Shown: positions 1-32,000 of the stretch, one piece after another | Numbering within the stretch: position 1 is the stretch's first letter | Layout of the letters: every line of letters begins with the position of its first letter | NCBI GenBank assembly: GCA_003056265.1 | Contig: NBVN01000004.1 | Coordinates: 90,001 to 122,000 of the forward strand | Direction of reading: 5' to 3' | Length of the DNA stretch: 32,000 nucleotides | From: Zestosphaera tikiterensis | GTDB taxonomy: Archaea > Thermoproteota > Thermoprotei_A > Sulfolobales > NBVN01 | The notes under the pieces: model-generated | The model's input: only the letters and a program-made list of their open reading frames with translations | Databases searched by the model: none | What the model was told of the DNA's origin: nothing | Position numbers and translations under genes: made by a program

Positions 1-97
1 AGACCAACTCTTCAGGCAGTAAGCATTTTCCATGATCTACATGACCTAAGACGACAACTATCGGCGAACGTAACTTAACCTCACTTCTTTCAGTCAT
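1..97 (-). CDS. Translational GTPase, aIF5B/IF2-like N-terminus (partial; gene runs off the left edge of the window)
   Basis: Not in the ORF track because it is open at the window edge. A minus-strand ATG at 97-95 gives MTERSEVKLRSPIVVVLGHVDHGKCLLPEELV. RxPIVxVxGHVDHGK is the start of the G1/P-loop typical of aIF5B/IF2-type GTPases. Only 32 codons are visible. Confidence 0.5.
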   Translation of the reverse strand, partial: MTERSEVKLRSPIVVVLGHVDHGKCLLPEELV

Positions 98-183
98 TTA
101 AAGCCACCTTACCTGCTCTTATACTTACAAAACCACTTATTAAGCGTGTTAACTTCCTTAAATGTTAACTAATTTATAGATAA

Positions 184-1269
184 TTAGCTGATTATGGGAT
201 ATCTTAGGAGGGCTATAACACCAGCAAACGTCTTTTTAAGCCATTCATATTCAGGTATTTCTGAATTAATAACTAAGACCTCAGCACCTTTCTCCTCCGC
301 TTTCTTACTTAATTCCTCAATTCTAGGATGATCCTCAACGATGATTAAATGTCTAACCGCACCCATGTTTAATGCTTCAATTATTTCCTTCTCGCCATAC
401 GTCACATATCCGTCGTCTTTAGCTAAGTGCGTCTTCACCTCCTCGAGGAGGTCGTAAGTCTTTATGTAGGTATGTTGTTTAAGTAGGTCTTTAGCCCTAA
501 CCACCAATTCTCTAAGTCCTGGAAATCCTTGCGAACTCACGTCGATTAACTCAGGTATTATCAGAGATTTTAACCTATAATCTATGGAGTCGTTTTTCAC
601 GAAATCGTTCTTTACGTAACCCGGCCCCCCTACTAATATCCCTTTAAGCCTTCCCTGTTCTAAGTACGGTAGGAAGTAATTGTTCATTTTCTCAGCAACG
701 CTTTTATGGAATTCATCGGTTAACTCCTCTATTATTCTATCGTATCTTCGTTGAGACCAACCACCTTTAGAGTGTTTACCGGGGATATACCCTTCAATCT
801 CATCTAAGACTAGTATGCTATTCCCTTTAAGCAAGCCTATCGTTGCCTCATCTCTTTCTATAATGACTAAACCATATACATTAGATTCCTCAATCATATC
901 CTCAAGAAACTCTGTATGAAAGTGTTTATCAGTTCTATAGAAAAATACGTTGACAGGCTCCGGAGGCTCTAAAACCAACGTTATGATCTCACCGGTTTTG
1001 TCGTTCTCACCTGAGAATATCACCAACCCGTTAGGCGGGGTTTTAGGTATTTTAAGCAGTCTATCTATCGCAGCTTCTAAAGCAGTCTGAACTTTACTCC
1101 TAGTCTGTTTAAGCTTTATGTTTTCAGTTATTGAAAGTTCCTGCCTTAAGGTGTTTACAACATCAGCTATAGGTCTTCCAGGCGGTATGTAAAGACTTAA
1201 CAACGTCGTAGCATGTGCTTCCCAAGTCTTAAGAGACTTCACTATCCTCTTAAGCTCTTCTTTACTCAC
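184..1269 (-). CDS. Peptide chain release factor aRF1-like protein with atypical motifs (GGW, NIKL, YRTDKHF)
   Basis: The 361-aa protein shows aRF1/eRF1-like blocks along its whole length: LLSLYIPPGRPIADVV, EPPEPVNVFFYRTDKHF, LVIIERDEATIGLLKG, GKHSKGGWSQRRYDR, LVGGPGY, ALLRYPI. It starts with GTG and stops with TAA. Confidence 0.85.
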   Translation of the reverse strand: MSKEELKRIVKSLKTWEAHATTLLSLYIPPGRPIADVVNTLRQELSITENIKLKQTRSKVQTALEAAIDRLLKIPKTPPNGLVIFSGENDKTGEIITLVLEPPEPVNVFFYRTDKHFHTEFLEDMIEESNVYGLVIIERDEATIGLLKGNSILVLDEIEGYIPGKHSKGGWSQRRYDRIIEELTDEFHKSVAEKMNNYFLPYLEQGRLKGILVGGPGYVKNDFVKNDSIDYRLKSLIIPELIDVSSQGFPGLRELVVRAKDLLKQHTYIKTYDLLEEVKTHLAKDDGYVTYGEKEIIEALNMGAVRHLIIVEDHPRIEELSKKAEEKGAEVLVINSEIPEYEWLKKTFAGVIALLRYPIIS

Positions 1270-1455
1270 TCTATACTCGCTAAATATGACCCACCTAAAA
1301 CATAAGATTTTCAGGGAGTAATAAGATTAACACTATCCTTTTGTTTCTAGGCTCTAGCTTCACCGCTTCAGCCATCATCACCACCTGTTTGAGGCTCCGC
1401 CTTTTAAGGTAGGATGAATGTTTTTAAGTTTTTCTTGTTTAATGTTTTTGGTGTT

Positions 1456-1616
1456 GGGTGTGGGTAACCGTAGCTTGGGATGAGTCCCACACCTTCCCGG
1501 TGCTGGCGGCGGGAACTGATGGATGATGCACTCCCTGTGAGGGGCTTCAGAAAGGTGATGGAAGCCCTAGGGGGAGAACCCCTGTTAAAACAATAGGGGC
1601 CGTCAGCCTACTGAAC
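1456..1616 (+). ncRNA. Unassigned GC-rich structured RNA candidate
   Basis: A GC-rich island sits in an AT-rich spacer between two minus-strand genes. A TATA-like TTTTTAAG lies at 1421-1428, about 28 nt upstream. Stems seen: 1457-1464/1486-1493 (ggtgtggg/cccacacc), 1494-1499/1510-1515 (ttcccg/cgggaa) and 1542-1548/1561-1567 (gggcttc/gaagccc). Strand and ends are inferred. Confidence 0.35.
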
Positions 1617-1779
1617 TTCCTTAAATGGAGTTAAGAACTTCCTTGTCTAGATCTTATCCCTAACTTCATTCCTTCATTAAATCATTCACCGCAACGTTAA
1701 CATACGTGATAGCCCGAAAACATTAAGAAACGTATGGAAACCTTAAAAACCTTCTCAACGTTTATAGAGAAATAGCTAC

Positions 1780-3969
1780 CTAGCCCGTAGTGATGCTGAA
1801 GATGAATGAAGTTAATAGCATGACCGCATAACCTATTGAAACCATGTAAGCAGTTAAAGCTAAAGTAGCTTTGGCGTTTCTACCTTCCGATAATATTGTT
1901 GCTAAAGTAGCTATACACGGTACGTAAAGAATTGTAAAGTACATTATGGAGAGGGCTTGACCATATGTAAGGTTTAAACTTCTTATTGCGGTTATAGGAT
2001 CCGTACCTTGTATCTGAGCTAACGTAGTTAACAAAGCTTCTTTAGCTATAAATCCAGCGAGCAACGCCGTACCTAACTTAACAGCGTTTTCATGGTATCC
2101 AATAATGGGTTTTAACGGTATGGCTATGTAGCTACCTAGGATGTAAGCATAGCTATGTGTAAAGAACTCATCGCCATATATAGCTGGTAGGAAACCTTCA
2201 GGACCTAAGTAAGTTAAAAACCAGAAGAATGCTGTAACAGACACTATTATTAAGCCAGCCTTCCTTAAGAAGTGTTTTAAGTTATCCCAGGTTAACCACC
2301 AAACAACTTTTAAGCTTGGCTTATGTAACGGCGGCAACTCAAGCACGAACTCCGGCGATTCCTTTCTATATAGGAGTTTCCTAAGCATTAACGACGTTAT
2401 TAAAGCTACGGATATACCTAAAACGTAAGCACTCACTACAGTTAATGCTTGATATAGAGGCGATTCAATAGCTAAAGCACTGATAAAAGCGAGGATTACT
2501 ATTAACCTAGCTTGGCAAGGTATGAATGCTGACGTGTATATGAGTTGCCTTCTTTCCTCATCGTCTAGGGCCGTTCTGCTGGTTAAGATTGCGGGCACGT
2601 TACAACCAAAGCCTATTAGATATGGGTAAATAGCACGGCCGGAAAGACCAAATTTAGAGAATATCGTGTGGAAGCTTACGGCTATCCTAGGCTCTAAACC
2701 TGAGTCCTCTAAAACGGCTAGAACTACGAAGGTAAATGTAATTAAAGGTATGAAAGAAAGTAGCGTTGTAAATCCTGTTAAGGCACCATCCGTTATAAAA
2801 GACGTAATCGCTGGATTTAAATGTAGCGTTTCCTCAAGAAATTCCTTAACTTGATTTAAAGCTATTTCTGAAGCCGCGCCTATAACACCACTTAAACTCA
2901 GCGACTCTATCAAGTCAGCAGCTTCATAAAAGCCTAAGTATCTTAAGATGAAGTTTAGAGGGAAGCCTGTGTTTAACGAGAATATCAGTGTAAAAGCGAC
3001 TAGCAATATAGCAATGGAGGCTGGGATGCCCGTAAGTGGATTCATAAACACCTTCTTAACGATTAACTCACCCCTATTCCTCACTTCAACTCTAACGACG
3101 ACCTCCTTTAGAAGTGCGTCTACATAACCATATCTAGCACTAATGCTTAACTCCTGCGGAGGCCTCCCAAGCGTTATCCTAGCTATCTCCCTTAATTCCT
3201 GAGCTTTCTTAAGAACTTCCTTCTCATTATATTGTATTAGAAGCTCTTCTAATCTATAATCCCCCTCAAGAAGCCTAATAGTTGCCCATCTCACGGGGTA
3301 TTTACTTAACGCCTTACTGCTGGAAACGTACGTCGATAACTCGTTAATGAAGTTGTTTAGCGGGCCGTAATCTATTGCTATAGGTTCCCGCCTCTTAACC
3401 CTAGACTTAAAGCCGATTATAGCGTTTAAAAGTTCTCTGATGCCTTCCTTCCTCAACGCGGAGATAGGAATTACTGGAACGCCTAATCGCTCCTCTAACT
3501 TATCGTAATGAATGTGAATGCCTCTCTTATGGGCTTCATCAGATTTAGTTAAGACTATAATCACGTTAGGAGTTATTTCAAGCATTTGAATAGCTAAGTA
3601 CATAGTCCTTTCAGGAAGTAGGGAATCCACTAAAACTAAGACTACGTCAGGTTTATTGCTGATTATATACTCTCTAGCTATCACCTCCTCAAGGCTTAAA
3701 GCACTTAACCCATAAATACCGGGGAGATCTGTAAAACATATGTTGACACCTCCATAGTTAAGTTCACCTTCTTTAAACCCTACTGTAGTGCCTGGCCAGT
3801 TACCTACGCGGACATTCTCACCTGTTAAAACGTTGAAAAGCGTGGACTTACCTACGTTTGGATTTCCCACTAAAGCCACTTTAACGTCACACCCTCTATC
3901 GGCTTCGTTAAGGTTAACTTTTGCCGCTACGTTAACGTCGCCAGCGCCACCACAGTGTTTATGCGACAT
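1780..3969 (-). CDS. feoB: Ferrous iron transporter FeoB (G-domain plus polytopic membrane domain)
   Basis: The N-terminal GTPase carries GNPNVGKSTLFN, DLPG and TKSD motifs, followed by a long hydrophobic permease part. Total length is 729 aa. Confidence 0.9.
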   Translation of the reverse strand: MSHKHCGGAGDVNVAAKVNLNEADRGCDVKVALVGNPNVGKSTLFNVLTGENVRVGNWPGTTVGFKEGELNYGGVNICFTDLPGIYGLSALSLEEVIAREYIISNKPDVVLVLVDSLLPERTMYLAIQMLEITPNVIIVLTKSDEAHKRGIHIHYDKLEERLGVPVIPISALRKEGIRELLNAIIGFKSRVKRREPIAIDYGPLNNFINELSTYVSSSKALSKYPVRWATIRLLEGDYRLEELLIQYNEKEVLKKAQELREIARITLGRPPQELSISARYGYVDALLKEVVVRVEVRNRGELIVKKVFMNPLTGIPASIAILLVAFTLIFSLNTGFPLNFILRYLGFYEAADLIESLSLSGVIGAASEIALNQVKEFLEETLHLNPAITSFITDGALTGFTTLLSFIPLITFTFVVLAVLEDSGLEPRIAVSFHTIFSKFGLSGRAIYPYLIGFGCNVPAILTSRTALDDEERRQLIYTSAFIPCQARLIVILAFISALAIESPLYQALTVVSAYVLGISVALITSLMLRKLLYRKESPEFVLELPPLHKPSLKVVWWLTWDNLKHFLRKAGLIIVSVTAFFWFLTYLGPEGFLPAIYGDEFFTHSYAYILGSYIAIPLKPIIGYHENAVKLGTALLAGFIAKEALLTTLAQIQGTDPITAIRSLNLTYGQALSIMYFTILYVPCIATLATILSEGRNAKATLALTAYMVSIGYAVMLLTSFIFSITTG

Positions 3970-3980
3970 CCTACGTCCCT

Positions 3981-4002
3981 AATTTTAGACATGTCTAAAA
4001 TT
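3981..4002. promoter_or_regulatory. Perfect 22-bp palindrome (AATTTTAGACATGTCTAAAATT) overlapping the feoB core promoter; candidate metalloregulator operator
   Basis: The sequence equals its own reverse complement. It begins 12 nt upstream of the feoB ATG (3969-3967), inside the 100-bp divergent spacer to ORF 4070. Confidence 0.45.
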
Positions 4003-4069
4003 AATAAGCGTAAGCAAAACCTTGTGTGGGGCATGCTTTTTAAACTTGTTGCGTTAAAGAGTTCCTTCG

Positions 4070-4330
4070 GTGATGTATGTGGGGAAACGCCTGGTTTTAT
4101 ACGTAGGTTACGACGTTAAAAGTCGTGACGTTTTAAATAAGGTTTCAAAAATTAAAACTTTATTTGATGAAGTAAGGATTATTTACATCCCTGAAGTAGA
4201 CGATGAGATCCTGTCTAAGTACTCGCTCCCATCAATAAAAATAGAGAGCTTTGGCGATGTAGACGAAGATAGCAAGGTTGACATACCTAGGTTTACGTCC
4301 TTAATTGAAGAATCACTCATGAATTACTGA
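4070..4330 (+). CDS. Hypothetical small protein (86 aa)
   Basis: ORF only. It is divergent from feoB and I recognised no motif. Confidence 0.4.
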   Translation: MMYVGKRLVLYVGYDVKSRDVLNKVSKIKTLFDEVRIIYIPEVDDEILSKYSLPSIKIESFGDVDEDSKVDIPRFTSLIEESLMNY

Positions 4331-4690
4331 CTTCTCTATTTTTCTATATGGGCATTCACGCCAATACTTACTACATAAATCAACTTCATACGTGGTTAAA
4401 TACCTCCTAAGGACTTTACATCCAGCTAAGTAATGCTCTCCAACATACTCCACGACGAAATACTCGCAATCTGAAGAGGGTTTCTGCTTTATCGCGTGAA
4501 GTAAAGTTAAGGGTTTGCCAAACATAGGCACTGCGGGTTTGGGCTTAATCCTCTCCCCACTAGAGTAATACCTGCATTTAATGTATGCTTCCTCAGCCCC
4601 TAAACATATATGAGGTAGTACCGGATCGCTGGAGGGGCTTTCAAGCTTAGGTGACGTGCATAAGCCTTCTCTATACCAAGGGCAAGGCAT
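4313..4690 (-). CDS. Cysteine-rich small protein (probable metal or Fe-S binding), CP[WY] motif family
   Basis: The 125-aa protein has 8 Cys, including N-terminal CPWYxxxLC and C-terminal CSKYWRECPY. It shares the CP[WY][YF] motif with ORF 5151-5486. Confidence 0.5.
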   Translation of the reverse strand: MPCPWYREGLCTSPKLESPSSDPVLPHICLGAEEAYIKCRYYSSGERIKPKPAVPMFGKPLTLLHAIKQKPSSDCEYFVVEYVGEHYLAGCKVLRRYLTTYEVDLCSKYWRECPYRKIEKSVIHE

Positions 4691-4718
4691 GCCGGCTTCA
4701 ACCAGTTAATCTTATGCT

Positions 4719-4739
4719 ATGTAGGCTTATAAGCTACAT
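4719..4739. promoter_or_regulatory. Imperfect palindrome ATGTAG(G)CTTATAAGCTACAT centred on a TATA-like element
   Basis: It lies in the divergent spacer between 4313-4690 (-) and the wHTH gene 4766-5041 (+). The arms atgtag/ctacat flank the palindromic cttataag. Confidence 0.3.
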
Positions 4740-4765
4740 AACCACTTTTAGGTTTAGGGATAACT

Positions 4766-5041
4766 ATGAGTAGAGAGCAGAACACCGAAAAGAAACTAAG
4801 TTTAAAGGTTGTTTATGAAGATCCGGACGTTGTGGTTTTAAGAGCCCCTAACGAAGATCAGCTGATGGAGATTTTGAAAAACCTACTTAAGGATAAGCCT
4901 ATGAGTGTTAAAGAACTTCATTCATATCTTTCCGGCTTAGCCAGCGAGGATAAGATTAGAAGGGCGTTAACGAAGCTCGTTAACGAAGGTAAGGTCTACG
5001 TAATGAACGATGGCAAATACGTCATAGTGGGTTTGGAGTAA
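4766..5041 (+). CDS. Small winged-helix DNA-binding protein (putative transcription regulator)
   Basis: The 91-aa protein has MSVKELHSYLSGLASEDKIRRALTKLVNEGKVYV, which resembles an HTH recognition helix plus wing. Confidence 0.5.
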   Translation: MSREQNTEKKLSLKVVYEDPDVVVLRAPNEDQLMEILKNLLKDKPMSVKELHSYLSGLASEDKIRRALTKLVNEGKVYVMNDGKYVIVGLE

Positions 5042-5150
5042 TTAAGTAAAAATCTTCGAAAACAGCGCTAACCTAGTGATCAAGAATCGTAATACGCTGT
5101 GAAAACGCTTAAACGTATTCTTTATTAGTAAGATTGCTATCTTTAAGTAG

Positions 5151-5486
5151 GTGATGCCTTTGAATTTGGAGGGTAATGAAGATTTAAGTCAAGGGCCCTC
5201 AACGACGTTTAAGTTGAGTAGTGACGTAGAAGTTAGGAAGAGATGGGTTGAGCGGATGGTTAGGTCAGCTAAGAAATACCATAAGATATGTCCTTACTTC
5301 GATAAGAAAACCCTTAACTGCTTTATTAAGCAGATGAAGTCCTCTAAAATCGTTAAATGTGATAGAGACGGTAAATTTGACGGATGCCCTATATTCAATC
5401 AATATCTAGAGGAGAGGTTCGAATGGTATAAATCCACTAACAACCCACTACCCATGGACTTCAGGGATTTAACATCGGTTTTTTAG
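5151..5486 (+). CDS. Cysteine-rich small protein, CPY/CPI motif (paralogue-like of 4313-4690)
   Basis: The 111-aa protein contains KICPYFDKKTLNCF ... KCDRDGKFDGCPIFNQY. It ends 9 nt before argS. Confidence 0.45.
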   Translation: MMPLNLEGNEDLSQGPSTTFKLSSDVEVRKRWVERMVRSAKKYHKICPYFDKKTLNCFIKQMKSSKIVKCDRDGKFDGCPIFNQYLEERFEWYKSTNNPLPMDFRDLTSVF

Positions 5487-5494
5487 GAAATCCG

Positions 5495-7459
5495 GTGGGG
5501 AAGTTGGGCATCTGTGAAAACCCTTACGGCTACGTTAAAGATTTAATAGTTGAAACAACGTCCTCATACATTGCTGAAAACTTAACTAAAAACTTAGATG
5601 AAGTTAAGGAGGTTGTTAAATCGTTTATTGAGGAACCCCCTAGAAGGGAGTTCGGGGATTTCAGCTTACCAGCGCCACGTCTTTCAAGAGTGTTTGGCTT
5701 ACCTTTAAAACAAACGATTGAGGGCTTGATTAACTCTTTAAAGAAAGTGGCTTTAGTAGACCGTATTGATGAAGTTAACAACTACGTTAACATTTACTTA
5801 AATTACTCAATGTTAAGTGAGTTAGTGTTTAACAGCATTAGGGAAGCAGGCTTAAATTACGGAAGACCCTGCTTTAAAAAGCCGAAGAGGGTTGTGGTTG
5901 AGTATATTTCAGCAAATCCTGTGCACCCCCTCCATATAGGCTCTGGAAGGAATGCTGTCTTGGGGGATTTTCTATACAGGCTCTTTAAATTCGTTGGATA
6001 TGATGTTGAAAGACGTTACTACGTTAACGACGTAGGTCTGCAGACTGCGTTTCTTGCCTTCGGATACTCAATTCTAAACAAGCCTAAACCGCCGATTAAC
6101 TTCAAGCCAGATCATTACTACGGCTTAATCTACGCAGCAACCTCAATAATTATTGAAATCTCTAAAATAAGGAAGAAGTTGAAGGAGGCCGGTATGGATG
6201 AGTTGCCGAAGTTAAGTGAACTTCAGAGAGATCTCGACATATTGTTAGCTGACTTAAGTAGAGTTAAGGAGCGAATTCCGAAGGAAGTTGATAAACTTAT
6301 GGAGGAAATCACACGCGAGGAAAACCCTGAAGGTAAAGTCAACGAAATAATGCGTAATTACGAACGTCTCGATCCCAACTACAACTTCGTTCGTGAAGTC
6401 TCTGAGGAGGTTGTTAAAGGTATTGCTGAAACTTTAGATAAGCTCAATGTAGGGATTGACGTGTGGGACTGGGAAAGCGATGTGATAAGGAGTGGTGTGT
6501 TAAAAGAGGTTTTAGAGAAGGCTAAAGCAAGCCCTTACTATGGCTACTATAAAGGCGTTCCGGCTCTAATGTTTAGGGATCTACTCAATGATGAGAATAT
6601 AAAAACCAGGTTAAAAATACCTAAGGCTTTAGAGGTTCCTCCCCTGATATTGATGAGAAGCGATGGTTCCACCCTGTACACGACTAGGGACATCGCATAC
6701 ACGCTAATAAAGTTCAGAAACTTCAACGCCGATGAAGTTATAAATGTGATAGCTGTTGAGCAGATCTTAAGTCAAGCGCAGTTGCGGTTAGCTCTCTACG
6801 CTTTAGGTTATGTAAGAGAAGCTGAAAACCTAATACATTACAGTTACGAAATGGTAAACCTTCCAGGCATGTCTATGTCGGGGAGGCGGGCTAAATACGT
6901 AACCGTCGATGAATTGCTTGAGAGTATGGCATCTAAGGTTAAAAACGTAATGAAGGATAGGGGGGTTGAAGTTACCGAAGAACAGGCGTTGAAAATCGCT
7001 AGATCCGCCTTCAAATTTATGATACTTTCCACATCACCTAGTAAAACGTTAGTTGTTGATGTGGGTAGGGCTTTAGACTTAAAGCAGAACTCAGGACCTT
7101 ACATGCAATATACTTACGTGAGAGCTAAGTCAATACTTGATAAGGTAGACAACCACGTTGACTGGAACTCCATCGACTACAGTAAATCAGTTAAAGAACC
7201 TGTTAAAACGTTGATATGGGAGTTAAGTAAGTTCCCTGAGGTTATTAGTAAGACTTTAGAATCCCTTCAACCTGAAGGGCTAGCGACGTACTTAATTAAG
7301 GTGGCGGACCTGTATAACAATCTCTACGATGCCGAGCCAATACTTAAGGAAGTGGATAAAGGGTATAGGGAGTTAAAACTTGCTGTGACTTATGGTGTGG
7401 CCGTAGTCCTTAAAAACGGTATGGAAGTTCTAGGTTTAGATGTTTTAGATAGGATGTGA
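5495..7459 (+). CDS. argS: Arginyl-tRNA synthetase
   Basis: It has a class-I HIGH-type block SANPVHPLHIGSGRNAVLGD, the block YYVNDVGLQ, and a C-terminal anticodon-binding region ending in M, as is typical for ArgRS. Length is 654 aa and the stop is TGA. Confidence 0.9.
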   Translation: MGKLGICENPYGYVKDLIVETTSSYIAENLTKNLDEVKEVVKSFIEEPPRREFGDFSLPAPRLSRVFGLPLKQTIEGLINSLKKVALVDRIDEVNNYVNIYLNYSMLSELVFNSIREAGLNYGRPCFKKPKRVVVEYISANPVHPLHIGSGRNAVLGDFLYRLFKFVGYDVERRYYVNDVGLQTAFLAFGYSILNKPKPPINFKPDHYYGLIYAATSIIIEISKIRKKLKEAGMDELPKLSELQRDLDILLADLSRVKERIPKEVDKLMEEITREENPEGKVNEIMRNYERLDPNYNFVREVSEEVVKGIAETLDKLNVGIDVWDWESDVIRSGVLKEVLEKAKASPYYGYYKGVPALMFRDLLNDENIKTRLKIPKALEVPPLILMRSDGSTLYTTRDIAYTLIKFRNFNADEVINVIAVEQILSQAQLRLALYALGYVREAENLIHYSYEMVNLPGMSMSGRRAKYVTVDELLESMASKVKNVMKDRGVEVTEEQALKIARSAFKFMILSTSPSKTLVVDVGRALDLKQNSGPYMQYTYVRAKSILDKVDNHVDWNSIDYSKSVKEPVKTLIWELSKFPEVISKTLESLQPEGLATYLIKVADLYNNLYDAEPILKEVDKGYRELKLAVTYGVAVVLKNGMEVLGLDVLDRM

Positions 7460-7557
7460 GGTTTTTAATTCCCTCAACGTTTTAAAAGGTTAAGCATCTA
7501 TCTTACGTACTTAACATGCTATTTATGTTTGTAAGATATATTTACTTAGACGTTTAA

Positions 7558-9744
<2,187 letters not shown>

Positions 9745-9910
9745 AGACATCAGATTCAATAAAGTTAATGAATGGGAAAGGAATCACTTATTATCATATC
9801 ACTCATTTAATTTCCGAAATAACCACCCACGCATTAGATGCTGTTACTACCTTCTCGCTTAACGTAGGTGTTTTTAGTCTCGCCTCATATATAAAGATAT
9901 CTGGGCTTAG

Positions 9911-12349
9911 GTGGTTGAGATGATGGATGAGTTAAGGGTTAAGATGAGTGAGGTTGTAACGGATGAGTACCTGAGGTTTGTTAAGCTTTTCTTAGTTGAC
10001 GTTATGCGTGCTATAAGAAGGAATGAACGGCGTATGTTAGTTTTATGTGGTTCAGACTCTGTAAAGGTTGCTGGTGTTACAGTCGACGTGATTAGAAGGT
10101 ATTTAAGGAGGGTTGGCGGTAAAATACGTGTTCTTCACGTATATCATGACGAATTTCAAGACGCTAGAGATAGAGCGACTATATTAAGGAAGTTCTTAGG
10201 CAGGAAACTTAAAGACATGGTGGCTTTCGATAGTGTGGTTTATGAATTAAGTAAGAAATACTTAGGGACAACCTTAGATGTTTTAATTATGGATCTCACA
10301 AACGATTTAAAACCTAATGACGTCGGGAGGTTGTTAGGCATTGTTAAAGGTGGTGGGCTAATAATTCTTCAGGTACCCCCTCTGAACACGTGGCCGAAAG
10401 CACTTACTATATTTAAGACGAACCTTACAGTACCTAACCATCCAGAACCTAGGCATGTGTTTATAGAATACTTCATACGTAAGATTATGGAGCATAACGG
10501 CATCTACGTTTTAGACGTTGACTTCGGTAAAGTCATTAAATACAATCAAGTTAAAGAGAAAGGTAAACACAAAAAGAAAGAGCTTGAAATCCCTAAGGAG
10601 AGGATATTCCCTGAAGAGCTTTATAAACTAGCCTTAACTCAAGATCAGATTAACGTAATTAAACTTATCGAGGATAACTTAGTCCCGAAACCTGGAGGTA
10701 AACATGTGGCTTTAGTAATAACTTCAGATAGGGGTAGGGGTAAATCCTCGGCCGTTGGTATAGGTGTGGTAGGACTCATTAGAGAGTTAGCAAAGCATAA
10801 GAATAAAGTTAGGGTCGCCGTAACTGCTGTGGAGCCGTTATCTATACAGTCTCTTATGATGTTAGCTAAGAAGGCCTTAGAGGCTTTAGGGGTTAAGTAT
10901 AAGGAAGTCGTTAAAGAGGGCAACGTAATAGAGTTGAAGGGGGAGAACTTCAGCATTGAGTATTGGGAGCCCTATACCGTATTAAAGCTTAACGTGGATG
11001 TAGTCGTCGTTGATGAAGCCGCTGGCTTACCTGTACCGTTACTCCACATGATATGGAAGAACTTCAGAAGGACTGTATATGCTACAACCATACATGGATA
11101 TGAAGGAGCTGGTAGAGGTTTCTCAGTTAGGTTTCTTAAGAGGCTTAAAGAAGATAAGAAAACTAAGTTGGTAATTTACGAAATGAATGAACCCATAAGA
11201 TATTCAAGCACGGATCCCATAGAGAAATTTCAATTCGATGCCTTACTCCTTGACGCTGAGCCAGAGCCCTTAACAGATGAAGACTTTGAAGAGATAAGGA
11301 AGGGGGAGTTCGAATACGTTGCTTACGAACCTAGCTACCTCTTCTCTAAGGAGGGGGAGGAAACACTTAAGCGTTTATTCGGCATATACGTATTAGCGCA
11401 TTACAGGAATGAACCCGACGACCTCGGTAGGTTGGCTGACGCACCACATCATAGCATAAGGGCGGTAAAGCTTAAGAAATCTGGGAAGATCGTGGGGGCA
11501 GCTCAATTAGCTGAGGAGGGAGGTCTTCAAGAGGAGTTAATAGATGAGTTGCTTGCTGGCGGTAAGATACCCGGTAATATAATACCTGATAGGTTACTTA
11601 AGCATTTCAGAGTTAGGGATTTAGGTAAAGGTTTAGGCTGGCGTATAGTTAGGATAGCGACGCATATCGACGCGCAGGGATTAGGTATAGGATCTTACCT
11701 CTTAAGTAAGATTGTTGAGGAAGCTACGACTAGAGGGTATGCGTGGGTTGGTGCTGGGTTTGGAGTCAGTAAGGAGTTGCTTAAGTTCTGGCTTAAAAAC
11801 GGGTTTAAAATACTTCATCTTTCACCAGATCGAAATCCAGTTAGCGGGGAGTACTCAGCCCTTGTTGTTAAGCCTTTAAATAACGAATGGGAGAAGTTAA
11901 TAAACCTCTGCGTTAAGGAGTTTGCGTTAAAGCTTGTTGAGAGTCTATATTCAGTATATAAAGATCTAGAAAGCGATGTAGTTTACTTAATCCTTACTTC
12001 CGGCGTTACGAATGTCGAATTTAGCGAGAGTCTGAAGTTAAGTAGGATACAGCTTGAGAGGCTTAACCTCTACGTACTTGGTTTAATGACGTATGAATCC
12101 GTAGCTGACGCCGTGAACTTATACCTTAAGAAAGTAGCTTATGAAGGATCGTTAACTAAGTTAAGCGAGTTTGAAGGCTTTATAGCTATAGCTAAAGCGC
12201 TTCAAGGTCTTACATGGGAAGAAATAACTAGGTATTTAAACATTTCAAGCGTTAAAGCAACTTCAACTCTAAGGAAAGCAGTCGAGAAATTACTTGGGAT
12301 GCCGACTTCAGATAAAAGTGTTCAAAGGATAGTAAATGACGCAACATGA
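9911..12349 (+). CDS. tmcA: tRNA(Met) cytidine acetyltransferase TmcA (NAT10/Kre33 family)
   Basis: The 812-aa protein has a helicase-like P-loop region (SDRGRGKS), the signature TIHGYEGAGRGF and a GNAT block (RIATHIDAQGLGIGS). Confidence 0.85.
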   Translation: MVEMMDELRVKMSEVVTDEYLRFVKLFLVDVMRAIRRNERRMLVLCGSDSVKVAGVTVDVIRRYLRRVGGKIRVLHVYHDEFQDARDRATILRKFLGRKLKDMVAFDSVVYELSKKYLGTTLDVLIMDLTNDLKPNDVGRLLGIVKGGGLIILQVPPLNTWPKALTIFKTNLTVPNHPEPRHVFIEYFIRKIMEHNGIYVLDVDFGKVIKYNQVKEKGKHKKKELEIPKERIFPEELYKLALTQDQINVIKLIEDNLVPKPGGKHVALVITSDRGRGKSSAVGIGVVGLIRELAKHKNKVRVAVTAVEPLSIQSLMMLAKKALEALGVKYKEVVKEGNVIELKGENFSIEYWEPYTVLKLNVDVVVVDEAAGLPVPLLHMIWKNFRRTVYATTIHGYEGAGRGFSVRFLKRLKEDKKTKLVIYEMNEPIRYSSTDPIEKFQFDALLLDAEPEPLTDEDFEEIRKGEFEYVAYEPSYLFSKEGEETLKRLFGIYVLAHYRNEPDDLGRLADAPHHSIRAVKLKKSGKIVGAAQLAEEGGLQEELIDELLAGGKIPGNIIPDRLLKHFRVRDLGKGLGWRIVRIATHIDAQGLGIGSYLLSKIVEEATTRGYAWVGAGFGVSKELLKFWLKNGFKILHLSPDRNPVSGEYSALVVKPLNNEWEKLINLCVKEFALKLVESLYSVYKDLESDVVYLILTSGVTNVEFSESLKLSRIQLERLNLYVLGLMTYESVADAVNLYLKKVAYEGSLTKLSEFEGFIAIAKALQGLTWEEITRYLNISSVKATSTLRKAVEKLLGMPTSDKSVQRIVNDAT

Positions 12350-12440
12350 TATCAATCAGTTAGCAACAACACATCACTTAGTCAGCACTCGGCAAACACA
12401 TCATTCACTCAAAATATTTTTACCTCCTTAATAAAAGTTA

Positions 12441-12566
12441 ATGGTGGTGAACGCGGTGGGTGGTAGGCAGAAGACTACGTTGTTTATGAACGTTGGCAGC
12501 TCTAAAGAGGAGAAGCAAAGTAAGCAGGAAGGTAAGAAAGGTAAGGAAGCAACTGCTAAGAAGTGA
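12441..12566 (+). CDS. Possible 41-aa lysine-rich micro-protein (below the ORF-track cutoff)
   Basis: The ATG at 12441 is preceded by an AT-rich TATA-like stretch (aaaatattttta, about 12411-12422). The translation is MVVNAVGGRQKTTLFMNVGSSKEEKQSKQEGKKGKEATAKK, and the TGA lies at 12564-12566. I recognised no homology. Confidence 0.2.
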   Translation: MVVNAVGGRQKTTLFMNVGSSKEEKQSKQEGKKGKEATAKK

Positions 12567-13234
12567 GTCTTTATTTACGGTTGACTGCTTTCATGAGTTA
12601 CTCAACCAATAAAAAAGCATTGGAGATTTTCCTCTCTAAAGTTCCGATGTTTAGCGAGCCTAAGGAATTTTTAGAGCAGTATATGACACCATCCCATATA
12701 GCAGCGGATATCTTGTGGTCTGCTTACATGAATAACGAGATAAAAGATAATGTAGTTTTGGATTTCGGTTGCGGTACGGGGATCTTCACAGCCGGCTCTA
12801 GTTTTTTAGGAGCTTCCTATTCGGTGTGCGTCGATATAGATTATGAGGCGTTAGAAACGGCACGTAATTTTTTAAGTAGAGCCGCTGATCAACCATACGA
12901 TTTGGTAGTAGCCGACCTTAGGTCTTCAACACCGTTTAGGAGGAGCGACTGCGTCGTTCTCATGAACCCACCATTCGGAGTTAAGTCTAAGGGAGCAGAT
13001 TTAGACTTCTTAAAAAATGCTGTAATGACTTGCTGTGTTGTTTACTCAATACATAAGGTTAGTGAGGGATTCTTCAAAGTATTTGAGAAATTCTGCAGGG
13101 AGAACTCGCTAAAATGTGATATACTTAAGATCTTCCCATACCCAATTAAAGCTACGTTGAGTAAACATGTGAAGAAGGTTGTTTACGTTGATGCAGTAGT
13201 AGTTAAAGTTTCGTTAAATGAGAAATGTTTTTAA
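12563..13234 (+). CDS. SAM-dependent methyltransferase, COG2263/METTL5-like putative RNA N6-adenine methylase
   Basis: Motifs seen are LEQYMTP, DFGCGTGIF (SAM motif I) and NPPFG (motif IV). The real start is probably the internal ATG (MSYSTNKK, near 12593). Confidence 0.75.
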   Translation: MSLYLRLTAFMSYSTNKKALEIFLSKVPMFSEPKEFLEQYMTPSHIAADILWSAYMNNEIKDNVVLDFGCGTGIFTAGSSFLGASYSVCVDIDYEALETARNFLSRAADQPYDLVVADLRSSTPFRRSDCVVLMNPPFGVKSKGADLDFLKNAVMTCCVVYSIHKVSEGFFKVFEKFCRENSLKCDILKIFPYPIKATLSKHVKKVVYVDAVVVKVSLNEKCF

Positions 13235-13274
13235 ACCTTCACCGTTTTAATTAACCAGCGGTTTTTATTAATGG

Positions 13275-13865
13275 GTGAAGAGTGTGAAGAGGGTTGAAGA
13301 GATATCTAAGCTTAAGTTAACGCCTGGAGACGACGTGTGTGTTATCGAGGAATTCCTGCCTGGAGCGGGTGCCTATGAGCATAAGGGACTCGTTAAATCA
13401 GCTGTTGTCGGCACTCCAAAGCTTGATTTAAATTTACGGGTTGTTTACGTAACACCTTTATCTAAGAAACCATCCATGCCTGAGGCTGGAAGTTTAGTAT
13501 ATGGTGTGGTGGTTCTGGTTAAGGACGAATACGCCGTAGTTAAGATTGTTTGCGACGCTAAAGGTACTCGATATTCAACACCTTTTACAGGGGTTATTCA
13601 CATAACGCAAGTTTCAGATAAATATGTTAAGAGCCTATATGAGTTATTGGGTTTGGGGGATGTTGTAAAGGCTAAAGTACTCAACGATTCAATACCTTAC
13701 AACCTAACTATTAAGGAAGCTAGGCTTGGAATAGTAGCGACTTCCTGTAGAGTTTGCGGAGGTAAGCTAGTTAAAACAGGCGAAGGCCTTAAATGTAGTG
13801 AATGCGGCACAGTAGATAAGAGAAGGGTTAGTTCGGAATACGGCCATATCAAGTGTGTGATATGA
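13275..13865 (+). CDS. csl4: Exosome complex RNA-binding subunit Csl4
   Basis: An S1-like central domain is followed by a C-terminal zinc ribbon CRVCGGKLVKTGEGLKCSECG. The methylase-Csl4-RpoL gene order is conserved in archaea. Confidence 0.8.
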   Translation: MKSVKRVEEISKLKLTPGDDVCVIEEFLPGAGAYEHKGLVKSAVVGTPKLDLNLRVVYVTPLSKKPSMPEAGSLVYGVVVLVKDEYAVVKIVCDAKGTRYSTPFTGVIHITQVSDKYVKSLYELLGLGDVVKAKVLNDSIPYNLTIKEARLGIVATSCRVCGGKLVKTGEGLKCSECGTVDKRRVSSEYGHIKCVI

Positions 13866-14467
13866 TGGTCTTCAAGATTAACCTCCCATGCTCATCGTAT
13901 GAGGAATGCTTGAAGATAGCTGAAGGTATAATCAAGGCCAAGGGTGTAAACGCATCTTTAATAAAGTATGTCGTTAAAGGTAGTTCACTTGAGATTCAGG
14001 TTTTCGGCAGTGGTGTTGAAGCATCTCAAGTGAAGAAAGCCGTAGTCAACACCTACAAAAGCCTTAAAAAACTTACCGCTGAGGAAATTAAGACTTCAAT
14101 ATCGATAACTGAGATTATGAAACGCGTAGGAAAACCTTTAATTACAGACGCGTTAGTTGAGGTTCTTAATATGGAAGGATATAACGCCTACATACGGGAA
14201 GGCAAGATTTACAGCCGTATAAACCCAGATATGCTGCTAAGCATATCTGAAGCACTCGCTTTAAAACTAAAGGATCTAGTGAGTATCTACCCGAGGGCTT
14301 CACATTCCGTCAAAGCCTTCATAACTTCCTACGCTTATTTAAAGGACTTAAGCGTTAAAGAGGCTGTTGAGGAGTTGCTAGGCAAAGGTTGTTTAATAAA
14401 AAACGACAACATACTTCAAGTGCCTGGTGAATGGCGTGGTATGTTAAGGAAGTGTTTAGAATTATAA
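13853..14467 (+). CDS. Conserved archaeal hypothetical protein located between csl4 and rpoL
   Basis: The ORF is 204 aa and its ATG overlaps the csl4 stop (ATGA-type overlap at about 13862-13865). I recognised no catalytic motif. Confidence 0.55.
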   Translation: MCDMMVFKINLPCSSYEECLKIAEGIIKAKGVNASLIKYVVKGSSLEIQVFGSGVEASQVKKAVVNTYKSLKKLTAEEIKTSISITEIMKRVGKPLITDALVEVLNMEGYNAYIREGKIYSRINPDMLLSISEALALKLKDLVSIYPRASHSVKAFITSYAYLKDLSVKEAVEELLGKGCLIKNDNILQVPGEWRGMLRKCLEL

Positions 14468-14625
14468 CTGTGGTTTCTTAACTGAGTTAAAAATTCTAGG
14501 TCATAGTATGTCCAGCCAACGTATTACGTATTGCGAGGGCGACGCGGCTGAGCATGGAATGTTACCTAAGTTTAAAAAGATCGTATTTAAAAGAAGTTAT
14601 CCTCGATTTTTAAGGGGGTAGTGGA

Positions 14626-14913
14626 GTGGAGATCGAGGTTAAGAAATACACCGATAGAGAGCTAGTTTTAAAACTTAAGGGTGAGGATCATACGTTAGGT
14701 AATTTACTTGCTAAGCATGCGTTAAGTCATCCTCATGTAAAATTAGCTGCTTACGTTGTGGAGCATCCTCTGGAAGGTAGTCCAACCCTCAGGATAGTAA
14801 CGGATGGTCAAGTAGATCCTGTATCTATTCTTAAGGAAGTTGTTAAAAACGTTAAGGAAATGATTAACGATCTTACGATTGAAGTTAGTAATGTCTTAGG
14901 AGAGAATCTTTGA
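14626..14913 (+). CDS. rpoL: DNA-directed RNA polymerase subunit L (Rpo11)
   Basis: The 95-aa protein carries the signature GEDHTLGNLL ... HPL. Confidence 0.88.
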   Translation: MEIEVKKYTDRELVLKLKGEDHTLGNLLAKHALSHPHVKLAAYVVEHPLEGSPTLRIVTDGQVDPVSILKEVVKNVKEMINDLTIEVSNVLGENL

Positions 14914-15197
14914 AGAAGGAGGTTAGGATCCTTACATATAAAACTGTAGAATGTGGCTTGATGAAATACACGTTTTACGCTGTTTTAAGGGGTGTTAAAG
15001 GCTTCGAGCATGTTGGGGTTGTTGAAGGCGGTTTAGAGGAGCTCATTAAATACTTGAAAAGTTCTAAAGTCTACGATGAGGTTCGAATAATGTATGAGGT
15101 AGAGGAGCTCATAAATCGTGTGGAGCATAAAGGAGTGGTTAAGTATGCGTTATTTATGAACTCTTTAGTTAACGAAATGCTTAAGTATCTCTGTTAA
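14910..15197 (+). CDS. Hypothetical protein, translationally coupled to rpoL
   Basis: The TTG start at 14910 overlaps the rpoL TGA (TTGA). The ORF is 95 aa with no recognised motif. Confidence 0.45.
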   Translation: MKKEVRILTYKTVECGLMKYTFYAVLRGVKGFEHVGVVEGGLEELIKYLKSSKVYDEVRIMYEVEELINRVEHKGVVKYALFMNSLVNEMLKYLC

Positions 15198-15218
15198 CGA
15201 AGTATCTACTAGAAGTCG

Positions 15219-15581
15219 GTGGTTAAGATGGTTGATTTTTGCCCTAAGTGCGGCTCTTTGCTTGTGCCTAAGCGTGAAGCGGGGAAAACCGTACTTGCGT
15301 GTCCTAAATGTGGCTACGTTAAGGAAACCACCGCTAGCTCCTCTAAAAACCCTAAAACGATGATATCCAAGAAAGTAGTACATTCTGAAAGGGATAAAAC
15401 ATACGTAATAAGTTCTGAAGAAGTCGCGCGCACCTTACCGAAGGTTAAGGGGGTTTTATGCAGAAAATGCGGTAATGATGAAGCCTACTATATGATCATG
15501 CAGACTAGAAGGGCTGATGAACCACCTACTAGATTCTATAAATGCACTAAATGCGGCTATACATGGCGTGAGTATGAGTGA
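15219..15581 (+). CDS. tfs: Transcription elongation/cleavage factor TFS (RpoM/Rpo9-like)
   Basis: An N-terminal Zn ribbon (CPKCG...CPKCG) is followed by a C-terminal Zn ribbon (CRKCG...QTRRADEPPTRFYKCTKCGYTW) that includes the acidic DE loop. Confidence 0.88.
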   Translation: MVKMVDFCPKCGSLLVPKREAGKTVLACPKCGYVKETTASSSKNPKTMISKKVVHSERDKTYVISSEEVARTLPKVKGVLCRKCGNDEAYYMIMQTRRADEPPTRFYKCTKCGYTWREYE

Positions 15582-15616
15582 CGTATTTTAAAACTTTAAC
15601 TTAAGTAGTATTTTGG

Positions 15617-16372
15617 GTGTTAGATTTGAGCTTTACCTCCCCTGACGCCAGCATATGGAGATACGTGGTTTCATCAGCCGGTAAATTTGTTGAAGTTGGT
15701 TTAATGATTTTAAGACCTGAGGAGCTCATCATTAAAGCTATGGATCCCTCCAGAACAGCTTTAATCGAGTTCATAATGCCTAAAGAATCTTTTGAGGAAT
15801 ATAACGTAAGTGAGGAGAGAACAATCCAACTTAACTTCGAAGAATTGGGTAAGGTCTTAAGAAGTGCTGAGAAAGACGACAGACTTACGGTTGAATTGGA
15901 AGCGGCGACAATTAAAATCGGTTTTGAACGGAGAGGCATCGTAAGGACGTTTACACTACCTTTACATACGGAAGCAGGTCTTGAGGAAATACCTGAGTTA
16001 AACATAGAATACGCTAACATGTTTAAAGTCCGTGGCGAAATCTTCTATGATGCCCTCTCAAGTATTGAGGATATGGGTGACGTACTTAAAATCGGTGGGG
16101 ATAAGAACGTTCTGAAACTTTCTTCAGTTAGTGATTTAGGTGAGGCTGAAGTAGAGTTAAGCCTTGAGAAAGGTGTTCTTGAAGAGGCTGAGGTAGGTAA
16201 CCCAGGCTTCACGTCTTCATATACTATGGAGTTCTTCACGTATGTTAAACGACCGATTAAAGCCGCTGAATATGTCATCTTAAGAGTCGATACAGATTTA
16301 CCGGCGTTTCTTGAGTTAACATATCCTCAAGGGAGTAAGTTGAAATACTATGTCGCACCGAGAACCGAATAA
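15617..16372 (+). CDS. pcn: DNA polymerase sliding clamp PCNA
   Basis: The 251-aa protein shows a PCNA-like two-domain repeat pattern and sits in the conserved TFS-PCNA-PriS order of Crenarchaeota. Confidence 0.85.
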   Translation: MLDLSFTSPDASIWRYVVSSAGKFVEVGLMILRPEELIIKAMDPSRTALIEFIMPKESFEEYNVSEERTIQLNFEELGKVLRSAEKDDRLTVELEAATIKIGFERRGIVRTFTLPLHTEAGLEEIPELNIEYANMFKVRGEIFYDALSSIEDMGDVLKIGGDKNVLKLSSVSDLGEAEVELSLEKGVLEEAEVGNPGFTSSYTMEFFTYVKRPIKAAEYVILRVDTDLPAFLELTYPQGSKLKYYVAPRTE

Positions 16373-17381
16373 GGAAGGCGATGAAGAAGACTGCTTAAGA
16401 AAGCTCCTTAGGGATTACTACAAAGGTCTTGAGGTCGAGCTTCCTGAAGACTTTATACTTAGGGAATTCGCTTTCCAGAAGTTTAAGACGAAAACTTTCG
16501 TTAGGCACTTAACATTTCAATCACTAGCTCAAGTTAAGGAATACCTAATTAAGGAAACACCCTATAACGCCTACTACTCAATAGCACTTTACAGGGATCC
16601 AGCCGCTGAGAGAATGGAGGACAAGAGCTTAATATATGCTGAGCTTTTCTTCGATATAGACTCAGATCATCTACCGGGGTGTAAGCCCGTTACATACACC
16701 TTACTTGAAGGTCTTGAACTAGACTATGTAAGCCCTGAATGTGTTGAGGCAGGCAAGCACGAGCAGCTGAAGTTATTAGACGTACTTAAGGAGTACTTCG
16801 GTTTTAGCAAGGATGAAATACGTATGTACTTCACGGGGAATAGAGGATTCCATACGATAGTGAAGCCTAAGGATGAGGATTGGTTGAAACTTAACTCAAC
16901 TCAACGAAGAGAACTTGTTAATTTTTTAAAACTCTTCGAGGCGGAGAAACTTATAGATAGAAAGAAAGGTAGATCTACAGTAAGAGTAACTGCGTTAAGA
17001 CGTAGGATCGTTGAAACGTTTGAAAAATCGCGCGTAGGTAGTGGCGACGAGAGGGAGTTTATTCAGCTATGTAAGGTGTACGTAGACGAGTTGGTGACTC
17101 CAGACGTCACTAAGCTCGCTAGGATTCCTAAAACGATAAACGGTAAATCTGGGCTTCCCTCAATAACCTTTTCAAGTGAGGCTGAACTTCATAAGTTCAA
17201 GTTTAATCAAAGCCTATCACCTTTTAAGGGCGAGTTTGTAGTAAAGTCTCTCTACACGTCAAGAGAGGCTATTAAAGTATTTGATACGGAGGTCTATCTC
17301 CTAAGAAATCAGAAATTGCTTATGCCGGCTCCTGTAGCAGTATATCTAGCGTTAAACAATGTAGTTGAGTTAATCTGTTAA
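16350..17381 (+). CDS. priS: DNA primase small (catalytic) subunit PriS
   Basis: It has the catalytic FFDIDSDH (DxD) motif and the YFTGNRGFH motif. It overlaps the pcn 3' end by 23 nt. Confidence 0.88.
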   Translation: MSHREPNKEGDEEDCLRKLLRDYYKGLEVELPEDFILREFAFQKFKTKTFVRHLTFQSLAQVKEYLIKETPYNAYYSIALYRDPAAERMEDKSLIYAELFFDIDSDHLPGCKPVTYTLLEGLELDYVSPECVEAGKHEQLKLLDVLKEYFGFSKDEIRMYFTGNRGFHTIVKPKDEDWLKLNSTQRRELVNFLKLFEAEKLIDRKKGRSTVRVTALRRRIVETFEKSRVGSGDEREFIQLCKVYVDELVTPDVTKLARIPKTINGKSGLPSITFSSEAELHKFKFNQSLSPFKGEFVVKSLYTSREAIKVFDTEVYLLRNQKLLMPAPVAVYLALNNVVELIC

Positions 17382-17439
17382 TTTAATAACTTTAACCTGA
17401 GGCGTAGGAATAACCGTTATATAAACTACCGATTATGAA

Positions 17440-17620
17440 TGCCTGACCTCCTCCCCGCCCTAAAGGACGAGGGTTCTCGGTGTTGCTAAGGCGGGGAGGT
17501 TTGGGGCTACATCCGCTTCGTTCAGCCCCGGGCTAGGCCTCCAGCCCGTTACCCCTATCCCAATGGGACTCGGGGTTATAGATATACCTTTGATTAGGAT
17601 GTTGTATGCTGCTGCAATAT
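17440..17620 (-). ncRNA. Predicted omega-RNA (reRNA) scaffold overlapping the tnpB 3' end and right end
   Basis: This call rests on analogy with characterised TnpB systems. Here a GC-rich 3' coding end plus a 10-bp stem brackets the tnpB stop codon. The extent is a guess. Confidence 0.3.
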
Positions 17621-18734
17621 CAGCATTGAATACTTTGTTTAGCTTCGCGCACTTAAATAATCCTCTTGTTATCCTCCTTCCACATCCATTTTCATGTATT
17701 GGACATGATGATGAAGTATACATTTCATCAACAAATATGATGGATATTCCGTATTCTTCACTAACTTCATTTAATCTTCTCAACAGATATCCGTAGCTCC
17801 ACACCTGAACAGTGTTGAAGTTTCCGTTTTCTTGAGCTATGTTCTTCGGGTAGCCAACGTAAATTACTGAAATTCTACTCTCGTAGAGCCACTCAACGAG
17901 CTTCCTAACCTGCGCGTTTATGAAGCTCTTTACCTCCCTACGCCACTTACTATACATTAGCCTAAGCTTACGTGAAGACTTAATACCATATTTATTGATA
18001 ACGCTTTGATACTTGGCGATCCCCACCCTCCAGTAGTGGGATATGGATTTTAGAGGTCTACCGTTGACGAGTAACGACACCCCATTCTCAACGTATACTG
18101 CGAATAAGTTATTCACGCCGATATCCACTCCAGCCTTCAAATCGCCTTTGGGCGTTTGTGGTACCTTCCCCCACACACCTCTAACAGCTTTCTCATAAAC
18201 TTCGAAGGATATGTATGCGTACCACCTTCTTTCATCTGGGTCGTAGTGTATTTCAAGCCTGCCCTGCCTGCCCTTCAAGTGGACTAATCCTTTGTACTCT
18301 ACTTCTATTCTTCCTATGACTCCTAATCCTTTCAAGATGATTTTATTTTCTTCAATTCTGTATTGGTCGTTTCTCAGCACAACTCATAACTCTCTTGCTT
18401 TTCCCTTCTTCTTGTATCCGGGTGGGTTGACCTTCGTTATGTATGGCGGTAACTTTCCCTCTTTCTTAGCTTTCAGCATTTCGAAGAAGGATTTCCATGC
18501 CTCACCATTCTTATTAAGTATTTGTTGAACTGTTGCTGAACCTATTAACGCCTTATACTTCTCATAGAACTCTTTGTATGTACCCTTTAGATCAACTCCC
18601 TTACTCGCGAAGAACTGCCTCCTCCTAACGTAGTTTACTTCATTCCATAGCTTGGATGTTAAGCTACATAGGGCCTTCAACCTCACTTCAGATTCATTAT
18701 CTAGTACTAGTCTAACGACACTAACCCTCCTCAT
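17460..18734 (-). pseudogene. tnpB: tnpB (RNA-guided RuvC nuclease, IS605 OrfB type) interrupted by one in-frame TGA
   Basis: ORFs 18384-18734 and 17460-18380 are in the same frame. They are separated only by TGA (18386-18384) plus two codons. The RuvC residues are present (GVDIGVNN, FVDEMYTSSSCP, NADIAAAYNI) and the Zn-finger is partly degenerate. Confidence 0.8.
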
Positions 18735-19161
18735 GCTCCTCCCTTAACCACTGCTCCTCAACATATCTCTTAACAGTATCAGCAGTTACATTACCTACTG
18801 TAGCAACGAAGTAGCTTCTAGACCACAGCTTCCCATACCTAGCCCTAGCTTTAAGCCCTGGGAACTTCTGTAGGATCCTCCTAGCACTCTTACCCTTAAG
18901 ATAATTCACTACGTAGGCTGGAGCTAGCCGTGGAGGGCATAAAACAAACACATGAACATAGTCAGGCATAACGTTAACAGCCAAACCCTCACAACCCAGC
19001 TCGGCGATGATCTCACTAATGACCTCTCTAGAGTATTCAGCAACTTCACCTACAAGCATATCCCTACGATGCTTCGGAATCCACGCGATATGATACCCAC
19101 ACCAGTACCTCACATGCCTAGTACTTCTAAAACTCATCCACGCTTGAGAGCCGCCCTCCAC
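18721..19161 (-). CDS. tnpA: IS200/IS605 Y1 (HUH) transposase TnpA
   Basis: Motifs seen are YHIAWIPKHRR, the HUH motif YVHVFV, and the catalytic-Tyr region WSRSYFVATVGN. The likely true start is the internal M (MSFRSTRH). Confidence 0.88.
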   Translation of the reverse strand: MEGGSQAWMSFRSTRHVRYWCGYHIAWIPKHRRDMLVGEVAEYSREVISEIIAELGCEGLAVNVMPDYVHVFVLCPPRLAPAYVVNYLKGKSARRILQKFPGLKARARYGKLWSRSYFVATVGNVTADTVKRYVEEQWLREEHEEG

Positions 19162-19209
19162 AACCAGCCCCTAGAATACATTAAAGGTTCTTAGTTTATA
19201 AGCTTTCAT

Positions 19210-19229
19210 CCCCGCTATAAATAGCGGGG
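19210..19229. repeat. Left-end subterminal hairpin of the IS (ccccgcta-taaa-tagcgggg)
   Basis: It is a perfect 8-bp stem with a 4-nt loop, 9 nt inside the TTAC target-like tetranucleotide. Confidence 0.7.
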
Positions 19230-19238
19230 CTTTCGGGT

Positions 19239-19904
19239 GTAACAAACGTAACAAACTTCTCTAAGGTTGTTCTTGGCTATGCTTATAGAAGAGCTATGAT
19301 ACAGCGTAGGTGGAGCAAAACTTACGGAGTTGTTGGTAATAGAATGCTTGAAGTAGCTCTAAGGAAGCTTAGGGAGGGGAGAGTTAAAACCGACTTAAAA
19401 CGAAAGCTAGCTAAAACCGTTGTAGAGATTGTTAAGGACGGTGCAGTCATACTTGAGGACTTACCTAAGGAGTTCCAAGATAGGGTTATCGAAAAGAATG
19501 GTGTGAAGGGCTTAGACGCGCATAGGCTAAAGCAGTCCAGCATGCGTAGAGTGCAGAAGCTGATAATTGAAAAGCTCTCTGAGCAATGCGTACCATACGT
19601 TCTGGTTAACCCAGCCCACACCTCTTCAGTTTGCCCGAGATGCAACTCTAAACTCGTTCCTGTGACGGGCAATGCCCAGAGGAACGGGTGGAAACCAAGG
19701 ATAATGAAGTGCCCGAACTGCGGATTCATGCATGATAGAGATGTTATTGGAGCAGTCAACATAGTTAGGAAATATCTCCTAGATATGAGCCCTGTGCCGT
19801 TGGGCTCGAAGGGTGTCCATGACCTCCATGTGGAGTGGTCCGTGACCACCGTGAACCATGGAGAAGAGGCACAACCCATCCTAGCAAGACCTACAGTGAC
19901 CTAG
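19239..19904 (+). pseudogene. tnpB: 5'-truncated tnpB remnant (C-terminal RuvC-II/Zn-finger/RuvC-III half only)
   Basis: ORF 19296-19904 contains ILEDLPKEF, NPAHTSSVCPRCNSKL...CPNCGFMHDRDVIGAVNI. The reading frame stays open upstream to the IS junction at 19239. The N-terminal half with RuvC-I is absent. Confidence 0.75.
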
Positions 19905-19905
19905 G

Positions 19906-20100
19906 ATGGGAAACGGTAGCACATTAAGAGATCTTTTTGAAGTGATTAAGGCAAAGATAAATAGAAGAATTGGTGAGGGTATCCTCGAAGGTAGGCTTTT
20001 TCTTTACATATCAGTGAATGACGTAGGGGTTAACACGTTAAACTATGTCCTCAGAGACGGCGATCGAGTAACTATAACGACGCCTGAGATGGGTGGCTAA
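19906..20100 (+). CDS. MoaD/ThiS/Urm1-like beta-grasp protein ending in Gly-Gly; apparently N-terminally truncated
   Basis: The C-terminus is LRDGDRVTITTPEMGG*. At 64 aa it lacks the first beta-strand. Its ATG lies inside the IS-remnant terminal stem (19901-19910). Confidence 0.55.
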   Translation: MGNGSTLRDLFEVIKAKINRRIGEGILEGRLFLYISVNDVGVNTLNYVLRDGDRVTITTPEMGG

Positions 20101-20132
20101 CGCCTCTTTTCAAACGGTGGGTGTTTCTAAGG

Positions 20133-20585
20133 TTATGAGACTATATCGATATAGCCTAACTTCTCTAGGAGTAGTGCTTTATGTATTTTCAACGTAGTTA
20201 AAGCTCCTTTAGAGAAGTGTTTCCCATCCACTACTAAATCACTGCTTTTAACTACTACCGCCACGTAACCCTCCGAATCTACAAACCCTTTAAGTGTTAA
20301 TTTAAAGTATCTCTCAACAATGCCTAGGGATAGGTTAATAACCTCCTTATCTATGGAGTCTTCTGAAATCGTGAAGTCAACGCTTTTAGCTAGTCTTACC
20401 TTAGCTAACTTACTTGCTAGGTCATCTAATAATTCAATGTAGTGAGAGCAGACGTCAAGCATTAAGTTGTTTAAGCACCAGTCGAGTACGTGTTGTATCT
20501 CTCTATATAGATTTTCTAAAACCTCTCTTGAAATTTTAGCTGGTTTTAAATTACTTATTTCGTTTTTTAAGTACTCCCTAATCAT
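20133..20585 (-). CDS. GINS-like replication protein (Gins15/51-type), tentative
   Basis: The 150-aa protein has a helical N-part and a C-terminal block VAVVVKSSDLVVDGKHFSKGALTTLKIHKALLLEKLGYIDIV resembling the GINS B-domain. Gins15 is a PriS neighbour in Sulfolobus, recalled from memory. Confidence 0.4.
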   Translation of the reverse strand: MIREYLKNEISNLKPAKISREVLENLYREIQHVLDWCLNNLMLDVCSHYIELLDDLASKLAKVRLAKSVDFTISEDSIDKEVINLSLGIVERYFKLTLKGFVDSEGYVAVVVKSSDLVVDGKHFSKGALTTLKIHKALLLEKLGYIDIVS

Positions 20586-20707
20586 CTAATCCCTAAAAAA
20601 CTTCTGCGAAGCTAATTAAATAGCTTAACGCTTACTAAACTGTTTTGAAGGGATTGTCTTTTAAGCGTTTCATGAATATAGAGGTTTTACATCGGGGGTA
20701 TTAAAGG

Positions 20708-21868
20708 TTGTGGTTTGTGAGTGCTGGGGCTTACTTAGCTTTGCTTTCCTTTATGGATTTAAGCATGTATTTATACATAGCTTACACACTAGGAGTTGAC
20801 CCCTTAACCTTAGGTGTAGCAAGCGCTTTATGGAGTGCTTCATTTATCTTTTCTAACGCTATATTCAATCACTTAGTTGATAAAGGATCTACGAAACTAG
20901 CTTCATTGATATCAGGTTCCTCTCTGATTGTTTCCTCAATTGTTTTGTTTAATTCAAATAACGTAGTATTATGTGTAGTTATGTACATGCTTCATGCTTT
21001 AGCTACGGCGTCTGGGAGGCTGGCGTCAAACGTTGCTTTACTTGAGTTTAGCGACAGTGACGATTGGAGTTTTCTAAACTCTTTAATGAATTTCCTAACC
21101 ACGTTTATAAGAGGTTTACTGCTAGTGTTTTTCTCACTAGGATTTCTCACACTTAACATATTGTACGTCACCGTCATTGCCTTAACCACGCTTTACGTTA
21201 TCACGCTACCTAACGTATGGGTTTCTATAGAAAGATCCGTTTTTTCAATGTCGAAACAGTTGGAGGCCTTAAGTAAGCATGTTAGGGTTGTTACAGCACT
21301 TACTTACTTAGTGGAAAGACCCTACACAGCTGCTGAGGCTTTCGAAAGTTTATGGAGGTCTAGTAAGGAGTTCTCACCTGTTAAACCTTTGCTAAGCGTG
21401 TTTTTACTAGTTACGGGATCCGATACTCTTATGGCTATGTTGCCGTTAATTTTAAGATCTAAAATAGCTGCAAGCGATACATATATGGTTTACGGTATCG
21501 CATCTTTAATAGCTGCGGTAGTTCTAATAGCGGTTTCTACATGTAGAGGTTCTAAGGGAATGGCCATTTTAGCTGTATCCGCCAGGATTTTAGTTTTCCC
21601 CACCCTACTCTTACTAGACAACTTGACATTTCTAGTTACGTTCTTAGTTCTTGCTAACGTCTTTTACAATATCTACGTTACTAGCGTATATTACTTATAC
21701 GTTAAAGCAACTTCAGGGTATAAGCTCTCACTATATAACATGTCTTTAGAAGCGGGTTCCATCTTAGGATCTTTAATTGGGGGGTACGTAACGTTCAACT
21801 ACGGTTATAACTATACCTTAATAGCGTCCATTATAGGGCATATAGCTTCAGCTATAGTACTGATTTAA
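20708..21868 (+). CDS. Polytopic membrane transporter, MFS-like
   Basis: The 386-aa protein is hydrophobic throughout, with about 10-12 predicted TM segments by eye. Confidence 0.5.
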   Translation: MWFVSAGAYLALLSFMDLSMYLYIAYTLGVDPLTLGVASALWSASFIFSNAIFNHLVDKGSTKLASLISGSSLIVSSIVLFNSNNVVLCVVMYMLHALATASGRLASNVALLEFSDSDDWSFLNSLMNFLTTFIRGLLLVFFSLGFLTLNILYVTVIALTTLYVITLPNVWVSIERSVFSMSKQLEALSKHVRVVTALTYLVERPYTAAEAFESLWRSSKEFSPVKPLLSVFLLVTGSDTLMAMLPLILRSKIAASDTYMVYGIASLIAAVVLIAVSTCRGSKGMAILAVSARILVFPTLLLLDNLTFLVTFLVLANVFYNIYVTSVYYLYVKATSGYKLSLYNMSLEAGSILGSLIGGYVTFNYGYNYTLIASIIGHIASAIVLI

Positions 21869-21980
21869 ATTGCTTAGATTTATCTTAAAGGTTGTTTCTA
21901 AGGTATTGAAACCCTAAGATATTGTGAATGAGTCTTAATTGCTTGAAACCTTATAATCTACTAAACTTATAAACGTATCG

Positions 21981-22064
21981 GTGACCTCGGGGTTCCGAGA
22001 TCCGTAGGGCTTTGAAGCTCTAGGCAACTAGAGCAGAGCTACTGCGGTGAGGGGCCCCGAGAGG
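21981..22064 (+). ncRNA. Kink-turn hairpin RNA, copy A (unassigned family); the transcript may extend to about 22128
   Basis: TATA-like CTTATAAT lies at 21950-21957, about 30 nt upstream. The basal helix is 21985-21995/22051-22063. The K-turn has a bulge CGA (21996-98), G.A/A.G pairs (21999-22000 with 22049-22050), a U.U pair (22001/22048) and then CCG/CGG. The region is GC-rich in AT-rich surroundings and homologous to copy B. Confidence 0.6.
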
Positions 22065-22193
22065 AAGCGTGATGAACCAGACCACTGAACTAAAAGCAAT
22101 TGAAAATATCAAGGAATACCGTGGTCTGAGGAACGCTGTTTGTTAAACACTTATTAATTAATGCGTTAATTAAAGTTTGTAGGTGAAGATTGA

Positions 22194-23363
22194 ATGGCTT
22201 TCAACTCCTTAAATCCTTTAGCAGAAGCTTTAAAGATTAAGGACTTAATCATTGGGTGGCGGCGTGAATTCCACGCATACCCTGAACTTGGTTTTGAGGA
22301 ATTCAGAACCTCTCAAATCGTCGAGGAAAACCTTAGGAGTTGGGGCTATAAAGTTAGGAGGGTTGGGACTGGGGTTATAGCTGACTTAAGCGGTGGGGAT
22401 GGTTTAACTATCGCTTTAAGGGCCGATATGGACGCCCTACCTATCCAGGAGGAGAATGACGTACCTTATAGATCTAAGGTCCCAGGTAAGATGCATGCTT
22501 GCGGGCATGACGCTCATGTAGCAATGCTTTTAGGCGCTGCTAAAATCATTGCTGAATTCTCGCATATACTTCCTAATAAGGTTAGGTTAATTTTCCAACC
22601 TGCTGAGGAAACCGTTTCAGGAGCTTTAAGGATGGTTGAGGGAGGTGCTGTTGATGGCGTTGACTTCATATTTGGTATTCACGTATGGGCTGACCTACCC
22701 AGCGGCGTTATCGGTTTAAAAGAAGGTGCTTTCTTAGCTGGGGCGGGCTCTTTCGATATTAGGATTGTAGGTAAAGGAGGTCATGGCGCGGCACCGCATG
22801 AGGCTATTGACCCCATACCTATAGCGGCTCAGGCAATATTAGCTTTTCAAACTATAGTGAGTAGGTTCTTAAATCCGCTGGAAAAAGGTGTCGTGAGTGT
22901 TTGCTCCGTTAAAGCGGGTGAAGCCCATAACGTCATACCTAACGACGTTGTTATGAAAGGCACTTATAGATTCTATAGCGATTCGGTAGCTAAGCTTATT
23001 GAGAGGAAAGTAGATGAGATTTTAAAAGGGTTAACTTCAGCTTACGGAGCTACTTACGAATTAAGGATGGAGAGAACGGCACTACCCGTAATTAACGATT
23101 CTAAAGCTATTTCATACGTTAAGAAAGTGGCTGAGGCTTTAAACGTTAAAACCTTTGAGATACCCGCCACTATGGCATCAGAGGATTTCTCAGAATACCT
23201 TCAGAGAGTTCCAGGTGCTTTTATAGCTTTAGGCGTTAAAAACGAAAGCAAGGGAATTATCTATCCACACCACCACCCTAAGTTCAACTTAGATGAGGAT
23301 GCGCTACCTATAGGAACAGCTTTAGAGGTGGGGCTAGTTTTTCATGATTATTCATCATATTAG
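22194..23363 (+). CDS. M20-family amidohydrolase (aminoacylase/carboxypeptidase type)
   Basis: Motifs seen are ELGFEEFRTS, LRADMDALP, MHACGHDAH and FQPAEE. A GGTGA Shine-Dalgarno-like motif precedes the ATG. Confidence 0.85.
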   Translation: MAFNSLNPLAEALKIKDLIIGWRREFHAYPELGFEEFRTSQIVEENLRSWGYKVRRVGTGVIADLSGGDGLTIALRADMDALPIQEENDVPYRSKVPGKMHACGHDAHVAMLLGAAKIIAEFSHILPNKVRLIFQPAEETVSGALRMVEGGAVDGVDFIFGIHVWADLPSGVIGLKEGAFLAGAGSFDIRIVGKGGHGAAPHEAIDPIPIAAQAILAFQTIVSRFLNPLEKGVVSVCSVKAGEAHNVIPNDVVMKGTYRFYSDSVAKLIERKVDEILKGLTSAYGATYELRMERTALPVINDSKAISYVKKVAEALNVKTFEIPATMASEDFSEYLQRVPGAFIALGVKNESKGIIYPHHHPKFNLDEDALPIGTALEVGLVFHDYSSY

Positions 23364-23442
23364 TTTCAGTTCTTTCATGGCTATCACATACAGTGATGTC
23401 GCGTGTCTAGGGCTTATAGGCTCAGCAACTTATGAATTTACT

Positions 23443-23497
23443 TGATGACTTCGGGTTTCCGAGATCCGTGGCTGAACCGCGGTGAGGGGGCTCGAAG
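23443..23497 (+). ncRNA. Kink-turn hairpin RNA, copy B (unassigned family); the 3' extent is unknown
   Basis: TATA-like CTTATAGG lies at 23413-23420, 30 nt upstream. The basal helix is 23449-23459/23486-23497. The K-turn has a bulge CGA (23460-62), GA (23463-64) with GA (23484-85), and a U.U pair (23465/23483). The apical stem is 23466-71/23477-82 with loop CUGAA. Confidence 0.6.
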
Positions 23498-23669
23498 AGA
23501 CCGTAAGGAATCCGAGGGTGGTGGGGAAAAAGAAAAATAAAACCACTCCCCGATGGATGGTTAGTCTTCAGCAATTACCTTCGGTAAATCCGTTGATTTA
23601 ACGTTAACGTAGTTGATTGATTTTAAACTTACGAAACCAGCTTATATGCGTGGATGAATTAGTGGGAAG

Positions 23670-24362
23670 GTGAGTACTGTGGGGAAGGTTTTAGAACTTC
23701 TTTCGAGGAGGAAACCCCTTCTTCAAGTAGCTTTAGATTTCACTAGGCTGGAGGAGGCTGCACGTTTAGTTAATTCACTAAGTGGGTTGGACGTAGATAT
23801 CTATGAAGTTGGAACGCCGTTAATAAAAAGTGAAGGTGTTAAAGCTGTGGGCGTCATTAAAAGTTTAGTTCCCGCTGCTTCAGCTGTTTACGCAGATATG
23901 AAAATATGCGATGTAGGTTCTTTAGAGGTTTCTCTAGCTCATGAGGCTGGAGCTGATGCTGTAAGCGTTATAGGTGCGACGGATAATGCCGTTATAGAGT
24001 CGGCGTTTAATGAAGCGTTAAAAAGAAACGTTGACTTAGTAGTTGACTTAATAGGTGTGAGGGAAATCATAGCTAGAATTGAAGAGTTAAGTAAGGGTTT
24101 AGGGATTAAAGTCTTTGAAATACATATCGGTATAGACGCTCAGAGAAAGGGCTTGGGGATAGCCTCCGTTAAAGACTTAATAGCAGAAGTAAAGAGGCGA
24201 TACCCGCAAATAATCTTAGCCGTAGCTGGCGGCATTAAGAAAGACGACGTAAAAATCCTTAAGCAGTTAGGCGTTGATATAGTGATTGTAGGGGGTTATA
24301 TCACGAGATCTTCAGATCCTCGGAAAGCTGCTGAGGAAATAATAGCTGAATTACGTAAATAG
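23670..24362 (+). CDS. 3-hexulose-6-phosphate synthase / KGPDC-like enzyme (OMP-decarboxylase superfamily)
   Basis: Motifs seen are LQVALDF, EVGTPLIKSEG, YADMKICDVG, HIGIDAQ, AVAGGI and VIVGGYITRSSDP. Confidence 0.7.
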   Translation: MSTVGKVLELLSRRKPLLQVALDFTRLEEAARLVNSLSGLDVDIYEVGTPLIKSEGVKAVGVIKSLVPAASAVYADMKICDVGSLEVSLAHEAGADAVSVIGATDNAVIESAFNEALKRNVDLVVDLIGVREIIARIEELSKGLGIKVFEIHIGIDAQRKGLGIASVKDLIAEVKRRYPQIILAVAGGIKKDDVKILKQLGVDIVIVGGYITRSSDPRKAAEEIIAELRK

Positions 24363-24464
24363 TTTAAACGACTAGCTTAACTGTTGGGTTAGCATCTTCC
24401 AAACACCTGCAAGAGAATTAAGGTGGAAACCACTTTTAATCCTTCAGATATGTATGCTTAGGTA

Positions 24465-25409
24465 GTGGATGCGTTACCTAAAGCTGCAAAACAATCGGTG
24501 GGTAGGAGAGTGTCTTTAGAGACGTTGATTGCTGGAGTATTGACAGTTGCGGGATTTACTTTAGTTAGAGCTAGAGCGTATAGGATTCTTAAGGTTGTTA
24601 ATGACGTACTTTTCTACGTTACTTTGCCTGGACTTATATTTTTCACTATAGTTGATTTGGAGGGGATCGACGAGTTTCTCGCTATGGTTTTCATATCTTT
24701 AATTCACATGTGTGTGATGTTCGTCTTTACATATCTCACGTCTAGAGCATTCCTTAAAGACGCATTGATGAGGTTAACTATAGCTACGTCGCTTACGATA
24801 AATAACGCTATATTTTTAGCAATGCCTTTATCCACGTTAATATATGGCTATGCTACGCCAGTGCTTCCATATTCCATAGCTTTTAACGTATACTTAACTC
24901 CATACTTGGTCTTCTTAACGTTTAAAGTACCTGGAAATTCAAACAACCTTAGTAAAGCTTTAAAGCCTTTACCACATATAATTGCTTTTATCGCATCTCT
25001 CTCACTTAAGTTAACGGCGTATGATTTAAACTTGGGATTGGATCACGTGCTTAAACTCCTCAGCTATATGAACTACGCTGGATTTTTAATTATCGGAGGT
25101 CAGTTAGCTAAACTTAAGATTGATTACTTAAGGAGTTTTATGAGAAGCGTTCTAATAGCCTCCGTAATTAAATACGTGGTTTCACCTACCGCAGCGGTTC
25201 TTCTATATATGTCGTTAACCTTATCAAAACACATCTCAGGAATTTATTTTAATGGGCTTATACTGCAGAGTTTAATGCCGCCGGCCATAACCACGGTAGT
25301 AATAGCTGAAACTTATAAGTTGGATGTGAAGTTCACAACACTTCTTTTAACGGTGTTAACCCCAATTTCAATAATTGTGTCTATAGCCGTAGGTTATTTA
25401 ATTGTTTAA
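24465..25409 (+). CDS. AEC (auxin efflux carrier) family membrane transporter
   Basis: The 314-aa polytopic protein has a C-terminal block LMPPAITTVVIAETYKLDVKFTTLLLTVLTPISI resembling the AEC family signature. Confidence 0.6.
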   Translation: MDALPKAAKQSVGRRVSLETLIAGVLTVAGFTLVRARAYRILKVVNDVLFYVTLPGLIFFTIVDLEGIDEFLAMVFISLIHMCVMFVFTYLTSRAFLKDALMRLTIATSLTINNAIFLAMPLSTLIYGYATPVLPYSIAFNVYLTPYLVFLTFKVPGNSNNLSKALKPLPHIIAFIASLSLKLTAYDLNLGLDHVLKLLSYMNYAGFLIIGGQLAKLKIDYLRSFMRSVLIASVIKYVVSPTAAVLLYMSLTLSKHISGIYFNGLILQSLMPPAITTVVIAETYKLDVKFTTLLLTVLTPISIIVSIAVGYLIV

Positions 25410-25437
25410 CTTTTTCGATCTTAATTTAGTATTTAAT

Positions 25438-26598
25438 CTATAGAGTTCGATGAACGGCTCTTAACGCTTCCATTAGTTTAATGAAATTCTCTTTAAAGTA
25501 ATATGGTTTCTGACCGATTCCTATCCTAACAAATCCCGGCAATTCAAAACATTCCCCAGGGTTTATTAAGATGCTGTGGTTCTTAAACAGATGTTGAGCT
25601 ACGTTTAAGGTGTCGTTACTCCAAGGTATTCGCGCCCAGAGGAAAGCACCCGCACTCGGCCAATAAGGCTCTAAAACATCTTTATAATCCACTAAAATAC
25701 CTCTTGCTATGTTTATGTTCTCACTAACTATGTTTTTAGCTCTCCCCTTCAGTTTCTTAACCGCTTCAGGCTCAAGAACTCTAGACGCTATGTAGTCACT
25801 AATTATTGATGGCGCTATTGAGGTATAGTCTTTGACTCTCCAAGCCTTGTCTATTAAATCTTTAGGCCCGGCTACCCAACCAATTCTCAACCCAGGCAGG
25901 CCGTACACTTTAGAAAGACCTGATACTGAGACAACGTTATACGGTCCGGCAACCTCAATTATGCTTGCTTTAGGATCATCTAATTCAAGGCCCCAGTAAA
26001 CCTCATCAAAAACTAAGGTTATGTTGTTTTTAACGGCTTCTTCAGCGAGTTCACTTAATACTTTCTTATCTGCGTGGTTGCCTGTAGGGTTATTAGGATC
26101 TGTAACGAATATTGCTTTAGGACTTCTGTCTTTGATGAAGTTTAAAAACTCCTCTAGCGGTAAATCCCACTTCGGCGGTTTTCTCCATACAGGTATTATA
26201 CGAGCTCCAACCCACTTAAGAAGCCCATACACCTGCATATAGTTTGGCATGTCAACAATCACTACATCACCGTTTGAAACCAGACTTAATACCGACAGTA
26301 GGTTAGCTTCGGCGGAGCCGTTAGTGACTATAATGTTTTCTTCGTCGATAACGTTACTATATAGTGATGATATGTGCTCCCTAAGTTTTGGAGATCCTTT
26401 AGTCCATCCATAACTTAATTCAAGCTTAGATATCTCCTTAAGATCCACGCCTAACTCCTCAAGCTCTGAGATGCTTAATGGGTGAACACCGCTTTCACTA
26501 AGCAGTACTTCAGCCTTAGTTTCATGTAGGCTTTGCCATCTTTCAAGACAAAACGTAGGTAGGTTTTTAAGTACTTCTCTAAATAGAATATCATGCAT
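25438..26598 (-). CDS. PLP-dependent aminotransferase, class I/II
   Basis: Motifs seen are VTNGSAEAN, TDPNNPTG, and the Lys motif SGLSKVYGLPGLRIGW. Confidence 0.82.
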   Translation of the reverse strand: MHDILFREVLKNLPTFCLERWQSLHETKAEVLLSESGVHPLSISELEELGVDLKEISKLELSYGWTKGSPKLREHISSLYSNVIDEENIIVTNGSAEANLLSVLSLVSNGDVVIVDMPNYMQVYGLLKWVGARIIPVWRKPPKWDLPLEEFLNFIKDRSPKAIFVTDPNNPTGNHADKKVLSELAEEAVKNNITLVFDEVYWGLELDDPKASIIEVAGPYNVVSVSGLSKVYGLPGLRIGWVAGPKDLIDKAWRVKDYTSIAPSIISDYIASRVLEPEAVKKLKGRAKNIVSENINIARGILVDYKDVLEPYWPSAGAFLWARIPWSNDTLNVAQHLFKNHSILINPGECFELPGFVRIGIGQKPYYFKENFIKLMEALRAVHRTL

Positions 26599-27358
26599 TA
26601 GATCCAGTGAGGATATGCTCGACCACCATATAAGTATAGGTTTTAAGTTAAAAACTATGTAGTTCAGCCAAAAACTTTACGCGTTAGTCTTGAACTTAAA
26701 TTTTTAAGCCATGGTCTATAAGTTAACGACGTTTAAGACATGATAGATCTAGAAAACTACCATGTTGAAGTTAATGAACGAAGAGCCTGAGGGCGTCGCT
26801 ATCATAGTTAGCTCGACCCAAGCATATTTATAGCTGGGTATTTTTGACTCTATAGGTAATAAACTAGGGTCGGATTTTAACGGTTAAGCAGCTTGTGAAC
26901 TCGTGGTTGCTGTTAAAAACGAAAGAAGCCCATGGCATACCACTCCCGTCCACGTTTTCTGGTTTCTGTAGATAGTTCATCATAGTTTCACGGTAGCTCA
27001 AAACATCAAGAAACCTTAAAAGACCTTCAATAAGAAAACTACTACCAGCCCTGCCGTGTGGTGGGCAATAACGTTTTCCATGGTTATTCCTATTGGCTTC
27101 AGTCCTTTTATTGCTATGATGTATGTTGATGTTGTGTAACCAAGACTTATAGCTACCTTGAAGTTCCTGAGGGAACAACACTCCCGTAGACGGCCCCGAA
27201 GAGATCGTGCTGAATCCAAGTAAAGAAGACGATAAATTAAATGAACCACTCTCGGTCTAACGGCAAAGACAATAGCGGATGCTCCATAGATGAGTTACGG
27301 GTGGGGACAAATCAGAAGCTTTATTAAGGTTTCTTTAAAATAATTTCGGTGAAATCTC

Positions 27359-29005
27359 TTGTCCTACAGTAAAGGTACTAAAGTTGTAAATCCGGAGGAA
27401 GCCCTCAGTAAAATACGCGATGGTTCAATCGTTGCTGTATCTGGGTTTAATATGTTGACTACGCCTGAGTACTTATTGCTTAAGCTTTATGAATTATATA
27501 AAAGAACCGGCCACCCTAAAGATCTGTTTTTCATAAGCGATACCTTACCGGCAGCTCCTAATATGGGTTTTGACTTAATAGCTAAGGACATCTACGAGAA
27601 TAAAGATTACGGCTTCCTTAGAGGTGTTCTATTTCCGTACGTTGGTTGGTCTGAATATACTCAGAAGTTAATCCTTGAGAACCTCATTGAGGGTTATACC
27701 TGGCCGATTGGTATTATGGCGTGGTGGTTTAGAGAAGTAGCGTGTGGCAGACCTGGAGTGCTAACTAAGGTTGGCTTAGGGACTTTCTTAGACCCACGTT
27801 ATGAAGGCGGCCTCCTTAATGATTTAGCTCGAGAGAGGAAGACGTATAGAGTAACGCTTGTTAGCTTAGATGGTGAGGAGTACCTACTTTATAAGGGTCC
27901 TAAACCAAACGTAGCGTTGATTAGAGGTACTACAGCGGATGAAATGGGTAACGTAAGGATGGAGGAAGAGGGAATATTGGGTACTGTGTTGAACATCGCG
28001 CAAGCTTCTAAAGCGGGGAGAGAGAAGGGGCTTGTTGTAGCGCAGGTACTTAGGGTAACGCCTTTCGGAGGCATAAAACCTAAGGAGGTTACAGTTCCCG
28101 GACCTTTAATTGATTACATCGTTATAGCACCTAGAGAGCGTCATAAGCAATCGGCGTCAATTGATTACGATCCTTTAATAGCTGGTGTGGTAATACCGTC
28201 AAAAAGCATGACTGCATATGCATCATCAAATGAGCTAAACACGAGAAAAGTCGTAGCTAGGAGGGTTGCTTTAGAGATGAGTAGGCTAGTAATGAAATTC
28301 GGAAGGCCTATAATAATAAACCTCGGCATAGGAATACCCGCGGAGGTCGCTAGAGTAGTACTTGAGGAAGAAATAACCGACTACATATTTCCCACAGTTG
28401 AATCCGGACCTTGGGGTGGTGACGCGCTCTACGGAGCCGACTTCGGCGCTAGTAGAGGACCTTACGCTATACTTCATATGCCAGATCAATTCGCCCTCTA
28501 CGAAGGCGGTATCATAGACGCCGCTAGCTTAGGGTTTATGCAGATCAACGAAAGAGGTGACGTAAACCCATCTGTAGTAGCAAACCGTGTAACGGGTCCC
28601 GGAGGATTCCCGGTAATATCGAGTGGTAGTCCTAGGATATACTTCGCCGGGGAATTCACTGCCGGCGATAGAGACATAGAAGTGAAGAATGGGCAATTGT
28701 TAATAAACAAAGATGGACCCGTGTTGAAGTTCGTTAAAACTCTGAATAAGACTGTATGGAATGCTTCAGAAGGTTTAAAGAAAGGGCAGGAGGTAATGTA
28801 TATTACAGAACGCGCTGTATTCAAGTTAACGCCTAACGGGTTAAAACTCATTGAGGTAGCTCCTAATATAGATATTGAGAAACACATCTTATCTAAAATG
28901 GAATTCAAGCCAATCATAGAAGATTACGAGCTCATGGATCCTAGACTCTTTAAAGAGGGTAAGGTAGGCCTCAAAGAAGAGATTGAAAAAGCACTAAGAA
29001 GATAG
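27359..29005 (+). CDS. Family-I acyl-CoA:acetate/3-ketoacid CoA-transferase (fused alpha/beta, YdiF-like)
   Basis: The 548-aa protein has N-terminal DGSIVAVSGF, the catalytic Glu region TVESGPWGG, and the GxGGF motif TGPGGFPV. It starts with TTG. Confidence 0.75.
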   Translation: MSYSKGTKVVNPEEALSKIRDGSIVAVSGFNMLTTPEYLLLKLYELYKRTGHPKDLFFISDTLPAAPNMGFDLIAKDIYENKDYGFLRGVLFPYVGWSEYTQKLILENLIEGYTWPIGIMAWWFREVACGRPGVLTKVGLGTFLDPRYEGGLLNDLARERKTYRVTLVSLDGEEYLLYKGPKPNVALIRGTTADEMGNVRMEEEGILGTVLNIAQASKAGREKGLVVAQVLRVTPFGGIKPKEVTVPGPLIDYIVIAPRERHKQSASIDYDPLIAGVVIPSKSMTAYASSNELNTRKVVARRVALEMSRLVMKFGRPIIINLGIGIPAEVARVVLEEEITDYIFPTVESGPWGGDALYGADFGASRGPYAILHMPDQFALYEGGIIDAASLGFMQINERGDVNPSVVANRVTGPGGFPVISSGSPRIYFAGEFTAGDRDIEVKNGQLLINKDGPVLKFVKTLNKTVWNASEGLKKGQEVMYITERAVFKLTPNGLKLIEVAPNIDIEKHILSKMEFKPIIEDYELMDPRLFKEGKVGLKEEIEKALRR

Positions 29006-29127
29006 ACGAGCCCATCCCATACTAAGCAGTATAGTAATCATGGGAAGTTTTTTATAATTGAGGATCTTTTAATTCAATTCTCGTTTAAACTTGAAAATTT
29101 TCAAAAATATGTTTGATCTTTAACATT

Positions 29128-30198
29128 TCAAGGCTTAAGGAAATCATTCACTTCTTCGAAGACTTCTTTTGGCTTCTCTAAATATGGTATGTGGCTCCCT
29201 CCAGGAATTATTTTAACCTTAACAGTGCCGCCTTTCTCTTCGTATCTTTCCAGCACATACTTTATTTGATCAAGCATTGGTTGGGGAGGGTATATATCTG
29301 GGCCAGGGTAGTTTGGTATTATGCCAACCATACCTAAGACTGCTGGATCCATAGCAGAGTTATTTGATACCATTATATCGTTCTCTCCATGAATCCATAG
29401 TACAGGCACTTTTTCCGATATGTTAACTATCGACGATTGATTAAGGTATTTCGGTGATATAGCGTTTAACACACCTCTAGTTCCTGGCGCGAAATACGGC
29501 CAATTAGGGCTTTTAACGTAGTCTCCTGGATAGTAGTCGTCTCCAACCTCCGCTTGGAAAATCATCTCAAGGAAGAACTCCTCCACCTCCTCCGGTAGTT
29601 GTATCCCTCCAGATCCTAAATTCCTTGCAAGCAATCGCGGCGACGCTGGATGATCTATGCCTCTATACTTCTCTTTAAGGAGTCTAAGAAACTCAGGATT
29701 ATATAACTTAATCAACCCTCCTCCAGAACCGGCATAGTCGTCATAGCAGGGTGTTCCGTAAATATCTTTCGTTCCACCCCATCCGTAGGGTGAGCCAGGC
29801 GCTAGAAGTATGATCGATTTAAACATTCTTGGCTTCGTTATGAACATTTGAAGAGCGACATTCCCTCCCATGCTATGTCCTAATACGTAGTATTCCTCGT
29901 ATTTAAGCATTGAAAGTAACTCTACAAGGTCATCTGAGTAATCGCTTACCCCACGCGTTGCGTCCACAGGACACCTGTCACTTTTTCCGAAAGCCCTTAG
30001 ATCCGGTGCTATTACATCATAATCCTCATCTACGTAATCAAGAACTATCCTCCATATGTCTGAAGACAGCATATTACCATGTATCAGAACCAACGCTTTC
30101 CTACGTCCTCTTCCCACAAGTTTATAATTTAAAGCGCACTTAGATAGCTTTACTTTTCTCTCTATAAATTGAGTGCGAGGGTAAATGGAAATTTCCAT
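29128..30198 (-). CDS. Alpha/beta-fold hydrolase
   Basis: It has an oxyanion-type HG (LVLIHGN), the nucleophile elbow GHSMGG, and a C-terminal His (GGSHIPY). Confidence 0.72.
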   Translation of the reverse strand: MEISIYPRTQFIERKVKLSKCALNYKLVGRGRRKALVLIHGNMLSSDIWRIVLDYVDEDYDVIAPDLRAFGKSDRCPVDATRGVSDYSDDLVELLSMLKYEEYYVLGHSMGGNVALQMFITKPRMFKSIILLAPGSPYGWGGTKDIYGTPCYDDYAGSGGGLIKLYNPEFLRLLKEKYRGIDHPASPRLLARNLGSGGIQLPEEVEEFFLEMIFQAEVGDDYYPGDYVKSPNWPYFAPGTRGVLNAISPKYLNQSSIVNISEKVPVLWIHGENDIMVSNNSAMDPAVLGMVGIIPNYPGPDIYPPQPMLDQIKYVLERYEEKGGTVKVKIIPGGSHIPYLEKPKEVFEEVNDFLKP

Positions 30199-30505
30199 AC
30201 CCCCAGACCTCTATTCTTCACTCTTTTGTGATTAGTTTAATGTTTAAAATATTTTTCGGTTAATTATGCTTCACAAGACCTTAATTCAGCGATAATGAGC
30301 TTTATTTAGGGGGATCCATTACATCATGTGAGGCCACGCACTTTAATCTGCTTGCTAGCAAGCCTTTACATAAACGCTCTACTTCATCAATACCTAGCCT
30401 AACTTAGATCTTTCCTACATCTTTAATAACGTAGTATAAGTAACCTAACAAAACGTATAAAACCCTAGAGGGGAAACTGACTTTCATCGTTTGATGAAAG
30501 TTTAG

Positions 30506-30580
30506 CGGGCCCGCCGGGATTTGAACCCGGGATCTCCGGCTCCGCAGGCCGGCGCCTTATCCTGGCTAGGCCACGGGCCC
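30506..30580 (-). tRNA. tRNA-Arg (anticodon GCG), no intron, CCA not encoded
   Basis: The hand-folded cloverleaf is acceptor GGGCCCG/CGGGCCC, D arm GCCU-AGCCAGGAUA-AGGC, anticodon arm CCGGC-CUGCGGA-GCCGG, variable AGAUC, T arm CCGGG-UUCAAAU-CCCGG, discriminator G. Total length is 75 nt. Confidence 0.93.
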
Positions 30581-30701
30581 TCAAACCGTATTACATTTAG
30601 TGTTTCTGCTTTAATGTTTTTACATGGTTTTTCATTTATCGTTATGTGGAGTTGTTGTTATTAAGGTCTTACTTCTTTTAAGTTTTTACGGGAGTGGGTT
30701 A

Positions 30702-32000
30702 ATGCCCTTCAAGAACGTTAAGCATAGGAAGTTAACTGACTACGTCGTTAATAATAATGCTAGCGCCAGTAGTAATAAGGTAACGCAATCATCGAACGTT
30801 GTTGTAGTTCACGGCAAGGTCTTTAAGTATGTAGTTAAGTCTAGCGACGTTAATCGATATTCACTTACATCAAGTAAGTTTGAGATCGTTACTTCCGTAC
30901 CGCCTGCGTATCTACTTGGGTCTTACTACGACGGCAGTGCTAGGAAGGCTTTTCTTAAGTTTTACGACGATAAAGAAGATAAGGTTTATGTGTGGTTTGA
31001 TCAAACAGGCCACATGCCCTACTTCCTTACTGACGTACCACTTAATAAACTACTTGAGAAAAGCAAGCTTGTTAAGGATCCTTCGTTTGAAAGGCTAGAA
31101 CAGGTTAAGAAGTACGATTTACTTAGGGGTAGGGAAGTAGCACTAACTAAAGTTGTCGTTAAAGACCCTCTGGCAGTTCCTAAGCTTAGGAGTTTAACAG
31201 GTAGCGCGTGGGAAGCTAAGATAAAATACCACGATAACTACGTATTCGACAATAAGTTAGTTCCCGGCATGAGATATAGAGTTAATGGGAAGGGCTTCTA
31301 CGAAGTTAGGGATGAAATCCCTGAAAACGTTATTAAGTTATATAAAGACGCTGTAGGTCAAGATAAAGAACTTCTAGAATTTGCTTTAAGACTAGCTCCG
31401 TTGTTTGAGGAGAAACCCCCGAAAATGAGGAGGTTGGCTGTCGATATAGAGGTTTACACACCGGTAAGGAGTAGGGTTCCCGACCCAGATAAAGCAAGCT
31501 ACCCTATAATCAGCGTTTCCTTAGTTTCTTCAGACGGGCTAAAGAAGGTTTTAGTCCTCGCTCGTGACTCCCTTAAGTTAGGGAGTCCCGACATAACGAC
31601 GTGGAAGGATGTGGAGGTAGAGATTTTCGATAACGAAAGGGATCTACTACTTGAAGTCTTTAGAGTTATTAACTCATACCCGTTAATACTTACTTTCAAC
31701 GGAGACAGTTTCGACTTACCGTACCTACATAACAGGGCTTTAGAGTTAGGAATCAAGCCTGAGGAGATACCTATAAAGAACGTTAGAGATTTCGTAAGCG
31801 TTAACCACGGCTTCCACATAGACCTTTATAGGTTTTTCAGTATAGAAGCTATTCAAAACTATGCCTTCAGCCAAGCCTACAAAGAGAAAACCTTAGACGC
31901 AATAGCTCAAGCGTTGCTTGGGGAGTCTAAAGTAGTTATTGAAGAAAGTGTTAGCGATTTAACATTAGCGAAGTTAGTTGAATATAACCTTAAAGACGCT
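30702..32000 (+). CDS. polB: Family-B DNA polymerase, PolB1/Dpo1-like (N-terminal 433 codons; continues past the window end)
   Basis: Not in the ORF track because it has no stop within the window. The ATG at 30702 opens a frame that runs to 32000. Motifs seen are Exo I AVDIEVYTP, Exo II LTFNGDSFDLPYL, Exo III EYNLKDA, plus DPSFERLE and VVKDPLAV blocks resembling Sulfolobus Dpo1 as I remember it. Confidence 0.88.
   Translation, partial: MPFKNVKHRKLTDYVVNNNASASSNKVTQSSNVVVVHGKVFKYVVKSSDVNRYSLTSSKFEIVTSVPPAYLLGSYYDGSARKAFLKFYDDKEDKVYVWFDQTGHMPYFLTDVPLNKLLEKSKLVKDPSFERLEQVKKYDLLRGREVALTKVVVKDPLAVPKLRSLTGSAWEAKIKYHDNYVFDNKLVPGMRYRVNGKGFYEVRDEIPENVIKLYKDAVGQDKELLEFALRLAPLFEEKPPKMRRLAVDIEVYTPVRSRVPDPDKASYPIISVSLVSSDGLKKVLVLARDSLKLGSPDITTWKDVEVEIFDNERDLLLEVFRVINSYPLILTFNGDSFDLPYLHNRALELGIKPEEIPIKNVRDFVSVNHGFHIDLYRFFSIEAIQNYAFSQAYKEKTLDAIAQALLGESKVVIEESVSDLTLAKLVEYNLKDA

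Follow-up and report, generated by a model that had tools for sequence, protein, structure and literature searches.

Copies of a structured element in the window

The stretch of DNA under study, referred to here as the window, comprises 32,000 nucleotides of the archaeon Zestosphaera tikiterensis. It carries three related copies (A, B and C) of a short sequence, each about 230-250 bp long and each retaining both ends of a larger parent element. The insertion point of copy B, the main subject here, is the very end of the M20 gene; the M20 homology stops at about 23342, just to the left of the copy. As had been pointed out in the original prediction, A and B lie upstream of metabolic genes and on the same strand as these, namely an M20 gene at 22194 in the case of A and an OMPdecase/HUMPS-family (HPS-like) gene at 23670 in the case of B. 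The M20 protein encoded between A and B is 100% identical to an entry of Z. tikiterensis, a member of the Desulfurococcales, and the next-best matches belong to Thermococcus, with 69% identity. The features of the three copies are as follows.

Copy B
23343..23396, + strand: left-end block of the element (TTTCAGTTCTTTCATGGCTATCACATACAG and adjacent bases), matching the family consensus GGCTGTTTCGGTTTTCATGATTATTTGTAG; left boundary uncertain by about +/-15 nt
23413..23420, + strand: TATA box CTTATAGG, about 30 nt 5' of the RNA start
23427..23433, + strand: AACTTAT motif, between the TATA box and the RNA start
23444..23561, + strand: RNA scaffold, short form (leader GAUGAC, hairpin 1, linker AGA, hairpin 2); 5' end placed to within about 6 nt, 3' end given as the element boundary (...GGAUGG)
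23449..23497, + strand: hairpin 1, with a 12-bp basal stem, the K-turn-like loop Kt1, a 6-bp stem and the loop CUGAA
23500..23561, + strand: hairpin 2, with an ACC/GGU stem, a degenerate GA loop, a long imperfect stem and an A-rich 18-nt loop
Copy A
21890..21935, + strand: left-end block (GGTTGTTTCTAAGGTATTGAAACC...)
21951..21958, + strand: TATA box CTTATAAT
21980..22137, + strand: RNA scaffold, long form (hairpin 1 at 21985-22062, hairpin 2 at 22065-22137)
Copy C
27094..27268, + strand: a degenerate third copy, in which hairpin 1 is mostly gone; kept are the left-end block, the TATA box and a part resembling hairpin 2

The promoter elements described earlier for copy B, that is the TATA core, the AACTTAT spacer motif and the distance of about 30 nt to the RNA start at GAUGAC, were all recovered at the positions listed above. 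The two cores said to be identical in A and B, TTCCGAGATCCG and GCGGTGAGGGG, were each found at exactly two places of the 32-kb window, namely in these two copies, and dinucleotide shuffles yielded mismatched matches only. The base changes in the basal helix also hold good. The pair C21986-G22061 of A is replaced by U23450-A23496 in B, which is a compensatory change, and G21990-C22057 by the wobble G23454.U23492; beyond these, G21992-C22055 of A corresponds to U23456.G23490 of B.

Other parts of the earlier description have to be amended. The apical arm of B had been given as 40 nt shorter than that of A, but hairpin 1 of B is 29 nt shorter (49 versus 78 nt). The single bulged G is present in the register of the K-turn, but in the minimum-free-energy fold UUCC pairs with GGGG and no bulge is left. 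Further, the RNA extends beyond hairpin 1: a linker of 3 nt leads into another hairpin, which has a K-turn-like GA loop (23500-23561 in B, 22065-22137 in A).

In copy A, hairpin 1 is built from Kt1, a second K-turn-like loop and a GNRA tetraloop (GCAA), while hairpin 2 opens with the K-turn-like loop UGAUGA/AGGA; a T-rich stretch, TGTTTGTT, is found directly 3' of the scaffold. The hairpins of the two copies fold better than shuffled sequence, with a z-score of -6.4 for A and of -2.8 for B. The GA loop of hairpin 2 is degenerate in B, with UAAGGA on one strand and no counterpart on the other. Relative to L134, its closest intact relative, B has two broken pairs, and its GA motif lacks the key A (UGG in place of UGA). 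With these losses, hairpin 2 of copy B is partly decayed; the copy may be in decay and is perhaps only weakly functional.

A covariance model of the family, described below, finds A and B from end to end and gives no other full match in the 32-kb window. The match of A spans 21980-22139 (114 bits, E=5.5e-29) and that of B 23444-23563 (80.3 bits, E=5e-20), and copy C scores just 5.3 bits over 27151-27266. The occurrence of GGGGCTAGTTTTT at 23329 was considered as a second left end and was rejected, being native M20 coding sequence.

A family of structured RNAs in hot-spring Thermoprotei

The region 21500-24000 has no match in Rfam, either at the gathering threshold or at E<=10, and a full-text literature search for the core sequence strings returned nothing relevant. 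By pattern scans, five archaeal copies came to light in genome bins and at least 120 loci in metagenomes. About two thirds of the metagenome loci listed are true members, from hot-spring samples, and the rest are GC-rich chance matches within genes. The gap range of the scan of genome contigs left out the long forms, and the distribution in cultured genomes is therefore under-sampled. No match to the RNA family was obtained in plasmid and phage collections; the matches from a scan of viral contigs were GC-rich chance matches only and were rejected.

The covariance model and scan, which had been suggested together with the original prediction, brought out a family of 92 matches. It comprises at least 92 copies from hot-spring Thermoprotei (covariance-model matches at E<=1e-3, from 85 sources). 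Almost all members have a TATA box, TTTATAAA or CTTATAA, about 30 nt upstream of the RNA, while the AACTTAT motif is kept in a part of the family only. The RNA, of 110-170 nt in total, consists of a 5' leader (GGUGAC or GGUUAC), hairpin 1 with Kt1, a linker of 3-4 nt, and hairpin 2. In the long form, the apical arm of hairpin 1 has a second K-turn-like loop and ends in a GNRA tetraloop, which is present in all 54 long forms. Hairpin 2 opens either with a UGAUGA/xGA K-turn-like loop or with a symmetric GAGA/GAGA loop; it often has a further K-turn-like loop in the reversed direction, and its apical loop is variable and A-rich.

It had been stated that homologues failing to preserve the pairing would speak against a conserved structure. 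Across 61-92 homologues the pairing is preserved, with many double changes. In a MAFFT alignment of 61 sequences, made without any fitting to structure, 89.0% of the cells are paired as against 79.4% in shuffles, and 237 cells carry a double change where 88 are expected; neither value was reached by any of 500 shuffles, and slid controls stayed at or below 58%. In the covariance-model alignment (R1, 92 sequences), 91.5% of the cells are paired and 30 of the 39 pairs have double changes. Three consecutive U.G pairs are invariant, and since these become A.C mismatches on the opposite strand, the fold is specific to the transcribed strand. The alignments thus support a selected, strand-specific RNA structure as the basis of the family.

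K-turn motifs and the likely binding of L7Ae

By its sequence, Kt1 is a K-turn, with ..UUC-CGA-GA-U-CCG on the bulged and CGG-U-GA-GGG on the non-bulged strand. In copy B, the bulged strand C-CGA-GA-U is located at 23459-23465 and the non-bulged strand U-GA at 23483-23485. As the pattern scans had fixed the Kt1 core, its conservation was judged from copies that were found by other routes. Copies located by way of the protein or by the covariance model retain C-(G/A)A-GA-N ... U-GA-G, with position 3b varying between U, G, C and A, and the GA/GA of Kt1 is retained in every copy, including those recovered without the search pattern. The second motif, Kt2, has its GA/GA in about 48 of the 54 long forms. 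The third motif is, in most long-form members, a symmetric GAGA/GAGA loop and no true K-turn. A short-form RNA has one or two K-turn-type GA motifs, a long-form RNA as many as four.

Position 3b.3n is U.U in the window copies. Such a pair is of the box C/D type, in which a protein is needed for folding. By analogy, L7Ae should probably bind the K-turn motifs of the family. The C-stem, the 3-nt bulge and the tandem G.A/A.G pairs are the same as in the archaeal K-turn RNAs bound by L7Ae (box C/D, H/ACA, RNase P, SRP, the l7ae mRNA leader and sR666). The window copies further resemble box C/D RNAs in the U.U pair, and the host lineage is one where L7Ae binds such motifs. Unlike these RNAs, however, the present one has neither C/D nor H/ACA architecture, is multi-copy and mobile, and is linked to a nuclease-like gene. 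No complementarity between guide and target was identified for it, which also sets it apart from archaeal guide sRNAs.

In Sulfolobus, L7Ae is known to regulate mRNAs via K-turns (PMC5539422). The S. islandicus RNA sR666, also a K-turn hairpin, is bound by L7Ae and Cbf5-Nop10 and has no known function (PMC11077068). It may perhaps be related to the present family.

A modification guide of the box C/D-like or atypical H/ACA-like kind, using L7Ae, is scarcely credible: although the K-turn loops resemble C and D boxes (xGAGAU/UGA, and UGAUGA in hairpin 2 of copy A) and sR666 associates with L7Ae and Cbf5-Nop10, both readings fail on architecture. The hairpins follow one another and do not form nested C/D and C'/D' boxes; a pseudouridylation pocket is missing, the internal loop measuring 5x3 nt, and no ACA box is conserved. 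Nor are the unpaired segments conserved in the way of guides. Rfam, even at E<=10, returns nothing, and the RNA is linked to a nuclease-like gene.

A divergent nuclease-like gene next to the RNA

When the open reading frames around all copies were clustered, one protein of 362-376 aa recurred immediately upstream of the RNA, on the opposite strand. Its start codon is about 50 nt from the 5' end of the RNA, the two being divergent, and a single palindromic TATA box (TTTATAAA) lies between them, about 25 nt from each start. Among the 92 RNA copies, a complete gene accompanies 15 and a partial one 5; 44 have at least 1250 nt of upstream flank but no gene, and in the other 28 the upstream flank is too short to judge its presence. 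Conversely, six loci were retrieved independently of the RNA, each through a different homologous protein; they come from Vulcanisaeta, Desulfurococcus, Ignisphaera, a Desulfurococcales bin and two metagenome lineages, and at all six the RNA is found at that position and on that strand. One apparent neighbour, a HemN-like radical-SAM gene, was traced to a single fused open reading frame in L061 and was dismissed as an artefact.

The 363-aa protein has the Pfam entry SSO2105_N (PF27229) and is mostly annotated as 'hypothetical'. D209, E273 and D346 are invariant in 25 protein sequences, and signature motifs of TnpB are recognizable (GVDVNxDRINLAI, ENP, F..S.IE.IA.KAPLYGI.V.YV.P.GTT and DRHTASAY). 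The curated models score below their cut-offs, with 15.7 against 26.3 bits for the TNB domain (PF07282), 22.5 against 32 for TIGR01766 and 21.4 against 100 for NF040570 (guided_TnpB); it is the strong divergence of the protein that leads to these low scores. The protein sequence contains no CxxC pairs, and the C4 zinc finger between RuvC-II and RuvC-III is absent. A profile search of PDB sequences with the family gave no match.

In the AF2 model (pLDDT 75), the order is a strand, a helical bundle, a beta-barrel and RuvC. With this model, Foldseek finds Cas12f as the best match (E=2.7e-10, TM about 0.5), along with Cas12k, Cas12g and Fanzor2. The predicted structure thus has the WED-REC-RuvC fold and the D-E-D triad of a TnpB/Cas12f-like RuvC nuclease, in this case one without a zinc finger. 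The family is a narrow one, with 258 clusters at 50% identity, many of them fragments, in 1.84 billion representative proteins. Along the nuclease gene, the identity at synonymous sites is flat (0.45-0.55) with no excess at the 3' end, as judged from 12 genes only, and hence nothing points to a canonical omega RNA embedded there.

A mobile element and copies derived from it by deletion

In full length, the element measures about 1.45 kb and consists of a left end, the leftward nuclease gene, the palindromic TATA box and the rightward RNA of 110-170 nt. Its left end, of about 40 nt, has the sequence GGCTGTTTCGG.... At full-length loci, these approximately 40 nt follow the stop codon of the nuclease gene and end with ...AAACCGAAACAGCC, where the similarity between loci stops. 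A conserved upstream ATGAAAACCGAAACAGCC had been considered as the start of a gene; beyond it, the open reading frames diverge at once, and the sequence is in fact the element's left end.

In the solo copies, which are devoid of the protein gene, the left-end block (GGCTGTTTCGGTTTTCATGATTATTTGTAG... on the RNA strand) is found 60-115 nt upstream of the RNA, and the final few codons of the lost gene often come next. Since the solo RNAs are thus preceded by the block found after the nuclease stop codon, the solos are to be regarded as internal-deletion, MITE-like derivatives, and they outnumber the full copies by about 3:1. The left-end block of copy B is the same as that of the other solos and as that after the nuclease stop codon in full-length elements. 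Moreover, tblastn detects a remnant of the protein C-terminus at 23358-23408 on the minus strand of copy B, which corresponds to the last codons of the deleted nuclease gene. Judged from such comparisons, A and B are solo copies, in which the protein gene has been deleted and the left end, the promoter and the RNA have been kept.

On the other side, the similarity between paralogues ends right after the stem of hairpin 2 (...ACGG or ...ACGC, copy A belonging to the ...ACGC subfamily). The base past this point varies and is never compensated, with A.C in 19 of 61 sequences. As read from the alignment, the last RNA stem is the right boundary of the element. Among 87 copies, there are 72 different right flanks. 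Copies sometimes adjoin each other (L060, L074), and many protein matches come from contigs of 1.3-2 kb; contigs of this kind are typical of repeats that break assemblies. One copy, in Vulcanisaeta (L131), interrupts an amidohydrolase gene. About 270 codons of that gene are also missing, and the insertion is therefore unusable as evidence for a target duplication. In Ignisphaera (L136), an element lies beside an M20 peptidase gene; this gene is unrelated to the M20 of the window, and its position is thus a coincidence.

No clear terminal inverted repeats are found; the two ends share about 7 of 9 nt (CTGTTTC versus CCGTTTC, as reverse complement). No target-site duplication is visible at 42 junctions, and no transposase gene was seen in the elements. 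At 42 unique sites there is no clear TAM, the left flank showing a weak purine bias only (G in 32 and A in 9 at position -1), an absence that was counted against a guide role of the RNA. The ...ACGG subfamily would agree with an IS607-like 'GG crossover at both ends'; the ...ACGC subfamily, to which copy A belongs, does not, and this reading was rejected.

These results bear on the claim that the copies represent a selected RNA rather than a MITE. The first half of the claim stands, in that the structure is selected and strand-specific, has K-turn-type motifs and is preceded by its own archaeal promoter; the contrast itself falls away, as both descriptions are true. Signs of a mobile element, which had been named as evidence against the RNA, are there in substance, as A and B are deletion derivatives of an element of about 1.45 kb with sharp boundaries and the right flanks are diverse; of the terminal inverted repeats and target duplications that had been specified, no clear case was found. 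Like MITEs and PATEs, the copies A, B and C are short internal deletions with the parent ends kept, are commoner than the full copies and are subject to decay, as in copy C. Unlike them, the solos contain a structurally constrained RNA gene with a promoter and lack clear inverted repeats or target-site duplication.

Free-standing K-turn sRNAs or cis-acting leaders of metabolic genes, unrelated to mobile DNA, were the original reading, and this is now very improbable. Both A and B are indeed upstream of and co-stranded with the M20 gene (22194) and the OMPdecase/HUMPS-family gene (23670), and an outward promoter could in principle drive such neighbours. No downstream family recurs, however, and the orientation of the nearest gene is random (same strand in 26 cases, opposite in 27), which lends no support to a cis-regulatory link with metabolic genes. 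The diversity of the right flanks, the element ends in common with full-length nuclease-encoding elements and the third, decayed copy at 27094-27268 also speak against it.

The RNA as a putative guide scaffold

The RNA gene is structurally constrained, travels with a TnpB/Cas12f-like gene and outlives it, and its scaffold ends at the boundary of the element. As to its role, A and B are, on balance, probably the RNA genes of MITE-like copies whose RNA serves as an omega-RNA-like guide scaffold of the TnpB/Cas12f-like nuclease. By analogy with TnpB, a guide role is most likely, and the scaffold would be of a type not yet described.

In the proposed mechanism, the RNA would be the guide scaffold of the nuclease and the counterpart of the omega RNA or reRNA of TnpB. 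Its two hairpins, arranged around K-turn-type GA motifs, would be bound and kinked by L7Ae in the archaeal cell. Transcription from the element's own promoter would cross the boundary into the flanking DNA; because of this read-through, the 3' tail of the RNA would be a copy of the flanking DNA, usable as a guide. It is by such flank-derived guides that TnpB elements find their own empty sites. Additional guides would come from the solo copies, acting in trans. We infer the 5' end of the RNA, its read-through into the flank and its processing.

The guide reading is favoured because the protein has the fold of RNA-guided nucleases, because the end of the scaffold is the end of the transposon, as in omega RNAs, because the solos keep promoter and RNA, and because the 3' end of the nuclease gene shows no trace of a conserved RNA. 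The upstream, divergent layout of the RNA counts against it, as it differs from that of every characterised TnpB known to us. So does the T-rich, terminator-like run right after the scaffold of copy A, which would leave no guide.

The main alternative is a non-guide regulatory role within the element, which we consider rather unlikely. Here, the RNA would belong to the element and would be an L7Ae-binding regulator of the nuclease gene, a titrator of L7Ae, or a cofactor or template of transposition. The shared palindromic TATA box and the divergent layout with about 50 nt in between couple the two transcripts, and L7Ae regulates Sulfolobus mRNAs through K-turns (PMC5539422); the lack of a clear TAM and the terminator-like T run after copy A also suit such a role. 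Against this, the solos, without the protein gene and at about 3:1 over the full copies, keep the fold by compensatory changes. As the fold is maintained though the gene is absent, regulation of the nuclease gene in cis is hard to uphold. In addition, the scaffold ends exactly at the boundary of the element, as TnpB guide scaffolds do, and the partner protein has the fold of an RNA-guided nuclease.

It is improbable that the fold acts mainly as a single-stranded DNA transposon end for a transposase supplied in trans (cf. IS200/IS605), its transcription being incidental. The fold does lie at the very end of a mobile element, and G.T wobbles are tolerated in DNA hairpins. As the element encodes no transposase, mobilisation in trans through the structures at its ends is plausible. 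Yet a TATA box is present at a fixed distance of about 30 nt even in solos, and the conserved motifs are of the RNA type, namely K-turn loops with tandem G.A pairs and the GNRA tetraloop that all 54 long forms have. The subterminal end hairpins of IS200/IS605 are about 20 nt long, whereas the present structure is 110-170 nt, and a similar fold is lacking at the opposite end of the element. As an additional role of the fold, that of a transposon end at the DNA level is possible.

The guide-scaffold reading may be extended, tentatively, to a system of three components, that is the 363-aa nuclease, a separately transcribed K-turn guide RNA and the host L7Ae as an architectural subunit. The solos would then be extra guide genes, each with its own flank sequence.

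Relation to TnpB and Cas12f, and implications

The present RNA shares with the omega RNA or reRNA of TnpB (IS200/IS605 and IS607, e.g. ISDra2) a scaffold of about 100-170 nt in the same small element as a RuvC nuclease of about 360-400 aa. In both, the scaffold ends at the element boundary, so that the flank could follow in the transcript, and copies without the gene retain the RNA. The present RNA differs in being upstream and divergent, with its own TATA promoter and with no overlap with the 3' end of the gene, and its scaffold is made of two independent hairpins with one to four K-turn-type loops and a GNRA loop. The protein, unlike TnpB, has no zinc finger and scores below the thresholds of the curated models. 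Its best structural match is Cas12f (type V-F), which it also resembles in its miniature size. Unlike Cas12f, however, the present system is transposon-borne and has neither a CRISPR array nor a tracrRNA/crRNA pair, and the sequence identity is 9-13%.

In the full-text literature on TnpB with L7Ae or K-turns, no description of such a system was found. The closest precedent is RAGATH-18, the reRNA of a bacterial IS607 TnpB, for which a possible K-turn has been reported (PMC11061315). What we rate as new here is a TnpB-type element with an unusual K-turn-based and separately transcribed RNA.

The family accounts for widespread GC-rich 'orphan' structured RNAs of hot-spring Thermoprotei that are outside Rfam, and the K-turn RNAs of unknown function that co-purify with L7Ae in Sulfolobales are candidates for membership. 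It also holds a lesson for annotation, namely that paired 'sRNA paralogues' with covariation can be the cargo of a transposon. If the RNA guides the SSO2105-like protein, the world of TnpB and Cas12 would gain a very divergent and very small archaeal branch. A guide role would further mean a new layout of the locus, with a divergent guide gene sharing a bidirectional promoter with the nuclease gene, and a new construction of the scaffold from K-turns that would be folded by the universal archaeal protein L7Ae. Should the three-component reading be true, this would be the first guide scaffold of the Cas12/TnpB type to borrow the archaeal L7Ae/K-turn module, and it would provide a compact, hyperthermophilic editing platform with independent expression of guide and nuclease.

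Copies of the element in the window and their surroundings

Two solo copies of the mobile element, i.e., copies A and B, which lack the protein gene, bracket an M20 amidohydrolase gene in direct orientation. A third, decayed copy (copy C) lies further along the window.

22194-23363, + strand: M20 amidohydrolase gene, flanked by the solo copies at 21890-22137 and 23343-23561
27094-27268, + strand: copy C, a degenerate copy of the element seen in copies A and B, scoring only 5.3 bits with the covariance model

Copy C retains its TATA box, its left-end block and a part resembling hairpin 2, and most of hairpin 1 is gone. The nearest relatives of the M20 protein are Thermococcus proteins, with 69% identity, and this closeness suggests that the gene was acquired horizontally. 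The M20 homology stops at about 23342, and the open reading frame extends 6 codons beyond this point.

Other mobile-element and RNA features are also present in the window.

17460-18380, - strand: fragment of a classical TnpB gene of the zinc-finger type (OrfB_IS605 / Cas12f1-like TNB domains)
19296-19904, + strand: second fragment of this kind, with the same domains
23650-23697, + strand: weak box C/D-like match to sR30 of Rfam, which at 13.9 bits (E=2.5) falls far short of the gathering score
30506-30580, - strand: tRNA-Arg (GCG), 75% G+C

Both TnpB fragments belong to a family other than that of the SSO2105-like protein, and insertion-sequence debris is abundant in their region. The sR30 match overlaps the start of an OMPdecase/HUMPS-family open reading frame and is probably due to chance. 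The G+C content of the tRNA stands against 41% for the genome, a contrast that is usual in hyperthermophiles; the element RNA, with 53-54% G+C, is conspicuous in the same way.

Insertion patterns

Outside the window, elements lie head-to-tail at the right junctions of four loci (L060, L084, L093 and L074). Here, one RNA meets the next element at its right end, either directly adjoining the left-end block of that element (GGCTGTATCC..., GCTGTTTCGG...) or overlapping with it, an arrangement that hints at insertion beside pre-existing copies. Another locus comes from Vulcanisaeta sp. JCM 14467.

L131, 772-2949: full-length element with flanking Amidohydro_3 gene fragments

The Amidohydro_3 gene is split in two, with the element in between. 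About 270 codons are absent and, therefore, a deletion accompanied the insertion.

Variation within hairpin 2

In the family alignment (A3, 61 sequences), the basal motif of hairpin 2 (columns 93-100 / 159-166) occurs in two alternative layouts: a true K-turn, with UGAUGA on one strand and UGA opposite, or a symmetric GAGA/GAGA loop, in which the 3' strand is longer by three bases. Apart from this motif, the two subfamilies are homologous. In the middle of the stem (columns 105/154), 28 of the 61 sequences retain an A.C mismatch where A-U is the alternative; this mismatch may serve for recognition, or it may form an A+.C wobble through protonation. Two solo paralogues of a single genome, the Desulfurococcales bin KUA_Bin17 (L002 and L003), show almost no differences between the left end and the end of hairpin 1, but diverge in the hairpin-2 apical loop, which is about 30 nt long. 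Of the internal parts of the RNA, this loop therefore evolves fastest.
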